NCBI GenBank assembly: GCA_964581365.1
Contig: CAZOOF010000004.1
Location: 442-64,441, forward strand
DNA: 64,000 bases
Direction of reading: 5' to 3'
DNA from: an uncultured Chromatiales bacterium
GTDB taxonomy: Bacteria > Pseudomonadota > Gammaproteobacteria > SZUA-140
Below the pieces are notes generated by a model. The model did not search any database, was not told the origin of the DNA, and saw only the letters and a list, made by a program, of their open reading frames with translations. Shown here piece after piece: positions 1 to 64,000 of this stretch. Within the stretch, counting starts at the first letter, position 1, and each line of letters begins with the position of its first letter. The translations under genes were made by a program, and so were the position numbers.

Positions 1-1795
1 CTCCGTCCAGCCGGTAGAAAACGCCGGCGCATCCCGAACCCGGCCCATCATCGCACCCCAGCGATACGGTGAGTGGTGCCACATAGTTGCCGCTCGGAAC
101 GCTGACCGAGATCAGAGGAGCCGCGAGATCGATGAAATAGCTGCGGCTCAGCGGCGTCTCGGCATTACCGGCGCCGTCGATCGCCAGCGCCCGCAGTGTC
201 ACGACTCCGGTGAGATGCCGGATCGGGTCGAGTTCGCTTTCCGGAATCGAGGGATCAGGAAACAGACTGGCGAGAGATAGGGGCGCGACATACTCGGGCG
301 AGTTCGCATCGGGTTCGGTCCCGTCCAGCGTATAGTAGATGGTGCAGCCGAATTCCGGCTGATCATCCACACACTTCAGCTGGACCCGCGGATCGGCTTC
401 CGCGCCGTAGATCCCCTCGGGAAGTGACACCTGGACCGCGGGCGCAAGATTGTCCACCGCATACATAGCGGTACGAATCCGCTCCCGATTGCCTGCTGTA
501 TCTTCGGAGAAAAAGCGCAGGCTGGTATTGGCGACCGGCACGGTCACCGGCCCGGCGGCGCAATCGGCCGGGGCCTCAGGATCATCGCCATCGCTGCGGT
601 AACAAACCTGCAGACAGTCGGCCGCACCGGCCACGCAGGCGAGCTCGACCATTCCCGCCTCGCGGTAGGCGCCTGCTTCCCGATCGAGCCCGGTCACCGG
701 CAAGCGGATATCCAGCCGTGCCAGAGGTTGGGGCAGGTCGATGCCGTCGATACGGCTCAGCTCGCCGCCGAGATGCAGCGCCTGCCGTTCAGCATCGACG
801 ATCAGGGTCTCGACCGACGCGATCGCCGAATCGCCACCTGGATTCCAGGCCATGAGCTCCGGCACTTCGGCATCGCTGCGGAATCCGGCAATGCGCTCGC
901 GCGGCGCACCATCCACCTGGGTGAAGGTGCCGCCCGCATACAAGCGCACGCCGGCACCATCCCAGGCGAGCGCGCGCACTTCACCATCGATGCCAGGATT
1001 CCAGCCGAGCATGGCGCCGCTTGTGAGTTCGAGCGCCGCCAGATTGCTGACCGTGCCGATCTGGAAATCACCGCCTGCATACAGCACTCCCTCGCCCAGG
1101 CTGAGAGCCTGCACACGCGCCCCGCCTGCCGGCGACGGTGCCCACTCCAGCGCGGCGGCGCTCGATATGGACAGCGCTGCCAGACCATTGCGAACCGTTC
1201 CCGAGATCGAAGCGTAGTCTCCGCCCGCATAGAGCCGACCGGTGCTCTCTTCGAGCGCCAGCGCATGCACCGGCCCATCCGGATCCGGTCGCCACGGCAG
1301 GGCGTTATCGGTGTTGACCTGGGTATCGAGGCTGGCCAGGCGCGAGCGGGGCGCACCGCCGATTTCGCTGAAATCGCCACCCGCATACAGGATCCGGCCG
1401 TTCGTGGAACGGGCAAAGGCGCGCACCGCGCCATCGGACCCCGGATCCCAGGGGGTGACATTACCACTGGCTGTATTTATTGCGGCGATGTTCGAGCGCG
1501 GGACGGCCCGTACCGTGCTGAAGTCTCCACCCACGAACACCACAGCGCCATTGGCAGACAGCTCCAGCGCATACACCGGGCCATCCGTGTCAGCGATCCA
1601 GTCCGCCTGGACACTGCCATCACGCAGATCGATCGATGCCAGATTGCTGCGCCCGGCCCCCAAGGTGAAATCGCCGCCGATGATCAACCTGTCACCAGCG
1701 ACGATCGCCGCATGGATGACGGGGCCGGCGGCCGCGGCCATCCCGGTCACGAGCATCAGCGCCAGGAATGCGCCAAGCATCCGGATCCGTGCCAT
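1..1795 (-). CDS. Secreted repeat protein, paralog of the next gene (C-terminus beyond the window). It has an N-terminal signal peptide, ~57-aa beta-propeller-type repeats with an L-Y-A-G-G-D-F motif, and CHB_HEX_C-like modules (YYTLDGTEP, LRFFSEDTAGN).
   Basis: Manual translation of the minus strand in the third frame, which the ORF track does not list because no stop falls in the window. The ATG at 1795..1793 gives MARIRMLGAFLALMLVTGMAAAAGP..., followed by repeats (LIIGGDF, VFVGGDFSTV, LYAGGDFSEIGG, LYAGGDYASISG, LYAGGDFQIGT). The start overlaps the upstream gene's stop as TGATG. Confidence 0.6.
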   Translation of the reverse strand, partial: MARIRMLGAFLALMLVTGMAAAAGPVIHAAIVAGDRLIIGGDFTLGAGRSNLASIDLRDGSVQADWIADTDGPVYALELSANGAVVFVGGDFSTVRAVPRSNIAAINTASGNVTPWDPGSDGAVRAFARSTNGRILYAGGDFSEIGGAPRSRLASLDTQVNTDNALPWRPDPDGPVHALALEESTGRLYAGGDYASISGTVRNGLAALSISSAAALEWAPSPAGGARVQALSLGEGVLYAGGDFQIGTVSNLAALELTSGAMLGWNPGIDGEVRALAWDGAGVRLYAGGTFTQVDGAPRERIAGFRSDAEVPELMAWNPGGDSAIASVETLIVDAERQALHLGGELSRIDGIDLPQPLARLDIRLPVTGLDREAGAYREAGMVELACVAGAADCLQVCYRSDGDDPEAPADCAAGPVTVPVANTSLRFFSEDTAGNRERIRTAMYAVDNLAPAVQVSLPEGIYGAEADPRVQLKCVDDQPEFGCTIYYTLDGTEPDANSPEYVAPLSLASLFPDPSIPESELDPIRHLTGVVTLRALAIDGAGNAETPLSRSYFIDLAAPLISVSVPSGNYVAPLTVSLGCDDGPGSGCAGVFYRLDG

Positions 1796-3720
1796 CACCG
1801 CGCCTCCCCGGAACTCAGACGCCGCCAGCCAAGCAATGCCAGGACGGACACGATCAGCAGTTCGCCGAATCCCAGCGCTCCGGCCTCGCCACGGATGCGC
1901 ACGTACTCGGCGCGTCGCACACCCTCAGGGTTGCCGGCGCCATCGACCGAGAAGAACTGCAGCACGGTAGTGCGATCGATTCGAATTGGCCCGGTATAGA
2001 GCGGGGATGATGCCGTTGGCAAGGTTCCGTCGGTGGTATAGCGGGTTTCGACGCAGCCGGGACGCTGGTCCGCGCAGCTCAGCCGCACCTGCAGTGAACC
2101 ATCGAATACGCCCGATGGCGGATCGGCAACGGTAGTCGGCGGATCGATCTCAACGATATAGCGCTCGACGCCCGCATTCTCGACGTTTCCCACCAGGTCG
2201 ACGGAAAAAAACCTCAGCTCCACATCCGCCGAGAGATTGATCGGCCCGGTATAGCGGTTCGAATCGGTGTTCGGTTCACTCCCGTCCAGGGTGTAGTACG
2301 TGGCCGCACAACCCGAACCGGCGCCATCGTCACACACCAGACGGACGAGCCCTTCGTCGCGTGAACTGATGAAGCCGCCCGGCGGCTCGGCGCGCGTCAG
2401 TGGCGGATCGTCCTCCGGCGGCAATGCCTCCAGTGCCACGAGACCTCCGCGCGGGACACCATCGATCACCGCAAACGCACCGCCTGCATAGAGGATGTCG
2501 CGGTCATCCTCCACACCTTCATCCCCCGGACCCTGATCATCTTCTTCATCTTCGCCATCGTCCGGCTCCTCCGCCGGTGCGGCAGGCGCATCCCAGGCAC
2601 CCAGCAGAACGTACGCGGCGGCGTCGGCAGCCACGACCCAGGCGACCAGCGGCGTGCCCTCGATGGTGTCCACCGCCGCCAGGCGGGAGCGCCCGGTGCC
2701 GGCGACGGTATCGAAGTCGCCGCCGAGATAGATCGCCCCGCGATCGAAGCCGACCGCGAGCGCATGGACAGGACCATCGATCCGCGGATTCCAGACCAGT
2801 GGTGCGCCGGAATCCAGGTCGAAGGCAGCAGCGCCGATCTGGGGCACGCCGCCGATCGAGGAGAAATCCCCCCCGGCGTAGATCACGCCGCGTTCAGCGA
2901 TCGAACGCAGGGCCAGCACCGCACCGTCATCGATCGGAGGCGCCCAATCGGAAAAACGGAAGGTGCTCAGTTCGATGGCAGCGAGCCGTTCGCCGACTGA
3001 GGCTTCCTCGTCTTCGCTGTCGCCGTCCTCCACCACTGGAACGAAGCGGCCACCGACATACAGCCGGTTGTTGACGACGGTCAGCGCATTGATCAGTGCT
3101 CCTGGCTCGAACAAGGGCCGCTGCCCCAGTCCGCTCAGATTGCCGGTACCCAGCAGTCCCAGCTCCGCGATGGCGCGCCGCTCGGCGCCGCCGATCCGCG
3201 AAAAACCGCCACCAATATAGAGCGAAGTGCCGACGGGGGAAGGTGTTATCGCCCGTACCGGTCCGTCGGCACCGGGATTCCAGGTGTCGGGCAGACCGAG
3301 CGTGGTGTCCACGGCGGCGAGACGTTCGCGAAACTGCCCTCCCACTGCGGCGAAATCACCGCCCAGATAGAGAGCGCTGCCAGCGGGGTTCAGCCACATT
3401 GCATATACGGGACCGTCAGGAGCGGGATCCCAGGCTGTCACTTCACCCGTGCTCAGATCGAATGCGGCCAGATTGCGACGGGTCACCACCGTATCGATGA
3501 GCGGATCCGCGGGGCTCACCTGGGTAAAATCTCCCCCGACATAGAGAATCCTGGCCGCCCGGTCCAGGGCAAGCGCATGCACCGGACCATCGGTGGCCCA
3601 AAGCCCGGCTCGTATTTCCACCGCATCCGCCGTAGCCGACAGGATCGCAGCCCAGGAAACCAGCAGGGCGCCACAGCGCGGCAGGAAGCCAGCCGAATGG
3701 GTGATTCTCGGAAAATTCAC
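1795..3720 (-). CDS. Secreted multi-repeat protein. It has a signal peptide, about 8 delta-60-like beta-propeller repeats (LYxGGDFxxVgGxxRxrLAAxDxxTGxxxxWnPxxDGPVxAL), an acidic D/E-rich linker, and two chitobiase/beta-hexosaminidase C-terminal-like (CHB_HEX_C) modules. The C-terminus is a Gly-rich, hydrophobic, RR tail (GALGFGELLIVSVLALLGWRRL).
   Basis: The tracked ORF is 1795..4119, but its first ~133 codons overlap purD and its divergent promoter. The probable start is the GTG at ~3720, which gives MNFPRITHSAGFLPRCGALLVSWAAILSATADA (signal peptide). Repeats and the YTLDGSEP/FFSVD motifs are visible in the translation. Confidence 0.6.
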   Translation of the reverse strand: MNFPRITHSAGFLPRCGALLVSWAAILSATADAVEIRAGLWATDGPVHALALDRAARILYVGGDFTQVSPADPLIDTVVTRRNLAAFDLSTGEVTAWDPAPDGPVYAMWLNPAGSALYLGGDFAAVGGQFRERLAAVDTTLGLPDTWNPGADGPVRAITPSPVGTSLYIGGGFSRIGGAERRAIAELGLLGTGNLSGLGQRPLFEPGALINALTVVNNRLYVGGRFVPVVEDGDSEDEEASVGERLAAIELSTFRFSDWAPPIDDGAVLALRSIAERGVIYAGGDFSSIGGVPQIGAAAFDLDSGAPLVWNPRIDGPVHALAVGFDRGAIYLGGDFDTVAGTGRSRLAAVDTIEGTPLVAWVVAADAAAYVLLGAWDAPAAPAEEPDDGEDEEDDQGPGDEGVEDDRDILYAGGAFAVIDGVPRGGLVALEALPPEDDPPLTRAEPPGGFISSRDEGLVRLVCDDGAGSGCAATYYTLDGSEPNTDSNRYTGPINLSADVELRFFSVDLVGNVENAGVERYIVEIDPPTTVADPPSGVFDGSLQVRLSCADQRPGCVETRYTTDGTLPTASSPLYTGPIRIDRTTVLQFFSVDGAGNPEGVRRAEYVRIRGEAGALGFGELLIVSVLALLGWRRLSSGEAR

Positions 3721-3913
3721 GGAGAAAACAGTGTGGCAGCGAGATGGTTCATCATAACCCTCTGACCGGCCACCGGCCAAGGAATTCCCCTGCTCCCGTG
3801 CTCCGCGCCTTCGTCTCCTGCTGTGGCGACGACGCTCCAGCCCAACGATTCCCCCGCAGGCGCTACGATGCGGTATCCTTTCTGCCTCATTCACGAGCCA
3901 TACCGGATCGCCC

Positions 3914-5200
3914 ATGAACGTACTGATCATCGGCAGTGGGGGCCGCGAGCACGCGCTGGCCTGGAAAGCGGCGCAGTCTCCGCTCGCCGACCGCATATTC
4001 GTCGCCCCCGGCAATGCCGGCACCGCCCGCGAACTGCGCATCGAAAACGTGCCGATCGATGTACTGGACATCGATGGCCTGCTCCGGTTCGCGCGAGAGA
4101 ATGACATCGGCCTGACCATCGTCGGACCGGAAGCTCCGCTGGTCGCCGGTATCGTCGATGCCTTCCGCGCCGAAGGCCTGCGTTGTTTCGGACCGGAGCG
4201 CGCCGCCGCCCAGCTCGAAGGCTCGAAGGCTTACGCCAAGGATTTCCTCGCCCGCCATGGCATTCCCACGGCGGCCTATGCGGTATTCAGCGAGGCGGCG
4301 CTGGCGCGTGACTGGATTCGCGCTCACGGCGCGCCACTGGTGGTCAAAGCCGATGGACTTGCCGCTGGCAAGGGCGTCATCATTGCCCGCACCGTGGATG
4401 AGGCGATCGCCGCCGTCGATGACATGCTCGAAGCCAATGCCTTCGGCGATGCCGGCCATCGCGTGGTGATCGAGGAATTCCTCGAGGGCGAGGAAGCGAG
4501 CTTCATCGTCATGAGTGACGGCAACACCGTGCTGCCGATGGCCAGTTCCCAGGACCACAAAGCACGCGACGATGGCGATACCGGACCCAACACTGGCGGC
4601 ATGGGGGCCTATTCACCCGCGCCGGTGATCACCGCCGAAATGCACGAACGGGTCATGCGCGAAGTGATCGAACCCACCATCCGCGGCATGGCGGCAGATG
4701 GCGTACGTTATACCGGCTTTCTGTACGCCGGCCTGATGATCGGCGCGGACGGATGCCCACGTGTGCTGGAATTCAATTGCCGCTTCGGTGACCCCGAAAC
4801 GCAGCCGATCATGCTGCGCCTGCGTTCCGACCTGGTCGCGCTCTGCCTAGCGGCAACCGAAGAGCGTCTCGCGAGCATGACGGCGGACTGGGATCCGCGC
4901 TGCGCCTTGGGTGTCGTACTGGCGGCCGAAGGATACCCGGGCAGCTACCGCAAGGGCGATCGCATCGAAGGGCTGGAAGCCGCCGCCGCTACCGGCGCGC
5001 AGATATTCCACGCCGGAACCGCACTGGATGACGAGGGCCAGGTGTTGACTGCTGGCGGGCGCGTACTCTGTGTCTGCGCCCTGGGTGACACCGTGCTGGC
5101 AGCCCAGCAAGCGGCCTATGAGGGCGTCGATCGCATCCGCTGGCCGGGGATGTTCTGCCGCCGTGACATCGGTCATCGCGCCATCGCTCGCGAAAACTGA
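3914..5200 (+). CDS. purD: Phosphoribosylamine--glycine ligase
   Basis: 428 aa, MNVLIIGSGGREHALAWK... ATP-grasp; full-length match to the PurD family. Confidence 0.95.
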   Translation: MNVLIIGSGGREHALAWKAAQSPLADRIFVAPGNAGTARELRIENVPIDVLDIDGLLRFARENDIGLTIVGPEAPLVAGIVDAFRAEGLRCFGPERAAAQLEGSKAYAKDFLARHGIPTAAYAVFSEAALARDWIRAHGAPLVVKADGLAAGKGVIIARTVDEAIAAVDDMLEANAFGDAGHRVVIEEFLEGEEASFIVMSDGNTVLPMASSQDHKARDDGDTGPNTGGMGAYSPAPVITAEMHERVMREVIEPTIRGMAADGVRYTGFLYAGLMIGADGCPRVLEFNCRFGDPETQPIMLRLRSDLVALCLAATEERLASMTADWDPRCALGVVLAAEGYPGSYRKGDRIEGLEAAAATGAQIFHAGTALDDEGQVLTAGGRVLCVCALGDTVLAAQQAAYEGVDRIRWPGMFCRRDIGHRAIAREN

Positions 5201-5205
5201 TCCGG

Positions 5206-5778
5206 ATGGCGCCCGCGCCTTCCTGGCACCTGCGGCTGGCACGACATCATATCGAGGCCGGCGGCATCGTGGCGTACCCCACGGAGTCGGTATGGGGATT
5301 GGGCTGCGACCCCCACGCGCGCGATGCGGTGGAGCGGCTGCTCGAACTCAAGCAGCGCCCGGTCACGCTGGGCCTGATCCTGATCGGCGCCTCATACGAG
5401 CAGATTGCACCGTACATAGACACCGGCATGATCGACCGGGCAGCCCTCGACCGGGCGCGACGCAGCTGGCCAGGCCCGACCACCTGGCTGTTACCCGCCG
5501 CAGATACAGTGCCGCCCTGGATCCGCGGCAGACATGCCTCGGTCGCGCTTCGCGTCACCGCCCACCCCGTAGCCGCCGCATTGTGCGCCACGGTGGGACG
5601 AGCCATTGTATCCACCAGCGCCAACATCCATGGACGACGCCCACCCCGTACCGCACTCCGCCTGCGGGCGGGCCTGGGTCGGCAGGTGGATTACATTCTG
5701 CCCGGGGCGACGGGAGGAGCTCCCAGGCCGACCCGGATACGCGATGCACTCAGCGGCCGTACCCTGCGTCCGGGCTGA
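5206..5778 (+). CDS. tsaC: L-threonylcarbamoyladenylate synthase (YrdC/TsaC family)
   Basis: 190 aa, IVAYPTESVWGLGCDP motif; the start lies 6 nt after the purD stop. Confidence 0.85.
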   Translation: MAPAPSWHLRLARHHIEAGGIVAYPTESVWGLGCDPHARDAVERLLELKQRPVTLGLILIGASYEQIAPYIDTGMIDRAALDRARRSWPGPTTWLLPAADTVPPWIRGRHASVALRVTAHPVAAALCATVGRAIVSTSANIHGRRPPRTALRLRAGLGRQVDYILPGATGGAPRPTRIRDALSGRTLRPG

Positions 5779-5781
5779 TGA

Positions 5782-6759
<978 letters not shown>

Positions 6760-6771
6760 TGGATCAGATCC

Positions 6772-6794
6772 GGTGCGCGGCCTGACCGCGCACC
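6772..6794 (+). terminator. GC hairpin GGTGCGCG-gcctgac-CGCGCACC 13 nt after the hemF stop (no U-tract)
   Basis: Perfect 8-bp stem; the convergent small ORF has its own hairpin (CTGACGACGTCAG, 6843..6855). Confidence 0.35.
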
Positions 6795-6854
6795 GGCCCG
6801 GGCTTCAGCATACTGCCGTGTCCCGCCACACGCAGCCCTAGACTGCTGACGACG

Positions 6855-7055
6855 TCAGTCGCCTGTTTCCTGCTCGTCACCAGCCATGGCGATGGCTGTC
6901 AGCTCACGCTGCAGGGTGGCCCTGATATGCTCCACTGTGCCTTCGTAGATGTATTCGCTCTGCGCGAGCAGCTCATCGTAGCGCTGGCTCTGCACGATGT
7001 TGCCGACGACGCTGAGCGCCAGCAATCCCAGAAGTACGTAGTTGGTATTGTTCAT
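6855..7055 (-). CDS. Small hypothetical membrane protein (66 aa, N-terminal TM helix)
   Basis: Good GC3 codon bias in a GC-rich genome; hydrophobic N-terminus LLGLLALSVVGNIV; hairpins on both sides. Confidence 0.45.
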   Translation of the reverse strand: MNNTNYVLLGLLALSVVGNIVQSQRYDELLAQSEYIYEGTVEHIRATLQRELTAIAMAGDEQETGD

Positions 7056-7129
7056 TGATCAGCCCGTTTCCGCGCGGGACGTCCCGCGATTCTTCCAAAG
7101 CCGCTCGTTCGCAGCTCGCGCCGGCATAT

Positions 7130-7957
7130 TCATTCACTGTAGGTGCAATAGGCGGGACAGGGCGCGGAATGCCACTGCACGGGGTGCGCGTCCAGCCGCA
7201 GGGCACTCAACTTCCCGCCCCATACGCAACCTGAATCGGTCGCATATATCCCGGGCGCCTCATAACAGCCCAGTACCGCCCAGTGCCCGAACACTACCGT
7301 GGCATTGGCGCTGGCGCGCCCGGGCACCTCAAACCAGGGAATCAATCCGTCCTCTCTTCCGCGCACCGGCCCACGCGCGCCGATCCGCAGCCGACCGTCA
7401 GGGTCACACATACGCAGGCGGGTAAAACAGTTGATGATGAAGCGCCAGCGCTCCATACCCTGCAGGCGCTCGGACCACAGCTCGGGATAATCGCCATACA
7501 TGCCGGCGAGCAGCTCCGCAGCGCGCTCCGAACGCAGCTCGTTCTCGACTTCGCGCGCACAGCGCTCCGCAGCGGCGATATCCCACTGTGGCGCCAGACC
7601 CGCATGGATCAGCACCGTACCGGCATCGCGGTACATGAGCGGGCGCGTGCGCAACCAATCGATCAGCTCATCGCGATCGGGAGCGGTCAGAATCTCATCG
7701 AGCGTGTCGCTTGCGCCAGGCCGGCGCGAACCAGCGGCAACCGCGAGCAGATGCAGCTCGTGATTACCGAGCACAGCGACCGCCGACTCTCCCAGTCCTT
7801 TCACGAAACGCAATACTTCCAGCGAACGCGGACCACGATTGATCAGATCACCGGCGAACCACAGCCGGTCCGCACTGGCATCAAATTCGATGAGATCGAG
7901 CAGGGACTGCAACTCTTCGTAGCAGCCCTGGACATCCCCTATGACGTACAGCGCCAT
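7130..7957 (-). CDS. apaH: Bis(5'-nucleosyl)-tetraphosphatase, symmetrical
   Basis: Calcineurin-like phosphoesterase motifs (GDVQGCY, GDLINRGP, GNHE). The start was moved to the internal ATG (MALYVIGDV), which is preceded by AGGAGA; the tracked ORF 7130..8017 has an unsupported 20-aa leader. Confidence 0.9.
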   Translation of the reverse strand: MALYVIGDVQGCYEELQSLLDLIEFDASADRLWFAGDLINRGPRSLEVLRFVKGLGESAVAVLGNHELHLLAVAAGSRRPGASDTLDEILTAPDRDELIDWLRTRPLMYRDAGTVLIHAGLAPQWDIAAAERCAREVENELRSERAAELLAGMYGDYPELWSERLQGMERWRFIINCFTRLRMCDPDGRLRIGARGPVRGREDGLIPWFEVPGRASANATVVFGHWAVLGCYEAPGIYATDSGCVWGGKLSALRLDAHPVQWHSAPCPAYCTYSE

Positions 7958-8003
7958 CGTCTCTCCTGTGGAGGCATGGTTTCGTCTCGTGCGCGAACGC
8001 CGC

Positions 8004-8459
8004 TCATCCGGCGGCAAGGGGCGGGATACGCAGCAGCAAGGTCACGGGTCCATCGTTGACCAGACTGACCTGCATATCAGCTCCAAAGCGCCCTTGCGCG
8101 ACGCGCAGAGGCTGGCGGGAGGCGTAACTCACGCAGTGATCGAACAGTCGCCGTCCATCCTCGGGCGAAGCCGCCGGCGCGAAACTCGGCCTGGTGCCCT
8201 TGCCCGTGTCGGCGGCGAGCGTGAACTGCGACACCAGCAACAGATCGCCGCCAGTGTCGAGAAGGCTGCGATTCATGCGCCCTTCGGCATCCTCGAACAC
8301 CCGGTAGCCGAGCAGCCGATCGATCAGACGCTCGGCCTGTGCCTCACCGTCGCCACGCTCGACGGCAATGAAGACCAGAAGCCCGGCGCCGATGCTCGCG
8401 ATGCATTCCCCCTCGACACTTACCGCGGCCGATGCAACCCGCTGCAGCAGCCCGATCAT
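8004..8459 (-). CDS. dtd: D-aminoacyl-tRNA deacylase
   Basis: 151 aa; matches the Dtd family (SQFTL, NDGPVT). Confidence 0.9.
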   Translation of the reverse strand: MIGLLQRVASAAVSVEGECIASIGAGLLVFIAVERGDGEAQAERLIDRLLGYRVFEDAEGRMNRSLLDTGGDLLLVSQFTLAADTGKGTRPSFAPAASPEDGRRLFDHCVSYASRQPLRVAQGRFGADMQVSLVNDGPVTLLLRIPPLAAG

Positions 8460-9406
8460 GCAATGCGTTCCGGCATTGCGGCGAGCGCCCGCAACAGCGC
8501 ATCGGTGATACCCGGCTCGGCAGCCGAATGACCGGCATCGGGAATTATGCGCAACTCCGCGCCGGGCCAGACTTCATGAAGCTCCCAGGCATTCTCCACC
8601 GGACACACTACGTCGTAGCGCCCATGAACGATGACTCCCGGGATGGACGCGATGCGATGCGCATCACGCAGCAACTGGTCTGGCTCCAGAAAAGAATCAT
8701 TGACGAAGTAGTGACACTCGATGCGGGCGAGAGCCAGCGCAGTGTAGGGATCCGAAAAATGGTCGACGATTTCCTTGCGCGGCAGCAGTGTGGACGTCCT
8801 CGCCTCCCAGCGCGACCATGCCTTGGCTGCGGCCATGCGGGCGACTTCGTCATCGCCGAACAGCCGCTGGTGATAGGCCTGCAGCAGGTTGCCGCGCTCG
8901 GCTTCGGGGATGGGACGCAGGAACTCGACCCAATAGTCCGGAAACAGGCGGCTCACCCCTTCCTGGTAGAACCAGCGGATCTCGTGCGGCCGGCACAGGA
9001 AGATGCCGCGCAGAACCAGGCCGAGCACGCGCTCGGGGTGAGTTTCGGCATAGGCGAGCGCGAGGGTCGAACCCCAGGAACCGCCGAACAGCAGCCAGCG
9101 ATCTATTCCAAGATGCTCGCGAATCCGCTCCATGTCGGCGACCAGCGCCCGGGTATCATTGCCGGCCACTTCAGCGTGCGGGGTCGAGCGGCCGCAGCCT
9201 CGCTGATCGAACAGTATGGCGCGGTAGATTTCCGGATCGAAGAAACGCCGGTGGTATGCCTCGCAACCGCCGCCCGGACCGCCATGAATGAATATCACCG
9301 GCAATCCGCCAGGATTACCGCACTCCTCCACGTAGAGGACATGCGGCGGATCGACCGCCAGCGTATGGGTGACGAAGGGCTTGATCGCTGGGAAAAGACC
9401 CATCAT
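8456..9406 (-). CDS. pip: Proline iminopeptidase (S33 alpha/beta hydrolase)
   Basis: HGGPGGG, GGSWGSTL nucleophile elbow; start set at MMGLFPAIKP (the tracked ORF extends into the metH 3' end). Confidence 0.85.
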   Translation of the reverse strand: MMGLFPAIKPFVTHTLAVDPPHVLYVEECGNPGGLPVIFIHGGPGGGCEAYHRRFFDPEIYRAILFDQRGCGRSTPHAEVAGNDTRALVADMERIREHLGIDRWLLFGGSWGSTLALAYAETHPERVLGLVLRGIFLCRPHEIRWFYQEGVSRLFPDYWVEFLRPIPEAERGNLLQAYHQRLFGDDEVARMAAAKAWSRWEARTSTLLPRKEIVDHFSDPYTALALARIECHYFVNDSFLEPDQLLRDAHRIASIPGVIVHGRYDVVCPVENAWELHEVWPGAELRIIPDAGHSAAEPGITDALLRALAAMPERIA

Positions 9407-9428
9407 CGAACAGTCCTCGACCGGTACT

Positions 9429-12002
9429 TCAGCCCTTTCCCGCGTCCCCGCTCGCCCGAATCCTGCTGCTGACGATCTCATCCATCAGGCGCAGCCCACT
9501 GAAGGCATCCTTGGCATAGTGCACGGAGTCAGGCCGCGTGTACACGGCCCGGCAGTCGCTCTCGACATAGCGACGAGTGAGCGCGGCGCCGCCTAGCAGC
9601 ACCGGCAGCTCCATGCCCTGGCGCCGCATCTCCTCCAGATTGTCCTTCATGATCACCGTCGACTTGACCAGCAGACCGGACATGCCGACGGCATCCGCAT
9701 CATGGTCACGCGCCGCTTCGATGATGTTTCCGATCGGCTGCTTGATGCCGAGGTTCACGACCCGGTACCCATTGTTGGTGAGAATGATATCAACCAGGTT
9801 CTTGCCGATGTCATGCACGTCGCCCTTGACCGTGGCAAGCACCAGCGTGCCCTTCTCCGAGCCTGCCGTCTTCTCCATGCGGGGTTCGAGGAAAGCCACC
9901 GCCGCCTTCATCGTCTCGGCAGACTGGAGCACAAACGGAAGTTGCATCTGCCCGGAACCAAACAGCTCGCCGACGACCTTCATTCCATCGAGCAGGAAGG
10001 TATTGATGATCTCGAGCGGAGAGTACTTTTCGAGCGCCTTACCCAGGTCTTCTTCCAGACCCTGGCGATCGCCATCGACGATGCGCTGCTTGAGCACCTC
10101 TTCGATCGTTTCCGGACGCGTCCGGCTGGCGCGCTCGATCTGCACGTCGCGGAACAGTTCGACGAAATGCAGCAGGGGATCGCGGCCGTCTCGATGATTA
10201 TTGAAGATCAGGTCCTCGGCGGCGATGCGATGCTCTTCGGGAATCCTGTGCAGCGGCAGAATCTTCGATACGTGGATGATGGCAGCCGTCATGCCGCGAG
10301 CCTGGGCATGGTGCAGGAACACCGAATTCAGGACCTGGCGCGCCGCAGGCGCGAGACCGAAGGAAATGTTGGACAGCCCGAGCATGATCTGACATTCGGG
10401 CAGTTCGCGGGCGATCGCCTCGATGGCATTCAGCGTGCTGATGCCATGTTCGCGGTCCTCATTGACGCCGGTACAGATGGTGAACGTCAACGGATCGAAC
10501 ACCAGATCGGATGCCGGCAGCCCATGCTCTTCCACCGCGAAGCGGTACAGACGATGGGCAATCTCGAGCTTGCGCTCGACGGACTTTGCCATCCCCTCCT
10601 CGTCTATGGTGAGCGCCACTACGGCGGCGCCATACCGCTTGGCATAGCCAAGCACGCGCGCCGCCTTTTCCTCTCCATCCTCGAAGTTGATGGAGTTGAT
10701 CATGCACTTGCCGCCGAGCAGCTTGAGCGCGGTTTCGATTACCGGCGGCTCGGTCGAGTCGATGACCAGAGGCACCGAGATCTGGCCCCGATACCGGCTG
10801 ACTACTTCGGCCATGTCCGAGGCTTCCGGACGCCCTACATAAGCAACGCAGACATCGAGCGCATGCGAGCCTTCCTTGACCTGCTCCCGTCCGAGCCCTA
10901 CCAGGCCGTCCCAGTCTTCCGCGGCGAGCAGTTCGCGGAACTTCTTCGATCCATTGGCGTTCGAGCGCTCGCCGATGGCGAAAACGGCGTTCTCCTGACG
11001 CAGCGGCACACTGGTATAGAGTGAACTCAGAGCCGGCACCAGCGTGACCTCGCGCTGGCGCGGAGCGGGATCGGAACGGCTGTCCAGCATTTCGCGCAGA
11101 CGTGCGATATGGGCCGGCGTAGTGCCGCAGCAGCCGCCGATCAGGTTCACGCAATCCTCTTCGACAAAACGCTGCTGCCAGTCCGCAAGCTCATCCGGAC
11201 CGAGCGGATACTCAGTGCGTCCGTCGACCAGCATCGGCAGCCCGGCGTTTGGCATCACCGAAATGAACCCGGGCCAGTTCTCGCCCAGATATTTCACATG
11301 CTCGGTCATCTCCGCAGGCCCGGTGGCGCAGTTCAGACCGATCGCGTCGACGTCCATCGCGGCCAGCGTAGTGACGGCGCAGCCGATATCCGAACCGACC
11401 AGCATGGCGCCGGTGGTTTCGATGGTGACCTGCGCGATGATCGGGACCTGCCGACCCTGCGTGGCGAAGGCGCGCCGCGCGGCACAGATGGCGGCCTTCA
11501 TCGTCAGCAGATCCTGATTGGTTTCGAGCAGCAATGCATCGACACCACCGTCGATCAGTCCACGAGCCTGCTCGTAGTATGAATCCTCCAGCGCATCGAA
11601 GTCGGTATGCCCCAGGCTGGGCAGGCGTGTACCGGGTCCCATGGAACCGAGCACATAGCGCGGCCAATCCGGCGTACTGAACTCGTCCGCGACTTCGCGA
11701 GCCAGCGTCGCGGCGATATGATTCAGCTCGTAAGTCCGCTCGACCAGATCGAACTCCGCGAACACGATCTTGTTGGCGCCGAAGGTGTTGGTCTCGACGC
11801 AATCGGCTCCCGCCTCGAAATAGGCCCGATGAAGCTTGCGCACGAAGTCGGGGCGCGTGCTGCAAAGGATCTCGGAGCAGTTCTCCAGACCGAGAAAATC
11901 GCGCTCCACATCCCAGGTTTCCGCCTGGATGAGTGTGCCGGTACCGCCATCGCAAAGCAGTACGCGACGGCGCAGACGATCGATGAAGGCTTCCCGTTCC
12001 AC
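9429..12002 (-). CDS. metH: Cobalamin-dependent methionine synthase, core only (Hcy-binding, pterin-binding and B12 cap/binding domains); lacks the C-terminal AdoMet reactivation domain
   Basis: The true start is GTG at 12002 (MEREAFIDRLRRRVLLCDGGTGT, GAGGT 7 nt upstream); the tracked N-terminal 146 aa are Arg-rich nonsense antisense to lpxL. The protein ends ...LLGGAALTRRYVESD...ASGDAGKG right after the B12-binding domain, ~857 aa versus ~1227 aa for E. coli MetH. Confidence 0.9.
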   Translation of the reverse strand: MEREAFIDRLRRRVLLCDGGTGTLIQAETWDVERDFLGLENCSEILCSTRPDFVRKLHRAYFEAGADCVETNTFGANKIVFAEFDLVERTYELNHIAATLAREVADEFSTPDWPRYVLGSMGPGTRLPSLGHTDFDALEDSYYEQARGLIDGGVDALLLETNQDLLTMKAAICAARRAFATQGRQVPIIAQVTIETTGAMLVGSDIGCAVTTLAAMDVDAIGLNCATGPAEMTEHVKYLGENWPGFISVMPNAGLPMLVDGRTEYPLGPDELADWQQRFVEEDCVNLIGGCCGTTPAHIARLREMLDSRSDPAPRQREVTLVPALSSLYTSVPLRQENAVFAIGERSNANGSKKFRELLAAEDWDGLVGLGREQVKEGSHALDVCVAYVGRPEASDMAEVVSRYRGQISVPLVIDSTEPPVIETALKLLGGKCMINSINFEDGEEKAARVLGYAKRYGAAVVALTIDEEGMAKSVERKLEIAHRLYRFAVEEHGLPASDLVFDPLTFTICTGVNEDREHGISTLNAIEAIARELPECQIMLGLSNISFGLAPAARQVLNSVFLHHAQARGMTAAIIHVSKILPLHRIPEEHRIAAEDLIFNNHRDGRDPLLHFVELFRDVQIERASRTRPETIEEVLKQRIVDGDRQGLEEDLGKALEKYSPLEIINTFLLDGMKVVGELFGSGQMQLPFVLQSAETMKAAVAFLEPRMEKTAGSEKGTLVLATVKGDVHDIGKNLVDIILTNNGYRVVNLGIKQPIGNIIEAARDHDADAVGMSGLLVKSTVIMKDNLEEMRRQGMELPVLLGGAALTRRYVESDCRAVYTRPDSVHYAKDAFSGLRLMDEIVSSRIRASGDAGKG

Positions 12003-12086
12003 TGCATTACCTCGGCCGACTGGCGACTGAATCAAACCTGATATGATACCCGCAAAACGCCCCCACCCACAGGCCAGGACGCCGTT

Positions 12087-12968
12087 TTGAAGCGAGAAAT
12101 GTTCATCAGGCTGTTCATGCGGCTTTGCGCGGCGCTGCCGTTGCGAGGCGCGCATGCGCTTGGCGCCGCGCTGGGGTCTGTTCTCGCGCTCATGCCGGGG
12201 CGCATCCGCAAAATTACGCACTGCAATGTGAAACTCTGCTTCCCCGAACTGTCCCCGTCTGAGCAGCGCCGCCTGGCATCGCGTTCGCTGCGAGGCACCG
12301 GCCAGACAGTGGCCGAGACCGGCGCGCTCTGGCACTGGCCGCCTGATCGCGTACTGGCGCTGATCACGGAAGTGGACGGGCGTGCTCCCGTCGATGCCGC
12401 CCTGCGCGCGGGTCGGGGAGCCATTCTGATGACTCCTCATCTCGGCAACTGGGAACTGGTCGGCCTGTACTGCTCTACGCTCTATCCGCTCACCAGCCTG
12501 TACCGCCCGCCGCGCATGAAGGGACTGGAAACGTATATGCGCGGATCACGCGAACGCTTTGGCGCCCGCCTGGTGCCGACGACCGCAGGCGGTGTCCGCC
12601 ACCTCTATCGCGCACTGGCCAGAGGGGAATTCATCGGGCTTCTTCCCGACCAGGAGCCGCAGCCGGGAAGCGGGGTATTCGCGCCCTACTTCGGCATACA
12701 GGCCTATACCATGACGCTGCTGGCGCGCCTGCTGGAGAAACACGAGGTTCCGGTATTCTTCGTCCACTCCGAACGCCTGCCTCGCAGTGCGGGATTCCGG
12801 ATCTGTTTCCAGCCCATGACTGCTGACTTCGACCGCAGCGATACGATCAGCGTGTGTACGGCAATGAATGCCGGCGTCGAAGCATGCGTGCGCCGCATTC
12901 CGGACCAGTACCAGTGGAACTACAAGCGCTTCCGCACCCGTCCCGAAGGAGAGCAACGCTTCTACTGA
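12087..12968 (+). CDS. Lipid A biosynthesis lauroyl/myristoyl acyltransferase (LpxL/HtrB/MsbB family)
   Basis: 293 aa; HLGNWE acyltransferase motif, PDQEP region. Confidence 0.8.
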   Translation: MKREMFIRLFMRLCAALPLRGAHALGAALGSVLALMPGRIRKITHCNVKLCFPELSPSEQRRLASRSLRGTGQTVAETGALWHWPPDRVLALITEVDGRAPVDAALRAGRGAILMTPHLGNWELVGLYCSTLYPLTSLYRPPRMKGLETYMRGSRERFGARLVPTTAGGVRHLYRALARGEFIGLLPDQEPQPGSGVFAPYFGIQAYTMTLLARLLEKHEVPVFFVHSERLPRSAGFRICFQPMTADFDRSDTISVCTAMNAGVEACVRRIPDQYQWNYKRFRTRPEGEQRFY

Positions 12969-13540
12969 GGGCGTCGGGCGACGATCATCGCCTCGTCGCG
13001 CAGTCCCTGCCGTATATCGCCCGCCAGACCCTCTTCACGATAGACCAGCACCTCCAAACCGCTGCATAGCGCCAGCAGCTCATTGGTGTCCAGCCGGAAG
13101 TCGAGATTACGGGGACCGGTGCCGGTTGCACTGGTGCGGGTAAACGTCTGATAGAACAGCAGCCCCCCGGGTCGCAATGCCGCCTTGATGGACGGAAACA
13201 GTCCGCGATCCAGGAAATGAGCGACCATGATCACGTCCCAGCTGTCCGGGTGTGGCGGCGCGGCAGTCAGATCGCGCGCCTCTGCGATCAACGGAAGACC
13301 GCGCTCACGCGCGAACTCCGTCAGGCGATGGATCACAACGGGAGAAATATCCCAGGCATGCGCGCGAAATCCGCGCTGCGCGAGCAGAGTGGCATTCCCC
13401 GCCAGTCCGCATGCCAGCTCCAGCGCATCGCCACTTTCGGGCAGCAAATGCAGATTCTCCGCCAGCACCCGCGTTGCGGGCGACGGAAGCTGCGTTTTGT
13501 CGCGATAAACTGCGTCCCATTTTTCCCGTGGATCTTCCAT
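12962..13540 (-). CDS. Class I SAM-dependent methyltransferase
   Basis: LELACGLAGNATLLAQRG (motif I), DVIMVAHFL. Start placed at MEDPREKW, whose ATG overlaps the trkH stop (TGATG). Confidence 0.7.
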   Translation of the reverse strand: MEDPREKWDAVYRDKTQLPSPATRVLAENLHLLPESGDALELACGLAGNATLLAQRGFRAHAWDISPVVIHRLTEFARERGLPLIAEARDLTAAPPHPDSWDVIMVAHFLDRGLFPSIKAALRPGGLLFYQTFTRTSATGTGPRNLDFRLDTNELLALCSGLEVLVYREEGLAGDIRQGLRDEAMIVARRPQ

Positions 13541-14979
13541 CACTTTCTCCAGAACCCAGGTGTCAGCAACAGAAGCAGAGTAAAGATCTCCAGCCGCCCG
13601 ATCAACATCGCGACACACAATACCGCCTTCGCGCCGACGCCGAGGCCGGCATAATCGTGCGCCACCTCACCCAGGCCCGGCCCCAGATTATTGATGCAGG
13701 CGGCAACCGCGGAGAACGCCGTGACCATATCGATGCCGGACATGTGCAGGATCACTGTCATGGCAACGAAGCTGAACATGTAAAGCGAGAAATACCCCCA
13801 AACGGCGTCTATCACCTCGGCGTTCGCATCCTGGCTCCCGATCCGGATGAAATACACTGCATTGGGATGAACCAGCCGATGAATCTCGCGCCCGGCCTGC
13901 TTCATCAGCAGCAGAATCCGGAAAACCTTCAGGCCGCCCGCCGGCGAGCCTGCGCATCCGCCAACGAAGCTCGCCATCAGCAGCAACAGCGGCACGAACA
14001 GAGGCCAGAGGTGATGATCGGTAGAGGTGAATCCCGCCGTCACCATCATCGACACCGCTTCGAAGATGCCGTGCTGCGCGGCATAGGTGACCTCGAAAGC
14101 GGTTAATGACAAGGAAATCACCACCAAGGAAGCCACGAAGGCCAGCATCAGCAGGTAGGCCTTCAGCTCCACGCTCTCTCGATACGGGTCCAGCGTACCC
14201 CCGCGCCAGGCGAGGAAATGGAGAGCGAAGTTCAACCCCGCCAACAGCATGAAAATGACCGCCACGGCCTCGATCGCGGGACTTCCAAACCACGCAAAAC
14301 TGGCATCATGGGTCGAAAAGCCACCCAGAGATACCGTCGACATGGCATGAGCCACCGCATCGAACAGACTCATCCCCGCCAGCCAGTATGCCAGCGCACA
14401 GGCCACAGTGAAGCCAAGGTACACGTACCACAGCCTGCGGGCGCTCTGCGCCAGGCGCGCCGACAGCTTGTTGTACTTCATCGGCCCCGGCGTCCAGGCG
14501 CGATACAGCTGCATGCCGCCGATACCCAGCATGGGCATTATTGCCGCCGCAAGCACGATGACGCCCATTCCACCGATCCACTGCAGCTGTTGCCGATAGA
14601 AAAGCGTCGAGCGCGGCAGCTCATCGAGACCGACGATGATGGTGGCTCCGGTAGTGGTGAGTCCGGAGACCGACTCGAAAAGCGCATCGATCGGTGCGAG
14701 ACCCGGCGTGAACAGGAGGGGCACCATGCCCGCAAGCCCGATCACCACCCATAGGGCGACCACTACCAGAAAGCCGTCTCTCAGGCGCAACTCGACCGCG
14801 CGCCTGCGGACCGGTAGCCATCCGCTGGCGCCGATCGCTGCCAGCGCCAGGCCGCACAGCAGGAACACGGCCGCCGTATCCTCACCCTGATCGAGCGCGA
14901 TAGCCGCCGGCGGCAGCATCGACAGGCTGAACAGCATCAACCCCAGGAACACGATGTACTGTATGGCGCGCAGCTGCAT
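13540..14979 (-). CDS. trkH: Trk system potassium uptake protein TrkH
   Basis: 479 aa polytopic membrane protein; TrkH/KtrB family signature GFSTHD. Confidence 0.9.
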   Translation of the reverse strand: MQLRAIQYIVFLGLMLFSLSMLPPAAIALDQGEDTAAVFLLCGLALAAIGASGWLPVRRRAVELRLRDGFLVVVALWVVIGLAGMVPLLFTPGLAPIDALFESVSGLTTTGATIIVGLDELPRSTLFYRQQLQWIGGMGVIVLAAAIMPMLGIGGMQLYRAWTPGPMKYNKLSARLAQSARRLWYVYLGFTVACALAYWLAGMSLFDAVAHAMSTVSLGGFSTHDASFAWFGSPAIEAVAVIFMLLAGLNFALHFLAWRGGTLDPYRESVELKAYLLMLAFVASLVVISLSLTAFEVTYAAQHGIFEAVSMMVTAGFTSTDHHLWPLFVPLLLLMASFVGGCAGSPAGGLKVFRILLLMKQAGREIHRLVHPNAVYFIRIGSQDANAEVIDAVWGYFSLYMFSFVAMTVILHMSGIDMVTAFSAVAACINNLGPGLGEVAHDYAGLGVGAKAVLCVAMLIGRLEIFTLLLLLTPGFWRK

Positions 14980-15011
14980 GCCCGCTCCAGCTCCGGCGGA
15001 TCAGCCGCAGA

Positions 15012-16385
15012 CTAGAAGAATGTCACGCCGACCTGGAACAGACGCTCCACCTCGGCGATGCGCTTCTTGTCGACCACGAACAGGATGACGTGATCCTCGG
15101 CTTCGATGACGGTATCGTGATGCGCCATGATGACTTCATCCCCGCGCACGATGGCGCCTATGGTCGTCTGCGGAGGCAGGCGGATTTCACCTACCGCGCG
15201 GTCCACTACCCGTGATGTCTTGCGATCCCCATGCGCCACTGCCTCGATCGCCTCCGCCGCCCCGCGCCTGAGCGAGTGCACCATCACCACGTCTCCGCGG
15301 CGAACGTGCGCCAGCAGGGTTCCGATGGTGGCGTGATAGGGCGAAATGGCAATGTCGATGTCACCGCTTTGCACCAGATCTACATAGGCTCCGCGGTTGA
15401 TCAGCGAAATGACCTTGCGCGCTCCAAGACGCTTGGCCAGCATGCCGGACAGGATATTCGCCTCATCGTCGTTGGTTACCGCGCAAAACACGTCGGTGTT
15501 CTCGATATTCTCCTCGACGAGCAGGTCTTCATCGGCCGCGTCGCCGAGCAAAACCAGGCTGCGGCTCAGCTCCTGGGAAATTCGCTGTACCCGCGCCGGG
15601 TCGTGCTCGATCACCTTGACGTGATAGCGCTGCTCGAGAGCCGCGGCCAGCCCCAGCCCTATATTGCCGCCTCCGACCAGCATGATCCGCCGCACCTCGC
15701 GGTCGAGACGTCTCATCTCCCCCATGACCGCGCGAATGTCGCGTATCGCGGCGATGAAGAAGACCTCATCATCCGCCTCGATCACGGTGTCGCCCTGGGG
15801 AATGATGGCGGCGCCGCGGCGGAAGATGGCAGCCACCCGCGCCCGGTCCCCCGGAATGCGGGTGGCAAGGTCACGAAGCTGGTGTCCGACCAGCGGACCG
15901 CCATGATAGGCTTCGATCGCCACCAGCTGCGCCCGCCCCCCCGCAAAATCGAGCACCTGTAGCGCACCAGGATATTCGATCAGGCGCTGCAGTTGATCGA
16001 TCACCAGCTTTTCCGGGCTGATCACCACATCGATCGGCAGCGCCTCCTGGCTGAAGAGATCCGGCTCGTCCAGGTAGTCGCGCGCCCTGACCCGCGCAAT
16101 CTTGGTCGGGGTGTGGAACAGAGAGTACGCCACCTGACAGGCAACCATGTTGGTTTCGTCGCTGTTGGTTACAGCGATGATCATGTCGGCATCTTCGGCG
16201 CCCGCGCGACGCAACACCCCGGGATGCGCCGCCTCGCCCAGGACCGTGCGCAGATCGAAGCGCTCCTGCAGATCATGGAGGCGCCGCGGATCGTTATCCA
16301 CGACGGTGATGTCATTGGCTTCACTCGACAGCGTCTCCGCCACCGAAGCACCCACCTGCCCTGCGCCAAGCACGATGATCTTCAT
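15012..16385 (-). CDS. trkA: Trk system potassium uptake protein TrkA (tandem RCK/NAD-binding)
   Basis: 457 aa, [12 protein letters not shown]..., a second Rossmann fold MLVGGGNIG. Confidence 0.9.
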
Positions 16386-16399
16386 GGGGGACCGTCTCT

Positions 16400-17749
16400 C
16401 TAGTCGTTACGAGGTTTGATGCCGAGCATGCGCAGCTTGCGATAGAGATGGGTCCGCTCTATTCCGGCACGCTGAGCGACTTCAGCCACGTTCCCGCCGA
16501 GCGCCTCGAGCTGATATTCGAAATATGCGCGCTCGAAATCCATCCGCGCCGCGCGCAGCGGAGCATCGAAGCTTATTGGCAAAGCCGCCTGACGTGAGCG
16601 GCCGGCAAGCGCATCTTCGATCTCCGACTCGTCGATCTCCTCGCCGGTGCCGAGTATCAGCAGCCGCTGCACCAGATTCTTCAGCTCACGCACGTTTCCG
16701 GGCCAGTCATGAGCGCACAGCCGTCGCACCGCGCCCTCGGTGAAGCGTCGACGCGGCAGGTTGTCGTGACGGACGAACAGTTCGACGTAGTGTTCGAGGA
16801 GTTCGGGAACATCTTCGGCGTGTTCCCGCAGGGGCGCCACGCGCAGCGGCACCACGTTGAGCTGATAATACAGATCTTCGCGAAAGCGGCCGGCAGCAAT
16901 GTATTCCTGCAGGTCCCGGTGGGTGGCAGCGACTACCCGCGCGTCGAACTGCACTGGATCTCTGCCGCCGACGCGCACAAAGCTCTTGTTCTCGAGTGCG
17001 CCGAGCAGTTTGGTCTGCACCGCCGGATCCATATCAGCGACTTCGCTGAGAAAAAGGGTACCGCCATTGGCCTGCTCCAGGTAGCCATAGCGCACATCGC
17101 TGTTCCGCTCAGAACCAAAGAGCGCCGCCGCGGCGTTCTCACTGACCAGTGTCGCAACGCCGACCTCGACGAACGGACCTGCGCTGCGCGAACCGCTTGC
17201 GTGCAAATAGCGCGACAGCAGCTCCTTGCCCGCACCCGGCTCGCCGCTGATCAGCACCCAGGCATTGTGACGGGCGATGCGTCGCGCCTGATCCCGCAGC
17301 GCCCGCATCACGCGACTGCTGCCTATGGGTTCCGGCAGCGCCTGCGCCTGACGGCGCAACTCGATGTTCTCCCGCTGCAACCTGTCGGCTTCCAGCGCTC
17401 GCTGCACCGTCAGCAGGAGCTTCGAGAGCGACAGCGGCTTCTCGATGAAATCATAGGCGCCGAGGCGCGTAGCCTCGACCGCCGTCTCGACCGTGGCATG
17501 TCCCGAAATCATTATCACCGGCGCTGTGAAGCCTATCTGCTCCTTCCACTCCCGCAGCAGGGATATGCCATCGGAGTCCGGCAGCCATACATCCATGAGC
17601 ACCAGATCCGGCCGCCGCGCCCGTCGCGCCCGTCGCCCCTCCTCCGCTGTTTCGGCGACGCTGACCTCGTAGCCCTCGTCGACGAGAATGTCGCGGACCG
17701 TTTCTCCGATGTCGGGTTCGTCGTCGATGACCAGTATGTGCGCACTCAT
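16400..17749 (-). CDS. ntrX: Sigma-54-dependent response regulator (NtrX-like)
   Basis: Receiver domain (DDEPD...DVWLPD), AAA+ sigma-54 interaction domain ([14 protein letters not shown]-like region), C-terminal HTH; paired with the upstream NtrY-like kinase. Confidence 0.8.
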
Positions 17750-19962
17750 GAGCTCACCTGTCCGTCGCTGCTTCTCTCTCCAGCGCCCGACTCGCGAGTG
17801 ACGTCGTCGAGCGGCAGCTGTATCACTATTACCGCCCCTCCTTCGGGCGCATTCTCCGCCCAGACATTGCCGCCGTGCTCTTCGACGATTTTCTTCACTA
17901 CCGCCAATCCCAGTCCGGTGCCCTTATGCTTGGATGTAATGTACGGCTCGAAGAACTGCCCGCTCATGTCCGGCGGAAAGCCTGGTCCGTTATCCCCGAT
18001 GCGCAGCTCCACTCGCCCGGTCTCGGCCGCGAGCGCCCGGGCCGAAATCGTGATCTCACATTGCCGCCCGGGCGTTGCCGCCTCCAGCGCGTTCTTCACC
18101 ACATTGTGCAACAACTGACGCATGCGCCCGCCATCCACTCGAACGAGGGGCAGACTGGAATCGAAATCGATCACGAAACTGGCTGCTGCCTCTCCACGAT
18201 ACAGATCGAGAACCTCTTCGACCAGCCGTCGCAGATCGAGCCGCTGCAGGCGCAGTTGCGGTGTACGCGCATAATCGGAAAAGGCCTTGACCATCTCCTC
18301 CATGACCTGAACCTGCTGCACGATGGTGTGAGTGGAGCGATCGAGCACCTCGGCATCGGCAGGATCCATTCCGCGCAGGTACTTGTGACGCAGCCGCTCT
18401 GCCGACAGGCGGATCGGCGTCAGCGGATTCTTGATTTCATGCGCCAGACGGCGCGCCACCTCACCCCAGGCGGCGTCACGCTGGGCCTGGACCAGCGCGG
18501 TAACGTCTTCGAACACCAGCACCGTGCCCGCGCCCTGTCGCTCGGTGGCTGGCAGGGTTGCGCCGCCGCACATGAGGATCCGGCGGCCGGACGGACCATC
18601 GATGGCGATTTCCCTGCGCCAGTCGGTGTCGCTCCCCAGATGCGGCCGGATCGCATCAACGAACGGCTCAAGATGGGCATGGTCGGAACCTATGCTGACC
18701 AGCGGACGCGAGATGTATGGGCGAAGATCGACGCCGAGGATCTGGCCCGCCGCCTGGTTCGCGGTCCGCACGATGCGCCTGCGATCGAGTGTCAGCACCC
18801 CCGATGACAGCCGACCGAGCACGGCGCGCAGATAGGCGCGCTCGTCCTCCGCCTGGCGCTGACTCACTCGCGCCTCGTCGCGCGCCACCGCCAGTCGCCG
18901 CGTCATGTCGTTGAACGACTGCACCAGAAAGCCCATTTCGTCGCTGGAGTATTGAGGTAACTGCCGGTCATAGTCTCCGGACGCCACCGCACGCGTGCCG
19001 ATGGCGAGAACCCGAATGGGAGCGACCAGGCGGCGCGCGAAGAAGAACGCCGTCCACACTGACAGCAGCAGACTCAGCAGCAACACCAGCGACAGAGTGA
19101 GGAGGAAGCTGCTTTTCAGCGGACCACGCAGGTAATCGAGCTGCCGGTAACGGCTCGCCCCCTCTTCCACGCTTTCGGCCAGCGCGCTCATGTGCCCGGA
19201 TACCGGATAGAGGGCCTGCAACAGGCGGATTTCGTCCACACGCCCGGAAGCCGGCACAGACACCAGCACCCGAAAGCGCAGATCAAAGGGCGCAGCGGCG
19301 TCCAATCCAACGTAGCTTCCTCCCTGACGCACCTGACGCATCACGCTTTCGGAAGGCATGTCGGGCACGATCTCCAGCGGGTCGGCACTGCTGAACGCGA
19401 GAATATGCCCGCCGCCGCCGATCAGGGTCAGCTCCTGGATATCGTTGAGAATGCGCAGCTCGTTCAAACCGCTCGTCAGCCGGTCTGTCCCCATGCCCGC
19501 GAGCAGGGCCGCGATCTGACCGGTTCGGCGCAGATATTCACGCTTGCGTTCATCGAGCGAAATGCGGCTCAGCTCGAGGGCATCATCGAAGGCGCGCTCG
19601 AACCGCACATCGAACCAGCTGTCGACGCCACGCGCAATGAATTCCTGCGAGAAGTAATAGACGACCGCACCCGGCAGCAGGGCGAGCAGGACGAACATGC
19701 CCACCAGGCGGGCGGCGAGACGGGAACCAACGGCCCGCGCCCGATACTGCCTCACCAGACGAGCCAGATTTACTCCGATCAGCACCACCAGCGTGATCAG
19801 GCCGACGAGGTTGACCGCCAGTAGAGCGAGATAGAGACGGCCGAATTCTTCCGAGTTGCGCGTCGCCGCCCCCATCAGATACAGGGAGGTGAGCAGCAGC
19901 ACCGACAATGCGACGATGGGCAGAACGCCCTGTGTCAGTCTCCCCCGGCTCAAAAGCGCCAC
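17746..19962 (-). CDS. ntrY: Sensor histidine kinase (NtrY-like: N-terminal TM segments, HAMP, PAS, HisKA, HATPase)
   Basis: 738 aa; H-box RLAHEIKNPLTPI, N/G boxes; overlaps ntrX by 4 nt. Confidence 0.8.
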   Translation of the reverse strand: MALLSRGRLTQGVLPIVALSVLLLTSLYLMGAATRNSEEFGRLYLALLAVNLVGLITLVVLIGVNLARLVRQYRARAVGSRLAARLVGMFVLLALLPGAVVYYFSQEFIARGVDSWFDVRFERAFDDALELSRISLDERKREYLRRTGQIAALLAGMGTDRLTSGLNELRILNDIQELTLIGGGGHILAFSSADPLEIVPDMPSESVMRQVRQGGSYVGLDAAAPFDLRFRVLVSVPASGRVDEIRLLQALYPVSGHMSALAESVEEGASRYRQLDYLRGPLKSSFLLTLSLVLLLSLLLSVWTAFFFARRLVAPIRVLAIGTRAVASGDYDRQLPQYSSDEMGFLVQSFNDMTRRLAVARDEARVSQRQAEDERAYLRAVLGRLSSGVLTLDRRRIVRTANQAAGQILGVDLRPYISRPLVSIGSDHAHLEPFVDAIRPHLGSDTDWRREIAIDGPSGRRILMCGGATLPATERQGAGTVLVFEDVTALVQAQRDAAWGEVARRLAHEIKNPLTPIRLSAERLRHKYLRGMDPADAEVLDRSTHTIVQQVQVMEEMVKAFSDYARTPQLRLQRLDLRRLVEEVLDLYRGEAAASFVIDFDSSLPLVRVDGGRMRQLLHNVVKNALEAATPGRQCEITISARALAAETGRVELRIGDNGPGFPPDMSGQFFEPYITSKHKGTGLGLAVVKKIVEEHGGNVWAENAPEGGAVIVIQLPLDDVTRESGAGERSSDGQVSS

Positions 19963-20534
19963 TCGTGCCAGCCACTGCTCAGGCGCCAGTCCGATGAAAC
20001 CAGCGCCCGAAGACGCAGCGGAACGGGCAATGCATCGGTATCCATGCTGGCGCGCATACGGCCGATATAGCTCGCTTCGGGATCGAGCAGATTGGCATCT
20101 ATCAGTGGCAGATCGACGATCCGGCCAAGGGCGTCCAGCGCAGCTTCGCGGGTCGGAAATGCGGCTTGCGTGTCGATATTGAGATTGCGGACGGTGTACT
20201 GACGAGTGAGCTCGTGATGATCGAGCTCATAGCGTTGTTTGAGCGTGGTGACCGTCTCGTTCCAGAGATAGGGGCGTTCGCGCAGGATCTCCACCTCCAG
20301 AATCACCGGCACGGGCACGCCGCGCTCGAGAGCCTCGACGACTGGAGAGCCGAGAATGAAATGTATCCCGGCATTGAGGTAGTACACCTCGTCGCGCAAC
20401 ACCACCGATACCTGCTCGGTCCGAAAGCCGGCAACCTCCGCCACGGACTCAGGCGCCTCATCCTCGGCACTCACGGTGATCGCCGACATGAACAGCGCGA
20501 TCGCTCCGAATCGCATTGCGCAACGCATCATCAT
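19950..20534 (-). CDS. DUF4390 family periplasmic protein (conserved partner of ntrYX)
   Basis: 194 aa with signal peptide; conserved position between rsmB and ntrY. Confidence 0.6.
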   Translation of the reverse strand: MMMRCAMRFGAIALFMSAITVSAEDEAPESVAEVAGFRTEQVSVVLRDEVYYLNAGIHFILGSPVVEALERGVPVPVILEVEILRERPYLWNETVTTLKQRYELDHHELTRQYTVRNLNIDTQAAFPTREAALDALGRIVDLPLIDANLLDPEASYIGRMRASMDTDALPVPLRLRALVSSDWRLSSGWHEWRF

Positions 20535-21862
20535 GGCTGATATTCGCCGGTCGGAAGCCTGTCGAGGCGCCCGTAGAAGAAACCGTCCATGCCATCGAAG
20601 CCGGGCAGAATCTGTCGGCCACAGCTCAGCGCCCGCCCCCAGGGCGCGCCGATCTTACGCACGCTGGCATCAGTACGCCCGGAGACGAACTCTGCCAGCT
20701 GGACGTCGTTTTCCTGCTGAATAATAGAGCAAGTCGCATACAAGAGCATCCCACCCGGCGCCAGCATCGTCCAGGCGGCATCGAGCAGCTCGCGCTGACG
20801 AGCGGCGAGGCTGGCGATATCCTCCGGGCGCCGCAGCCGCTTTATATCCGGGTGACGGCGGATCACTCCGGTTCCCGAGCAGGGAGCATCCAGCAGAATA
20901 CGGTCGAAGGGAACTCCATCCCACCAGTCACCGGGGCGCGCACCGTCGCCGCAGACCAGCTCGGCTTCCAGGCCGAGACGGTCGAGCCCTTCACGGACAC
21001 GCTGCAGGCGAGCAGAATCGATATCCACGGCGACGAGGTCTCCAATGCCCGGCTCGGTCTCAAGGATGTGCGCCGTCTTGCCCCCGGGCGCCGCACAGAG
21101 ATCGAGCACCCGCTGACCCGGCTCGAGCTCGAGCAACGGAGCCGCCAGCTGCGCCGCTCCATCCTGCACCGATACCAGGCCATCGGCGAAACCCGGCAGC
21201 CGCGCAATGTCCTGCGGCTGCTCGAGAACTATTCCCCAAGGACAAAACGCCAGCTCCTTTGCCGCGATCTCCGCCTCCTTCAAAAGGAGCAGGTACTCCT
21301 CGCGGCTGATGCGTCGCTGGTTTATCCGCAGACTCATCGGCGGCCGCTCGTTGGCAGCCGCCGCGATTGCGTCGGCGTCGCCTGGCCAGTCAGCGCGCAA
21401 GCGTTCGAACAGCCATTCGGGGTGAGCCAGAGCGATGGCAGGATTTTTATCGACTCGTGCCAGCAGCGCTGAGGCCTCGCGCTGAAAGCGGCGCAATACC
21501 GCGTTGGTCAGGCCGCGAGCCCATGACTTCCCGAGCGCGGCGGTCACCGCCACGGTCGCCGCCACTGCGGCATGCGGCGGGATGCGCGTGTAAATGAGCT
21601 GATACAGACCGGCAAGAATGAGGCAGTGGACATCGAGATCGCGCTTTCCCAGGGGGCGCTGCAGCAACTGCCCGGCCAGCGCTTCCAGACGCGGCCCCCA
21701 ACGCATCACCCCGTAAGCGAGATCCTGGGCCAGCGCGCGATCGCGCGGCTCGGTGACTTGCGGCAATACCGCGGAGCAGGACTGGGTGAGCGAGCGGCCG
21801 GCAGCATACACGTCGACCAGGATCCGGACCGCCGCATGGCGCGCATCCATCGCGGCACTCAT
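20531..21862 (-). CDS. rsmB: 16S rRNA (cytosine967-C5)-methyltransferase
   Basis: NusB-like N-terminal domain plus m5C methyltransferase core (DLCAAPGGKT, PCSGTGV). Start at MSAAMDARHAAV, 1 nt after the fmt stop. Confidence 0.9.
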   Translation of the reverse strand: MSAAMDARHAAVRILVDVYAAGRSLTQSCSAVLPQVTEPRDRALAQDLAYGVMRWGPRLEALAGQLLQRPLGKRDLDVHCLILAGLYQLIYTRIPPHAAVAATVAVTAALGKSWARGLTNAVLRRFQREASALLARVDKNPAIALAHPEWLFERLRADWPGDADAIAAAANERPPMSLRINQRRISREEYLLLLKEAEIAAKELAFCPWGIVLEQPQDIARLPGFADGLVSVQDGAAQLAAPLLELEPGQRVLDLCAAPGGKTAHILETEPGIGDLVAVDIDSARLQRVREGLDRLGLEAELVCGDGARPGDWWDGVPFDRILLDAPCSGTGVIRRHPDIKRLRRPEDIASLAARQRELLDAAWTMLAPGGMLLYATCSIIQQENDVQLAEFVSGRTDASVRKIGAPWGRALSCGRQILPGFDGMDGFFYGRLDRLPTGEYQP

Positions 21863-21863
21863 G

Positions 21864-22796
21864 TCAGACGCCGCTGCGGCTGCGCACCGCGTTGATGAAC
21901 TCGGCCGCGGCCAGACGGCGCCCCCCCGGACGCTGTACCTCGAGCAGTCGCAGCACGCCATCGCCGGTTGCCACGTCGATCCCGTCGCGGTCGGCGGCTA
22001 CCAGCGCTCCGGGCGCCTGCCCGGTTGCGCCGGGCAACGCCACCGCGCGCCAGACGCGCAAGGGACCGAAATCCGGCAGCTCGCCGTGCGCCACCGGCCA
22101 GGGATTGAAAGCACGCACCTTGCGTTCCAGCAACTCTGCCGGCTCGCCCCAGTCGAGCAGCGCTTCGGATTTGTCGAGCTTGGCGGCATAAGTCGCCAGC
22201 GCCGGATCCTGCGCCTCACCTTCTAGGTGACCTGCGGAGGAAAGCCGGTTGACGACCGCATTCAATGCCTGCCCGCCGAGCTGCGCGAGACGATCGTGAA
22301 GGGAGCCGCCGGTGTCTTCGGGCAGGATGGGACAGGCAACCCGATGCAGCATATTGCCTGTATCGAGACCGGCGTCCATGCGGATGATGGTGATCCCGGT
22401 CTCGCTATCGCCGGCGAGTATCGCTCGCTGGATGGGGGCGGCGCCGCGCCAGCGCGGCAGCAGAGAGGCATGCACATTGATGCAGCCGAGCTTCGGGATG
22501 GCGAGAACTTCCGGAGGCAACAGCAGGCCGTAGGCGACCACCACCATCAGATCCGGGGCCAGTTCACGCAGTTCACGATGCACACCGGCATCCCGCAGCC
22601 CGGCAGGCTGGCGGACTTCGATACCGTGCTGCAGAGCCAGTTCCTTTACCAGACTGGCCTGCAGACGCCGCCCCCGGCCCGCCGGCCGGTCCGGCTGCGT
22701 GTAGACGGCTACCACCTGATGACCGGCATCCAGCAGCGCCCGCAGCGAAACGGCAGCAAACTCGGGCGTGCCGGCAAAAACGATGCGCATCGTCAC
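21864..22796 (-). CDS. fmt: Methionyl-tRNA formyltransferase
   Basis: [11 protein letters not shown]...; the start (GTG 22796 or ATG 22790) overlaps the def stop. Confidence 0.92.
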
Positions 22797-23296
22797 ATGC
22801 TGCGCAGCCGCTGCTTCTCCAGCTTCTTCCTGATGCGCTGGCGCTTGAGCTCGGTGAGATAGTCCACGAAGAGCTTGCCGTCGAGGTGGTCGATCTCGTG
22901 CTGGATACAGACCGCGAGCAGGCCTTCGGCCTCTTCCTCGAATTCCTGCCCCTCCCGGTTCAGCGCCCGGAAACGGATCCGTGCGGCACGCTCGACCGGC
23001 TCGTAGATGCCGGGCACGGAGAGGCAGCCCTCGTCCATTTTCTCAACGCCGGAGCTCTCGATCACAACCGGGTTTATCAGACAGCGTGGATCTTGACGAT
23101 CCTCCGTAATGTCCAATACGATCAATCGCTTACAAACCCCCACCTGGACTGCGGCCAAGCCGATGCCGGGCGCTTCGTACATAGTTTCGAGCATATCGTC
23201 GGCCAGCCGACGGATCTCGTCGTCCACACGCTCGATCGGTTCCGCGTGGTTGCGCAGACGGGGGTCGGGGTAATGAAGGATATTCAGCAGCGCCAT
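22793..23296 (-). CDS. def: Peptide deformylase
   Basis: [20 protein letters not shown] motifs. Confidence 0.95.
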
Positions 23297-23414
23297 GAAC
23301 GGATTTCCGGAACAAGTACCTTAAATATCTGTCCGCCATCGCCGATAACAAGCGGGTATCCGGAAGAAAACCACCGCCATGGCGACCACTCCCAGGGATT
23401 CTAAGGCAACTCAG

Positions 23415-24473
23415 ATGTCGAAAAAACCCTTTCTCTCGAAACTCTTACCTGTGCTGCTGCTGCTGTCGGGGGCTTTCGCCCACGCCGACGCGGTGAAACT
23501 CGTCCCCGATCATCCGGATCGGTACGTCGTCATCCGAGGGGATACGCTATGGGACATTTCGGCACGATTCCTGGAAGATCCCTGGAGGTGGCCGCAGATA
23601 TGGCACATCAATCCCGAGATCGCCAATCCCCACCTTATATATCCCGGCGACATCATACGCCTGGAGTTTGTCGACGGCAAACCGGTCCTGCGCCTGGAGC
23701 GCCCGGGCGGCAATGACCTGCGCACAGTGAAACTGTCTCCGACCGCGCGCACGACGGTGATCGACAGCGCCATCCCGACCATTCCAATGGACGCCATTGG
23801 ACAGTTCCTCAAGTACCCGCGCATCGTCACGCAACAGGAGCTGGACGACAGTCCCTATATCGTCGCCGCCAGCGAGGATCGCCTGATCAGCGGGACGGGC
23901 AACAAAGTTTACGCACGGGACATCTCCGATCCCGGGATCACCCGCTACAACATCATCCGCCGCGGAGAGGTCTACCGGAATCCGGAGCGGCGCGGCGATA
24001 TTCTGGGCTTTGAGGCGATCCATGTCGGATACGCCACCGTGGTCCGCGCCGGAGATCCGGCAACCCTGATCATCGACCAGGCTGAGCGCGAAGTCCTGGC
24101 TGGTGACCGCCTGCTGCCGGTGACCGACGACGAAATCGGCAATTACTTCCTTCCCCGCGCACCGAAAGACAATGTCGAAGGGCAGATCCTGTCGGTGCTC
24201 GATGGCCTGGCCCGTATCGGACAGTACCAGGTGGTTGCCGTCAGCCGCGGCGCCAACGACGGACTCGAGCGCGGACATGTGCTCGCAGTTCACGAGACCG
24301 GCGAGATCGTGCGCGACGACTTCACCTCGCGGCGCTTCGATCGCTCCGTCCGCCTGCCCAACGAACGGGCCGGGACGATCATGCTGATCCGTGTCTTCGA
24401 CCGCGTCAGCTATGCGCTGGTAATGGAGGCCGCGCGTGATCTTCGCGTCCTCGACACCGTGACCACTCCCTAG
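23415..24473 (+). CDS. LysM domain-containing periplasmic protein (TsaP-like secretin-associated protein, conserved next to def/dprA)
   Basis: Signal peptide MSKKPFLSKLLPVLLLLSGAFAHA; LysM motif YVVIRGDTLWDISARF...; position divergent from def and upstream of dprA as in Pseudomonas/Neisseria. Confidence 0.65.
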   Translation: MSKKPFLSKLLPVLLLLSGAFAHADAVKLVPDHPDRYVVIRGDTLWDISARFLEDPWRWPQIWHINPEIANPHLIYPGDIIRLEFVDGKPVLRLERPGGNDLRTVKLSPTARTTVIDSAIPTIPMDAIGQFLKYPRIVTQQELDDSPYIVAASEDRLISGTGNKVYARDISDPGITRYNIIRRGEVYRNPERRGDILGFEAIHVGYATVVRAGDPATLIIDQAEREVLAGDRLLPVTDDEIGNYFLPRAPKDNVEGQILSVLDGLARIGQYQVVAVSRGANDGLERGHVLAVHETGEIVRDDFTSRRFDRSVRLPNERAGTIMLIRVFDRVSYALVMEAARDLRVLDTVTTP

Positions 24474-24489
24474 GAAGCGCCGACATGTC

Positions 24490-25605
24490 ATGGATGACAT
24501 CGCGTACTGGCTGGCTCTGCAGCGGGTACCGGGCCTCGGCCCGGTTACCTGCCGCGAGCTGCTGAACCGCTACGGCGACGCGCGGAGACTGTTTGCCTCC
24601 GCTCCGCACGATCCCGCCCTGGACGGGCGGCTCGCGCCCCGGCTGCGCGCAGCCCTGCTGGCCCCCGACTGGCGGCAGGCGGAAAAGGACCTGCGCTGGC
24701 TGGCGCCACCCGATCATCATGCCCTGCCGCTGACCTCCCCTGCCTATCCACCCCTGCTGCGAGAAACCCGTGACGCCCCCATCCTGCTCTTTGTGCGGGG
24801 CAACGCGGATGCGCTCACCGACATGCAGATCGCCGTGGTGGGAAGCCGCAACCCCAGCCCCGGCGGTCGCGACAATGCTTTCGACTTTGCGCTCGCGCTG
24901 TCATCGGCAGGGCTGACCATCACCAGCGGCATGGCGGTCGGCATCGACGGAGCCGCTCACCGCGGTGCGATCGCGGCGAGGGGGCGCACGATCGCGGTGG
25001 CCGGCACCGGGCTCGACATCATTTATCCGGCGCGCCATCGTCAGCTGGCCCGGGATATTCTCGAACACGGCGCCCTGGTGTCCGAATATCCGCCCGGCAG
25101 CCCACCGCTGCCTTCCTCCTTCCCTCGCCGCAACCGTATCATCAGCGGACTGAGTCTCGGCACCCTGGTGGTAGAGGCGGCGCCGGGCAGCGGCTCGCTG
25201 ATCACCGCGCGCGCGGCCCTCGAACAGGGACGGGAAGTCTTCGCGATTCCCGGCTCCATTCACAATCCGCTTGCACGCGGCTGTCACCAATTGCTGCGTT
25301 TGGGCGCCAAACTGGTGGAAAACACCACGGATATCCTCGAGGAGCTGACACCGCTTGCCGGGGCTGCGGCAGCGCTGCGGAACAGGAGCGATGAACAGCC
25401 CCCGGTCGATCCGCAGGCCGCCGTAATACTAAAGCTGCTGGAATACGAAGTCGGCGTCACCCTCGACACTTTGAGCGAACGCAGTGGGCTGAGCGCCGAA
25501 CACCTGCACCGCATTCTGCTAGACTTGGAACTGGAGACCCGAATCACCGTCGGCCCAGGCGGCACCTTCCTGCGCCGCAGACCACCACCGGATCCGAGAT
25601 GCTAG
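24490..25605 (+). CDS. dprA: DNA-processing protein DprA (Smf)
   Basis: 371 aa; Rossmann-like DprA core (VVGSRNPSPGG, FAIPGSIHN). Confidence 0.9.
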   Translation: MDDIAYWLALQRVPGLGPVTCRELLNRYGDARRLFASAPHDPALDGRLAPRLRAALLAPDWRQAEKDLRWLAPPDHHALPLTSPAYPPLLRETRDAPILLFVRGNADALTDMQIAVVGSRNPSPGGRDNAFDFALALSSAGLTITSGMAVGIDGAAHRGAIAARGRTIAVAGTGLDIIYPARHRQLARDILEHGALVSEYPPGSPPLPSSFPRRNRIISGLSLGTLVVEAAPGSGSLITARAALEQGREVFAIPGSIHNPLARGCHQLLRLGAKLVENTTDILEELTPLAGAAAALRNRSDEQPPVDPQAAVILKLLEYEVGVTLDTLSERSGLSAEHLHRILLDLELETRITVGPGGTFLRRRPPPDPRC

Positions 25606-26066
25606 ACGTACTGCTTTACCTTTTCGAACACTATGTCGACGAAGCCAGAAACGCTCCGCGCGACGAAGCCGTGCTGAAATCGATGCTGGAAGATGCGGGG
25701 TTCCGCCAGGCCGATATCCACAAGGCGTTCGCCTGGCTCGAAGACCTGATGCGCCAGCGTGATGGCGGCACCAGCACAGGCGGCGCCACTGGCGGTTCCT
25801 TCCGGATCTTTTCCCGTGAGGAATGTCTGAGGCTGAACCGCGACTGCCGCGGCTACCTGCTCGCGCTCGAACGCGGCGGACTGGTCGATGCGGCGGCGCG
25901 CGAGCAGATCATCGATCGCGCGCTCGCACTGGAGCTGGAGGAGCTCGATCTCGAACGCTTCAAACTGATCATCATGATCGTGCTGGCAAATCAGCCCGGC
26001 GAGGAGCACCTGCAGGACTGGCTCGAAGCGCTCATATTCGACAACCTCGCCGGCCGGGTGCACTAG
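25599..26066 (+). CDS. smg: Smg protein (DUF494)
   Basis: 155 aa, MLDVLLYLFEHY...; start overlaps the dprA stop; conserved dprA-smg-topA order. Confidence 0.85.
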   Translation: MLDVLLYLFEHYVDEARNAPRDEAVLKSMLEDAGFRQADIHKAFAWLEDLMRQRDGGTSTGGATGGSFRIFSREECLRLNRDCRGYLLALERGGLVDAAAREQIIDRALALELEELDLERFKLIIMIVLANQPGEEHLQDWLEALIFDNLAGRVH

Positions 26067-26343
26067 CAGGCGGGCTGGCGTTCCGGAGCAACGGTTCCGG
26101 ACGCCCGGCAGCACGGCTGCAGTCCCATCGATGAACTATCCCGCAGTGCGGAGCGTCCAAGCTTCAGACGTACCCGTTTGATCGCAACCCTCCAGCTTTA
26201 TGGGCCGCGACCGAAACAGCTTTGACAAGCCCGGGAATTGAATTCAAGATAGCCCCGCTTCGCGGCCTCGGGAAATCCCTGACGGATCCGGGGACTAATC
26301 CACCCGGCCCAGACAACATTACGAATCCGAACGTTTTTCCTAC

Positions 26344-28662
26344 ATGAGCAAAAACCTGGTCATCGTCGAATCGCCGGCCAAGGCCAAGACGCTGGGCAAG
26401 TACCTCGGCAAGGACTTCCACGTCCTCGCCTCGTACGGCCACGTGCGCGACCTGCTGCCCAAGGAAGGCGCCGTCGATCCTGCCCAGGACTTCGCCATGA
26501 AGTACCAGACGATCGAGAAAAACCAGAAGCACGTCGAGCAGATCTGCAAAGCCGTGCGGGGCACCGACGCGGTTTACCTGGCCACTGACCCGGATCGCGA
26601 GGGCGAGGCCATTTCCTGGCACCTGTACGAGATCCTCGCCGGCAAGAAGCTGCTCAAGGACAAGCCGGTTCGACGCATCGTCTTCCACGAGATCACCAAG
26701 CAGGCGGTACAGGAGGCGCTGAAGCACCCTCGCGAGATCGCCATGAATCTCGTCAACGCCCAGCAGGCCCGGCGCGCCCTCGATTACCTGGTCGGCTTCA
26801 ATCTGTCTCCCCTGCTGTGGAAAAAGATCCGGCGCGGCCTTTCGGCCGGACGGGTGCAAAGCCCCGCGCTGCGCATGATCGTCGAGCGCGAGCAGGAAAT
26901 CGAGGCGTTCCAGTCGCGCGAGTACTGGACGGTGGAGGCGCTGGTCGCCAAGGGCGATGAGCGTTTCCGCGCCCGGCTCGCCACGCATGACGGCAAAAAG
27001 ATTTCGCAGTTCAGCATCACCGATGAAGCCGGGGCGCAGGCAACCGAGAAGGCACTGCTCGAGGCTGCTCAAGGCAGGCTCACCGTCGTCTCGGTCGAAA
27101 AGAAGCAACGCCGGCGCAACCCCGCCGCCCCCTTCATCACCTCCACGTTGCAGCAGGAAGCGGCGCGCAAGCTCGGCTTCACCGCCCAGCGCACCATGCG
27201 CACTGCACAGCAGCTCTATGAGGGAATCGATACCGGGCAGGGCACGACCGGACTCATCACCTACATGCGTACCGACTCGGTCAATCTGGCCCAGGAGGCC
27301 ATCGAGGAGATCCGTCGTCTGATCGGCGAGCGTTACGGCGCGGACAAGGTGCCCAAACAGCCGCAGACGTACAAGACGAAATCCAAGAACGCCCAGGAAG
27401 CGCACGAAGCCATCCGCCCCACCTCGGTGTTCACCGATCCCGAGTCGATCAAGGAACATCTCAACAGCGACCAGTACAAACTATATCGACTGATCTGGCA
27501 GCGTACGGTTGCCTGCCAGATGGTTCACGCCACTATCGACACCGTCGGTGTGGATCTCGAAGGCGGCAAGGGCAATACCTTCCGCGCCACCGGCTCCACC
27601 ATCGTCGATCCGGGCTTCATGGCCGTCTACAGGGAAGACGTGGACGACAGCAAGGACGCCGACGAACAGCAGAGCCTGCTGCCCGAACTCAGCGAAGGCG
27701 AGACTGTCACACTGGAGCGCATCCAGACCGAGCAGCACTTCACCGAGCCGCCCCCGCGCTACACCGAAGCGAGCCTGATCAAGGCGCTTGAAGAACATGG
27801 CATCGGTCGCCCGTCGACCTACGCCTCGATCATCGCCACCCTGCAGCAGCGCGAGTACGTCACGCTGGACAAGAAGCGATTCAAGCCGACCGACGTAGGC
27901 CGGATCGTCAACCGCTTTCTGACCGAGCACTTCTCGCGCTATGTGGACTACGAGTTCACCGCGCGGCTCGAAGACGGTCTCGATGAGATCTCCCGCGGCG
28001 AGCAGGACTGGATTCCGTTGATGCGCTCCTTCTGGGAACCGTTCCACCAGCTCGTCGAGGAGAAGGACAAGACGGTGCAGCGCAAGGATGTCACTCAGGA
28101 AGCGCTGGACGAAGCCTGTCCGAAGTGTGGCAAACCGCTGTCGATCCGCCTGGGGCGGCGCGGCCGCTTCATCGGCTGCACCGGATTCCCGGAGTGCGAT
28201 TACACGCGCAACCTCGGCAACGGCGAAGAGGACGAGCAGGAGACAAACCAGCAGGTCGAAGGGCGCAGCTGCCCGAGCTGCGGCGGCGGGCTGCTGGTGC
28301 GCAGCGGGCCGTACGGGCGCTTCATCGGCTGCAGCAACTATCCCAAGTGCAAGTTCATCGAGCCGCTGGTGAAGCCGGCCGACACCGGCATCTCCTGCCC
28401 GAAATGCGGCAAGGGAACCATGCTGCAACGCCGCTCACGGCGCGGGAAAGTCTTCTACTCCTGCTCCACCTATCCGGATTGTGACTACGCCGTGTGGAAC
28501 GAGCCGATCGCCACTCCGTGCCCCGAGTGCCGGTGGCCGATCATGACCGTAAAGACGACCCGCCGCGCCACTGAACTGGTGTGCCCGCAGAAGGAATGCG
28601 GACATACCGAGCCTTACGAGGCGGAGGCGACGGAACAGCCGGCAGAGACAGCCAAGGGCTGA
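26344..28662 (+). CDS. topA: DNA topoisomerase I
   Basis: 772 aa; Toprim (LVIVESPAKAKT), catalytic Tyr region, C-terminal C4 zinc ribbons (CPKCG..., CPSCGGG...). Confidence 0.95.
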   Translation: MSKNLVIVESPAKAKTLGKYLGKDFHVLASYGHVRDLLPKEGAVDPAQDFAMKYQTIEKNQKHVEQICKAVRGTDAVYLATDPDREGEAISWHLYEILAGKKLLKDKPVRRIVFHEITKQAVQEALKHPREIAMNLVNAQQARRALDYLVGFNLSPLLWKKIRRGLSAGRVQSPALRMIVEREQEIEAFQSREYWTVEALVAKGDERFRARLATHDGKKISQFSITDEAGAQATEKALLEAAQGRLTVVSVEKKQRRRNPAAPFITSTLQQEAARKLGFTAQRTMRTAQQLYEGIDTGQGTTGLITYMRTDSVNLAQEAIEEIRRLIGERYGADKVPKQPQTYKTKSKNAQEAHEAIRPTSVFTDPESIKEHLNSDQYKLYRLIWQRTVACQMVHATIDTVGVDLEGGKGNTFRATGSTIVDPGFMAVYREDVDDSKDADEQQSLLPELSEGETVTLERIQTEQHFTEPPPRYTEASLIKALEEHGIGRPSTYASIIATLQQREYVTLDKKRFKPTDVGRIVNRFLTEHFSRYVDYEFTARLEDGLDEISRGEQDWIPLMRSFWEPFHQLVEEKDKTVQRKDVTQEALDEACPKCGKPLSIRLGRRGRFIGCTGFPECDYTRNLGNGEEDEQETNQQVEGRSCPSCGGGLLVRSGPYGRFIGCSNYPKCKFIEPLVKPADTGISCPKCGKGTMLQRRSRRGKVFYSCSTYPDCDYAVWNEPIATPCPECRWPIMTVKTTRRATELVCPQKECGHTEPYEAEATEQPAETAKG

Positions 28663-28720
28663 GGCAGCCAGATAAGCCTGCGCAAGGCGCTTCTCCGTCG
28701 ATCGAAAGCCGCCGCCGGAG

Positions 28721-29641
28721 TCACCCTCCCATCGCCCGATCCACCGTCGCGCGATCCAGGTGCGGCGCGAACATCTCGATGAAAGCGTACATGTAGCCAC
28801 GGAGCTGGGCCCCGCGGCGCAGGCCGAGGCGGGTGGTGCAGGGTTCGAACAGGTGACTGGCGTCGAGCATGCGCAGATTGCTGTCGCGCTCGGGATTGTA
28901 GGCCATGCTGGCCATCAGGCCGATGCCGATACCGATCTCGACATAGGTCTTGATGACATCGGAATCGATCGCGGAAAAAACGACGTTCGGGCGCAGACCC
29001 GCCCGCTCGAAGGCATCGTTGATCTTGACCCGTCCGGCAAAGGAAAAATCATAGGTAACGATGGGATATTGGGCGATCTTTTCCAGCGTGAGCGGCTGAT
29101 CGCGCAGGATGGGCAGCCCCGGCGGCGCGATGACGCAGTGGTTCCAGTCGTAGCACGACATCACCACCAGATCCTCGAACAGGTCGATTCCTTCAGTAGC
29201 GATGGCGATATCGGCAACCCCCGATGCGGCGAGCTGCGCGATCTGCATGGGATCGCCCTGGTGCAGATGCAGCCGGACATTGGGATAGCGGGCGGCAAAT
29301 GCCTTGATCACTGGAGGCAGGGCATAGCGGGCCTGGGTATGGGTAGTGGCGATCGACAGGCTGCCGCTCGCCTGGTCGGTGAATTCGAAGCCGACCTGCC
29401 GTATATGCTCCAGTTCGCGCAACACGCGTTCGGCCATGGCCAGAACAGCGCGCCCGGGCTGGGTGATACCGACCAGGCGCTTGCCGTTGCGCTCAAAGAT
29501 CTGGATGCCGAGCTCCTTCTCGAGCTGGCGGACCTGATTGCTGATGCCAGGCTGAGCCGTATTCAATGCCTGGGCGGCGGCCGATATGTTCAGACCACAA
29601 CGGGCGATCTCGCGAACATACCGTAGCTGCTGGAAATTCAT
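28721..29641 (-). CDS. cysB: LysR-family regulator, CysB-like
   Basis: The N-terminal HTH MNFQQLRYVREIARCGLNISAAAQALNTAQPGISNQVRQLEKELGIQIF aligns closely with E. coli CysB. Divergent from a sulfite reductase gene. Confidence 0.8.
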   Translation of the reverse strand: MNFQQLRYVREIARCGLNISAAAQALNTAQPGISNQVRQLEKELGIQIFERNGKRLVGITQPGRAVLAMAERVLRELEHIRQVGFEFTDQASGSLSIATTHTQARYALPPVIKAFAARYPNVRLHLHQGDPMQIAQLAASGVADIAIATEGIDLFEDLVVMSCYDWNHCVIAPPGLPILRDQPLTLEKIAQYPIVTYDFSFAGRVKINDAFERAGLRPNVVFSAIDSDVIKTYVEIGIGIGLMASMAYNPERDSNLRMLDASHLFEPCTTRLGLRRGAQLRGYMYAFIEMFAPHLDRATVDRAMGG

Positions 29642-29778
29642 ATCGCACCATATACATAAATCTTATTTGTATATAAGATATCATTATTTTTTTGAATATA
29701 GATATATTGATATCATCGAAATCCGCAGCGGCCGGTCAAGTACCGGCCGTACGCGTCTGCAATGCAGGAGAACATGCG
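29642..29778. promoter_or_regulatory. AT-rich (~70% AT) divergent cysB/sulfite-reductase control region. It holds two imperfect direct repeats TTG(T/A)ATATA(A)GATAT and a GC-rich leader hairpin CGGCCGGT-caagt-ACCGGCCG (29729..29749).
   Basis: A striking compositional island in a 66% GC genome; repeats and hairpin read directly from the sequence. CysB operators are known to be AT-rich. Confidence 0.5.
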
Positions 29779-31875
29779 ATGAGCGAAGTCCGGTCACTGG
29801 TCGATCACGAGGAACTCGAGCGCTTCGAGGAAAGCGTTAACTCGTTTCTGCGCAACGAAATCGATGCTGAGCGCTTTCAGTCGATCCGGCTGCAGCAGGG
29901 CATCTATGGCCAGCGCCAGGAAGGTGTGCACATGGTCCGCGTCAAGATTCCGGGCGGCTATCTCACGCCAGCGCAGCTCGAGACCATCGCCGAAGTGCTG
30001 GACCAGTACTCCGAGTCGGAGCACGCCCACATCACGACGCGGCAAGACATTCAGATGCACAACGTGCCGCTCGCGAAGGTCCCGGCGGCGCTCAAGACTC
30101 TTGCGCGCGCCGGCCTGACTACCCGCGAAGCCTGCAACAACACGGTGCGCAACGTCAGCTGCTGTCCGCTCGCGGGCGCCTGCCCCAGCGAAAGGGTCGA
30201 TATCCGCCTGCACCATGAGCACGTGATGCGCTACCTGCTGCGCCATCCGCTCACGCAGCACCTGCCACGCAAGTTCAAGATCAGCTTCTCGGCCTGCGAA
30301 TCGGATTGCGCCCAGGGCATGATTCATGACCTCGCGGTAATCGCCGTGAAAAAGGACGACCGCTATGGCTTCAGGCTGCTCGCCGGCGGCGGCCTCGGTC
30401 ACAAGCCGCGCAAGGCCATCCTCATCGAGGAGTTCATTACCGAAGAGGAACTGGTGCCCTGCGTAGAGGCAGTGATTTCGCTGCACAACCGCTACTCCGA
30501 TCGCAAGCGTCGCGCCAAGTCCCGCATCAAGTTCCTGGTCGAACGCTTCGGCGAGGAAGGGTTCGTGGAAAAGTATCGCGAGGAACTGGAGCGCACCCGC
30601 ACCGCGCTGCGCGGCCATGTTCCCCCGCGCGGCGAATGGCAGGACGGTACGCCATCGCCGGTGCATGCCAATCCTGGCGCACCCCGCAAGATCCTGACGC
30701 AGAAGCAGCCCGGTCTTCATGTCTTCCCGATCGGCGTTCCCATCGGCGACATGACCGCCGAGCAGATGCGTGGCATTGCCGCGCTGATGTATCGCGAACA
30801 GCTCAGCGATCTGCGCACCACCCAGGATCAGAATCTCATGTTCGTCGGCGTTCCGGAGGAGCGTATCGCCGCGGTGCGCGAGGGCCTGGCGGATCTCGGC
30901 CTCGGCGAACCGCAAGCCGGCGATGATGTGGTGTCCTGTCCCGGCACCTCCACCTGCCGTCTGGGCATCACCTCCTCGAAGATCATCGGCACGCGGATCA
31001 GCGGCGGCGCCATGGATCTGAGGATCCGCGCCAGCGGCTGTCACAACGGCTGCGCCCAGCCGGAAACCGGAGACATCGGTATCTACGGCGAGGGCAAGCG
31101 TCTGCACGGCAAGCTCGTGCCCCACTACCAGTTCTACATCGGCGGCGATGGCCGCCATGGCGGCGATATCGCCATCAAGGGGCCGTCCGTACCGGCCGCG
31201 CGCGTTCCGCTTGCCATTCAGCGTGTCCAGGCTGCCTATGCCGAGACCCGGAGCGACGGAGAAACCTTCTTTGCCTGGGCTCACCGGCAGGAAGCGGAGT
31301 ACTTCAACGGGCTGCTCGCCGAATTCAGCAACGTGGCTCCCGAAGAGCTGTCCGCGGTGCTCAACGACCACGGCCAGGAAGAAGCCTTCCGCGTATACCA
31401 GTTCGGAGGCGGCGAATGTGCCGGCGCCGCACAGGAAACCGTGGCGGCAAACTTCGCTGAGGCCGCCAATGAGCGCAACTATCGCAACGGCTTCCTGATG
31501 CAGCGCAAGTACGAGGAGTCCATCGAGTGCTCGCGCGCTATCGCCCGCCTGATCGGGCAATCCCTGCTCTTCCTGGCAGGACAGCCACCGGTAGAGAATC
31601 TGCGCGAGATCGGCGCCAAGCTCGCGGAGACCCTGAGCGGCAATCAGTCCCTCGGCGATCAGCTGATGAAACTGTCCGACGAGCTGGATCGTCTCGGCGA
31701 CGACTTCGATGAACCGGCCTATCGCGAGCTGATTTCGGAGCTCGACGCATGGACGGTCGCCGCCGGCGCCACCTGCCAGGACATCGACCGTCAGCTCGAC
31801 CTCAGCGCTTCGCTGCAAAGCATTAATGGCGGCGGCGCCACGGCTGAAAAAAAAAGAGCGGGAGCCGCGCTGTAG
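29779..31875 (+). CDS. Ferredoxin-type sulfite/nitrite reductase hemoprotein (Sir/CysI-like) with a ~170-aa C-terminal extension of unknown function
   Basis: Siroheme/4Fe-4S Cys cluster (SCPGTSTCRLG ... ASGCHNGCAQPE) and duplicated NiR/SiR ferredoxin-like halves. Start at MSEVRSL with AGGAG 9 nt upstream (the tracked ORF begins 29692). The C-terminus ends in ...TAEKKRAGAAL within an A9 tract. Confidence 0.8.
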   Translation: MSEVRSLVDHEELERFEESVNSFLRNEIDAERFQSIRLQQGIYGQRQEGVHMVRVKIPGGYLTPAQLETIAEVLDQYSESEHAHITTRQDIQMHNVPLAKVPAALKTLARAGLTTREACNNTVRNVSCCPLAGACPSERVDIRLHHEHVMRYLLRHPLTQHLPRKFKISFSACESDCAQGMIHDLAVIAVKKDDRYGFRLLAGGGLGHKPRKAILIEEFITEEELVPCVEAVISLHNRYSDRKRRAKSRIKFLVERFGEEGFVEKYREELERTRTALRGHVPPRGEWQDGTPSPVHANPGAPRKILTQKQPGLHVFPIGVPIGDMTAEQMRGIAALMYREQLSDLRTTQDQNLMFVGVPEERIAAVREGLADLGLGEPQAGDDVVSCPGTSTCRLGITSSKIIGTRISGGAMDLRIRASGCHNGCAQPETGDIGIYGEGKRLHGKLVPHYQFYIGGDGRHGGDIAIKGPSVPAARVPLAIQRVQAAYAETRSDGETFFAWAHRQEAEYFNGLLAEFSNVAPEELSAVLNDHGQEEAFRVYQFGGGECAGAAQETVAANFAEAANERNYRNGFLMQRKYEESIECSRAIARLIGQSLLFLAGQPPVENLREIGAKLAETLSGNQSLGDQLMKLSDELDRLGDDFDEPAYRELISELDAWTVAAGATCQDIDRQLDLSASLQSINGGGATAEKKRAGAAL

Positions 31876-32078
31876 ACCTGAGCACCTACGGCTGTCCGCT
31901 GCACTACATCAAGGCAAGGCATGAGTTGCGCGGCCGCACCGTCGGCGAGGTCGTCGATTTCGTGTTCCAGTCCGAGGATGCCGCGAAACAGGCGGCATCC
32001 AGCCTGGAAAAGGATGGCCATGAGCTGCTGACGCTGGACGGAGCCACGGCATCGATCCGACGCGGCGGAACCGCCTGA
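31848..32078 (+). CDS. TusA-like (sulfurtransferase fold) small ORF with no ATG/GTG/TTG start, in the -1 frame relative to the upstream reductase
   Basis: Stop-to-stop frame KKKSGSRAVDLSTYGCPLHYIKARHELRGRTVGEVVDFVFQSEDAAKQAASSLEKDGHELLTLDGATASIRRGGTA*; pattern G-CP-x-x...K...GE.V.F...D......GHELL typical of TusA/SirA-like proteins (CPLH instead of CPxP). Not in the ORF track because there is no canonical start. Confidence 0.4.
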   Translation, partial: KKKSGSRAVDLSTYGCPLHYIKARHELRGRTVGEVVDFVFQSEDAAKQAASSLEKDGHELLTLDGATASIRRGGTA

Positions 32079-32092
32079 GGCGTTCCGCCGCC
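32062..32092 (+). promoter_or_regulatory. Near-perfect hairpin GCGGCGGAACCGCC-TGA-GGCG(T)TCCGCCGCC. The stop codon of the TusA-like frame is the loop, and the stem ends 1 nt before the cupin ATG.
   Basis: Read directly; the arms are reverse complements apart from one bulged T. Confidence 0.5.
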
Positions 32093-32461
32093 ATGAACGA
32101 ACCGAAGCAGTCCAGGGAAGACTGCCGCCCCTTCATCACCCTCGATGGCTCACTGGTGCGTGAACTGATGCATCCCGGTGACCAGGGCAGGCAGAGCCTG
32201 GCTGAAGCCATCGTCCTCCCGGGAAACCGGACCCGGGCGCATCGCCACCATCTCAGTGAAGAGATCTACCATTTCCTCGCCGGAAGCGGGATCATGGAGC
32301 TCGGCGACCGGAGTTTCCGGATCACCGCTGGTGATACGGTGCGAATCCCCCCCGGAACACCCCATGCGCTCCTGAATGACGGGGACAATGAGTTGCGGCT
32401 CCTGTGCTGTTGTGCGCCGCCCTACTCGCATGAAGACACGGAACTGCTCGACCGGCGCTGA
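32093..32461 (+). CDS. Cupin domain protein (cupin_2)
   Basis: 122 aa; H-x-H...E...H metal-site pattern (HRHHLSEEIYHFLAGSG ... PHAL). Confidence 0.7.
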   Translation: MNEPKQSREDCRPFITLDGSLVRELMHPGDQGRQSLAEAIVLPGNRTRAHRHHLSEEIYHFLAGSGIMELGDRSFRITAGDTVRIPPGTPHALLNDGDNELRLLCCCAPPYSHEDTELLDRR

Positions 32462-32575
32462 CAGCGGCGCCGGTACCAGCCGGACTCTCTTTGCTTTTTC
32501 TGGGAAAAGGGCGATGATGCATCGGTAAGCACAGCTGTCGGTTCGTACGAAGATATACGTAGCATCGAGGAGAGA

Positions 32576-32989
32576 ATGACAGACACGCAGCCCCCAATCG
32601 TCGTATCCAGCCTGGACCTGGATCGACTCGAACGAATCATGGACGCAGGCCAGTTCCGCAACATGCCCGGAATCGACGCGTTGAGGCATGAGTTGGATCG
32701 CGCAACGATCATGGAGCCCTCCGAGATGCCGGCAGGGGTCGTCACCATGAATTCGCGCGTGCGCTTCGTCGACGATTCAACGGGCTCGGAGTTCGAACTG
32801 ACTCTGGTCTATCCCGAAGCCAGCGGACAGGCCGGCACCGTGTCAGTTCTGGCACCGGTCGGCAGCGCCCTGCTTGGCCTGTCGGTTGGCCAGTCGATCT
32901 CCTGGCAGGTTCCCGGCGGGCGCAAACTGCAGCTGCGCATCCTCGATGTGGTCTATCAGCCTGAAGCCGAAGGCGAGCTGCATCGCTGA
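32576..32989 (+). CDS. rnk: Nucleoside diphosphate kinase regulator (GreA/GreB C-terminal domain family)
   Basis: 137 aa; Rnk-like; GreA/B C-terminal FKBP-like domain motifs. Confidence 0.75.
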   Translation: MTDTQPPIVVSSLDLDRLERIMDAGQFRNMPGIDALRHELDRATIMEPSEMPAGVVTMNSRVRFVDDSTGSEFELTLVYPEASGQAGTVSVLAPVGSALLGLSVGQSISWQVPGGRKLQLRILDVVYQPEAEGELHR

Positions 32990-33024
32990 GCGCGCACCTC
33001 TCACTCATCACCAAGGCACCACAC

Positions 33025-33639
33025 ATGCTCTCCGCTCTGGACGCACTCGAGAGGCTGCGCGAAGGCAATCGCCGCTTCGCCACTGGGGTGCGTAACGACA
33101 TCCCCATCCATCAGGGACGGCGACGGGAGCTGACCGCGGGACAGGAGCCTTTCGCGATCATTCTGGGGTGTTCGGATTCCCGTGTTCCGGCGGAGATCGT
33201 CTTCGACCAGGGACTCGGGGATCTGTTCGTGATCCGCGTCGCAGGAAACATCGTCGCGCCATCCCAGATCGGCAGCGTCGAATTCGCCGCGGCGCGCTAT
33301 GGGACTCGCCTAGTGGTCGTGCTGGGACACTCCAGTTGCGGCGCAGTCCAGGCCACCATCGATGAACTGCAACACCCCTCGGACCAGACCCGCAACCTGC
33401 GCTCCATCGTGGACCGTATTCGCCCCGCAGTAGAGGGTCTGCTGCATACCGACCTGGTGAATCAACCCGCCGCCCTGATGCGCAAGGCCGTGCGCACCAA
33501 CATCCGCGTCGCGGCCAGCCAGCTTCGCCACGGCTCCGAAGTTCTCGAGCGCCTGATCCAGGATGACGAGTTGCTGGTGGTCGGCGCCGAATACTCACTG
33601 GAGACAGGTCTCGTCGACTTCTTCGACGGCACTCCTTAA
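33025..33639 (+). CDS. Beta-class carbonic anhydrase
   Basis: CSDSR ... HSSCGA zinc-ligand motifs. Confidence 0.9.
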   Translation: MLSALDALERLREGNRRFATGVRNDIPIHQGRRRELTAGQEPFAIILGCSDSRVPAEIVFDQGLGDLFVIRVAGNIVAPSQIGSVEFAAARYGTRLVVVLGHSSCGAVQATIDELQHPSDQTRNLRSIVDRIRPAVEGLLHTDLVNQPAALMRKAVRTNIRVAASQLRHGSEVLERLIQDDELLVVGAEYSLETGLVDFFDGTP

Positions 33640-33687
33640 GCTGCGCGGCGCTTGCGCCGCGGGCCGCTCACCGAGGGAGGAAAGCTC

Positions 33688-34062
33688 ATGAAGCCAGTAT
33701 TCCGCGCGGGCCGCAACATCGCCATGAAAGTTCCGGAGCACGAATACGAGCGCACCGTTGCCTTTTACCGTGATACGCTCGGATTTCAACTGCTCGCCGG
33801 CACCGCCCCCGGCAGCGCCGAAACCACCGCCTTTGAGTTCGGTGACAAGGTGCTGTGGATCGATCGTGTAACGACCCTCAGCCAGGCCGAGGTGTGGCTG
33901 GAAGTGGTTGCCGAGGATATCGACGGCGCTGCAGAGCATCTGCGCCGCCAGGGCTGTCTGCGCCGCGACGGCATCGAACCACTGCCACCCGGGTTCAAAG
34001 GTTTCTGGGTAGCGAATCCCTCGAATATCATTCACCTCATCGCTACCCCTGAGCCGGAATGA
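33688..34062 (+). CDS. VOC family (glyoxalase/bleomycin-resistance fold) protein
   Basis: Start at MKPVFRAG with GAGGGAGG SD upstream; VOC-like beta-alpha-beta-beta-beta pattern. Confidence 0.6.
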   Translation: MKPVFRAGRNIAMKVPEHEYERTVAFYRDTLGFQLLAGTAPGSAETTAFEFGDKVLWIDRVTTLSQAEVWLEVVAEDIDGAAEHLRRQGCLRRDGIEPLPPGFKGFWVANPSNIIHLIATPEPE

Positions 34063-34126
34063 CCGGGACGCCGCGTCGCGATAGCTGCGCGCGCGACCGA
34101 GGCCATGATCACCCGGAGAACCGAGA

Positions 34127-35335
34127 TTGTCACTGCGTCAGAGCCGTACTTTCGCCTTCCTCATCGTAGCGCTGCTACTGATCGGAGCCGTCATCGTGCT
34201 GCCCGGCATGCGCGGTGTAGCGGTGTCCTATCACGAAGTCCAGGCGCGGCCGCTGGCGCAGCACGTGGTTGCCACCGGACGGGTAATCACGCCATCGCGC
34301 ACCCGCGTCGGCAGTGAAATCAGCGGAGTGGTGCGAGCACGATATGTACGCGAAGGCGATCGGGTCTCGGCGCAGGACACCCTGCTTTCCCTCAGGGACG
34401 AGGAACAGCGTGCCCGCCTCCAGGAAGCCGAAGCCGCGCTGAGGCGGCTGCTGGAGTCGGACCGGCCGCAAAGCCGGGTCGCCCTCCAGGAAGCCGAAAT
34501 CCGCCTCGTCCAGGCTGAGCGGGAAGCCCAACGCCGGCGCGAACTTCTGGACCGGGGGCTGATCGCCGCCGAAGCATTCGAGCTTGCCGAACGCAGCGCA
34601 TCGCTAGAGCGCGCCGCGGCCGAGCGCGCGCGGCTGACCACCGAAGCGCTGCGCGAAAACGGACCCGAGGAAACACTGTTACGCGCCCGCGTCGAAGAAG
34701 CACGGGTTGCCTTGTCGCGCACCGTCATTCGCGCCGGCGTCTCCGGCACCGTCCTCAGCCGGGCAGCCGAACCCGGGGATCTGGTGCAGCCGGGTCAGGT
34801 GCTTTTCGAGATCGCTCTCGACGGCGAGACCGAGATTTCAGTCAATGCCGACGAACGCAATCTGGCCTACCTGGCCCCGGGTCAGCAGGCACAGTGCATC
34901 ACTGACGCTTTCCCTGACCGCGTTTTTCCCGCGACGCTGTACTTCATCTCACCCCTGGTGGATGCCGACCGCGGCACCGTCGAATTGCGTCTGCGCGTTC
35001 CTGAACCGCCGGCCTGGTTGCGCCAGGACATGACGGTCACAGTGACCATCGAAACCGCGCGGCGCGACGCCGCTCTGACCGTTCCTGACGATGCGCTCAG
35101 GGAGGTCGCCAACGGACGGGCACGCGTGCTGGTGGCCAACCAGGGGCGGGCCCAAGCGCGCGAAATCGAGCTCGGTCTGCGCGCCGCGGGCACCAGCGAA
35201 GTCCGGGCGGGTCTGACCGCCGGAGACAAGATAATCCTCGGCACCGTAGCCGAAGGGGACCGTATACGCTTGCGCGCAGGGGCCGGGGCGCCGGATCGGC
35301 ATACCCGTAGCGGCGCGCCTGTGGCAGAGGAATGA
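34127..35335 (+). CDS. Efflux transporter periplasmic adaptor subunit (HlyD/MacA family)
   Basis: N-terminal TM anchor, long coiled-coil (EEQRARLQEAEAALRRL...), beta-barrel C-terminus. Confidence 0.8.
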   Translation: MSLRQSRTFAFLIVALLLIGAVIVLPGMRGVAVSYHEVQARPLAQHVVATGRVITPSRTRVGSEISGVVRARYVREGDRVSAQDTLLSLRDEEQRARLQEAEAALRRLLESDRPQSRVALQEAEIRLVQAEREAQRRRELLDRGLIAAEAFELAERSASLERAAAERARLTTEALRENGPEETLLRARVEEARVALSRTVIRAGVSGTVLSRAAEPGDLVQPGQVLFEIALDGETEISVNADERNLAYLAPGQQAQCITDAFPDRVFPATLYFISPLVDADRGTVELRLRVPEPPAWLRQDMTVTVTIETARRDAALTVPDDALREVANGRARVLVANQGRAQAREIELGLRAAGTSEVRAGLTAGDKIILGTVAEGDRIRLRAGAGAPDRHTRSGAPVAEE

Positions 35336-35339
35336 ACTC

Positions 35340-36539
35340 ATGTGGACGGCGTGGGTCATAGCCGTTCGGTTTCTCCGCGACAGTCGCGGACAGACCATCT
35401 TCATCCTGTTCGGCATCACCATCGGCGTTGCCGTTATCGTCTTCATTACTGCCCTCATCTCGGGACTGCAGGCCAACACCATTGCCCGCACACTCGGCAC
35501 CCAGGCTCACATCACGCTTCGCGCCCCTGACGAGGTCAACCGTATCGCCCCGGCCGCCGATCTGAACCGCCTGGTACTGGAAGATCCGCGGCCACAGCGC
35601 CTGCGTTCGATCAACAACTGGCAGGATGTTCGCGGCCTGCTCGACGCCGATCCGATGCTCGAGGCCGTGTCGCCGCTGGTCGCTGGGCCGGCATTCGCAC
35701 AGCGCGGCAACGCCCGTCGATCAGTGGCGCTGATCGGCATGGATCCGCAACGCTACCTGCGTGTCATTCCGATCGATCGCGACATGATCGCAGGCAGTTT
35801 TCGCCCTGCGGCGGACCAGGTGGTGATCGGCCACCGCCTGGCCCGGGATCTCGGCGTTCAACCCGGTGACCGCATCCGCATCGATGCCGGTAACGGACGG
35901 GTGGCGACCGCCGATATCGCCGGAATTTTCGAGCTCGGCGTTCGCGAGCTCGATGAGCGCTACATCTACATGGAGCTCAAGCAGGCGCAGACACTGATCG
36001 ATCTGCCTGGCGGCGTGACCGCCATCGATCTGACCGTGGCCGATATATTCGGCGCCGATCTCATCGCCGAGCGCATCGGTCGCCTGACCGGATTGAAAAG
36101 CGAGAGCTGGATGGAAACCAATGCCCAGCTCATGAACGCGCTCTCGGCGCAGCAGCTCTCGACGCGCATCATCAGCTTTTTCGTCGCGCTCTCAGTCGCC
36201 TTCGGTATCGCCAGCGTGCTCTCGGTCAGCGTCGTGCAGCGCACACGGCAGATCGGCATCCTGCGCGCGATGGGCGCCGGTCAGCGCCAGATGCTGCTTG
36301 TTTTCGTCATCCAGGGTGCGCTGCTCGGCATGGCCGGCGCCATCGCGGGCAGCATCTGCGGCAGCCTTCTGATTACGCTTTTCGATACCTTCGGCCCGGG
36401 ACTGTTCGATGTCTACATCACATCGGACCTCATCGCCGCCACCATCGCAACAGCGACCATCGTCGGCGCGCTCGCCGCCAGTCAGCCAGCCCGTCGCGCG
36501 GCGCGGCTGGATCCGGTATTGGCGATCAGAAATGGCTGA
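35340..36539 (+). CDS. ABC transporter permease, FtsX/MacB-type with periplasmic domain
   Basis: 399 aa; TM1, large periplasmic domain, three C-terminal TM helices (FtsX fold). Confidence 0.8.
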   Translation: MWTAWVIAVRFLRDSRGQTIFILFGITIGVAVIVFITALISGLQANTIARTLGTQAHITLRAPDEVNRIAPAADLNRLVLEDPRPQRLRSINNWQDVRGLLDADPMLEAVSPLVAGPAFAQRGNARRSVALIGMDPQRYLRVIPIDRDMIAGSFRPAADQVVIGHRLARDLGVQPGDRIRIDAGNGRVATADIAGIFELGVRELDERYIYMELKQAQTLIDLPGGVTAIDLTVADIFGADLIAERIGRLTGLKSESWMETNAQLMNALSAQQLSTRIISFFVALSVAFGIASVLSVSVVQRTRQIGILRAMGAGQRQMLLVFVIQGALLGMAGAIAGSICGSLLITLFDTFGPGLFDVYITSDLIAATIATATIVGALAASQPARRAARLDPVLAIRNG

Positions 36540-37266
36540 AACCGACTCCTTCAATTCAGACGACGAGGTCCTGCGCCTCGAAGGGATCAGCAAGTCGTAC
36601 AACGTCGGCCTGCCGACCGAAACCGAGGTGCTCCATGACATCGACCTCGAGCTGACGCGTGGCGATTTTGCCGCGCTCATCGGTCCCTCCGGTTCCGGCA
36701 AGAGCACCCTGCTCAATCTCATCGGTCTGCTGGACCAGCCGACGAAGGGACGAATTTGCCTGCTGGATGAACCAACGGAAGAAATGAGTGACGCCGAACT
36801 CACCGTCCGCCGCGCCACCACCATCGGCTTCGTATTTCAGTTTCATCATCTCCTTCCGGCATTCACGGCCCTGGAGAATGTCCTCATACCGCACATGCTG
36901 CGCAGCGGTCGTCCCGATGAGGATGCGGTCACCTGGGCGCGGAAGCTGCTCGCCGATGTCGGGCTGGAAGCCGACAGCGATCGTTATCCAGACCAGCTAT
37001 CAGGCGGCCAGCAGCAACGCGTCGCCGTCGCGCGCGCGCTGGCTGCACGCCCCGCGCTGCTGCTTGCCGATGAACCCACTGGAAACCTGGATACGGTGAC
37101 GGCGGATGGAGTTTTCGAACTGCTGCGGCATTTCAATCGCAGGTTCGGCTGTGCCGTGCTCGTTGTCACTCACGACCCCCGGCTGTCGGCCCGCTGTGAC
37201 CGGATCATCGAGCTTGTCGATGGCCACATCGTGCGGGATCAGCGGCAACAGGCATCAGGCAGCTGA
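36532..37266 (+). CDS. ABC transporter ATP-binding protein (MacB/LolD-like NBD)
   Basis: Walker [10 protein letters not shown], signature [15 protein letters not shown], Walker B LLLADEPT. Start at MAETDSF, which overlaps the permease stop by 8 nt; the tracked ORF 36409.. has an unsupported leader. Confidence 0.85.
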
Positions 37267-37362
37267 GCACGCGTCATCGCTTCATTCTCGCCCACCCGTC
37301 TGCTTTCCGGCCGACGCCGAACTGAGTTAACTTGGAGTCGATCCCCGACAAGGAGGTGCGAC

Positions 37363-37596
37363 ATGGCCAAATGCGAGGTGTGCGGAAACGAGTATCACCT
37401 TACATTCGAAGTTCTGGCGGCAGGGGAAAGACATGTGTTCGACAGCTTCGAATGCGCCATCCACCGGCTGGCGCCGAAATGCGCTCATTGCGGCTGCCGC
37501 ATCGTTGGGCACGGCGTGGAAGCAGGCAATGAGATCTACTGCTGCGCCAGCTGCGCGCGTGCGCGCGGCGTTCAGGACATCGTCGATCACGCCTGA
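37363..37596 (+). CDS. Small Cys-rich metal-binding protein (10 Cys, 4 His; possible bacterial metallothionein SmtA/BmtA-like)
   Basis: Perfect SD AAGGAGGTG upstream; MAKCEVCGNEYHL...KCAHCGC...EIYCCASCARA, reminiscent of the SmtA/BmtA Y-C-C/S-x-x-C-A motif. Confidence 0.55.
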   Translation: MAKCEVCGNEYHLTFEVLAAGERHVFDSFECAIHRLAPKCAHCGCRIVGHGVEAGNEIYCCASCARARGVQDIVDHA

Positions 37597-37600
37597 AAGT

Positions 37601-38026
37601 TCAGGGCCCGGGAGCGTCCACGGGGCGCGGACGCCGGTCCGGGCCGATGGCCACGTAAGTCAACGTAGCCTCGGTGACCCTGATCCGCTCTCCACCGCCA
37701 CGGTTGCGCTCAGCAAAAACCTGAACCTCGACCGTGAGCGAAGTGCGGCCGACCCTGACGACCTCCGCGTAGCAGCTCACCAGATCACCGACGAAAACCG
37801 GGTGATGAAACTGGAAGGAGTTTACCGCCACCGTGACCACACGCCCGGATGCGCGACGATACGCCGCAATGCTTCCCGCCACATCGACCTGGGACATGAT
37901 CCAGCCGCCGAAGATATCTCCCGCCGGATTGGTATCGGCCGGCATCGCCAGCACCCTGATCGCCGGTTCTCCCTCTGGTAGCGGTTCAGCGTCCTGATTC
38001 ATCGCGTTCTCCTCAGTGTCCGGCAT
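37601..38026 (-). CDS. Acyl-CoA thioesterase (hotdog fold, YciA-like)
   Basis: 141 aa; MPADTNPAGDIFGGWIMSQVD motif typical of YciA-type thioesterases. Confidence 0.8.
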   Translation of the reverse strand: MPDTEENAMNQDAEPLPEGEPAIRVLAMPADTNPAGDIFGGWIMSQVDVAGSIAAYRRASGRVVTVAVNSFQFHHPVFVGDLVSCYAEVVRVGRTSLTVEVQVFAERNRGGGERIRVTEATLTYVAIGPDRRPRPVDAPGP

Positions 38027-39830
38027 ACATGTGCTCGAGCGCCGCGCCCATACGCTCCATCACCTCCGCGCGGCGCAGCTTCATCGTTGGCGTGAGAAGA
38101 CCGTTATCGACCGTCCAGGGCTCCAGCGTGAGCGCAACCCGGCGCACTTGCGCATATCCGGGAAAGCCGGTGAGTTGCTCGCCGACCAGGCGGGACACTT
38201 CATCGAGCAGGCGGGGCTCGTTCAGCAGCGAATGGGGCTCATCGCGAAGCCCGCGCTCGGCAACGAAGGCTGCCCACTGGGCCGGATCGAGCACCAGCAG
38301 CGCGGCAAGAAAGGGCCGCCCCTCGCCAACGACCATCGCCTGCTCGAACAGCGGATGCATGGTCACGGCGCTTTCCATGTCGACTGGCGATACCTTTTCG
38401 CCATTCGACAGCACGATGATGTCCTTGATCCGCCCGGTGATGTAAATGCGCCCATCCTCCAGGCGACCGCAATCGCCGGTATGCATCCACCCATCGGCAT
38501 CGATGGCAGCCGCGCTCGCCTCATCATCGTCCAGATACCCCTGCATCAGGCCCGGACTTCGCACCAGCAGCTCATCACCGGGACCGATACGAACCTCGAC
38601 GTCCCGCAGCGGACGGCCCACGCTCGCTGGATCGTTGTCTTCCAGACTGTTGCCGCTCACCACCGGGCCGAGTTCGGTCATTCCGTAGCCCTGCACCAGC
38701 GGCACCCCGAGAGCGATGAACCGGCGTGCGACATGCACCGGCAGCGGTGCGCCTCCGCACACCGCAATGCGCACCCGGCCACCGAGACGCTCCCTGACCG
38801 GGCCGGCAACCAGACGGCGGAGCAACGGCCAGGCTAGAAACCGCAGCGACCATCGTCCCCGCCCCTGGTCATATTCAAAGCGCGCCCAGCCGGTGCCTAC
38901 CGCCGCTTTGAACAAGTACCGCGCGAAAGCCGACCGCTGTTTCATGCTTTCGTCGATACGGGCATAGATGCGTTCATAAATCCGCGGCACCGAGATGAGG
39001 ACGGTGGGACGGATGTGCACCAGATCCTCGGCCAGATTCGCGGCCGATCGCGCGAACGCTACAGTTGCGCCGGCCATCATCGGCAGATAGCAGCCGACGG
39101 TGCGCTCCAGCATGTGTGAAAGCGGCAGAAAAGAGAGAAACAGGTCATCGCCATGCACCGCGCTGCAGTGATGCGAAGCCCATGCGTTCCACAGAATATT
39201 GCCATGGCTCAGCAGCACGCCTTTCGGCCGCCCGGCGGTGCCGGATGTGTAAACAATGGTGGCTACGGCACTGTGGCTCGCGCTCGAAGTGCGCAGCTCG
39301 CCGCCATCGGGGGGCAGCCAGTCCCGCAGCAGGGCCAGGCGTTCGTCGGCATCGAAATCGATGCCTGCGCCCTCACCCAGGACAATGCGCAGAGACAGAT
39401 TCCTGAGCGACGCAGAGACGCGTTGCCACTGCTCGGCGCTGTCGACGAAGAGCAGTCGCGCACCCGTGCGCCTCAGGATCCAGCCGACGTTGTCACCACG
39501 GTCGTTGAAATAGAGCGGAACGACGACCAGGCCGAGCCCCATGGCGGCCTGGTCGAAACAGACCCAGTCGAGGCCGTTACCCGCCATCAGCGCCACACGG
39601 TCTCCGGCGCGCAGCCCCTCGCCCAGCATGGCCATCTGCCAACGGGCAACCCGGGCCGCGACCCCGTTCCAGTCCAGATCACGCCAGCGGGAAGTTTCGC
39701 GGTCGAACCAGCGATAAGCAGGCGCCTGCGGCGTTCGTCGCACCCGTTCGCGCAACAGCGCGCTCAGATTGTCGACACTGACCGGCTCGATGAAGGTCCG
39801 CTCCACATCCGGCACGTCATCTCGTCCCAT
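38013..39830 (-). CDS. AMP-dependent synthetase/ligase (long-chain-fatty-acid--CoA ligase-like)
   Basis: AMP-binding signature IVYTSGTAGRPKGV, GYGMTE. Start set at MGRDDVPDV (AAGGA SD); the tracked ORF 38013..40028 includes a 66-aa leader. Confidence 0.85.
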   Translation of the reverse strand: MGRDDVPDVERTFIEPVSVDNLSALLRERVRRTPQAPAYRWFDRETSRWRDLDWNGVAARVARWQMAMLGEGLRAGDRVALMAGNGLDWVCFDQAAMGLGLVVVPLYFNDRGDNVGWILRRTGARLLFVDSAEQWQRVSASLRNLSLRIVLGEGAGIDFDADERLALLRDWLPPDGGELRTSSASHSAVATIVYTSGTAGRPKGVLLSHGNILWNAWASHHCSAVHGDDLFLSFLPLSHMLERTVGCYLPMMAGATVAFARSAANLAEDLVHIRPTVLISVPRIYERIYARIDESMKQRSAFARYLFKAAVGTGWARFEYDQGRGRWSLRFLAWPLLRRLVAGPVRERLGGRVRIAVCGGAPLPVHVARRFIALGVPLVQGYGMTELGPVVSGNSLEDNDPASVGRPLRDVEVRIGPGDELLVRSPGLMQGYLDDDEASAAAIDADGWMHTGDCGRLEDGRIYITGRIKDIIVLSNGEKVSPVDMESAVTMHPLFEQAMVVGEGRPFLAALLVLDPAQWAAFVAERGLRDEPHSLLNEPRLLDEVSRLVGEQLTGFPGYAQVRRVALTLEPWTVDNGLLTPTMKLRRAEVMERMGAALEHMYAGH

Positions 39831-39950
39831 GGTTTCGTCCTTCGTCGTCACATATCGGCCTTCGGAGACAAGCGATGGCCGGTAATGTATTTTCGTGTAC
39901 GCGCAGGTAATATAACCCGGTCGGGTCGACGGGCGAACAGAATTGGCGCG

Positions 39951-39973
39951 CGTATGGCACGAGAATCCAGCGT
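39951..39973. promoter_or_regulatory. Perfect inverted repeat TGGCACG-N9-CGTGCCA in the divergent acyl-CoA synthetase / xthA intergenic region; candidate operator
   Basis: 7-bp perfect arms, 9-bp spacer, ~70 bp upstream of xthA and ~120 bp upstream of the ligase start. Confidence 0.4.
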
Positions 39974-40040
39974 GCCACGCAGCTGCGCGCAGCAAATCCC
40001 AAGGATTGCCCATGTCTCGCAACGCCAATCACGTATTTGC

Positions 40041-40811
40041 ATGAAGATCGCCAGCTGGAACGTCAATTCGCTGCGCGTACGCCTGCCGCAGGTACTCGAA
40101 TGGCTGCAATCCCACTCTCCCGACATACTCGGACTGCAGGAGACCAAGCTGCAGGACGAACAGTTTCCGGTCGAGGAATTCCGCGCTGCGGGCTACCACG
40201 CCGAATTCGCTGGCCAGAAGACCTACAACGGCGTTGCGGTGTTGAGCCGCGAGCCGGCCTGCGATGTGATTCGCGATATTCCCGAGCTCGATGACGCGCA
40301 GCGTCGCGTTCTCGGCGTCACCTGCGCCGGGCTGCGGGTGCTCAATCTGTATGTTCCCAACGGGCAATCGGTAACGTCCGAGAAATATGTCTACAAGCTG
40401 CGCTGGCTGGAACGGCTGACCGAGTATGTGAAAGCACAGAGCAGCCTCCATCCGCGTCTGGTGCTCATCGGCGACTTCAACATCGCGCCGGCGCCCATCG
40501 ACGTTCACGACCCGGAGGCCTGGGAGGGAAAGGTGCTGTTCAGCGAACCGGAGCGCGCGGCGTTCACACGCCTGCTGGAGGCCGGCGGCTTGCGCGATGT
40601 TTTTCGCGAACAGCATCCGGACGAACAGGCATTCACTTGGTGGGACTATCGCGTCAACGCCTTCCGCCGCAATCTCGGCCTGCGCATCGACCATGTGCTG
40701 GCGAGTCAGGCGCTGTATGAACGCTGCGGCGGCTGCATCATCGATATCGAGGCGCGGCGCGCCGAACGCCCCTCCGATCACGCGCCAATCATGGCCAGTT
40801 TCGACTTATGA
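40041..40811 (+). CDS. xthA: Exodeoxyribonuclease III
   Basis: MKIASWNVNSLRVRLPQVLEWL..., EEP nuclease family. The tracked ORF 39153..40811 runs through the divergent upstream gene and is an artifact of no-stop GC-rich sequence. Confidence 0.92.
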   Translation: MKIASWNVNSLRVRLPQVLEWLQSHSPDILGLQETKLQDEQFPVEEFRAAGYHAEFAGQKTYNGVAVLSREPACDVIRDIPELDDAQRRVLGVTCAGLRVLNLYVPNGQSVTSEKYVYKLRWLERLTEYVKAQSSLHPRLVLIGDFNIAPAPIDVHDPEAWEGKVLFSEPERAAFTRLLEAGGLRDVFREQHPDEQAFTWWDYRVNAFRRNLGLRIDHVLASQALYERCGGCIIDIEARRAERPSDHAPIMASFDL

Positions 40812-40842
40812 ACCATCCGGCATCTGCTGAACGGAAACGTCG

Positions 40843-42318
40843 ATGAAGTACCGCGATCTGCGCGATTTTATCGCTACCCTCGAAGCACGCGGCGAACTGC
40901 GCCGCGTGAGCGCCGAGATCGATCCCAGGCTCGAGATGACGGAGATCTGCGATCGCACGCTCCGCCGCGGCGGGCCGGCGTTGCTGTTCGAAAATCCCAA
41001 GGGTCACGACATTCCGGTGCTCGCCAATCTTTTCGGCACCCCCGGGCGCGTCGCCCTCGGCATGGGCGCCGATTCGGTGGATGCGCTGCGCGACATCGGC
41101 AAGCTGCTCGCCTACCTGAAGGAGCCGGAACCCCCCGCCGGCCTGCGCGATGCCTGGGACAAATGGCCTGTGCTGAAACAGGTGCTGAACATGAACCCGC
41201 GCAACGTGGATCGCGCGCCCTGCCAGCGCAACGTGATCGAGGGCGATGATGTCGACCTTTCGCGACTGCCGATCCAGACCTGCTGGCCCGGCGATGCCGG
41301 CCCGCTCATCACCTGGGCGCTGGTGGTGACCCGCGGACCGAACAAGCCGCGCCAGAACCTCGGCATCTACCGGCAACAGGTGATCGGTCGCAACCGCGTC
41401 ATCATGCGCTGGCTCGCTCACCGGGGCGGCGCACTCGATTTCCGCGACTGGCAGCAGGCGCATCCGGGACAGCCGTTCCCGGTCGCAGTCGCCCTGGGCG
41501 CCGATCCGGCGACCATCCTCGGAGCCGTGACGCCGGTCCCGGACACGCTATCCGAATACGCCTTCGCCGGACTGCTGCGCGGCGGCAAGACCGAAGTCAC
41601 GAAGTGCATCGGCAGCGACCTCACTGTGCCGGCGAGCGCTGAGATCGTGCTCGAAGGCCACATCGCCCCCGATGACATGGCCGACGAAGGCCCCTTCGGC
41701 GATCACACCGGCTACTACAATGAGGTCGATCGTTTTCCGGTCTTCACCATCGACCGCATCACCCATCGCGACAGTCCGATCTATCACAGCACCTACACCG
41801 GCCGTCCGCCGGACGAGCCCGCCGTGCTCGGCGTCGCGCTCAACGAAGTCTTCGTACCGATCCTGCAGAAGCAGTTCCCCGAGATCGTCGACTTCTACCT
41901 GCCGCCCGAGGGCTGCTCCTACCGCCTCGCCTGCGTCAGCATGCGCAAGCAGTACCCTGGCCACGCCAAGCGCGTCATGCTCGGTATCTGGTCCTTCCTG
42001 CGCCAGTTCATGTACACCAAGTTCGTCATCGTCGTCGACGACGATGTCGACGTGCGCGACTGGAAGAGCGTCGTCTGGGCCATGACCACGCGCATGGACC
42101 CACGTCGCGACATGGTCTTCATCGACAACACACCGATCGATTACCTCGACTTCGCCTCACCGGTGTCGGGGCTGGGTTCGAAGGTCGGCTTCGACGCGAC
42201 CAACAAGTGGCAGGGCGAAACGGCCAGAGAATGGGGAAGACCGATCGAGATGGATGCCGCGATCAAAGCCAGGATCGACGATATCTGGGACGAACTCGAA
42301 ATATTCGGCGGCAGATAG
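40843..42318 (+). CDS. ubiD: 4-hydroxy-3-polyprenylbenzoate decarboxylase
   Basis: 491 aa, [22 protein letters not shown]... UbiD family. Confidence 0.92.
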
Positions 42319-42924
42319 ATGAAGCATGTGCGGGCCGCCATGAACAAGTCCGGCGAAGAGCGCCAGAAACGCAGCATCATCGACCTCAGAATCCAGGAAC
42401 TGGGAAAACTGTTCGATGCGCTGGACCCGTCTCCGTTTCGCAGCAAGGACCTGCATCCATCCGCCGAAGAGTATATCGTCGGCAGCGCGAGGGAGCTGCC
42501 GGCGAAGAGTCCCCTCATCCTGGTGCTGCATGTCGACGGATCGCCCCGGGTGCCGGATGAAGAACACGTAGTCAGTGAGGCCGTCCATGCGCACTTCTTC
42601 CGTCAGGCAGAGTTGGCGCGACGCCGGCTGCGCACGCTGCTGCACCGTGGCGGTATCAGTCTGCTGATCGGCGTCAGCTTCCTGATCGCCGCCCTTGCCG
42701 GCTCGGCCTCGGTGGCGCAACTGCTGGGAGAAAGCACCATGGCCATAGTATTCCGCGAAAGCCTGATGATCGGCGGCTGGGTGGCCATGTGGCGCCCCCT
42801 GGAAACCTTCCTGTACGACTGGTGGCCTCTGCTGGGCGAGTATCGGTTTCACCAGCGCCTCGGCCGCATGCCCGTGCAGATCTCCTATTCCGGTTCCGCG
42901 CCGGCATCGACCGCGCGGACCTGA
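42319..42924 (+). CDS. Hypothetical membrane protein (two or three predicted TM helices), unknown family
   Basis: The ATG immediately follows the ubiD TAG; coding-like GC3; hydrophobic segments ISLLIGVSFLIAALAGSASV and IGGWVAMW. Confidence 0.45.
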   Translation: MKHVRAAMNKSGEERQKRSIIDLRIQELGKLFDALDPSPFRSKDLHPSAEEYIVGSARELPAKSPLILVLHVDGSPRVPDEEHVVSEAVHAHFFRQAELARRRLRTLLHRGGISLLIGVSFLIAALAGSASVAQLLGESTMAIVFRESLMIGGWVAMWRPLETFLYDWWPLLGEYRFHQRLGRMPVQISYSGSAPASTART

Positions 42925-42976
42925 CCGCCGACCGCCGCCTTGCTATACTGCGGGAAATGACGCGGGGGAGACTTTA

Positions 42977-43822
42977 GTGGCGACAGACGGTGCCATCCGC
43001 TTCAGCAAGATGCATGGCCTGGGCAATGACTTCGTCGTGATCGATGCGATCCGGCAGGTCTTTCTGCCGACTCCGACCCTGGTCCGGCGGCTCGCCGACC
43101 GGCATACCGGCATAGGTTTCGATCAGTTGCTGCTGGTTGAACCGGCCGCGCGCGCGGACGCGGATTTTCGCTATCGCATCTTCAATGCCGACGGTAGCGA
43201 GGCCGAGCAGTGCGGCAATGGCGCCCGCTGCTTTGTTCAGTTCGTGCGTACCTACGGTCTGACCGACAAGACCAGGCTTGTACTCGAGACCAGCACCGGC
43301 CTGCTGCACGCCACCGTCACCGATGGCAACCTGGTCGCGGTGGCAATGGCCGAACCGGATTTTGATCCAGCGTCCCTGCCCTTCACCGGCGCTGACACGG
43401 CCGATCTGACTCACGAACTGGAGGTGGACGGAGAACGGGTCCGGATGCACCTGGTTTCGATGGGAAACCCCCACGCAGTGATTGAGGTCAGCGACGTCGA
43501 GCAGGCTCCCGTTGCAACGCTCGGCCGCCTGATCGGCAGCCATTCGGCTTTCCCCCAGGGCGTCAACGTCGGTTTCCTCGAGATTCAGGATCGGCTCAAC
43601 GCGCGCCTGCGCGTCTATGAACGCGGCGCGGGCGAGACACTGTCCTGCGGCAGCGGCGCGTGCGCGGCTGTCGCCGCCGGCCGCAGAGCCGGCCTGCTCG
43701 ATGAACGTGTCCTGGTCGAGCTGCCAGGAGGCCGTCTGCTGATCGAATGGCCCGGACCGGGTCACGCGGTGCGCATGACCGGTCCCGCCACTCATGTGTT
43801 CGAAGGAACATTTATCCCATGA
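42977..43822 (+). CDS. dapF: Diaminopimelate epimerase
   Basis: FSKMHGLGNDF, CGNGARC motifs; GTG start with a GGAG SD. Confidence 0.92.
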   Translation: MATDGAIRFSKMHGLGNDFVVIDAIRQVFLPTPTLVRRLADRHTGIGFDQLLLVEPAARADADFRYRIFNADGSEAEQCGNGARCFVQFVRTYGLTDKTRLVLETSTGLLHATVTDGNLVAVAMAEPDFDPASLPFTGADTADLTHELEVDGERVRMHLVSMGNPHAVIEVSDVEQAPVATLGRLIGSHSAFPQGVNVGFLEIQDRLNARLRVYERGAGETLSCGSGACAAVAAGRRAGLLDERVLVELPGGRLLIEWPGPGHAVRMTGPATHVFEGTFIP

Positions 43823-44544
43823 AAATGAAGAGTACGGAACCCGTGACAGCGCTCAGCGCCGAGATGGTGGAAGAGTACCTGCGCAACCATACCGAGTTCT
43901 TTCATGGTCGCGATGAGCTGCTGCGGATCCTCAGCATCCCGCACGCCGCGAACGGAGCGGTGTCGCTGGTGGAGCGCCAGATCGCCCTGCTCCGCGAACA
44001 GAACCGCAATTACCGTCGGCAGCTGCAGGACCTGGTAGAGGTGGCGCGCGACAATGAGCGTCTGCTCGGCAGGCTGCAGCGCCTGACCCTGCGGCTGCTC
44101 GACGCCGAGACCCTGACTGATCTGCTGGCGACGCTGGAGGACAGCCTGCGCGCGGATTTTCACGCCGACGCCGCCTGCCTGTACATTACCGGCGCCGACC
44201 TGTCCGAATGGCAGCCGAACGGCGCATTCCTGCAGAAGCGCATCGCCAGCACGGAGACAGGCACGGAGCTGCAGCGACTGCTGAAAGGAGGCTCTCCGGT
44301 CTGCGGTCGCCTGCGCGACGACCAGCTTGCCGAGCTGTTCGGAGCCGGCGCCGCCAGCGTCGGCTCGGTAGCCCTGCTGCCGCTCATCAGCGGAGAGCGC
44401 ACTTTCGGCGGACTGGCCATCGGCAGTCACAGCACGGATCGTTTCAATGCCGAAATGGGCACCGCTTACCTCGACCACCTGGCGGAGCTGATCTCGCATC
44501 GGATTGCGCCGTTTCTGAACGAATCGACACCTCGGATCGCATGA
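43819..44544 (+). CDS. DUF484 family protein (YigA-like)
   Basis: Start MKMKSTEP overlaps the dapF stop (ATGA); conserved dapF-yigA-xerC order. Confidence 0.75.
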   Translation: MKMKSTEPVTALSAEMVEEYLRNHTEFFHGRDELLRILSIPHAANGAVSLVERQIALLREQNRNYRRQLQDLVEVARDNERLLGRLQRLTLRLLDAETLTDLLATLEDSLRADFHADAACLYITGADLSEWQPNGAFLQKRIASTETGTELQRLLKGGSPVCGRLRDDQLAELFGAGAASVGSVALLPLISGERTFGGLAIGSHSTDRFNAEMGTAYLDHLAELISHRIAPFLNESTPRIA

Positions 44545-45443
44545 TGGATCTGGGCACCGGCCTGGAACGGTTTGCTGCCCACCTCGACGCCCGCGGGATG
44601 TCACCGCGCACTACCCGGGCATATCTGCGCGATCTCGAGAGTTTCCGCGGCTGGTGCGCCGCTCACGGCTGCACCTCATGCAAGGCGATCGCCTCCTCCC
44701 GGATACAGGATTTCATCGCCGCGGAGCATCGCCGCGGACTTGGCGCGCGCAGCCTGCAGCGTCTGCTGTCCTCCTTGCGCGCATTCTTCGCCTGGCTGGT
44801 CGACGCCGGACAGATCGAGCGCAATCCGGCGCTGGGCGTCCGCTCGCCTCAGGTCCGCCGGCGGCTGCCCGAGACCCTGGATGTCGACCAGGCCGCGCGC
44901 CTGCTCGACGCCGATGCCACCGACTTTCTCGCCGCGCGGGATCTGGCGCTGATGGAACTGATCTACTCGTCCGGGTTACGCTTGGCCGAAGTATTGTCGC
45001 TCGATCTCGGAGATATCGACCTGCGGGAATGTGTGGTACGGGTTACCGGCAAAGGCGCGCGGGCGCGCATCGTGCCAGTGGGCACGGCGGCGCGCTCCGC
45101 CGTGCAGCGCTACCTGCAGGCTGCGGAAGCCAGGCGCCCTCCCGGTGAGTTGGCCCTGTTCCTGGCCAAGAGCGGCAAACGGCTGTCGGCGCGCAGCGTT
45201 CAGGCGCGGATCGCCGCCTGGGGACAACGGCAGGGCCTCGATTCCCGGCTTCATCCCCACATGCTGCGCCATGCGTTTGCCACCCACCTGCTGGAATCGT
45301 CCGGCGACCTGCGCGCAGTGCAGGAATTGCTCGGCCACGCCGACCTGTCTACCACCCAGATCTATACGCACCTCGACTTTCAGCACCTGGCCCAGGTCTA
45401 TGACCAGGCCCACCCGCGCGCGCGCCGCCGCCCGCGCGACTGA
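44541..45443 (+). CDS. xerC: Tyrosine recombinase XerC
   Basis: Phage-integrase catalytic R..HxxR..Y (HMLRHAFATHLL, LGHADLSTTQIYTH); start overlaps the DUF484 stop. Confidence 0.9.
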   Translation: MMDLGTGLERFAAHLDARGMSPRTTRAYLRDLESFRGWCAAHGCTSCKAIASSRIQDFIAAEHRRGLGARSLQRLLSSLRAFFAWLVDAGQIERNPALGVRSPQVRRRLPETLDVDQAARLLDADATDFLAARDLALMELIYSSGLRLAEVLSLDLGDIDLRECVVRVTGKGARARIVPVGTAARSAVQRYLQAAEARRPPGELALFLAKSGKRLSARSVQARIAAWGQRQGLDSRLHPHMLRHAFATHLLESSGDLRAVQELLGHADLSTTQIYTHLDFQHLAQVYDQAHPRARRRPRD

Positions 45444-45499
45444 CCGCGCCGTCCGCCATGAACGATGGTGTACAATCATCGGTTCAGGATTCCAGGCGG

Positions 45500-46067
45500 A
45501 GAGAAGGACTTGGAGCAGTTCCGAGGAACTACCATTCTGTCGGTGCGGCGCAACGGCCGGGTCGCCATCGGTGGCGATGGCCAGGTCTCGCTCGGCAACA
45601 CGGTCATGAAGGCCAATGCGCGCAAGGTGCGACGGCTTTACAACGGCAAGGTGCTGGCCGGATTTGCCGGCGGCACGGCGGACGCGTTCACGCTTTTCGA
45701 GCGATTTGAAGGCAAGCTGGAGAAACACTCCGGCAATCTCGTCCGCTCCGCCGTCGAGCTCGCCAAGGACTGGCGCACGGACCGCATTCTCCGTCGGCTG
45801 GAAGCGCTGCTGGTGGTTGCGGACCTCGACGCCTCACTGATCATCTCGGGCAACGGGGATGTCATCGAACCCGAACACCCAGTGATGGCGATCGGCTCCG
45901 GTGGTCCTTTCGCTCTGGCCGCCGCCCGCGCGCTGATCGAGAATACCGACCTGCCACCGCGCACCATCGTGGAACGCGGTCTGGCGATTGCCGCCGACAT
46001 CTGCATCTACACCAATCACACGCTGGCGATCGAAGAGCTTCCGGCGGAAGGAACGGTGGCAGTCTGA
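45500..46067 (+). CDS. hslV: ATP-dependent protease subunit HslV
   Basis: [10 protein letters not shown]...[13 protein letters not shown]...; the start is uncertain (TTG at 45500 with a GGAGAGAAGGA SD, or ATG at 45465). No start codon directly precedes the catalytic Thr. Confidence 0.85.
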
Positions 46068-47392
46068 TGTCCGAAATGACCCCCAGAGAGATAGTCCAGG
46101 AACTCGACAAGCACATCGTCGGGCAGCAGGCCGCCAAGCGCGCAGTCGCGATCGCCTTGCGCAACCGCTGGCGCCGCATGCAGGTAGCCGATGATCTGCG
46201 CAACGAGATCACCCCCAAGAACATTCTGATGATCGGGCCCACCGGCGTCGGCAAGACCGAAATCGCGCGCCGCATCGCCCGGCTGGTGAACGCGCCCTTC
46301 GTCAAGGTGGAGGCCAGCAAGTTCACCGAGGTCGGGTATGTCGGCCGCGATGTCGAGTCGATCATCCGCGAACTGGCTGAAATGTCGCTCAAGATGACGC
46401 GCGAGCAGGAAATGGCCCGGGTGCGGCGGCGGGCCGAGGATCTGGCGGAAGACCGCATCCTCGATGTGCTCTTGCCACCGGCGCGGGGCGTGGATGCGCG
46501 CAGTGATGAGGACAGTGCCACGCGGCAGAAATTCCGCAAGAAGCTTCGTGAAGGCGACCTCGACGATACCGAGATCGAGATCGAGGTAAGCGCGGCTCCG
46601 GTTGGCGTGGAAATCATGGCGCCGCCGGGCATGGAGGAGATGAGCAGCCAGCTTCAGAGTCTGTTCCGCAACTTCGCCGGACAACAGACCAAGCGGCGCC
46701 GCATGCCGATTCGCGAAGCCTTCCGCCTGCTCACGGATGAAGAGGCCGCACGGCTGATCAACGAGGATGAGATCAAGACTCGGGCTCTGGAGAACGCGGA
46801 ACAGAACGGCATCGTGTTCATAGACGAGATTGACAAGATCGCCCGCCGCTCGGACGGCGGGCATGGGCCGGACGTTTCACGAGAAGGCGTGCAGCGCGAT
46901 CTCCTGCCCCTGGTCGAAGGCTCCACCGTCAGCACCAAGCTCGGAACCATCCGCACCGATCACATACTGTTCATCGCCTCGGGAGCCTTTCACCTGAGCA
47001 AGCCTTCGGATCTCATTCCGGAGCTGCAGGGACGCCTCCCCATCCGCGTGGAGCTCAATGCGCTGACCGCCGAGGATTTCATTCGCATTCTCACCGAACC
47101 GAACGCCTCACTCACCGAGCAGTACAAGGCGCTGATGGCAACGGAGAATCTCACCGTGGAATTTACCGACGACGGCATTGCGCGCCTCGCCGAGATCGCG
47201 TGGCAGGTCAACGAGCGGACCGAAAACATCGGAGCGCGACGCTTGCATACGGTCATGGAGCGGGTAATGGAAACGCTGTCCTTCGAGGCATCGGATCGCG
47301 GAGGCCAGACAGTCGCCATCGACGCCGCCTATGTCGACAGCTATCTCGATGCCCTGGTCGAAAACGAAGACCTCAGCCGCTACATTCTGTGA
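46067..47392 (+). CDS. hslU: ATP-dependent protease ATPase subunit HslU
   Basis: Walker [12 protein letters not shown]+ ClpY family, 441 aa. Confidence 0.95.
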
Positions 47393-47393
47393 C

Positions 47394-47765
47394 ATGAACG
47401 CCCAGGCCATTCCAACGGAAATCCGTCTGCACCAGCGTTCGCGCGTACTGGAGGTCACTTTCGACGACGGTGCACGCTTCAGCATACCGTGCGAGCTGCT
47501 CCGCGTATATTCGCCATCGGCCGAGGTGCGCGGACACGGGCCGGGCCAGGAAGTGCTGCAGGTCGGCAAGGAAAACGTGAACATCGCCGCCATCGAGCCG
47601 GTAGGAAATTACGCCGTCAAGCTGATCTTCGACGATGGCCATGACACGGGTCTTTACACCTGGGATCTGCTCTATCGTCTCGGCGCAAAGCAGGACGAAT
47701 TCCGACAGCTGTACCTCGAAAAACTGCGACGAGCCGGTTACGAACAGACCGGACAAGGATCCTGA
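47394..47765 (+). CDS. DUF971 (gamma-butyrobetaine hydroxylase-like N-terminal domain) protein
   Basis: Start at [10 protein letters not shown] right after the hslU stop; DUF971 pattern (LEVTFDDG...[10 protein letters not shown]). Confidence 0.7.
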
Positions 47766-47773
47766 GACAATCC

Positions 47774-48532
47774 ATGGAAGATCCACAACGGCCGCAATCG
47801 ACTCATTTCGGATTCGAGCAGGTTTCCGTACACGAAAAGGCACGTCGCGTGCGCGGCGTATTCGACTCGGTGGCGAACCGCTACGATCTGATGAACGATC
47901 TGATGTCTCTCGGCATCCATCGGATATGGAAACGCATCGCCATCGAGATGGCAGCGGTCGCACCGGGACAGCGCGTGCTCGATCTCGCCGCCGGCACCGG
48001 AGATCTCACCGCGGCGCTGGCGCGACGGGCAGGTGCATCGGGCAGCGTCATCGCCGCCGATATCAATGCCGCCATGCTGGAGATCGGAAGAAATCGGCTG
48101 ATAGATCGCGGGATCGCCGGCACGGTCGCTTACGCCCAGGCCGATGCCGAGCGCCTGCCCTTCGCCGATGACAGCTTCGATGTCGTCACCATGGCGTTCG
48201 GCCTGCGCAATGTCACCAACAAGGCGGCAGCCCTCCGCTCGATCCTGCGCGTGCTCAAGCCAGGCGGCAAACTGCTGGTCCTGGAGTTTTCTCACCCCCG
48301 GACCCGCCCTGTCGCCGCCCTCTATGACGTCTATTCCTTCCGCATGCTCCCGCTGATCGGACGCGTCGTTGCCGGCGATGAGAGCAGTTACCGTTACCTT
48401 GCCGAATCGATTCGCATGCACCCCGATCAGGCCGCCCTGCAGGCGCTGATGGAAGAGGCGGGATACGCCCATTGCGACCACATCAATCTTTCGGCGGGAG
48501 TGGTGGCGATCCATCGCGGCTACAAGGTCTGA
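47774..48532 (+). CDS. ubiE: Ubiquinone/menaquinone biosynthesis C-methyltransferase
   Basis: HFGFEQV...[18 protein letters not shown]; SAM motif LDLAAGTGD. Confidence 0.95.
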
Positions 48533-48541
48533 CCCATTCTC

Positions 48542-49177
48542 ATGGAACCCGGTACGCTCCTGCAGGATACCAGCCTGAAGCTGCTCGAACGCTCGCTCAA
48601 CAAGCTGCTATCCCTGGATGAAGACGCCTCGGAACGCCTGGCGCCGCTGCGCGGCAAGCTGATCGGGATCAGCACCAGGGCGCCAGCCTTGCGCTGTTAT
48701 ATCGAGGTGGATGACGGAGAGCTGCGCTTGCGCAGCGAGGCAGAGCGCGCACCGGACACCATCATCAGTGGTTCGACGCTGGCTCTGCTGCGTCACGGCC
48801 TCAGCGACGATGCCCAGGCAGCGCTGCAGCGTGGCGACATGCAGATCACCGGCGACCTGCAGGCGGGCACCGCGCTGCGCGCGCTGTTCGGAAAGCTGGA
48901 CATCGATCTCGAAGAACAGATGTCTCGCCTGACCGGCGATGTGCTCGCCCACCAGTTGGGCAATCTGGCGCGTGGCCTGCGCCGCTGGGCCGCGGACGGA
49001 GGCGATTCGCTCCGACATGCCCTGGGAGAGTATCTGCGCGAGGAATCGCGGATGCTCGCCGACCGCCATGACACCGCATCCTTCCTCGATGAAGTCGACG
49101 TTCTGCGCCACGATGTCGACCGGCTCCAGCAGCGGATAGCCCGGCTGCAGAGGCGGCGCGGAGAGACCGGCAAATGA
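48542..49177 (+). CDS. ubiJ: Ubiquinone biosynthesis accessory factor UbiJ (SCP2 domain)
   Basis: Position between ubiE and ubiB; SCP2-like N-terminal domain, C-terminal coiled coil. Confidence 0.8.
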
Positions 49178-50829
49178 TCGGAAGACCGGGCCAGATCCTG
49201 CGCCTGCTCCACATCAATCTGGTCCTGGTCCGCCACGGACTGGATGAGATCATACTGGATCTGCCACTTTTCCGGCCGGTGCGCTTCGTTGCCTATCTGC
49301 TCCCCTGGAACTGGTTCCGGCGTCAGCGTGAACCTCGGGCGCCGCGCATCCGGCGCACCCTGGAGGATCTCGGACCGATCTTCGTCAAGTTCGGTCAGAT
49401 CCTGTCGACTCGTCGGGATCTGCTGCCGGACGATATCGCCGAGGAGCTGGCGCAGCTGCAGGACAATGTGCCGCCCTTCCCCGGCAGCGTGGCGCGCGCC
49501 ATCGTAGAGGATGCGTACGGAAAGCCGCTCAACGAAATCTTCCGCAACTTCGACACCGAACCGTTTGCCTCCGCATCGATCGCGCAGGTGCACGCGGCAA
49601 CCCTCCTCGATGGCAAGGAGGTGATCGTCAAGGTCGTGCGCCCAGGCATCGATCGTCTGATCCGGCGCGACGTCGAGTTGATGAAGATCATCGCCGGATA
49701 CGTCGAGCGCTACTGGTCCGAAGGCCCGCGGCTGCGTCCCAGAGAGGTGGTGGCCGAGTACGAGAAGACGATCATGGACGAGCTCGATCTCGTCCGCGAA
49801 GCATCGAACGCTTCCCAGCTGCGCCGTAACTTCCTCGACTCACCGATGCTTTATGTCCCGGAAGTGTACTGGCCCTGGACTCGGCAGAATGTCATGGTCA
49901 TGGAGCGCATCCACGGTACGCCGATCGGCGACATCGATAAGCTGCGCGAGCAGGGCATAGACTTCCGCCGCCTGTCGGAGCGCGGCGTGGAAATTTTCTT
50001 CACCCAGGTGTTCCGTCACAATTTTTTCCATGCGGACATGCACCCGGGCAATATCTTCGTCAGCCCCCAGGGCCAGTACATCGCCGTGGATTTCGGCATC
50101 ATGGGCACCCTGAGCGCCGAGGATCAGCGCTATCTGGCGGAGAACTTCCTTGCCTTCTTCAACCGTGACTACCGCCGCGTCGCTGAACTGCATGTACAGT
50201 CCGAATGGGTGCCGAAGCATACCCGTGTCGACGAATTTGAGTCTGCGATCCGCGCGGTGTGCGAGCCGATATTCGAACGGCCGCTCAAGGATATTTCCTT
50301 CGGCCGCCTGCTGCTCAACCTGTTCCAGACCGCGCGGCGTTTCGACGCGAGAGTGCAGCCGCAACTGGTTCTGCTGCAGAAGACGCTGCTCAACATCGAG
50401 GGACTGGGACGTCAGCTGTACCCCGATCTCGATCTGTGGCAGACCGCAAAGCCCTTCCTCGAGCGCTGGATGCAGGAACATCGCGGGCTGCCCGGCATCG
50501 TCGCCTCGCTGCGCGAACGCGCCCCACGCTGGGCGATGCAGCTTCCCGAACTGCCGGATCTGGTCTACGACACGCTGAAGATGGTGCGGGAGGAGCGACT
50601 GCGACTGGAATGGCATTCACGGCAGCTGACCGAAGTCGAGGCTAGCCTCCGTCGCAACCATCGCGGGATGGTCTGGGCGATTACCGGCGCGGCGCTGCTG
50701 ATCTGCGGCGCACTGCTGTGGACCGGAGCCCCGGCCGAGGCGAGGCGCCGCGCCGGAGCCCCCCCCCTAGCCGGGCTAGCCCGGGGCGTCGGGGCGTTCG
50801 CCCTGCTCAGAGGGCGCGTCATGGGGTGA
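49174..50829 (+). CDS. ubiB: Ubiquinone biosynthesis protein kinase-like UbiB
   Basis: 551 aa; ABC1/ADCK atypical kinase motifs; C-terminal TM helix. Confidence 0.92.
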
Positions 50830-51390
50830 GGGGGGAGCGGCCGGACGCTGCAGTTCGTCTTCCACCTGCCTGCGCACCTGCGATCCCGCCAGCCGCTCGA
50901 TCAGCGCCAGCGCGAAATCCATCGCCGTTCCAGGCCCGCGTGAGGTCACCACCGGGCCGTCGATGACCACATCCTCCCGGGTAATCTCGACACCAGCCAG
51001 GGACTCCTTCTCCAGCACGCCCGGAAAAGCGGTCACGCGCCGACCGCGCAACAGGCCCGCCCTGGCCAGCACCAGCGGCGCGGCACAGATCGCAGCCGCG
51101 TGCCCGCCCTGATCGACGACCCGATCGAGCAGTGTGCGAACTCGGGGGTCGTCGGCAAGGTTATTGGACCCCGGCTGGCCGCCTGGCAGCACGACCATGT
51201 CGTAATCGCGCTCCAGCGCCTCGTCCAGGGTGATATCCGGAACCAGCCGCGTGCCGCGACTGGCGGTTACCACCCCCTCCTCGAGTCCGGCCGTTTCGAC
51301 ATCCTGGCCGGCGCGGCGCAGCAGATCGATCACCGTCACCGCCTCCAATTCCTCGCAGCCCTGGGCTAACGGAACCAGTATCCTTGCCAT
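50776..51390 (-). CDS. DJ-1/PfpI family protein (YajL-like)
   Basis: Start at [28 protein letters not shown]; nucleophile-elbow AAICAAP; its 3' end overlaps ubiB convergently by ~54 nt. Confidence 0.8.
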
Positions 51391-51433
51391 TTGCACGCCT
51401 CCTTCAGTGCCATCCGCTGACCCGTGCAGCGGC

Positions 51434-52234
51434 TCAGAATTCTGCTCCTTCTGCGCCTGCGAACACAGCCCCGGCCTCCCGCGCCTCACGACTCTGGATC
51501 AGTCGTGACACGGATACCAGCGCGACACCCTCCGCTTCCAGTTCGGGCAGTCGCCGCTCGAGAAATTCTACCGTCTCCGGATAGGGGTGGGCGATGGCGA
51601 TCGCACTGCCGCGCTGCCGGGCGAGGCGCAGCAGTCGCTGAAACTGAAAGGCAATCGCGTCCGGATCGCGACTCGCGTCCAGGAACACATCACGCCGCGC
51701 ACTGGGCAGGCGGTTTGCGGCGGCGACCTGCCAGGCAACACTGCGAACACTGGTGTAGCTGTCGACGAAATAAAGCCCCTCGCGCTGGCGCAGCTCCTCC
51801 ATCAGCCACTGCATCCGCAGCGGGGACTGGGTCAGGAGACTGCCCATATGGTTGTTCACCCCCCGCGCCTGCGGCACGGCTGCCAATCCTGCCTGCAGCA
51901 GCCCGACGAAGGTGTCCCGACTCATGCTCATGTCGAGAAACTCATCGCCGCTCGCTGCTTCCGCCAAGGCTTCCATGGGCATGTGCAGCATCACTTCCTT
52001 GCCAAATGCGTCCGCCAGCCCGGCGAGGCGGGCGGCATGAGGCGCGTGGGGGAGAAAGGCGCAGGTGACGGCGCCGGGAAGGTCTATCACTCGCCTGTCG
52101 AGGCCGGGACGATGGCCAAGATCATCGACGATGATGGCGATGAGCGGGCGCTCCTCGCCTAGCGCGAACGGGACCTGGAGAAGCGCGGCGATAACAAACA
52201 GCGCAGCCACCCGGCGCAGGAAGGCGGAAGCCAT
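51434..52234 (-). CDS. Divergent polysaccharide deacetylase family protein (YibQ-like)
   Basis: Signal/TM segment MASAFLRRVAALFVIAALL; PLIAIIVDDLG, NNHMGS motifs. Confidence 0.75.
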   Translation of the reverse strand: MASAFLRRVAALFVIAALLQVPFALGEERPLIAIIVDDLGHRPGLDRRVIDLPGAVTCAFLPHAPHAARLAGLADAFGKEVMLHMPMEALAEAASGDEFLDMSMSRDTFVGLLQAGLAAVPQARGVNNHMGSLLTQSPLRMQWLMEELRQREGLYFVDSYTSVRSVAWQVAAANRLPSARRDVFLDASRDPDAIAFQFQRLLRLARQRGSAIAIAHPYPETVEFLERRLPELEAEGVALVSVSRLIQSREAREAGAVFAGAEGAEF

Positions 52235-52289
52235 GCATCCGCCCTCCGAACGCCAGGCGAGGACCGGCCGCATGGCCGCCCGCACAGGA

Positions 52290-53609
52290 TCAGGAACGCT
52301 GTTTCATGATGGCCAGCCCCTTGAGCAGATTCAATGCCTCATAGAGCTGGTAGTCATCAGCCGCACTCGAAGACTTCGGCTTGTCAGACGTGTTTTCCGG
52401 AGCTGCCGGCTTGGTGTCCGCTTCGCGCCCGTTGCCGAGATGGCGGGACAGGTCGCTCTCCTTGACCGCGCTGATCCCATTGTCATCGGCAGCCGCCAGA
52501 CGCATGTTCTCCAGTTGGATATCCGGCGTGATTCCTTCAGCCTGGATCGAGCGACCTGATGGCGTGAAGTAACGCGCGGTCGTCAGCTTGAGGGCAGTGC
52601 CGTTGTTCATCGGCAGAATGGTCTGCACTGAGCCCTTGCCGAAGGTACGGTTCCCCATGATGATGGCGCGCTTGTGATCCTGCAGAGCGCCGGCGACGAT
52701 CTCGCTGGCCGAGGCCGAACCGACGTTCACCAGCACCACGATCGGCGCGCCATCGAGCACATCGCCCGGCGTCGCGCTGAACTCGATCCGGGAACCCTCT
52801 GTCCGGCCCTCGGTGTAGACGATCATGCCTTTGGTCAGGAAAGCATCGGACACATCGACAGCGGCGTTGAGCACGCCCCCGGGGTTGTTGCGCAGATCGA
52901 GGACCAGACCCTGCAGCGGCTCACCGTTCTGCTCACGCAGGGAAGCGATGCCCTGCAGCATATTGTCGCCGGTGCCGGACTGGAACTGCGTGATGCGCAG
53001 ATAGCCGAAGCCCTGCTCGAGCAGTTCGCTGCGCACGCTCTTGACCTTGATGACCGCGCGGGTGATAGTCGTCTTGATCGGCGCGCTCAGCCCTTCGCGC
53101 ACGATGGTCAGGGTGATATCGGTGCCCGGCTTGCCGCGCATGATATCGACGGCTTCCTTGAGCGTCAGGCCCTTGACCGGGGTATCGTCGAGTCGCACGA
53201 TGAGATCGCCCGCCTCCACTCCCGCCCGCTGGGCCGGCGTATCGTCGATCGGCGCGATCACCTTGACGAATCCATCCTCCATCCCGACCTCGATACCGAG
53301 GCCGCCGAACTCACCGCTGGTGCCGACCTGCAGTTCCGAATACGCATCACGGTCCAGGAACGACGAATGGGGATCGAGTCCGGAGAGCATGCCGCGGACG
53401 GCGTTGTCGATCAGATCCTTGTCGTCGACCGACTCGACGTAATTATTCTTGATGCTGGCGAAAACATCGGTAAACGTGCGCAGTTCCTCCAGCGGCAACG
53501 GCGCGCGGACGTTCTCCCGCTCGGCGAAGACGCCCTGGCCGATGCTGAGCGACACGCCCAGCCCCAGGCCCAGCATCAGCACCAGAATACTCTTTCTCGT
53601 CTGTTTCAT
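52290..53609 (-). CDS. ctpA: Carboxyl-terminal processing protease (S41)
   Basis: 439 aa; PDZ domain; S41 catalytic region (GSASASEI ... TFGKGSVQ). Confidence 0.9.
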   Translation of the reverse strand: MKQTRKSILVLMLGLGLGVSLSIGQGVFAERENVRAPLPLEELRTFTDVFASIKNNYVESVDDKDLIDNAVRGMLSGLDPHSSFLDRDAYSELQVGTSGEFGGLGIEVGMEDGFVKVIAPIDDTPAQRAGVEAGDLIVRLDDTPVKGLTLKEAVDIMRGKPGTDITLTIVREGLSAPIKTTITRAVIKVKSVRSELLEQGFGYLRITQFQSGTGDNMLQGIASLREQNGEPLQGLVLDLRNNPGGVLNAAVDVSDAFLTKGMIVYTEGRTEGSRIEFSATPGDVLDGAPIVVLVNVGSASASEIVAGALQDHKRAIIMGNRTFGKGSVQTILPMNNGTALKLTTARYFTPSGRSIQAEGITPDIQLENMRLAAADDNGISAVKESDLSRHLGNGREADTKPAAPENTSDKPKSSSAADDYQLYEALNLLKGLAIMKQRS

Positions 53610-53702
53610 CTGTTTGCCTCTGGACGTGTATCGGCCACGTCCGCGATTGGATCAGGATAGAAGTTCCGGACCGGAATTTGCTTCAGTTTATCAGAAACCC
53701 CT

Positions 53703-54938
53703 TCAACCTTTGGAGGATCCGGAGTTGGGCAGCGCCCGGCACCACACCGCAGGATTGTCGGGAACGCCCTTGTGGCGGATCTCGAAATACAGACCGGGCC
53801 GGGGCTGGCCACCACTGCTGCCCACCGTAGCAATCACTTCGCCCGCGCGCACCCGGTCACCCACCGCCTTGTACAAACTCTGGTTGTGTCCGTAGAGGCT
53901 CATGTAGCCGCCCCCATGGTCGATGATCACAAGCAGACCGAATCCTCGCATCCAGTCAGCGAAGACCACCCGCCCATGGTAAATCGAGCGCACTTCGGCT
54001 CCCTCCTCGGCATCGATGAGAGTGCCGCGCCAGTTCATCCTTTCCACTTCCCGGCTGGCACCGAAACGCGCCGCGATTTTCCCCTGCACCGGCCATGGCA
54101 GCCTGCCTTTCAGGCTGGCAAAGGAGGCGTTTCCGGGAAGGTCGAACCCGGGCGGCAGCTCGCGGATCGTCGCCTGCAGGCGATCTACCAGCGCGGCCAG
54201 CGCCTGTTCGTCCTCCCGGAGCGCATCGAGGCGGCGTTCCCTGGTGGCGATATCGCGCTCCAGCCGGGCGAGCGTCTTCTGTCGCGCTTCGCGCTGCTCC
54301 CCCAGCGCGTTCAGCTGCCGCGCACGCTCGGCACGAAGCGATTCCAGCCGTTCCTGTTCCGCGCGAATTCCCGCGCGCAAGCCGGCAATCTCCGCAGCGA
54401 CGGCGCGAAACGACTCCATCCGCTCGATACGGGCCCGGTTGAAGTAATCGTAGTACTGGAGGGTGCGCCCAAGGCTGGAGGGATCATGCTGATTGAAGAT
54501 GATCTTCAGATGGCTATCGTGGCCCATGGCGTATGCCGCCACGAGCTGCCGCTCGAGCGCTTCGCGCTGGCCTGACAGTTCGGCTTCGGCTCGCCGGCCT
54601 TCTTCCTCGAGTCGCGCCAGCTCCGCCGCCCCGACCCGCCGCCGCTCGTCCAGTTCGCGCAGTGTCCGGCTGAGCCGGCCGATTTCGGTTTCGCTCTTGC
54701 GCAGCTCTTCCCGCAGTTTTGCCTGCTGATCCCGCGCGCCCGAAAGGGTATCGCTCAGCTTTCCAATCTCGCGGCGCAGTTCCTCGAGACGCTGACGTTC
54801 ACGGGCCGCCTCGTCATCCGCTTGCGCCATCGGCCAACCCAATGAGGAGGCGAAAAGCGCACCGAGAAGCAGATGATGCAGCCGTCCGTTCTCCGGCCAC
54901 AGCAGCCCGCGCAGGCGAACTGAGCGGCGCGGGCTCAT
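53703..54938 (-). CDS. envC: Murein hydrolase activator EnvC-like (coiled-coil plus LytM/M23 domain)
   Basis: 411 aa; long coiled coil; C-terminal M23 domain (GIDI..., HLHFE-like region GYMSLYGHNQS). Confidence 0.8.
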   Translation of the reverse strand: MSPRRSVRLRGLLWPENGRLHHLLLGALFASSLGWPMAQADDEAARERQRLEELRREIGKLSDTLSGARDQQAKLREELRKSETEIGRLSRTLRELDERRRVGAAELARLEEEGRRAEAELSGQREALERQLVAAYAMGHDSHLKIIFNQHDPSSLGRTLQYYDYFNRARIERMESFRAVAAEIAGLRAGIRAEQERLESLRAERARQLNALGEQREARQKTLARLERDIATRERRLDALREDEQALAALVDRLQATIRELPPGFDLPGNASFASLKGRLPWPVQGKIAARFGASREVERMNWRGTLIDAEEGAEVRSIYHGRVVFADWMRGFGLLVIIDHGGGYMSLYGHNQSLYKAVGDRVRAGEVIATVGSSGGQPRPGLYFEIRHKGVPDNPAVWCRALPNSGSSKG

Positions 54939-54966
54939 TCGCCGACGCCCGACCGATCCCGGCGCA

Positions 54967-56529
54967 TCAGTCCTCGACCAGCTCCACCAGCGGCTGCCCG
55001 TCCATCTCCGCCGGCTTGCCGACCCCCATCAGATAAAGCATCGTCGGGGCGATGTCCGACAGCGCTCCTTGGCCCTGCCGCAGGATGCGTGCCGGACGGC
55101 CGACGTACACGAAAGGCACCGGGTTGGAAGTATGCGCGGTATGGCTCTGGCCGGTGGTTTCATCCGTCATGCGCTCGGCGTTGCCATGATCCGCGGTGAC
55201 GATCATTTCGCCGCCGACCTTGCGCAAGGCCTCGTAGATGCGCCCTAGGCAGGTGTCCAGAGTTTCGATCGCCTGCACCGCGGCATCGAAATTTCCGGTA
55301 TGACCCACCATGTCGGCATTGGCGAAATTGCAGATGATCACATCGAAGCGCTCGGCAGTGATTGCGTCGACGAGGCGATCGGTCACTTCCGGCGCGCTCA
55401 TTTCGGGCTGCAGATCATAGGTGGCCACGCGAGGCGAAGGCACCAGTATGCGTTCTTCGCCGTCGAAGACCCGATCGGCGCCACCGTCGAAGAAGAAGGT
55501 GACGTGCGCGTACTTTTCGGTCTCGGCAACGCGCAGCTGAGTCATGCCGAGGTGCTCGAGCCACTCGCCCATGACCTTTTCAATGCGCCCCTGAGGGAAA
55601 GCGACCGGAACGGCAAAGTCCTTGCTGTACTCGGTGAGCGTGACGAACTCCTGCAGTCGCGGCGCCGTACGCTCGAAGCCTGCAAAGGGCTCCTCGACGA
55701 AGGCGCGCGTGATCTGCCGCGCACGGTCGGCGCGGAAATTCATGAACACGACCAGGTCGCCCTCCCCGATCCGCACCGGCTCACCGTCGCGCGCGATGGC
55801 GATCGGCCTGACGAACTCATCGCTTTCGCCGCGTTCGTACGCCTGCTCGAGCGCCTGCAGCGGATCAGCGGCCACATATTCGGCCCGCCCCTCGGCCAGC
55901 AAGTCGTAGGCAAGCCGGGTCCTTTCCCAGCGGCTGTCCCGGTCCATGGCGTAATAGCGCCCGATCATGGAAGCCAGATGACCGCCGCCGAGCTCGTTCG
56001 CAAGCTCCATGGCGGCCGCAATATTCGCCGCGGCGCTGCGCGGGGGCGTATCCCGGCCATCGAGGAATGCATGCAGATGAATTCTGCGCGGGTCCACCCG
56101 CCGCGCCGCCAGGCGGAGCATGGCGTGCATATGCTCTTGGCGGGAGTGTACGCCGCCCTCCGACAGCAGGCCGAGCACGTGCACCGATCGACCAGAGGCG
56201 GCGACCCGCTCCAGGGCTTCGTTCAGCACCGGATTGGCATCGAAATCGCCAAGCTCGATCGCGCGGTCGATACGGGTAATCTCCTGATAGACCACCCTGC
56301 CGGCACCCATGTTGAGGTGGCCGACTTCGGAGTTGCCCATCTGATCGGCAGGCAGCCCGACATAATTGCCGGATCCCTGGATCAGGGTGCGGGGATAATC
56401 CTTCCACAGGCGATCCCAGGTTGGCTTGCGCGCGGCTAGGATGGCATTGCCTTGCGGGTCTTCGCTGTATCCCCAACCATCCAGGATGAGCAGCGCGAGC
56501 GGTCGCGGTCGTTTCTTGTTGTCCACCAT
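54967..56529 (-). CDS. gpmI: 2,3-bisphosphoglycerate-independent phosphoglycerate mutase
   Basis: 520 aa; LILDGWG, GNSEVGHLN motifs. Confidence 0.95.
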   Translation of the reverse strand: MVDNKKRPRPLALLILDGWGYSEDPQGNAILAARKPTWDRLWKDYPRTLIQGSGNYVGLPADQMGNSEVGHLNMGAGRVVYQEITRIDRAIELGDFDANPVLNEALERVAASGRSVHVLGLLSEGGVHSRQEHMHAMLRLAARRVDPRRIHLHAFLDGRDTPPRSAAANIAAAMELANELGGGHLASMIGRYYAMDRDSRWERTRLAYDLLAEGRAEYVAADPLQALEQAYERGESDEFVRPIAIARDGEPVRIGEGDLVVFMNFRADRARQITRAFVEEPFAGFERTAPRLQEFVTLTEYSKDFAVPVAFPQGRIEKVMGEWLEHLGMTQLRVAETEKYAHVTFFFDGGADRVFDGEERILVPSPRVATYDLQPEMSAPEVTDRLVDAITAERFDVIICNFANADMVGHTGNFDAAVQAIETLDTCLGRIYEALRKVGGEMIVTADHGNAERMTDETTGQSHTAHTSNPVPFVYVGRPARILRQGQGALSDIAPTMLYLMGVGKPAEMDGQPLVELVED

Positions 56530-56655
56530 GTGAAATCTAGACGAAGTTTAAGGTCTTGTATACCGGCCGTGCTGCTGGCCGGTGGTACGAGGCCGGGATA
56601 TCGAATAAGCTAATGCGTTTTTCACCGCCATCCGGCGCAGCGCAGAACCGCACCA

Positions 56656-57096
56656 ATGGAAAATCTCGGAACCTTCATTCTCGACAACTGGTATCTGTTC
56701 CTGGCGCTCATTGTAATCCTTGGCCTGCTGTTCGTGAATCTCGGCAAGGGTCGGTTGCTCGGTTTTACTGAAGTCGGCCCAGTCCAGGCTGTCGAACTGA
56801 TCAACCATGAGAACGCGTTGCCGCTCGACGTTCGCGCCGACGACGAGTTCGCCAAGGGCCACATCGTCGGATCCATCAACATCCCGTTTGCGCTGCTGGA
56901 CAGCCGCATGGAAGACCTTCAGCCTCATCGCGACCGCCCGCTGCTGGTGTATTGCGAAAGCGGGCGGCAGGCGGCGCACGCCTGCGCCCGGCTGCGCAGC
57001 GCCGGCTTCGAGCCGGTCCACAAGCTGCGGGGCGGATTGATGGCCTGGCGCAGCGCGGGACTGCCGCTGGAGCGCGGGACCGGGAAAGGAACATAG
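56656..57096 (+). CDS. Membrane-anchored rhodanese-domain protein (YibN-like)
   Basis: N-terminal TM helix; rhodanese active-site CESGRQ; conserved divergent partner of gpmI. Confidence 0.8.
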   Translation: MENLGTFILDNWYLFLALIVILGLLFVNLGKGRLLGFTEVGPVQAVELINHENALPLDVRADDEFAKGHIVGSINIPFALLDSRMEDLQPHRDRPLLVYCESGRQAAHACARLRSAGFEPVHKLRGGLMAWRSAGLPLERGTGKGT

Positions 57097-57181
57097 TACG
57101 TAGGGAAACTCCGTGCTATCGTAATCCGCTGTCGCGGAGCGACATATCGCCCGCTATTTTTCACCAAGAGGAAAACCCGGC

Positions 57182-57682
57182 ATGGCCGAAACAAGCAATT
57201 CGAGCACCGATAACGGCCAGGCGGCCGGCAACCAGAAAACGTTTGCCATCCGCCGCCTCTATACTCGCGATATCTCTTTTGAAAGCCCGAACGCGCCGCA
57301 GATCTTCAACGAGGAGAAATGGACGCCCGACGTCAACATGAACCTGCAGAATCAGGCGCGCGCGATGGGCGGCGAGTTCTACGAGGTAACGGTTACCATC
57401 ACCATCACGGTGAAACTCGGTGAGCGCGTCGCGTATCTGGTTGAAGTACAGCAGGCAGGCGAATTCCAAGCCACCGGCTTTGAAGGCGAAGAACTGCGTC
57501 AGCTGCTCGGCATCTATTGCCCGGGCGTGCTTTATCCGTTCCTGCGTGAAACGGTCGCCAGCCTGGTAGCCAAGGGCGGCTTCCCTCCCCTGATGCTTGC
57601 GCCGGTCAATTTCGACGCGCTGTACCTCCAGCATCAGCAAAGCCAGAAGGCGGAGCAGTCGCAGCAGCCCGCCGACGCCTGA
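57182..57682 (+). CDS. secB: Protein-export chaperone SecB
   Basis: 166 aa; FAIRRLYTRDISFESPNAP... SecB family. Confidence 0.92.
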   Translation: MAETSNSSTDNGQAAGNQKTFAIRRLYTRDISFESPNAPQIFNEEKWTPDVNMNLQNQARAMGGEFYEVTVTITITVKLGERVAYLVEVQQAGEFQATGFEGEELRQLLGIYCPGVLYPFLRETVASLVAKGGFPPLMLAPVNFDALYLQHQQSQKAEQSQQPADA

Positions 57683-57718
57683 TCCACCGGGCAGCAACCC
57701 GGCATCGCACTGGAACAG

Positions 57719-58735
57719 ATGGTCTCCGAACAGGAAACTCCGGTACTCGTTGTCGGCGCGGGCTCCTGGGGAACCGCCCTCGCGGTCCTGCTGGCCGGCA
57801 ACGGAGTACGCACCCTGGTCTGGTCGCGCGACCCCGCACACCTGCAGGAGATGCGCGCCTCGCGGACCAATGCCGCCTTTCTTCCGGGGATCGAATTGCC
57901 GCCAGCGCTCGAGCCCGAAGAACGGCTGGACCGCGCCCTCGCCCATACCCGTGATCTGCTGATCGCGGTGCCCAGCGTGGGCTTTCGTGAAACGCTGCGC
58001 GCCATTGCGGCGCACGCGCCCGGGCCGGTCAGACTCGCCTGGGCGACCAAGGGATTCGACCCTGGCAGCGGCCACCTGCTTCACCAGGTGGCCCGCGACG
58101 AGCTTCCGTCCGCCTCCGCGCACGCAGTCATCTCCGGCCCCACCTTCGCCATGGAAGTGGCGCGCGGCCTGCCTACCGCCGTCACCGTGGCGGCCGACGA
58201 CTCGCCCTTCGCCGCCTCATTGGCGGCGCGCCTGGGCAACGACCGCTTCCGCGTCTATACCAGCGAGGACATTATCGGCGTCAGCGTCGGTGGCGCGGTA
58301 AAGAATGTCCTGGCGATTGCCGCCGGCATCGCCGATGGCCTGGGATTCGGCGCCAACACCCGCGCCGCCCTGGTCACGCGCGGGCTCGCCGAGATCATTC
58401 GCCTGGGTGTGGCGCTCGGAGGTCGCCGCGAAACCTTCTCCGGGCTGGCCGGACTCGGTGACCTGGTGCTGACCTGCACCGATGATCAGTCTCGCAACCG
58501 CAAGTTCGGCCTGGCGCTGGGCCGCGGGCATACCGTGGACGAAGCACTGGCGTCCATTTCCCAGGTGGTCGAGGGCGTACAGACCGCTCGCGAGGTAATT
58601 ACCCTCGCCGACTCCCTCGGAGTCGACATGCCCATTTCGCGCGAGGTGAACGCTGTGGTTCATGGCGGCAAGCCGCCACTGGATGCGGTGAAGGCACTGC
58701 TGTCACGCGAACAGCGGCCGGAAGATGCCTGCTGA
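57719..58735 (+). CDS. gpsA: NAD(P)H-dependent glycerol-3-phosphate dehydrogenase
   Basis: VVGAGSWGTALA Rossmann fold, 338 aa. Confidence 0.95.
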   Translation: MVSEQETPVLVVGAGSWGTALAVLLAGNGVRTLVWSRDPAHLQEMRASRTNAAFLPGIELPPALEPEERLDRALAHTRDLLIAVPSVGFRETLRAIAAHAPGPVRLAWATKGFDPGSGHLLHQVARDELPSASAHAVISGPTFAMEVARGLPTAVTVAADDSPFAASLAARLGNDRFRVYTSEDIIGVSVGGAVKNVLAIAAGIADGLGFGANTRAALVTRGLAEIIRLGVALGGRRETFSGLAGLGDLVLTCTDDQSRNRKFGLALGRGHTVDEALASISQVVEGVQTAREVITLADSLGVDMPISREVNAVVHGGKPPLDAVKALLSREQRPEDAC

Positions 58736-59407
<672 letters not shown>

Positions 59408-59429
59408 TGCCCTGTCAGTCGGCCCATCA

Positions 59430-60632
59430 TCACTCCGAAACCGGCTTGCGCTGATCGGCCTCATCGAGCCGCTCATCATCTTTACTCGCCGGGTCCAGCG
59501 GACGCTTCGAAGCCAGATACAGGCCGAAGGCCGGCCACTGCAGCAGCAGCGAAAACACCAGTACGGCGAAAGTTGTCACCGCGATCAGCGCCACATCCGC
59601 GCTTTGCGCCAGCATCAGCACCAGCACCACGGCGAAGCCGCCGCGCATGCCCGTCCAGGCCGCGATCCGGGGCAACTCATCCGGCAGCTGGTGACGCAAG
59701 CCGAACAGCCATATCGAGGCTGCAGCCAGGATCCGCGGCAGCAGTACCACGAGCGGCAGCAGGAAGGCTGCCGCTGCCAGGTGGCGGCCCGGGATCTCCA
59801 GGGTCACAAGAACCACCCCAAGAGCGATCGGCAGCAGCGCCGCCAGCAGATTGGCCACCCACGCGGACCACAATTCCAGACGCGCACGCTGGATGCCATC
59901 GCCGAAAGCCTCATCGCGTTGAAACGCCATCAGCAGGCCGGCGCAGGCAGCAGCCAGCGGGCCATTCAACGGTAGCGTCTGTCCGGCGTACCAGCACGCC
60001 AGAACGGTGCCTGCTGCCGCGACGGCCGCAAGCAGCGCGTGCGCTCCAAGCCGCAGCACCCACATCATCGCCAGCCCCAGACATGCGCCGAGCAGCAGGG
60101 CGCCGCCCGCCTGCTCCAGCACCATTGCTGAGATCGCACCGCGAACGCCATCGGCCCGCGCCAGCGCCACCTCATAGATCACCAGTCCAAGCATGCACGC
60201 AAGCAGAGGTTCGGCCATCACCCGTCGGCCAACCGCGCTCGAGCCTCCCAACGCCACCGCGCGCAGCATCGCCAGCGGTTCGGAGGGCGTGATCAGGGCA
60301 GCGAACGCGAAGGCGTATGCCAGCGGCAGTTCGATACCGAGGCGGGTGCAGACCCAACGCGTGGCAGCCGCCACCAGGGCTATCGCGAGCGCGGTCGTCA
60401 GCAGCGCAAGATTGCCGCCCAGCACCACGGTCCGCCAGGAACCCCGGGGGCGAAGCTGCACCGCTGCGCCAAACATGAGAACGCACATAAGCGCCTCGAG
60501 CACAGCGCCCGATGACGTCAGCGAAGCCGCAATCGAGTGCAGGAAATCCGCGGGGAGCGATCCCGGCGCCATCGTCTCGACGAGCAGCATGACGAATACG
60601 ACGAGCACGACGGTAAAACGGAGAGACATCAT
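59430..60632 (-). CDS. Cation:proton antiporter (Na+/H+ exchanger family)
   Basis: 400 aa with ~11-12 TM segments; CPA-family pattern. Confidence 0.7.
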   Translation of the reverse strand: MMSLRFTVVLVVFVMLLVETMAPGSLPADFLHSIAASLTSSGAVLEALMCVLMFGAAVQLRPRGSWRTVVLGGNLALLTTALAIALVAAATRWVCTRLGIELPLAYAFAFAALITPSEPLAMLRAVALGGSSAVGRRVMAEPLLACMLGLVIYEVALARADGVRGAISAMVLEQAGGALLLGACLGLAMMWVLRLGAHALLAAVAAAGTVLACWYAGQTLPLNGPLAAACAGLLMAFQRDEAFGDGIQRARLELWSAWVANLLAALLPIALGVVLVTLEIPGRHLAAAAFLLPLVVLLPRILAAASIWLFGLRHQLPDELPRIAAWTGMRGGFAVVLVLMLAQSADVALIAVTTFAVLVFSLLLQWPAFGLYLASKRPLDPASKDDERLDEADQRKPVSE

Positions 60633-60652
60633 CGAGAGAACCCTCAGAGAAA

Positions 60653-61873
60653 CTACAGCGCGGGACCGCGAGCCAGCGCGGGCAGATCACCGCACAGACC
60701 CATGGCGCGGCGCACAAGGATGTTCTTGACTGGTGTTACCGCATTGGCGAGATTGAGGCCGGCGCTTCGCGCCATGCCAGCCATCGGCAGTGACGATGAA
60801 AACAGGCGCTCGAAACCTTCCATAGCCCACATGGTGGCGAGGTTGTCGCCCTTGCGCCAGCGCTCGTAGCGACGCAGCACACGCATGGATCCGAGGTCAT
60901 GAGCCTTCCTTTCGGCCTCGATGATGACTTCCGCGAGCGCAGCGGCATCGAGAAACCCGAGATTGGCTCCCTGGCCTGCGAGCGGATGCACCACGTGCGC
61001 AGCATCGCCGACCAGCGCGATCCGCGGCGCCACGTAAGCGGTGGCGTGCTGACGGCGCAGGGGAAACGCGGCGCGCGATCCGCAGGCCCTGATCGAACCC
61101 AGCCTGTGTTCGAATGCCAGCCCTAGCTCGTTGAGAAAGGATCGCTCATCGGCCGCGAGCAGTGCTTCGGCATGATCGGTCCGCGTCGACCAGACTATCG
61201 AACAGCGGCCATCGGCAAGCGGCAGAAAAGCCAGCGGCCCTGTCGGCAGGAAACGCTGCCTGGCCACATAGTCATGCGGCAACTCTGTGTCCACGGCGGC
61301 GACGATAGCGAGCTGTCCGTAGTCGTGTCTCCTGACCTGAAGCCCAGCCAGGGTTCGCACGTGCGAACTCGCACCATCGGCGCCGACCACCAGCCGCGCA
61401 GCGATCTGGCCGCCATCCTCCAGCTCGAGGATCACCGAATCTCCGGCATGGCGCAGCGCCGACAACCTGGCCGGGGCCCGGAACCGCAGTCCCGGCGCGG
61501 CGCGCAGATGATCGATCAGCGCGTCGACAACGGCGCGGTTATCCACGATGTAGCCGAGCCTGGGTGCGCCGATATCGGCGCAGTCGAAGTGGATCCGCCC
61601 CGTGCCGCGGGCATCCCAGACCTGCATCTCCCGATAAGGACAGGCGCCATCGGCGAGGATCGCCGGCCACACCCCGGCGACGTCGAGAATGCGCTCCGCA
61701 GCGGCATTAAGCGCCGAGACACGGCCTTCGCCTCTGCGGCGAGGAGGAGCGGCGTCGATGCTGCTGGCTTCGATCACCGTGACCTTCAGGCCGGTTCGAA
61801 CGAGCAGCGCGGCAAGCGCCGCACCGATCATCCCGGCACCAACGATGGCGACGTCGCAGCGCTCGATGCTCAT
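60653..61873 (-). CDS. FAD-dependent ubiquinone biosynthesis hydroxylase (UbiI/VisC or UbiF-like)
   Basis: Start at MSIERCDVAIVGAGMIGAA (GxGxxG); the ATG overlaps the ubiH stop (ATGA); UbiH/COQ6 family. Confidence 0.85.
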   Translation of the reverse strand: MSIERCDVAIVGAGMIGAALAALLVRTGLKVTVIEASSIDAAPPRRRGEGRVSALNAAAERILDVAGVWPAILADGACPYREMQVWDARGTGRIHFDCADIGAPRLGYIVDNRAVVDALIDHLRAAPGLRFRAPARLSALRHAGDSVILELEDGGQIAARLVVGADGASSHVRTLAGLQVRRHDYGQLAIVAAVDTELPHDYVARQRFLPTGPLAFLPLADGRCSIVWSTRTDHAEALLAADERSFLNELGLAFEHRLGSIRACGSRAAFPLRRQHATAYVAPRIALVGDAAHVVHPLAGQGANLGFLDAAALAEVIIEAERKAHDLGSMRVLRRYERWRKGDNLATMWAMEGFERLFSSSLPMAGMARSAGLNLANAVTPVKNILVRRAMGLCGDLPALARGPAL

Positions 61874-63093
61874 ACCGGCAGACCACGCGCCAGACGCGGC
61901 AGACGCCCGGCAATACCCATGCTGTGACGCATCAGCGCCTTCTTCAGCGGGGGGAGAAGATCGAAGGCGATGAGGCCCAGGTTGCGCGCCATTGCCACTG
62001 GGGCGGACTCGCTGGAAAAGACCCGGACCAGCGTGTCGGTGAAGCCGATGACACGGCGGTGATCGCCGGCGCGCCACCGCTCATACTGGCGCAGCACGTC
62101 CGCCGCGCCTGGATCGTCACCGCGCGCGCAGGCATCACCGATCAGCTCGGCAAGCACCGCCACATCGCGCATGCCGAGATTGAACCCCTGACCGGCGACC
62201 GGATGCACCGTGTGCGCTGCGTTTCCCGCAAGAGCCAGGCGCGTCGCCGTGCAGCGATCGGCGCGGACCATTGCCAGTGGATAGGCATGACGCGCCCCCA
62301 CGTGCACCAGTCTGCCGAGACGATTGCCGAAACGATCCTGCAGGGCACGAAGGAAGTCGGCGTCACTGAGCGACAGCAGCTGCTCGACCTGTTCGTCGCG
62401 CGCGGTCCAGACCAGTGAACAGCGCTCATCCGCCATCGGCAACACCGCGAGCGGTCCACTTTCGGTGAAGCGCTCCCAGGCGCGGTTGCCGTGCGCCAGC
62501 TCTGGAGTGATGTTGGCGATCACCGCGGTCTGCCCGTAGGACTGGCGCTGCTCGCCGATACCCGCGAAACGCCGCACCTGCGAATCGCCACCGTCAGCAC
62601 CGATCACGAGCCTGGCCGCGAGCGTCCGGCTGGCGCCTTCGTGAGTGATATCCAGTCTGGCGCCGGATGCATCGGCGCAGAGGCGATCGAGGCGCGCCGG
62701 GCAGAACATCTGAACGTTCGCGGCCCGCCCCAGAGCGGCAGCGAAAACCCGGCCCAGCACCCGACTCTCGACCACATAGCCGAGCGCTTCTCGACCATGA
62801 TCGGCAGCGCGCATTCGCGCTGCGCCGAAGTGTCCGCGATCGGAAACGTGAATTTCCCGGATCTGCCCCGCGGAGGATGCGATGTCGCTCCACAGGCCAA
62901 TGGTCTCAAACACATCGCGCGTGCCGGCAGCCAGCGCCACGCTGCGGTCGTCATAGCTCGGCTGCGCGTCGGCGTCGAAAGGGAACGATTCGATGACTGC
63001 GATCCGCAGCGGCTGCCCGGCAAGCGCACAGGCGAGACTGGCACCGACCAGACCACCGCCGACTATCGCGACATCATAGACGCCAGCGTTCAT
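61870..63093 (-). CDS. ubiH: 2-octaprenyl-6-methoxyphenol hydroxylase
   Basis: 407 aa; YDVAIVGGGLVGASLA; conserved pepP-ubiH-ubiI order. Confidence 0.85.
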   Translation of the reverse strand: MNAGVYDVAIVGGGLVGASLACALAGQPLRIAVIESFPFDADAQPSYDDRSVALAAGTRDVFETIGLWSDIASSAGQIREIHVSDRGHFGAARMRAADHGREALGYVVESRVLGRVFAAALGRAANVQMFCPARLDRLCADASGARLDITHEGASRTLAARLVIGADGGDSQVRRFAGIGEQRQSYGQTAVIANITPELAHGNRAWERFTESGPLAVLPMADERCSLVWTARDEQVEQLLSLSDADFLRALQDRFGNRLGRLVHVGARHAYPLAMVRADRCTATRLALAGNAAHTVHPVAGQGFNLGMRDVAVLAELIGDACARGDDPGAADVLRQYERWRAGDHRRVIGFTDTLVRVFSSESAPVAMARNLGLIAFDLLPPLKKALMRHSMGIAGRLPRLARGLPV

Positions 63094-64000
63094 TCCTCTC
63101 TGCCGGAGGCCATCAGCGCCTCGATCTCATCGACATCTTTGGGCACGCCCGCCGTCAGCACCTGATTCCCGGACCGCGTTATCAGCACGTCGTCCTCGAT
63201 ACGGATGCCGATGTCCCACCAGCGCTTGGCGACTCCGCGGGTGCCGCCGCGCACATAGAGTCCGGGCTCGATGGTCAGCACCATGCCGGGCTCCAGCGGC
63301 CGCCAGCGATTCCCGATCCGGTATTCACCGACGTCGTGCACGTCCATGCCGAGCCAATGGCCGGTGCGATGCATGTAGAACTTTCGATAGGCGCCGCGAC
63401 GGATCAGCTCACGTACGTCGCCCCTGAGCAGCCGCAGGCGCACCAGTCCGCGAGTGAGCACCCGCACCGCGGCATCATGCGGATCGTTCCAGCGGTTGCC
63501 GGGCACCGCCTTGGCAATGGCGGCCCGCTGCGCCTCGAGCACGAGCTCGTAGAGCTGCCGCTGCGGTTCGGAAAAGCGGCCATTCACCGGGAAAGTGCGC
63601 GTTATGTCTGCGGCATAGCCTTCGTACTCGGCGCCGGCGTCTATCAGTACGAGGTCACCGTCACGCAGCAGATCCGAGTTTTCGGTGTAATGAAGAATAC
63701 AGGCATTAGCCCCGCCACCGACGATCGATGGATAAGCCGGATGGCGCGCGCCCCGGGCCACGAACTCGTGAAGGAGCTCGGCTTCGAGCCGGTACTCCGG
63801 CAGACCCGGCCGGCAGACCTGCATCGCGCGCCGGTGCGCTGCCGCGGAAATTTCTGCCGCCTTGCGCATGAGCGCGCGCTCATGCGCGTCCTTGAACAGC
63901 CGCATCTCATGGACCAGATGCTCCAGCGAGATGATGCCTGCCGGAGCCCGCACCCCGGTGCGGATGCGGCGCCGTACCGTCTGCAGCGCCGCGGTTACCC
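63090..64000 (-). CDS. pepP: Xaa-Pro aminopeptidase (M24B), C-terminal part; N-terminus beyond the window
   Basis: Pita-bread fold metal-ligand motifs (DAGAEYEGYAADITRT, HRTGHWLGMDVHD, EPG); stop overlaps the ubiH start. Confidence 0.9.
   Translation of the reverse strand, partial: VTAALQTVRRRIRTGVRAPAGIISLEHLVHEMRLFKDAHERALMRKAAEISAAAHRRAMQVCRPGLPEYRLEAELLHEFVARGARHPAYPSIVGGGANACILHYTENSDLLRDGDLVLIDAGAEYEGYAADITRTFPVNGRFSEPQRQLYELVLEAQRAAIAKAVPGNRWNDPHDAAVRVLTRGLVRLRLLRGDVRELIRRGAYRKFYMHRTGHWLGMDVHDVGEYRIGNRWRPLEPGMVLTIEPGLYVRGGTRGVAKRWWDIGIRIEDDVLITRSGNQVLTAGVPKDVDEIEALMASGREE

Follow-up and report, generated by a model that had tools for sequence, protein, structure and literature searches.

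Two adjacent genes on the minus strand, here called A and B, lie at the left edge of the window, that is, the whole stretch of 64,000 nucleotides that we analysed (Table 1). The initial annotation described them as tandem paralogues with a TGATG stop/start overlap at 1795, and both parts of that description hold: the stop of A and the ATG of B share bases as cggTGATGgca, and A and B align over 604 aa with 33% identity (E = 4e-59). It was also right that the left-edge paralogue is missing from the list of open reading frames, because B has no stop in the window; its frame is open through base 1. We read the full length of B from the public contig L001, which matches positions 1-4025 of the window at 99.975% identity. 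The reading frame around gene A extends over 1795..4119 on the minus strand, with a likely start at GTG 3720; this start is uncertain by 20 codons, as the 661-aa protein P0001 of the public annotation begins at TTG 3780. The 193-bp gap between A and the divergent purD contains a sigma-70-like promoter match that overlaps the alternative TTG start and constitutes weak evidence, with 1 match observed against 0.5 expected by chance. The gene calls of A and B overlap in relatives too, by 8 nt in L004 and 14 nt in L007, and we regard the two as an overlapping pair of paralogues that is probably co-translated.

Database searches returned 1,728 homologues, and orthologous A-B pairs, flanked by purD and purH, occur in at least 20 species of uncultured gammaproteobacteria known from MAGs, in the order purD, A B, purH-fis-dusB. 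Because of these homologues and orthologous pairs, chance is excluded, and the locus is real and conserved, if fairly ordinary. Domain order and Pfam families are those of proteins that NCBI names 'Chitobiase/beta-hexosaminidase C-terminal domain-containing protein' (P0006, P0018 and P0057), which combine a DUF5122/Rax2-type propeller with CHB_HEX_C_1/Fn3_assoc modules; the orthologues are 35-73% identical over their full length, and A and B show no difference in kind from this family. The family has no solved structure and barely figures in the literature, and no member has been studied experimentally.

Table 1. Genes and features at the A-B locus, in window coordinates
Feature	Coordinates	Strand	Basis
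Gene A, complete, 641 aa, propeller/CHB_HEX_C	1795..3720	-	GTG start 3720, TGA stop 1797-1795
Signal-peptide-like N-terminus of A, residues 1-33: VNFPRITHSAGFLPR / CGALLVSWAAILSA / TADA-V	3622..3720	-	sequence inspection
Seven-bladed beta-propeller of A, residues ~40-436	2413..3603	-	motif spacing, AlphaFold model, Foldseek
Poly-acidic disordered insertion in blade 7 of A, residues ~379-408, EEPDDGEDEEDDQGPGDEGVEDD	2497..2586	-	motif positions, model
CHB_HEX_C_1 / Fn3_assoc module 1 of A, residues ~441-523 (CDDGAGSGCAATYYTLDGSEP ... RFFSVDLVGN)	2152..2400	-	Pfam, model
CHB_HEX_C_1 / Fn3_assoc module 2 of A, residues ~529-608	1897..2136	-	best Pfam stretch 534-601; model
Tripartite C-terminal tail of A, residues 609-641	1798..1896	-	alignment, model, conservation
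Sigma-70-like promoter match TTGGCC-18-TATGAT	3751..3780	-	30 nt upstream of GTG 3720
Gene B, 5' 598 of 694 codons	1..1795	-	ATG 1795-1793; other 96 codons left of window
Signal-peptide-like N-terminus of B, residues 1-23: MARIR / MLGAFLALMLVTGMAAA / A-GP	1727..1795	-	sequence inspection, hydrophobic segment
Seven-bladed beta-propeller of B, residues ~25-365	701..1723	-	blade motifs; Rax2, DUF5122
Three CHB_HEX_C_1 modules of B	1..676	-	Pfam, full-length B
B module 1, residues 374-441	676-473	-	24.0 bits, cut-off 22
B module 2, residues 468-547	394-155	-	46.0 bits, cut-off 22
B module 3, residues 567-640, cut by window edge	97-1	-	28.1 bits, cut-off 22

Both proteins begin, by inspection, with a signal-peptide-like segment, in agreement with the initial annotation. 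In A, an n-region ending in FLPR is followed by the h-region CGALLVSWAAILSA and then by A-D-A before V; residues 1-32 have low pLDDT in the AlphaFold model, with residues 18-25 helical, and the hydrophobic N-terminus is kept among the aligned orthologues. B starts with MARIR, continues with LGAFLALMLVTGMAAA and reaches AAA before GP.

The body of each protein carries seven units with the pattern (L/I)(Y/F)xGGxF ... RLAAxD ... W(N/D)P ... DGxVxAL, whose blade motifs begin at residues 59, 117, 167, 220, 280, 330 and 410 of A and at residues 37, 86, 136, 188, 238, 285 and 340 of B. The spacing is 47-60 aa, mostly about 50, so that the originally proposed repeat length of about 57 aa is slightly high; a single unit of A is 80 aa long because it holds the acidic insertion. 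The AlphaFold2 model of A (pLDDT 89, pTM 0.81) has seven blades, two sandwich domains and a terminal helix at 618-636, and its best Foldseek matches are seven-bladed propellers (WD40, TM 0.80), which bears out the propeller fold. The proposed delta-60 identity fared less well: TIGR02608 had no match at E<=1. The likeness to delta-60 and DUF5122 (PF17164) consists of the blade repeat of about 50 aa and of weak PF17164 matches with the LYxGGxF strand at their centre; these matches scored 25.0 bits against a cut-off of 27 in A and 29-30.3 bits in B. Pfam Rax2 was likewise just under its cut-off in A and barely over it in B (32.9 bits). The poly-acidic stretch EEPDDGEDEEDDQGPGDEGVEDD is present as first described; it is not an inter-domain linker, however, but a disordered loop between two strands of blade 7 (pLDDT 56-73). 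Its length differs among A orthologues, most of which have an alignment gap there.

Pfam CHB_HEX_C_1 (PF13290, cut-off 22) matched A with 114.5 bits in two stretches (E = 2.2e-33) and the window part of B with 63.1 bits; the E-value for B is 1e-23. Two such modules had been assigned to each protein; this is correct for A, whereas B has three. The domain name might suggest that A and B are chitobiases or other glycoside hydrolases, and module 2 of A weakly matches the C-terminal domain of the beta-hexosaminidase structure 6q63 (E = 0.003). We find this reading scarcely credible, since the two proteins share with such enzymes just the accessory C-terminal Ig-like module, no catalytic family, including any glycoside-hydrolase family, was matched in A or B by Pfam or NCBIfam, and the remainder of each protein is a propeller that matches no enzyme family. 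A and B are probably non-enzymatic, exported binding proteins.

The tripartite tail reported for A is confirmed, with GEAGALGFGELLIVSVLALLGWRRLSSGEAR as the true C-terminus: a motif R-G-E-A-G614-A-L, which begins directly after the last beta-strand of the model, is followed by a TM helix (about 618-636, including E620) with the basic residues R633 and R634. The tail of B has these three parts as well (small-residue motif, TM helix, Arg/Lys), as read from contig L001 left of the window. G614 is invariant across 52 homologues; among the 24 closest, a second Gly and an Arg of the tail are kept by at least 90%. The A-type consensus is NRGE(V/A)GAL..E (36 tails) and the B-type consensus (T/E)(R/S)SGV-G-A, also TRSGVGAxD (17 tails), each with one invariant Gly. 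Immediately before that Gly, 28 of 36 A-type tails have V, A or I, and 11 of 17 B-type tails have V. Neither window tail contains Gly-Gly; the pattern is instead hydrophobic-Gly-small (A-G-A in A, V-G-A in B). In most A-type tails a conserved Glu stands at +6 from the Gly, where the helix starts, and B-type tails have an Asp at +3; an acidic residue in this place is probably not typical of GlyGly-CTERM sequences. Tails of this type are confined to A and B homologues within about 400 kb of orthologous neighbourhoods. Because both paralogues keep the tail at only 33% identity, with an invariant Gly, it appears to behave as a functional module.

The initial annotation likened the tail to a GlyGly-CTERM or PEP-CTERM anchor, and named the failure of sorting-signal models beforehand as grounds for refutation. 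We searched NCBIfam (June 2026) and Pfam and found that no curated model (GlyGly-, PEP-, MYXO-CTERM or others) reached its cut-off on the window-locus tails of A or B. Neither TIGR03501 (GlyGly-CTERM) nor TIGR02595 (PEP-CTERM) had a match at E<=10, and the only match was VPDSG-CTERM through the TM part, at 13-14 bits against a cut-off of 22. Among the orthologues, TIGR03501 (cut-off 15.5) was passed by the tails of P0010 (17.1 bits) and of the L012 B orthologue (16.1), while P0007 stayed below it at 13.9. These passes are marginal (+1.6 and +0.6 bits) out of about 60 tails tested, and could be due to chance. All three alignments place the invariant Gly on model position 3. TIGR03501 matches more tails (5 of 41) than any other model and is the sole sorting-signal model whose cut-off was reached by any tail. 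More distant orthologues have the GG-type motifs NYGGPGSL, HSGGGLS and SQGGSGGL at the motif site. The weak matches below cut-off are spread over GlyGly, MYXO, LPXTG, GVDTG, IPTL and VPDSG models, mostly through the TM and basic part.

Thus the architecture, the conserved motif and the two orthologue passes speak for the GlyGly-CTERM part of the original proposal, while both window tails miss the models and PEP-CTERM can be dropped. A GlyGly-CTERM-like function remains the best reading of the tails, as a likeness rather than as demonstrated membership. Haft and Varghese accepted sub-threshold tails provided that they stood at the C-terminus, were tripartite and could be linked by homology to a trusted instance (PMC3237569). 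Likenesses to the GlyGly-CTERM/rhombosortase system (TIGR03501/TIGR03902; VesB-RssP of Vibrio cholerae) include a signal peptide together with a tripartite tail at the extreme C-terminus, a motif without Cys, a gammaproteobacterial host, an invariant Gly that every match places at the Gly-motif end of the model, and passenger domains that are unrelated to the tail and found elsewhere with other anchors (PMC3237569). A and B differ from that system in having hydrophobic-Gly-small-hydrophobic in place of Gly-Gly, in the acidic residue at the helix start, in the lack of an unstructured linker ahead of the A motif, in window tails that fall short of TIGR03501 entirely, and in having no rhombosortase nearby: no rhomboid-like ORF was found in the window, nor was one closer than 10 kb to any of over 30 orthologous loci, in a total of 1.3 Mb searched. 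Haft observed that the protease is usually adjacent in genomes with a single target.

We put at about one in two the probability that A and B make up an operon of two translationally coupled genes, for paralogous envelope proteins that lack a catalytic domain and are sorted in the GlyGly-CTERM manner. Both would be exported by Sec via the N-terminal signal peptide. The HMMs and the confident model show that they fold into a seven-bladed propeller and, behind it, Ig-like CHB_HEX_C sandwiches, of which A has two and B three. From its architecture, the C-terminal helix with its cytoplasmic Arg/Lys cluster would first hold the protein in the inner membrane, and the small-residue motif just outside the helix would most likely be the sorting signal. 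The remaining steps are proposed by analogy. In VesB, cleavage by rhombosortase exposes the second Gly, to which a glycerophosphoethanolamine moiety is attached prior to T2SS export (PMC6219818). A and B might similarly be cut after the invariant Gly by a rhombosortase-like intramembrane protease whose gene would lie elsewhere; the new C-terminus would be lipid-linked and the protein presented on the cell surface, as VesB is in Vibrio cholerae. The window shows no T2SS genes.

The helix could instead be a permanent stop-transfer anchor. This would make A and B bitopic inner-membrane proteins whose propeller and Ig-like domains act in the periplasm, for example in envelope maintenance, with the Gly motif a mere flexible hinge. 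The failure of the window tails on every curated model is consistent with this, as are the lack of a sorting protease in the window or adjoining any orthologue and vertical inheritance among housekeeping genes in at least 20 MAG species, which suits a core envelope function; an inner-membrane-anchored form is, moreover, an obligatory intermediate of the sorting pathway (PMC6219818). However, a permanent anchor needs neither an invariant Gly nor a position-specific motif common to paralogues this divergent, the combination of signal peptide, extreme C-terminal TM helix and basic cluster is that of processed sorting signals (PMC3237569), orthologues exchange the motif for a GG type with the architecture kept, and distant propeller homologues are clearly extracellular. 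We therefore consider a permanent anchor somewhat unlikely.

The same model failures and scattered weak matches, together with a consensus (NRGEVGAL..E / SGVGAxD) that lacks Gly-Gly and has a hydrophobic residue at -1 and an acidic one at +6 or +3, could point to a new class of sorting signal read by a dedicated, unrecognised enzyme other than rhombosortase. Against this, the only cut-offs reached were those of TIGR03501, in a consistent register, the orthologues form a continuum towards GG-type motifs, and no conserved candidate enzyme gene adjoins the pair at any locus compared; a new class thus seems distinctly unlikely. Sorting by exosortase, myxosortase or T9SS is very improbable. It is favoured only by the generic tripartite architecture and by MYXO-CTERM scores of 14-16 bits (cut-off 20) on some orthologues. 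The tails have no P-E-P motif, the A/B motif lacks the Cys that is invariant in MYXO-CTERM (PMC3237569), and A and B have no Por_Secre_tail. Nor was a rhomboid or exosortase gene found in the window, whose only unassigned multi-TM protein (59430-60632) bears a very weak resemblance to a Na+/H+ exchanger (E = 0.45).

Returning to GlyGly-CTERM-like sorting, distant homologues of the propeller bear a T9SS Por_Secre_tail, dockerin or RTX repeats, and these other extracellular tags fit Haft's pattern of the same passenger with different anchors. Overall, we take A and B for uncharacterised binding proteins of the surface or periplasm whose tail is a GlyGly-CTERM-like variant. At the cell surface they are likely to bind ligands or carbohydrates or to serve in adhesion, possibly as a pair. 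The CHB_HEX_C-like modules also resemble a domain (NF047446) of the Leptospira beta-barrel surface protein OmpL47, at 37.4 bits, short of the cut-off of 40; the model for the whole of OmpL47 gave only 13.7 bits where 250 are needed, and A and B have a propeller whereas OmpL47 does not.

Genes A and B, at the left edge of the window, are co-oriented, overlapping paralogues on the minus strand, as the initial annotation had proposed. At the TGATG junction the stop codon of A (TGA, 1797-1795) shares bases with the start codon of B (ATG, 1795-1793), and the two proteins are 33% identical across 604 amino acids (E = 4e-59). B is visible as 598 codons, open down to base 1 of the window; because it has no stop inside the window, it is missing from the ORF listing, an omission already pointed out from the sequence. 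The missing end was supplied by the Logan contig L001, which matches window positions 1-4025 at 99.975% identity with one mismatch. The sequence to the left of the window therefore yielded both this edge paralogue, at 694 amino acids, and its tail.

Coordinates of gene A, its promoter-like match and its modelled domains
Feature	Position	Strand	Remark
Gene A	ORF end 1795, likely start GTG 3720	minus	641 aa
Sigma-70-like match, TTGGCC-18-TATGAT	3780..3751	minus	30 nt upstream of GTG 3720
Propeller of A	residues ~40-436		AlphaFold2
Beta-sandwich domains of A	residues 441-523 and 529-608		AlphaFold2
Terminal helix of A	residues 618-636		AlphaFold2

The ORF of A remains open as far as 4119, but extension that far would lead to overlap with the divergent gene purD (3914-5200, plus strand). 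P0001, the public gene call for A, is 661 amino acids long, with a TTG start inside the sigma-70-like match. As the number of such matches upstream of A is barely above chance (1 found, 0.5 expected), the position of the start can be fixed only to within 20 codons; the coincidence of the promoter-like match with the TTG suggests that the public version is 20 residues too long.

By inspection, the N-termini of both proteins look like Sec signal peptides: the n-region is basic, the core is hydrophobic, and the site is of the AxA type. A and B would be exported by the Sec route. We rejected A as a lipoprotein, since its LPRC is, again by inspection, not a lipobox. Each protein contains seven units of the form (L/I)(Y/F)xGGxF ... 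RLAAxD ... W(N/D)P ... DGxVxAL, spaced at 47-60 amino acids, with a single unit of 80 amino acids in A. In a confident AlphaFold2 model of A, computed from 52 homologues (mean pLDDT 89, pTM 0.81), seven four-stranded blades are predicted to form the closed ring of a seven-bladed beta-propeller, and the propeller claimed from the sequence is supported by this prediction. A Foldseek search of the PDB with this model returned only generic seven-bladed propellers, of the WD40 type or of designer origin (target-normalised TM-score 0.80-0.82), and no functional lead; the matches of the corresponding sequence search were limited to a designed propeller and the C-domain of a hexosaminidase. Among Pfam families, Rax2 scored just under its cut-off for A and just over it for B, and DUF5122 (PF17164, cut-off 27 bits) scored 25.0 bits in A and 30.3 and 29.0 bits in B. 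The attribution of the blades to the delta-60 type was not confirmed, as TIGR02608 gave no match at E<=1 for either protein. Our literature search on DUF5122 and delta-60 found one modelling study and nothing on biology. The acidic run of A (residues ~379-408), previously taken for a linker, is in the model a low-confidence loop joining two strands within blade 7, and it is short or missing in most orthologues; blade 4 has a second, shorter acidic loop.

Both A and B are PF13290 (CHB_HEX_C_1) domain-containing proteins, with scores above the gathering cut-off of 22 bits: 114.5 bits over two stretches in A, 63.1 bits in the window part of B, and 83.5 bits over three stretches in full-length B, whose modules scanned singly gave 24.0, 46.0 and 28.1 bits. 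The initial count of two such modules per protein is thus right for A and one too low for B, whose third module runs past the edge of the window. Fn3_assoc overlaps CHB_HEX_C_1 in the Pfam results for both. Neither Pfam nor NCBIfam returned a catalytic domain for A or B, GH20 included, which makes it extremely improbable that they are glycosidases. The two share a domain architecture that is already known, though uncharacterised, and on their sequences can be described as putatively exported, non-enzymatic proteins in which a seven-bladed propeller and Ig-like domains are followed by a conserved anchor or sorting tail.

A ends in ...EYVRIRGEAGALGFGELLIVSVLALLGWRRLSSGEAR and B, as known through L001, in ...APEVQGESGVGANGPGWLLVLMIAALGAMLRNRFESGSAPGRMR. 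The tail of A runs from RGEAGAL through the terminal helix to Arg633 and Arg634, and that of B from GESGVGANGPG through WLLVLMIAALGAML to RNR, leaving 8 and 14 residues, respectively, between the basic cluster and the end of the protein. This layout of motif, TM helix and basic cluster is kept in 53 orthologue tails; the tripartite, sorting-like tail first noticed in A is therefore conserved, and B has one as well. Gly614 of A is the one tail residue that is invariant in 52 full-length homologues, while Gly611 and Arg634 are kept in at least 90% of the 24 closest. The consensus is N-R-G-(E/K)-(V/A/I)-G-A-(L/F)-x-x-x-E-(L/M)-L for 36 A-type tails and (T/S)-R-S-G-V-G-A-hydrophobic-D for 17 B-type tails. 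Glycine occupies position -1, counted from the invariant Gly, in 1/36 A-type and 0/17 B-type tails; more distant orthologues carry NYGGPGSL, HSGGGLS or SQGGSGGL at the same site. Within the orthologous neighbourhoods, such tails occur only on homologues of A and B. Judged by its invariant glycine and position-specific consensus, the tail is not a random anchor.

We compared both tails with the sorting-signal models of NCBIfam (June 2026) and Pfam. Measured by the refutation test that the initial annotation had itself set, they failed, and neither reached a curated cut-off: the sole match for A was that of its helix to VPDSG-CTERM (13-14 bits, cut-off 22), and B had zero matches. PEP-CTERM, one of the classes proposed, found no support, with no P-E-P motif in the A and B tails and no match to TIGR02595 at E<=10. 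For MYXO-CTERM (TIGR03901) the signature always includes a Cys and the score has to be at least 20 bits; the motif here contains no Cys, and the best orthologue scores were 14-16 bits. GlyGly-CTERM (TIGR03501, trusted cut-off 15.5 bits) gave no match at E<=10 for either window tail, but it is the only model whose cut-off is reached among the approximately 60 orthologue tails scanned, and it matches more tails than any other model (5/41). It scored 17.1 bits on P0010, an orthologue of A at 53% identity with which A aligns over its full length, 16.1 bits on the tail of the B orthologue in locus L012, and 13.9 bits on the orthologue P0007. In all three alignments, model position 3 is the invariant Gly. 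The pass of P0010 is marginal and 1 among ~60 tails tested; with that number of tails scanned, these marginal passes are suggestive of GlyGly-CTERM, not proof of it.

Haft & Varghese accepted tails scoring below threshold, provided that they lay at the C-terminus, had the tripartite layout and were connected by homology through a trusted instance (PMC3237569), a rule under which the tails of A and B would be GlyGly-CTERM candidates. They share with that class the order of motif, TM helix and basic cluster, and their place at the extreme C-terminus of proteins whose N-terminus, by inspection, resembles a signal peptide. The GlyGly-CTERM signature is a run of at least two Gly, often SGGS (PMC3237569), whereas A has G-E-A-G-A-L and B has S-G-V-G-A-N, with no Gly-Gly in either. 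Tails of the A/B type further differ in the hydrophobic residue that precedes the invariant Gly and in a conserved Glu at +6 (A-type) or Asp at +3 (B-type). In V. cholerae, the cut that rhombosortase makes in VesB leaves the motif's second Gly exposed, and this residue is then linked to a glycerophosphoethanolamine-containing moiety before export by the T2SS and retention on the surface (PMC6219818; PMC13393428). By analogy, the tails of A and B may work through GlyGly-CTERM-like sorting, to which we assign a probability of about 0.5; cleavage would follow the invariant Gly, and the proteins would be displayed on the cell surface, where they might act in binding or adhesion. If the tails do depend on rhombosortase, that system would gain a substrate without Gly-Gly. 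The most apt description of the tail is a variant form of a signal type already known, one overlooked by current models.

Several other readings bear on the same tails. The helix and basic cluster could form a permanent inner-membrane anchor that holds the domains of A and B in the periplasm, which we regard as the less probable outcome by some distance, the tail being more than a random anchor in its sequence. The tails might also define a new sorting class, processed by a so far unrecognised enzyme, and this we consider rather unlikely. Equally doubtful is its more specific form, in which the NRGE(V/A)-G-AL..E and SGV-G-AxD tails would be a distinct, undescribed signal, limited to one fast-evolving surface-protein pair that an uncultured, Chromatiales-like gammaproteobacterial lineage maintains at a constant place between purD and purH; a specialised rhomboid, or another so far unrecognised enzyme, would process it from a gene elsewhere. 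Sorting through PEP-CTERM, MYXO-CTERM or T9SS is very improbable for A and B; T9SS tails, dockerin or RTX repeats do occur in place of the A/B tail on distant propeller homologues, a pattern of the same passenger with a different anchor.

No ORF with the rhomboid or rhombosortase pattern GxSGxxxG...HxxGxxxG was found in the window or in 78 loci of 1.3 Mb in total, and none of rhomboid type lies within 10 kb of any locus orthologous to A-B. The scan of the window and all loci for active-site pairs of rhomboid or rhombosortase gave only three chance matches, all in non-membrane proteins, and the 64-kb window contains no rhomboid-like or exosortase-like protein. One candidate, a 400-aa protein with approximately 10 hydrophobic segments (59430-60632, minus strand), was rejected as a sorting enzyme: rhomboid motifs are missing, Pfam gave no match at E<=0.001, and the one resemblance, to the CPA1 Na+/H+ exchanger model TIGR00840, is very weak (E = 0.45).

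The databases hold 1728 homologues of A, and the architecture is common in MAGs of uncultured Gammaproteobacteria/Chromatiales, in which it goes at NCBI under the name 'chitobiase/beta-hexosaminidase C-terminal domain-containing protein'. A genome-contig search with a single protein found no relative, unlike an alignment-based search, which did recover relatives; no cultured relative was found. The synteny of A and B is conserved, with the order hemF-tsaC-purD / A B / purH-fis-dusB kept in at least 20 species-level MAGs of uncultured Gammaproteobacteria/Chromatiales, as seen in loci L004 and L007-L028. Identity to the window proteins is 33-76% for A and B and 68-93% for purD, which together with the conserved order indicates vertical inheritance and fast evolution; diversifying pressure may act on A and B. 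Neither horizontal transfer nor a mobile element was retained as an explanation, given the same synteny and a GC content of 0.65, as in the rest of the window. Strict placement between purD and purH combined with rapid divergence marks A and B as putative lineage-typical surface proteins. For two hypothetical 'chitobiase C-terminal domain' proteins the analysis offers a more accurate description, and is otherwise routine annotation. Because today's HMMs for sorting signals miss the tail consensus, curators could widen GlyGly-CTERM or set up a new class, and either model would improve surface-proteome prediction in this uncultured lineage.

At three orthologous loci long ORFs stand in place of the two genes: one of 2031 amino acids in L013 (8636-14728), and one of ~1260 amino acids with two propeller-like regions in each of L036 and L037 (~8960-12780). 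Gene fusion, duplication, or an artefact of assembly or reading frame might account for them.

The view that A-B is the only clearly non-housekeeping, surface/secreted locus in the window agrees with its gene content, the rest comprising purD, a Sua5/YrdC-family gene (tsaC-like), hemF, metH, trkAH, a two-component system, topA, ubiB and envelope enzymes. No tRNA genes, and no Rfam matches at gathering score, were found in the 64 kb. The methionine-synthase-like ORF at 9429-12440 (minus strand) has the domains S-methyl_trans, Pterin_bind, B12-binding_2 and B12-binding, without the C-terminal activation domain; as its Pfam match begins at residue 161, translation probably begins further downstream, and its relatives in L004 and L007 have 853-857 amino acids and the same four domains. 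In the order of transcription, the minus-strand segment 13540-21961 encodes an unassigned 476-aa ORF (20531-21961), a DUF4390 protein (Pfam, 2e-45), a putative kinase, a putative regulator, trkA and trkH; the sensor kinase, response regulator and trkA/trkH were named by N-terminal sequence, TM pattern and synteny.

Follow-up and report, generated by a model that had tools for sequence, protein, structure and literature searches.

In Escherichia coli, a −1 frameshift in copA truncates the protein and releases its small carrier domain, so that a copper chaperone and a transporter are obtained from one gene. The dnaX gene of the same organism is likewise truncated by a −1 shift, which takes place at an in-phase Lys-Lys heptamer (A_AAA_AAG) flanked by an upstream Shine-Dalgarno-like element and a downstream hairpin and gives isoforms with and without C-terminal domains. 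Runs of nine As or Ts slip efficiently in vivo (PMC1088944). Thermus thermophilus dnaX yields tau and gamma by transcriptional slippage on a run of nine As, with ~50% of each product (PMC1088944); the run is given as nine Ts in PMC5009743. In the Mg-chelatase genes chlD/bchD of GC-rich bacteria (Antonov et al. 2013, PMC3711429; Kuznetsov et al. 2022, PMC9227772), a poly-A run of 7 to 11 is combined with a required −1 shift and two subunits or isoforms arise from one gene; annotations show it as two ORFs or as truncated, and it has fused homologues in other species. Cassettes with 7, 9, and 11 As from this system gave 10%, 40%, and 63%, the efficiency rising with length (PMC3711429). Finally, transcriptional slippage fuses two overlapping ORFs in mxiE, which encodes a regulator and is carried by a virulence plasmid of Shigella flexneri, at a run described as T9 in the sense strand.

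Our data point toward a similar arrangement in a sir-like gene (29779 [ATG] to 31875, plus strand) of the window, i.e., the 64-kb stretch of DNA analysed here. In the 0 frame, it encodes a siroheme-type sulfite/nitrite reductase-like protein of 698 aa with a C-terminal helical extension (Pfam NIR_SIR, 8e-46; NIR_SIR_ferr, 3e-34), identical to protein cluster P0001. Direct reading of the 3′ end (...ACG GCT GAA AAA AAA AGA GCG GGA GCC GCG CTG TAG) bears out the A9 homopolymer at 31847 to 31855 and the in-phase heptamer A_AAA_AAA at 31848 to 31854 (GA[A AAA AAA] AGA, plus strand; a possible −1 ribosomal shift site) that had been noted in the preliminary description. The A9 tract, our proposed recoding site, is the sole A/T run of at least 8 nt on either strand of the window; 0.04 matches to the A8 pattern are expected in the window, and none of 100 shuffles gave two. 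Local GC around it is 0.62 to 0.67. Between the helical extension and a TusA-like domain, it falls in a disordered linker in which KKK is tolerated; this linker has a pLDDT of <50 in the structure model of the homologue P0023. The 0-frame stop (31873 to 31875) follows 20 nt 3′ of A9, and the Sir-only product ends in AEKKRAGAAL. The tail RAGAAL plus TAG (31855 to 31875, plus strand) differs between lineages (RAGAAL, RANLSI, TLRASI, KAQSSI, NLRA, TA); it is not conserved as protein among the orthologues and, by this comparison, is evidently a by-product of the −1-frame coding sequence. A divergent gene for a LysR-family regulator (28721 to 29641, minus strand; Pfam HTH_1 and LysR_substrate) precedes the sir-like gene in the window and in nearly all fetched loci with enough upstream sequence, fused or shifted alike, with a tblastn identity of 59 to 100% in most of them.

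In the −1 frame, a TGA at 31845 to 31847 is followed by an open stretch that lasts until TGA at 32076 to 32078, with the translation KKKSGSRAVDLSTYGCPLHYIKARHEL...RRGGTA. After a shift, its 74 codons (31854 to 32078, plus strand; AAG AGC GGG... to TGA) encode the linker and the TusA-like domain, VDLSTYGCPLHYIKAR..., and together with codons 1 to 692 they make up a predicted Sir-TusA product of 766 aa. The Pfam model TusA (PF01206) matched the 76-aa peptide of the window with E = 2e-5 and 24.8 bits, which is below the gathering cut-off of 28.6 bits; the peptide is TusA-like and not a formal PF01206 hit. Among the orthologous peptides, 14 of 18 match the family. A homologue model of the domain has the beta-alpha-beta-alpha-beta-beta fold, with a TM of 0.81 to E. 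coli TusA, and Cys-Pro and 11 other positions are invariant. The frame is intact (72 to 87 aa) in 16 of the 16 loci that reach its stop, and dN/dS is 0.066 between the window and its nearest relative, L001, 0.09 to 0.12 among L021, L024, and L063, 0.18 for L019 and L020, and 0.34 in the median of 79 pairs. By these ratios, the TusA frame is evidently under purifying selection, and an intact frame with a low dN/dS argues that it is translated. The core of the preliminary description, a TusA-like −1 frame that a shift at the A-run joins to the reductase, is thus strongly supported by fused homologues and by 20 distinct orthologous loci with a conserved run and −1 arrangement; no orthologue has a canonical start for this frame, the TusA model matches, and fused homologues are abundant.

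These homologues indicate the order of events. The more distant ones (57 to 68% identity) are single fused Sir-extension-TusA proteins of about 765 aa (range, 760 to 785 aa). A neighbour-joining tree was built for the Sir core; it carries no support values, which makes any count of independent frame switches approximate. Every outgroup clade in it is fused and lacks the Lys-run, and on this branching the fused form evidently came first. Among the top 120 protein clusters, 40 are truncated, ending 2 to 9 residues after KK or KKK, and fall in one clade. The DNA of 20 distinct loci in this shifted clade has a pure A8 to A10 run at the same linker position (A9 14 times, A10 5 times, and A8 once, in the lineage L079-L081), and TusA is in the −1 frame at all 20. 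The loci belong to about twenty related uncultured bacteria. Five further lineages (L003-L006 and L032) hold a run of A9 or A10 in frame, read as AAA AAA AAA in L003-L006 and as GAA AAA AAA AAG in L032; both non-zero frames hit a stop 1 to 6 codons from the run, an arrangement that matches the near stops of T. thermophilus dnaX (PMC5009743). Among these in-frame lineages, dS ranges from 0.66 to above 1.6, and AAA is a minor Lys codon (19 to 24% in L004-L006; 13% in the window gene). Because A9 or A10 was kept in frame despite saturated synonymous sites and the minor use of AAA, selection evidently acts on the nucleotide run and not on the protein. Three lineages nested in the shifted clade (P0005, P0010, and P0017) have regained a hard-wired fusion and lost the run.

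From these comparisons, some form of programmed recoding very probably operates at the A-run and would give Sir and Sir-TusA from one gene. In our model, standard decoding gives the 698-aa siroheme sulfite/nitrite-reductase-like protein, which ends 6 codons past the A-run. In a fraction of the expression events, slippage at A9 would lead into the −1 frame for 74 codons, and in the resulting 766-aa protein a flexible, Lys-rich linker would connect a TusA-like, Cys-bearing sulfur-carrier domain to the reductase. The slip would be made mainly by RNA polymerase: the run is about as long as its 9- to 10-bp RNA:DNA hybrid, one untemplated A would be added, and part of the mRNAs would have A10 and specify the fusion without any change of frame. 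The ribosome may contribute by slipping −1 on the in-phase A_AAA_AAA. As is the case for dnaX of T. thermophilus, a 9-nt homopolymer is found late in the coding sequence, and one gene would make two products, long and short, distinguished by their C-terminal domains. However, the protein family is different, the polarity in the window lineage is reversed, with the short form as the default and the long form in need of the slip, and for the sir-like gene we infer slippage from sequence. The locus also resembles chlD/bchD in being a metabolic gene of GC-rich bacteria with a poly-A run, a required −1 shift, split or truncated annotation, fused homologues elsewhere, and, by our model, two isoforms from one gene; the enzyme family and the appended domain are others. 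As with copA, an enzyme or transporter would be accompanied by a form differing by a small carrier domain, but here the shift would attach the domain. The case is absent from the accessible parts of the text and supplements of PMC3711429, and we found no published description of this Sir-TusA recoding.

That RNA polymerase slippage is the main mechanism we consider about an even chance; it is favored because the conserved length of the run exceeds the heptamer and no stimulator is conserved. Programmed −1 ribosomal frameshifting as the main route to the same two isoforms, with the mRNA unaltered, is a less likely but serious contender. Here, as in dnaX of E. coli, the tRNA-Lys in the P and A sites would move 1 nt backward on A_AAA_AAA. 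All 20 out-of-frame loci do have A_AAA_AAA or A_AAA_AAG as an in-phase heptamer (the classical A_AAA_AAG in L048, L073, and L082), AAA is rare enough that slow decoding could favor slippage, the same product is expected from a purely ribosomal slip, and for the Mg-chelatase poly-A sites that were tested, the two mechanisms could not be told apart (PMC3711429). Every break is −1, as a ribosomal shift would have it; this is predicted by polymerase slippage as well and does not discriminate. In contrast to E. coli dnaX, whose shift truncates where that at sir-tusA would extend, the sir run exceeds the heptamer and stays pure, with 8 to 10 As and never 7. The 0-frame residue after KK in the out-of-frame loci changes (R, S, T, N, or K) but its codon always begins with A, which means that the run is held at a pure-A length of at least 9, more than the heptamer needed for a ribosomal shift, although the A8 of L079-L081 weakens the argument from length. 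Neither the run length nor the A flanks are required by a heptamer mechanism, and the in-frame lineages retain the full A9 or A10.

The lack of stimulators of the E. coli dnaX type speaks against the ribosomal route as well. The small GCGG-GAG-CCGC hairpin 3 nt after the heptamer (31858 to 31868, plus strand) exists, as had been described, but it is not conserved, and the fold of 31856 to 31900 has a z of −1.0. Among the 22 run-bearing loci, no conserved or unusually stable structure was found up- or downstream of the run (z near 0), their upstream sequences share no consistent Shine-Dalgarno-like motif, and no Rfam family was matched. The small hairpin probably has no role, and the dnaX-like reading in its ribosomal form, stimulator included, is therefore unsupported; slippage of RNA polymerase at the A8 to A10 run is at least as likely. 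A second hairpin is of a different kind. Its 13 bp (32062 to 32091, plus strand; −27.9 kcal/mol, z = −2.4) enclose the TusA-frame stop UGA (32076 to 32078) as the triloop, and it ends 1 nt before the ATG of a gene for a cupin-domain protein (32093 to 32461, plus strand; 122 aa; Pfam Cupin_2, 1e-15), partly covering the GAGG upstream of that ATG. The cupin gene starts 14 nt past the stop of the TusA frame and 217 nt past that of the 0 frame, and no promoter-like site intervenes. The hairpin is kept only in the nearest relative, L001, with compensatory changes (z = −4.3); L049, L007, and L079 lack it, and the cupin gene is found downstream only in the window's subclade. A lineage-specific translational coupling device is plausible, but the hairpin, restricted in this way, cannot serve as the general evidence for translation of the TusA frame that had been seen in it. 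The possible coupling has a parallel in mxiE, although it is only hypothesised here, and for one lineage.

A further question is whether the two products have a purpose at all. An indel fixed in the A-run linker could be tolerated and rescued by adventitious slippage, with the Sir-only product as waste; this reading overlaps with polymerase and ribosomal slippage alike, and we regard it as improbable. The fused form came first, the return of P0005, P0010, and P0017 to a hard-wired fusion implies that it is the fusion that matters for function, and rescue of broken frames at poly(A) tracts is known as "savior indels" (PMC5009743). However, the out-of-frame state in the 40 protein clusters has lasted through saturated synonymous divergence, the in-frame lineages keep the pure run against codon bias though they need no rescue, and quick stops follow their runs in both other frames.

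Phase variation at the DNA level, in which tract length would change at replication and switch TusA on or off between cells or strains, is very unlikely. A tract of 8 to 10 As is of the type that mutates by slipped-strand mispairing (PMC1088944), A9 and A10 both occur across lineages, and the short contig L084 has A8 where the near-identical L085 and L086 have A9. Yet this variant leads into an unproductive frame on a contig with a further two indels, of which one is in a C-run, and looks like an error. A junction-spanning query found no in-frame variant of the window lineage among 5.8 billion proteins, and entire subclades are uniformly out of frame. Each lineage also has one length across samples, although the contigs were fetched by exact protein identity, which is blind to variants.

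Slightly less credible still is that the TusA-like stretch is an unexpressed, decaying remnant or a separate small gene with an unconventional start. The window peptide is under the Pfam threshold, and in one annotation a gene caller built a 50-aa ORF from the in-frame TTG at 31926 to 31928 (plus strand). This TTG and a GTG further on correct the earlier statement that the frame has no ATG, GTG, or TTG anywhere; since both lie after the Cys-Pro motif, no start could yield an intact domain, and the substance of that statement holds. The TTG would remove the Cys motif, and it is not conserved: only the window and L001 use TTG for this Leu, and the other loci have the synonymous CTG, CTC, CTA, or CTT. 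No conserved internal start was found among the compared orthologous loci; 13 of 17 have no ATG, GTG, or TTG between the preceding −1-frame stop, which is located at the run itself in 10 of the 17, and the Cys-Pro motif. The intact frame, the dN/dS well below 1, and the invariant positions also argue against decay. Finally, homopolymers are error-prone on some platforms and one extra A would restore an ordinary in-frame fusion, but an A9-versus-A10 sequencing or assembly error can practically be dismissed, since independent assemblies from different samples share the junction (L027 and L028; L079-L081; L082 and L083; L085 and L086), the 20 loci and 40 protein clusters, drawn from many studies, would all need the same −1 correction, and A9 is common to in-frame and out-of-frame relatives, so that context, and not tract length, sets their frames apart.

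In sum, we propose that selection favors the making of two isoforms from one gene at a defined ratio, mainly by slippage of RNA polymerase. In the sister lineages with an in-frame run, the fusion would be the default product and a slip would truncate it just before TusA. If this is true, a single gene supplies two forms of the enzyme, with and without the TusA-like domain.

At the end of the siroheme sulfite/nitrite reductase-like gene of the window (0-frame ORF of 698 amino acids [aa], from ATG 29779 to 31875 on the plus strand by ORF reading), a direct reading gives ACG GCT GAA AAA AAA AGA GCG GGA GCC GCG CTG TAG (31840-31875), and some form of programmed recoding very probably takes place at this junction. 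Its nine consecutive A's (31847-31855, plus strand) contain the heptamer A_AAA_AAA (31848-31854, plus strand), whose phase is that of the 0 frame. A TGA within GCTGAA (31845-31847) shuts the −1 frame, which is thereafter open until the TGA at 32076-32078 and translates as KKKSGSRAVDLSTYGCPLHYIKARHELRGRTVGEVVDFVFQSEDAAKQAASSLEKDGHELLTLDGATASIRRGGTA; one example of a TusA-frame peptide is VDLSTYGCPLHYIK. A −1 ribosomal shift or one untemplated A in the mRNA would produce the identical protein, ...AEKKK-SGSRAVDL..., and one added A joins the reductase to an intact, constrained TusA-like frame. In a region with a GC content of 0.62 to 0.67, this is the single site in 64 kb, both strands searched, that has the A8 pattern, for which dinucleotide shuffles expect 0.04 matches.

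The conceptual 766-aa fusion was used as the query against 5.8 billion proteins, and the C-termini of the best 120 matches were compared. About 80 of these 120 are single proteins of 750 to 785 aa, composed of the reductase, a ~150-aa helical extension, and TusA as the C-terminal domain; in the closest of the fused proteins, an in-frame KKK occupies the site equivalent to the run (...EKKKAEVIDL...). The other 40 clusters, 63 to 100% identical to the window protein, are only 690 to 703 aa long and end 2 to 9 residues past KK or KKK (for example, ...AEKKRAGAAL, ...AEKKRANLSI, ...AEKKTLRASI, ...EDKKKAQSSI, ...DEKKNLRA, and ...AEKKTA). In a neighbor-joining tree of the reductase core, which carries no support values, one clade holds all proteins whose TusA domain is reached only by a −1 shift (out-of-frame) together with those that keep the run and have the fusion hard-coded (in-frame KKK), and within it, in-frame-KKK subclades alternate with out-of-frame ones, of which there are at least three. 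Three protein clusters (P0005, P0010, and P0017) are secondary hard-wired fusions without the run, nested among out-of-frame relatives, and the outgroup clades are all fused, none of them with a run. The fused form is ancestral, and the break is conserved. The hard-wired junction of P0010 (locus L002), GGA AAG AAA AAC GCC GAG GAC ATC GAT CTG (KKNAEDIDL), closely resembles the −1 product predicted for L018 (EKKNSERIDL), an out-of-frame relative, as though the DNA had taken over the slipped product for good and an AAG codon had afterward interrupted the run. Two fused homologs appear damaged in the TusA part: in P0007 (1002 aa), TusA similarity ends after ...CPINFLKAKQALDKLATGAAVE and the protein continues to 1002 aa, and in P0036 (752 aa), ~15 residues of the domain are missing, which may reflect further frame changes or assembly problems.

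The 0-frame protein matches Pfam NIR_SIR (E = 8e-46) and NIR_SIR_ferr (E = 3e-34), and its family has the domains and the fold of NirA/nitrite/sulfite reductases (Pfam; Foldseek of a model), but it falls far below every NCBIfam equivalog cutoff (CysI, Sir, and NirA), with "NirA family" as the best at 221 versus 523 bits. The pattern Cys-x5-Cys ... Cys-x3-Cys is the ligand motif of the [4Fe-4S]-siroheme center; these cysteines are present (...SCPGTSTCRLG... and ...SGCHNGCAQ...) and invariant in a 47-sequence alignment. The appended domain is TusA-like by family, though the window copy stays under the Pfam cutoff (PF01206; E = 2e-5, 24.8 bits, cutoff 28.6): 14 of 18 orthologous −1-frame peptides match PF01206 at an E of ≤0.01 (best, 5e-10), and the match is precomputed for nearly all fused homologs among the best 120. 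The canonical active-site motif of TusA is Cys-Pro-x-Pro at the start of helix 1. Here, the position of the second Pro is occupied by His, and G-C-P-L-H is invariant in the 18 −1-frame peptides, which share 13 invariant positions altogether. A PDB sequence search with a profile of the TusA peptides gave no match at an E of ≤0.01, and therefore, the link of the domain to TusA in PDB structures comes from fold comparison only.

That comparison used an AlphaFold2 model of the fused homolog P0023, not of the window protein (47-sequence alignment; mean pLDDT, 81). In the model, the reductase core is followed by a low-confidence loop (532-551) with a highly conserved GGGECAGAAQ motif, a helical bundle (546-669), a disordered linker (682-691 below pLDDT 50, with KKK at 690-692), and a beta-alpha-beta-alpha-beta-beta domain (694-762) with a Cys immediately before helix 1. 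In Foldseek, this last domain aligns with E. coli TusA (3lvj_C, TM 0.81, rmsd 1.9 Å) and with 1dcj (TM 0.78), and the best matches of the core are NirA of M. tuberculosis (1zj8, E = 3e-29, TMt 0.74) and plant ferredoxin-dependent nitrite and sulfite reductases. Since the linker is disordered in the model, the slippery run would lie within a flexible tether in which a Lys tract is harmless, and the tethered TusA-like domain is plausibly an acceptor or donor of sulfane sulfur at the siroheme enzyme. Conservation within the family is highest in FGGGECAGAAQETVAANFAEAANERNYRN, at the start of the C-terminal extension (window 31380-31480, residues ~535-570). This stretch corresponds to P0023 residues 532-551 (pLDDT 33 to 42), includes an invariant Cys, is assigned to no known domain, and may bind a ligand or partner.

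To compare the run itself, 86 homologous DNA loci were collected from species-representative genomes, metagenomes, and single-protein look-ups. Wherever a source is named, it is an uncultured gammaproteobacterium (Chromatiales, Chromatiaceae, Thiotrichaceae, or unclassified), with the lone exception of L025, a distant locus (39% identity) labelled Nitrosomonas. At each locus, the frame of the conserved I-D-x-Q-L-D-L at the end of the extension was compared with that of C-P-L-H-Y of TusA. TusA lies in the −1 frame at 20 distinct loci; every one of them has a pure A-run in the linker, and a +1 shift is needed in none. Together with five in-frame lineages, this makes 25 related loci with an A8 to A10 run, while other fused loci have no long run. 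Among the out-of-frame loci, the run is A8 in L079, A9 in 14 (window/L027, L001, L007, L012, L018, L019, L020, L022, L023, L030, L049, L058, L082, and L085), and A10 in five (L021, L024, L048, L063, and L073), and it uses all three codon phases (GAA AAA AAA Axx, GAT AAA AAA AAA Gxx, and ATA AAA AAA AAG). The in-frame lineages read xxT AAA AAA AAA GCx (L003-L006) or GAA AAA AAA AAG (L032). Because A9 occurs in both in-frame and out-of-frame relatives, the frame difference is a matter of sequence context and not of tract length.

The run is conserved more strictly than protein sequence and codon usage account for, as in slippage sites. Among in-frame lineages, dS ranges from 0.66 to above 1.6, yet all three Lys codons remain AAA, a codon used for only 19 to 24% of the lysines in L004-L006. 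In out-of-frame lineages, KK is followed in the 0 frame by R, S, T, N, or K, with codons that all begin with A; varied residues with A-first codons indicate that the pure-A length is held beyond the need of either protein frame. At the in-frame loci, both non-zero frames reach a stop 1 to 6 codons from the run, and thus, any slip there yields a reductase-only protein. The pattern fits selection for a slippery tract from which two products arise whether or not the run is in frame. The reductase-only product is nearly always terminated by a TGA inside GAT CTG A(C/G)N, the sequence coding for the conserved D-L-S/T with which TusA begins (I/V-D-L-S/T), so that the truncated form stops precisely at the domain boundary in either configuration; in the window lineage, the stop comes one codon earlier, as TAG within GTA GAC.

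Both mechanisms are compatible with the sequences. The chances that recoding is mainly transcriptional, by slippage of RNA polymerase, appear to us evenly balanced, and mainly ribosomal −1 frameshifting is less probable. For a ribosomal mechanism speak the heptamer, which is in phase at every out-of-frame locus and has the classical A_AAA_AAG form at three, the rarity of AAA in these genes, and the run of only A8 in one lineage. On the other hand, the run length of 8 to 10, never 7, agrees with that of the RNA:DNA hybrid (9 to 10 bp; PMC5009743), the A's flanking the heptamer are conserved as well, and the stops in both other frames of the in-frame loci are arranged as for dnaX of Thermus. Moreover, the flanking structure is neither conserved nor unusually stable: downstream of the run, z is near 0 and no common structure is found across 22 loci, and the 45 nt downstream of the window run fold with a z of −1.0. 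The small hairpin after the heptamer, noted in the preliminary description, has to be given up as a stimulator, its fold being neither significant nor conserved over the 22 loci. Upstream of the run, no consistent structure was seen either; by inspection, the 40-nt upstream sequences have no consistent GGAGG-type, Shine-Dalgarno-like motif at a fixed distance, and an Rfam scan of 31600-32300 gave nothing beyond two matches at chance level (E = 0.26 and 0.64). The direction of the break, −1 in every case, is what both mechanisms predict and does not discriminate. No tRNA gene, tRNA-Lys included, is present in the 64-kb window.

In operation, the site would resemble dnaX (Thermus or E. coli type), the poly-A frameshift of Mg-chelatase chlD, and mxiE. 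Poly-A cassettes of Mg-chelatase yield 10% with 7 A's, 40% with 9 A's, and 63% with 11 A's (PMC3711429), and slippage in Thermus dnaX is ~50% (PMC5009743, PMC1088944); by analogy, a sizeable share of fused product at the window site is plausible. Downstream of the cupin gene (32093-32461), the window carries a GreA/GreB-like gene of the Rnk type (137 aa) and a beta-carbonic anhydrase gene (204 aa) at 32576-33639, in the same order as in L027, L028, L079-L081, L085, and L086. A homolog of transcript cleavage factors adjoining a gene that possibly depends on polymerase slippage is curious and may be a coincidence.

The TusA-frame stop, UGA, forms the triloop of a 13-bp hairpin (32062-32091; −27.9 kcal/mol, z = −2.4) that ends 1 nt 5′ of the cupin ATG and overlaps a GAGG 12 nt upstream of that ATG. 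The preliminary description had taken this geometry as a sign of translational coupling and hence of translation of the TusA-like frame. The hairpin itself is real, in the window and in its nearest relative, L001, where compensatory changes preserve it (z = −4.3); L049, L007, and L079 lack it, and, not being general, it is no evidence for recoding. The cupin gene is found downstream only in the subclade of the window, and the stretch from the sir stop to this gene showed no promoter-like site. That translation of the cupin gene is coupled to ribosomes in the −1 frame is a reasonable hypothesis for the window lineage only. Upstream, a divergent LysR-family gene is present in nearly all fused or shifted loci with enough upstream sequence. 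In the window, the LysR gene and the sir-like gene diverge from an intergenic region (29642-29778) that is AT-rich, with GC down to ~0.48, many ATATA-type repeats, and a T7 run, and that probably holds the regulated promoter and the site of LysR binding; the in-frame TTG 29692 within it, listed upstream by the ORF tool, is unlikely to be the true sir start.

A ribosomal mechanism would also be the prerequisite for a reading in which the slip senses sulfur status instead of setting a fixed ratio. In E. coli, 2-thiolation of U34 in tRNA-Lys proceeds via a TusA sulfur relay and inhibits frameshifting (PMC3296357). If the ribosomal part of the shift on AAA-AAA depended on this thiolation, low sulfide would leave tRNA-Lys under-thiolated and raise −1 shifting, and more reductase with its own TusA-like sulfur acceptor would be made; in the window lineage, the shift would also unmask the downstream cupin gene via the stop-codon hairpin. 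If true, this would be a feedback loop inside the coding sequence of a sulfide-producing enzyme. Ribosomal shifting is rated below the transcriptional route, and we regard such a sensor as very improbable.

Explanations without recoding fare worse. For a phase-variable contingency locus, no frame-switching length polymorphism was seen among near-identical strains in consensus assemblies, and a query across the junction turned up no in-frame (A10) form of the window lineage in the protein collection. Within lineages, the tract does not vary in length, but these contigs had been selected by exact protein identity, which hides length variants. The sole variant is an A8 in a 1-kb contig (L084, Logan SRR12908329), compared to A9 in the near-identical contigs L085/L086 from sister runs. 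It leads into an unproductive frame, two more indels lie elsewhere in the contig (C5 shortened to C4, and 3 nt deleted), and the A8 is probably an error; it could represent slippage if sequencing run SRR12908329 is RNA derived. An independent start of the TusA-like frame was rejected after a scan of all loci for ATG, GTG, and TTG: in 13 of 17 loci, none occurs from the preceding −1-frame stop to the Cys-Pro motif, and in 10 of 17 that stop lies at the run itself. The window frame, at first described as free of these codons, does contain TTG (31926) and GTG in frame, both 3′ of the Cys-Pro motif; the TTG is a synonymous Leu codon common to L001 only. A decaying remnant is ruled out by the 13 invariant positions, by a frame that is complete (72 to 87 aa) in 16 of 16 loci reaching its stop, and by purifying selection, under which the TusA frame is found with dN/dS values of 0.066 (window versus L001, dS 0.53), 0.09 to 0.12 (among L021, L024, and L063), 0.18 (L019 versus L020), and a median of 0.34 over 79 pairs. 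A sequencing or assembly artifact is excluded by identical junctions in independent assemblies, two for the window (JGI 3300044603 and SRR35904823) and likewise repeated for the A8 lineage (three runs), the P0018 lineage, and the P0004 lineage.

To our knowledge, conserved recoding in bacterial cellular genes outside mobile elements and phages comprises few cases (dnaX, prfB, chlD, mxiE, and copA). According to a recent survey of Gammaproteobacteria, frameshift products that gain a new domain are extremely rare, with five domain-gain cases, neighbor-gene fusions excluded (bioRxiv 10.1101/2025.10.02.679949). We found no paper tying sulfite reductase or TusA to frameshifting or transcriptional slippage; the terms "sulfite" and "TusA" are absent from the available text of Antonov 2013 and its supplements, the Atkins 2016 review, and the 2025 frameshift survey. 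No description of a Sir-TusA fusion family was found in the literature either, and the family of reductase, helical extension, and TusA seems to be undescribed as a whole.

In at least 40 protein clusters, public annotations cut the gene at ~695 aa and lack its TusA domain, and consequently, models of sulfur metabolism in these uncultured sulfur-cycling Gammaproteobacteria leave this domain out. Recoding at the A-run would add a metabolic enzyme that acquires its sulfur-carrier domain by slippage alone, and with the natural series of hard-wired fusions, runs in frame, and runs out of frame, one could test what a fixed isoform ratio is worth.

Follow-up and report, generated by a model that had tools for sequence, protein, structure and literature searches.

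Probable programmed -1 recoding, likely by transcriptional slippage, between a sulfite reductase and an out-of-frame TusA domain in uncultured Gammaproteobacteria

The reductase gene and its surroundings

The window, i.e., the whole 64-kb stretch of DNA that was analyzed, contains a gene for a 699-aa reductase on the + strand (29776, ATG, to 31875, TAG) and, divergently transcribed from it, a gene on the - strand (28721–29641) that codes for a LysR regulator of the CysB family: its product scores 480 bits against NCBIfam NF009327 (cut-off 402) and contains the Pfam domains HTH_1 and LysR_substrate. The region between both genes drops to 48% GC, in keeping with an earlier note on this DNA in which the reductase was described as divergent from cysB across an AT-rich region. 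The next gene after the reductase (32093–32461, + strand) codes for a Cupin_2 protein (Pfam, 1.3e-15).

Residues 1–515 of the reductase (29776–31320, + strand) form a NirA/Sir-like siroheme/[4Fe-4S] sulfite/nitrite reductase core, as indicated by Pfam matches (NIR_SIR, PF01077, 8e-46; NIR_SIR_ferr, PF03460, 3e-34, in two stretches) and by PDB matches ranging from 1e-37 to 1e-45 (8e-45 for the NiR 3b0h). The tandem NIR_SIR_ferr plus NIR_SIR repeats place it in the siroheme sulfite/nitrite reductase superfamily. Its [4Fe-4S] ligands, C388-x5-C394 within CPGTSTC (residues 388–394) and C422-x3-C426 within GCHNGC (residues 421–426), are invariant in 112 homologues, and a second full CX5C...CX3C set lies in the N-terminal half of the core. 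Since the last residue matching the solved NirA 1zj8 is 507 and the last one matching NCBIfam NF007126 is 516, the core ends near 515; the earlier note had read the CPGTSTC/GCHNGC cluster correctly but had set the end of the core at about residue 530. Comparison with the NCBIfam equivalogs for CysI (TIGR02041), Sir (TIGR02042), and NirA (NF007125 and NF007126) revealed that none of their cut-offs is reached: the best score was 221.5 bits versus a cut-off of 523 (NF007126), with 111.6 bits versus 756.55 for CysI and 95 versus 731.5 for Sir. These scores point to a distinct subfamily, in which sulfite rather than nitrite specificity is assigned from the cys-gene context only.

That context is assimilatory. 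Among 80 related loci, a CysB-family regulator adjoins the reductase gene in 56, TauE in 46, and a CysH-like gene in about 43, and CysD and CysN also occur among the neighbours. The gene is therefore almost certainly a CysB-linked assimilatory reductase, as the earlier note had supposed from the sequence. The association with the cupin gene that the same note had raised turned out to be local: the cupin gene is syntenic in the closest relatives only (L084–L091, L093, and L094) and is not among the widely conserved neighbours, and the cupin is probably not part of the reductase–TusA system.

A cysteine-bearing extension domain behind the core

The part of the zero-frame ORF that follows the core comprises residues 516–699 (nucleotides 31321–31872, about 184 aa), and most of it is a family-specific domain (residues 516–690; 31321–31846, + strand) that ends in QLDLSASL. 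An extension of about 170 residues outside the canonical CysI/Sir/NirA fold, with conserved-looking Cys residues, had been pointed out in the earlier note, and the three observations hold, although the start given there (31370) is off the frame by one base and falls about 50 nucleotides inside the domain. Approximately 180 residues past the core showed no match in Pfam at E<=10 or in NCBIfam at E<=0.01, no real sequence relative in the PDB, and no Foldseek match to the PDB at E<=0.001; the solved enzymes stop where the core stops. In an alignment of 121 sequences, Cys548, which lies in the Gly-rich loop GGGECAGAAQ (31405–31434), and C585 are invariant, and C667 is nearly so; C585 and C667 belong to the predicted helical bundle that comes after the loop. 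The AF2 model of the extension (pLDDT 86) has helices at 32–60, 64–85, 94–104, 109–127, and 131–155, and the confidence is low (pLDDT <50) at the Cys loop. The model, obtained together with the profile searches that the earlier note had suggested, thus describes the extension as a putative helical bundle that follows the invariant loop GGGECAGAAQ.

Two identities were considered for this domain and discarded. The best Foldseek analogues were the HEPN four-helix bundles 2hsb, 2q00, and 1o3u (target-normalised TM-score of 0.62–0.66), but a HEPN identity was rejected in view of the E-values (0.39–2), an identity of 10–18%, and the lack of any Pfam match; an Rx4-6H motif was not seen when the sequence was read by eye. 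A ferredoxin-like or linker domain common to CysI and NirA proteins was also ruled out, since the solved enzymes end at the core end and the extension is found in this family only.

A profile of the extension searched against 1.84 billion representatives gave only 75 matches; in every full-length one it occupies approximately residues 495–680, the remaining matches being fragments. The extension is thus restricted to one position in one gammaproteobacterial sulfite reductase family, and this helical, Cys-bearing domain seems to be previously undescribed. Analysis of the family changed the view of the extension as an unexplained tail: a three-part architecture, SiR-X-TusA, has it in the middle, and of 130 classifiable homologue clusters 78 encode this architecture as an in-frame fusion. 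Most relatives thus continue from the extension into TusA without a change of frame. Co-occurrence with TusA, which the earlier note had proposed to look for, was the right thing to examine. Another 49 of the 130 clusters terminate right after a KK(K) motif.

An A-run and an out-of-frame TusA domain

In the window, the extension is followed by a run of nine As (31847–31855, + strand; zero frame GAA AAA AAA AGA), which is the proposed -1 recoding site, and by a short zero-frame tail (31856–31875, + strand) that consists of RAGAAL and the stop codon TAG (31873–31875) and ends the TusA-less 699-aa product. The stop lies 6 codons past the run, and 2–8 codons past it in relatives. Comparison of the three frames between 31780 and 32100 revealed that the -1 frame is shut by a TGA at 31845–31847 and is open from 31848, where a TusA-like domain begins (31848–32078, + strand; KKKSGSRAVDLSTYGCPLHYIKAR to RRGGTA), with its catalytic Cys codon at 31893–31895 and its stop codon, TGA, at 32076–32078. 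The conceptual fused product has 767 aa and contains the trans-frame peptide ATAEKKKSGSRAVDL. With Pfam PF01206 the segment reaches 24.8 bits (E=2e-5), less than the gathering score of 28.6; in-frame homologues with a precomputed PF01206 match have a TusA domain that can be aligned to the segment. Its Cys-Pro motif, GCPLHYIKAR, has the Cys near the N-terminus of the domain; the form GCPLH[YF][IV]KAR is conserved in all 16 shifted lineages, and the catalytic Cys-Pro motif is also present in the in-frame fusions.

The TusA segment might be a decaying remnant, or be translated separately, with the 699-aa protein as the only functional product of the ORF. The zero-frame ORF is indeed intact and annotated as a complete gene, and a sister lineage (L071–L081) has the extension and no TusA. 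Decay is at odds with the dN/dS values of the -1-frame segment (0.07–0.41), which show that it is under purifying selection, and with the retention of the Cys-Pro motif in every shifted lineage. Concerning separate translation, the JGI annotation contains a 50-aa gene starting at a TTG at 31926, but a product begun there would lack the catalytic Cys (31893), which lies upstream of this codon. A start-codon scan found no ATG, GTG, or TTG ahead of the TusA Cys in the -1 frame of the window, by which an independent TusA gene was rejected, and the same holds for 11 of 17 shifted loci, in nine of which the open stretch of the -1 frame begins at the run or within it. Between the reductase stop and TusA, the only terminator-like match was a weak one at 31941–31958, inside the TusA coding region, and the number of such matches was no higher than in shuffled sequences. 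We consider this explanation the least credible of those examined here. What the earlier note had listed as a downstream TusA-like gene is a startless -1-frame continuation of the reductase ORF across the A9 run. In public annotation the gene appears either as a plain 'nitrite/sulfite reductase' from which TusA is lost, or with the 50-aa TusA fragment called.

The A9 run is the sole A/T run of at least 8 nucleotides in the 64-kb window, in which 0.017 runs of nine or more As would be expected. Every shifted relative has a run of nine or ten As at the corresponding position, and one further relative has a run of eight. Outside the run, 72% of the lysine codons in these genes are AAG (20 AAG versus 3 AAA in the window), so the A8–A10 run is kept against the AAG codon bias. 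At all 16 distinct shifted genome loci the junction holds A9 or A10 and a -1 shift is needed to reach TusA; +1 is needed at none. In a neighbour-joining tree the run-bearing loci form one clade, and the fusions outside the clade lack the run. Within the clade, A9 is in frame at four species-level loci and in seven protein clusters, which indicates that the run is not strictly tied to the frame change and could also reflect switching of its length at the DNA level.

The relatives compared all come from metagenomes, as assembled genomes or as contigs; their run lengths were taken from the assemblies, and homopolymers are prone to error. If the true run were one A longer, the gene would be an ordinary in-frame SiR-X-TusA fusion with no recoding. 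The four related loci with A9 in frame fit such an error, as do two loci (L001 and L002) from genomes in which the reductase gene is broken elsewhere too and a low-quality contig (L092) in which A8 stands against A9 in near-identical relatives, with three indels in 1 kb. Nevertheless, the same frame state is shared by 16 genomes at the species level and by 49 protein clusters, drawn from NCBI, JGI, ENA, and Logan, and errors would scatter in both directions, whereas the ratio of -1 to +1 is 16 to 0. The exact protein of the window (P0016) occurs in eight contigs (Logan, JGI, and NCBI), and the two that were read, independent contigs from Logan and JGI, both show A9; a relative (P0027) shows A8 in six different SRA runs. 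This repetition makes random sequencing error implausible, and the contig names (NODE_..cov, k141_) suggest short-read assemblers. Even if the gene were in frame, a run of 10–11 As against the AAG bias would remain a slippage site. We therefore regard an assembly artifact as very improbable. The earlier note had allowed for a mis-called frame: a frame change does exist, unexpectedly, but it is in the DNA, reproducible, and conserved.

Alternatively, slipped-strand mispairing at the run could toggle the TusA fusion ON and OFF in the DNA, with the assemblies showing the majority state. A8, A9, and A10 are classical contingency tracts, DNA polymerase also slips on poly-A/T (PMC3711429), four loci of the clade are in frame while 16 are in the -1 state, and one A8/A9 difference was observed between near-identical contigs. 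However, random switching should also give the +1 state, which is absent among the 16 shifted genome loci, and independent samples of the same strain show an identical state; moreover, the product is a cytoplasmic biosynthetic enzyme, not a surface or restriction-modification function. Phase variation as the explanation is, in our judgment, improbable. Length variation in the DNA and slippage at the RNA level are compatible on the same tract.

Proposed recoding and comparison with known systems

Since TusA is one base out of frame after A9, a fused product requires slippage of either RNA polymerase or the ribosome. From comparative genomics we infer, with a probability of roughly seven in ten, that programmed -1 recoding, probably by transcriptional slippage, yields both a TusA-less and a TusA-fused reductase. 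The family to which the enzyme belongs combines three modules: the core, a domain of about 170–180 aa that is modeled as helical and whose invariant Cys sits in a flexible GGGECAG loop, and TusA at the C-terminus. In the clade of the window, TusA has moved to the -1 frame directly behind a conserved A8–A10 run. Standard decoding gives the 699-aa enzyme without TusA. The TusA-fused enzyme of about 767 aa would most likely arise when RNA polymerase slips on the homopolymer and puts one extra A into the mRNA, the alternative route being a -1 ribosomal slip on A_AAA_AAA. Both forms would come from one gene, and slippage would set their ratio. Two marks of recoding are present: a slippery run conserved across diverged orthologues, and a startless downstream ORF under purifying selection.

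Ribosomal -1 frameshifting on A_AAA_AAA or A_AAA_AAG, or sliding on poly-A, could instead account for most of the fused product. Every observed run holds an in-phase X_XXY_YYZ heptamer regardless of its phase, two junctions (L018 and L024) read A_AAA_AAG, the dnaX motif, and the direction is exclusively -1; ribosome sliding on iterated AAA codons has been reported (PMC4363877). On the other hand, the sequence 3' of the run showed no RNA structure, be it stem-loop or pseudoknot, that is stable or conserved (single-sequence fold, z=+0.87; RNAalifold on 20 loci, -1.17 kcal/mol with 0 covarying pairs at the run flank), and no Rfam element was found at the run. There was no conserved upstream SD-like element either, the spacer being variable, so that a cis-acting stimulator of the dnaX type was not found. 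In addition, the run is always 8–10 nucleotides long when 7 would suffice for ribosomal frameshifting, and its phase varies between loci (1, 2, and 3), as expected if only length matters. A predominantly ribosomal route is thus rather unlikely, albeit a serious contender. Runs of always at least 8 nucleotides and the lack of a 3' RNA structure fit RNA polymerase slippage, which is efficient at nine A/T and mostly inserts A (PMC5009743). In Escherichia coli poly-A cassettes, frameshifting amounted to 10% with 7 As, 40% with 9, and 63% with 11 (PMC3711429).

If recoding by slippage operates here, this would be a metabolic enzyme in which it adds or omits a whole sulfur-carrier domain, and the sister lineages would offer natural controls: in-frame fusions, in-frame fusions with the run, and lineages without TusA. 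To our knowledge, few conserved recoding events are found in ordinary bacterial chromosomal genes, roughly dnaX, prfB, copA, csoS2, and tssM. A literature search on transcriptional slippage, sulfite reductase, TusA, NirA, and fusion yielded no report of such recoding, and sulfite and TusA are absent from the main text of the Atkins 2016 review and the Antonov 2013 GeneTack paper.

More speculatively, and by analogy with DsrC and DsrAB, Cys548 and the TusA Cys may work as a persulfide relay, drawing reduced sulfur off the siroheme site. That uncultured sulfur-cycling Gammaproteobacteria have a three-module SiR-Cys domain-TusA enzyme suggests that an assimilatory sulfite reductase may feed such a relay. 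The composite proposal, in which the conserved slippage site sets the ratio of TusA-less to TusA-tethered enzyme and the DsrC-like, mobile Cys548 also passes siroheme sulfur as a persulfide to the TusA Cys, is doubtful; were it true, some assimilated sulfur would leave the reductase protein-bound and not as free sulfide. The Cys arm of DsrC enters DsrAB. The resemblance to the TusA relay and DsrAB–DsrC lies in a CP-motif TusA tied to a siroheme reductase and in a conserved Cys on a flexible Gly-rich arm. Unlike DsrC/TusE, the extension is modeled as a helical bundle, and the gene lies in an assimilatory context (cysB, cysH, and cysDN), not in a dsr one.

The two-repeat core with a C-terminal CX5C...CX3C is shared with Mycobacterium tuberculosis NirA/SirA (1zj8), plant NiR (3b0h and 2akj), and maize SiR (5h8v); the extra N-terminal-half CX5C...CX3C set, the extension and TusA modules, and the low NCBIfam scores set the reductase apart from these solved enzymes. 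Concerning the recoding, poly-A transcriptional slippage is known from the OrfA–OrfB fusion of IS-element transposases and from tssM of Citrobacter rodentium (PMC1088944, PMC4256274). As in those cases, a startless second ORF would be fused to the first by a -1 shift at an A-run, with two products of different length as the outcome; unlike them, the gene codes for a core metabolic enzyme, and a whole clade of free-living bacteria shares the arrangement, which is not limited to a mobile element or a single strain. The system also resembles dnaX, whose tau and gamma forms arise in E. coli by -1 ribosomal frameshifting at A_AAA_AAG and in Thermus thermophilus by transcriptional slippage at a 9-nt A/T run (PMC5009743, PMC3711429). 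Both are chromosomal, non-mobile genes, with two C-terminal variants made, or in the reductase proposed to be made, by a slip on a lysine-codon A-run that takes different frame arrangements among related lineages (PMC5009743, PMC3711429). The protein families are unrelated, and the reductase run lacks the stimulatory SD and stem-loop of E. coli dnaX. Finally, slipping on dnaX of E. coli and Thermus leads to the shorter product, whereas in most of the reductase lineages it would give the longer, domain-bearing one, with four lineages showing the reverse arrangement.

Reductase core and its C-terminal domain

The sulfite/nitrite reductase gene of the window (SiR) runs on the forward strand from an ATG at 29776 to a TAG at 31873-31875 and codes for a protein of 699 aa. 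Pfam searches identified an NIR_SIR domain (8e-46) and two NIR_SIR_ferr stretches, and among solved proteins it comes closest to plant nitrite reductases (3b0h, 8e-45) and to M. tuberculosis NirA (1zj8). CPGTSTC (residues 388-394) and GCHNGC (residues 421-426) hold the cysteines of the siroheme-[4Fe-4S] site. Since the 1zj8 alignment stops at query residue 507 and the match to the NCBIfam 'NirA family' model at residue 516, the core is complete by about residue 515. An earlier note had described a C-terminal extension beyond a core ending at about residue 530. The core does end, although sooner than proposed, leaving residues 516-699 (nt 31321-31872) as additional sequence; the start coordinate proposed for the extension lies one base out of frame and about 50 nt inside it, but the observation stands.

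The ORF scores far under all NCBIfam equivalog cut-offs, so the reductase forms a separate subfamily. Its N-terminal half contains a second set of cysteines, CX5C...CX3C (CCPLAGAC ... ACESDC; 30160-30183 and 30292-30309, forward strand; residues 129-136 and 173-178), that is invariant in 112 homologues, while plant nitrite reductase has no Cys at these positions. Because of this set, and because the same half matches Fsr (7np8), AsrC and DsrA/B models, the enzyme may hold a further cluster or siroheme, in contrast to canonical NirA/CysI. An antisense ORF of 674 aa (29794-31818, reverse strand) covers nearly all of the reductase gene; such shadow ORFs were found again in 68 related loci and seem to be a by-product of GC-rich codon structure, not genes.

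No match to the extension was found in Pfam at E<=10 or in NCBIfam at E<=0.01. Alignments revealed an invariant block, ..F[KR]V.Q[FL]GGGECAGAAQ..V...F.EAA.ER.YRN.F..Q.., followed downstream by conserved E-C (C585), D..W and C-Q..D.QLDL (C667). An AF2 model of residues 516-699 (pLDDT 86, 121 sequences) contained helices at local positions 32-60, 64-85, 94-104, 109-127 and 131-155, preceded by an N-terminal loop of lower confidence with the GGGEC motif. In the full-length model of P0025, a homologue with an in-frame sulfur-carrier (TusA) domain, core, bundle and alpha/beta TusA domain (693-756) follow one another (pLDDT 83), and the GGGECAGAAQ loop has a pLDDT below 50. Foldseek searches of the extension model against the PDB gave no match at E<=0.001; its best structural analogues are HEPN-type four-helix bundles (2hsb, 2q00, 1o3u; target-normalised TM-score 0.62-0.66), and no HEPN Rx4-6H motif was seen when the extension sequence was read by eye. 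An HMM of the extension had only 75 matches among 1.84 billion representative proteins: in every full-length one it occupies about residues 495-680, within a protein of 676-785 aa, and the remainder are fragments. Nine full-length divergent members that were read keep the 'ECAG/ECG' cysteine but lack C585 and C667. This distribution and cysteine pattern indicate a domain specific to this reductase family with Cys548 as key residue.

An out-of-frame TusA segment at a run of adenines

Reading 31780-32100 in three frames showed that the ORF ends in ...ATAEKKRAGAAL and a stop, right after gctGAAAAAAAAAgagc, and that this region contains a run of nine A (A9; 31847-31855, forward strand). The -1 frame is shut directly before the run by a TGA at 31845-31847; from 31848 it reads KKKSGSRAVDLSTYGCPLHYIKARHELRGRTVGEVVDFVFQSEDAAKQAASSLEKDGHELLTLDGATASIRRGGTA up to a stop, ending at 32078. 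This segment is TusA-like (PF01206, E=2e-5; its 24.8 bits narrowly miss the gathering score of 28.6). From 31848 up to the codon of the catalytic Cys (31893-31895), the frame holds neither ATG, GTG nor TTG; its sole start-like codon, the TTG at 31926, lies 3' of that Cys, and JGI's pipeline called a 50-aa gene from it. Since no start codon precedes the catalytic Cys, any event joining the two frames must fall within 31848-31872, an interval of 25 nt starting with the A-run. No other A or T run in the 64-kb window reaches 8, and 0.017 A runs of at least 9 are expected there.

Searches with the extension plus TusA segment, and then with the whole ORF, yielded 135 protein clusters, 130 of them classifiable: 68 are in-frame SiR-extension-TusA fusions of about 760-790 aa whose junction lacks a lysine run, 10 are in-frame fusions via KK or KKK, 49 are proteins of about 690-700 aa with a stop 2-8 codons past EKK, QKK or KKK, and three come from a lineage without TusA. 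A genome scan (one per GTDB species) gave 80 loci, all in MAGs of uncultured Gammaproteobacteria (Chromatiales, Thiohalomonadaceae, Acidiferrobacterales and 'Muproteobacteria'). The frame of each locus was scored with an end-of-extension motif (C...D.QLDL) and a TusA motif (CP[LV]H[YF].KA). This placed TusA in the -1 frame in 18 entries (16 of them distinct) and in frame in 32, with no case of +1; the in-frame count rose once the motifs were relaxed. The junction of all shifted genome loci is A9 or A10, the run starting at codon phase 2 (GAA AAA AAA A) in most, at phase 3 (GTA AAA AAA AAG) in two and at phase 1 (GAT AAA AAA AAA) in two; another relative, P0027, has an A8 run and likewise needs -1. 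The related loci, 625 kb in all, contain 24 A/T runs of at least 9, and 22 of these fall at the SiR-TusA junction.

In a neighbour-joining tree of the extension, all run-bearing loci grouped in one clade, which comprises 20 species-level genomes, the window among them. Sixteen need -1, and four are in frame with A9 (L005 4547, L006 3764, L008 4553, L010 4562), reading TusA as ...KKKAE[VI][VI]DL...; this is a dnaX-like arrangement, in which standard decoding would yield the fusion and slippage would yield shortened products. A few other lineages of the clade are in frame with the run shortened or absent (P0025; P0050, EKNAE; L007, GKKNAE). The sister lineage L071-L081 (e.g. L072, about 4480-4545) carries the same extension, ending in ...QLDLT.TLPTP.G.K and a stop, without TusA or A-run, and is a natural 'no carrier' control. 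In L071, a CysH-like sequence was noticed in a neighbouring reading frame just downstream.

Selection, assembly quality and possible mechanism of frame joining

Pairwise dN/dS of the -1-frame TusA was 0.07-0.41 (12 comparisons), and the motif [VI]DL..[YFL]GCPLH[YF][IV]KAR is kept in 16/16 shifted loci examined. Of 17 shifted loci, 11 offer no in-frame start codon from the last stop of the -1 frame up to the catalytic Cys, and in nine of these the -1 frame opens at or within the run. Since outgroups and some clade members encode TusA as a fusion, a fused product is the expected functional form. Lysine codons of the SiR genes away from the junction are 72% AAG (20 AAG versus 3 AAA in the window); those at the junction are all AAA, with extra A's from flanking codons.

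An assembly error is an unlikely source of the frame change. The exact protein of the window (P0016) is present on 8 contigs (Logan, JGI, NCBI) and both loci read have A9; P0027 is on 10 contigs, with the same A8 in loci from six different SRA runs, and 49 clusters, drawn from four data sources independent of one another, show the shortened form. As judged from naming conventions, contig names (NODE_..._cov_, k141_) point to SPAdes or MEGAHIT short-read assemblies. Locus L092 has A8 (784-791) versus A9 in the near-identical L093/L094 (2669-2677) of the same study; it is a 1-kb Logan contig with 3 indels in 1 kb, so its A8 is probably an error, genuine length heterogeneity being the alternative. 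In L001 (4908-7014) and L002 (2625-5017), the SiR gene has a further break ahead of the extension, which suggests that these MAGs (GCA_964384095 and GCA_966191045) hold further frameshift errors; their junctions match those of clean assemblies. Protein P0023 (1002 aa, from an NCBI MAG) has about 240 reductase residues duplicated internally (…NLPRKFKISLSGCEADC…GITSS repeated) and a diverged TusA-like end whose last 50 or so residues appear to be frame-shifted; this protein probably stems from misassembly.

In vivo, runs of 9 A or T make bacterial RNA polymerase slip efficiently, its RNA:DNA hybrid being 9-10 bp, and Thermus dnaX products carry one or more added A's in diminishing proportion (PMC5009743). 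One added A is exactly what puts the -1 frame in register. Frameshifting on poly-A cassettes in E. coli was 10% with 7 As, 40% with 9 and 63% with 11 (PMC3711429). The 80 nt 3' of the run folded no better than shuffled sequence (z=+0.87), RNAalifold on 20 loci gave -1.17 kcal/mol and no compensatory pair, an Rfam search found no element, and the run-to-TusA spacer differs in length and sequence among loci. Since runs are of 8-10 and never 7, codon phase varies, stimulators were not found and the direction is only -1, these junctions favour transcriptional slippage. Ribosomal frameshifting may contribute, as every run contains an in-phase A_AAA_AAA or A_AAA_AAG heptamer. The main biological rival to slippage is DNA-level phase variation of the run, in line with which in-frame and -1 states are both present within the clade; however, independent samples agree in their state, and none of the 16 shifted genome loci is +1.

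Genomic context and proposed function

As the earlier note had recognized, SiR is divergent from a cysB-type gene: 28721-29641 (reverse strand) codes for a CysB-family regulator (NF009327, 480 bits versus a cut-off of 402), and GC falls to 48% in the spacer between them. Recurrent neighbours among the 80 loci are a CysB-family regulator (56), a TauE/SafE-type membrane protein (46), a CysH-type APS/PAPS reductase (about 43; e.g. L014 4834-5532), CysD (12) and CysN (11), which supports the assimilatory role proposed there. Overall, the interpretation in the earlier note was in part supported, the actual finding being larger than the one noted. An ORF downstream of cysH in L014 (5668-6612) is phosphoribulokinase-like by eye, and such sequence also occurs inside a 20-locus neighbour cluster; these neighbours would fit autotrophic, sulfur-cycling hosts. 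Two genes downstream of SiR lies rnk (32576-32989, forward strand; NF004396, 163 bits), coding for a GreA/GreB-like RNA polymerase secondary-channel factor, with synteny kept in the closest relatives (L084-L091); any connection of rnk with slippage of RNA polymerase on the A-run close by is purely speculative.

We propose that Cys548 would be presented to the siroheme site by the mobile Gly-rich loop. The long isoform would hand sulfur as a persulfide to the TusA cysteine, the short one would release sulfide, and slippage frequency would set the long:short ratio. In public databases the protein is annotated as 'nitrite/sulfite reductase' or 'sulfite reductase beta subunit-like hemoprotein', and recoding of a sulfite reductase or TusA was absent from the literature searched, including two large recoding surveys. 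The proposed recoding belongs to a known kind of mechanism, with dnaX, IS elements and tssM as examples; what is new is the gene family, its middle domain and the 'optional carrier domain' logic.
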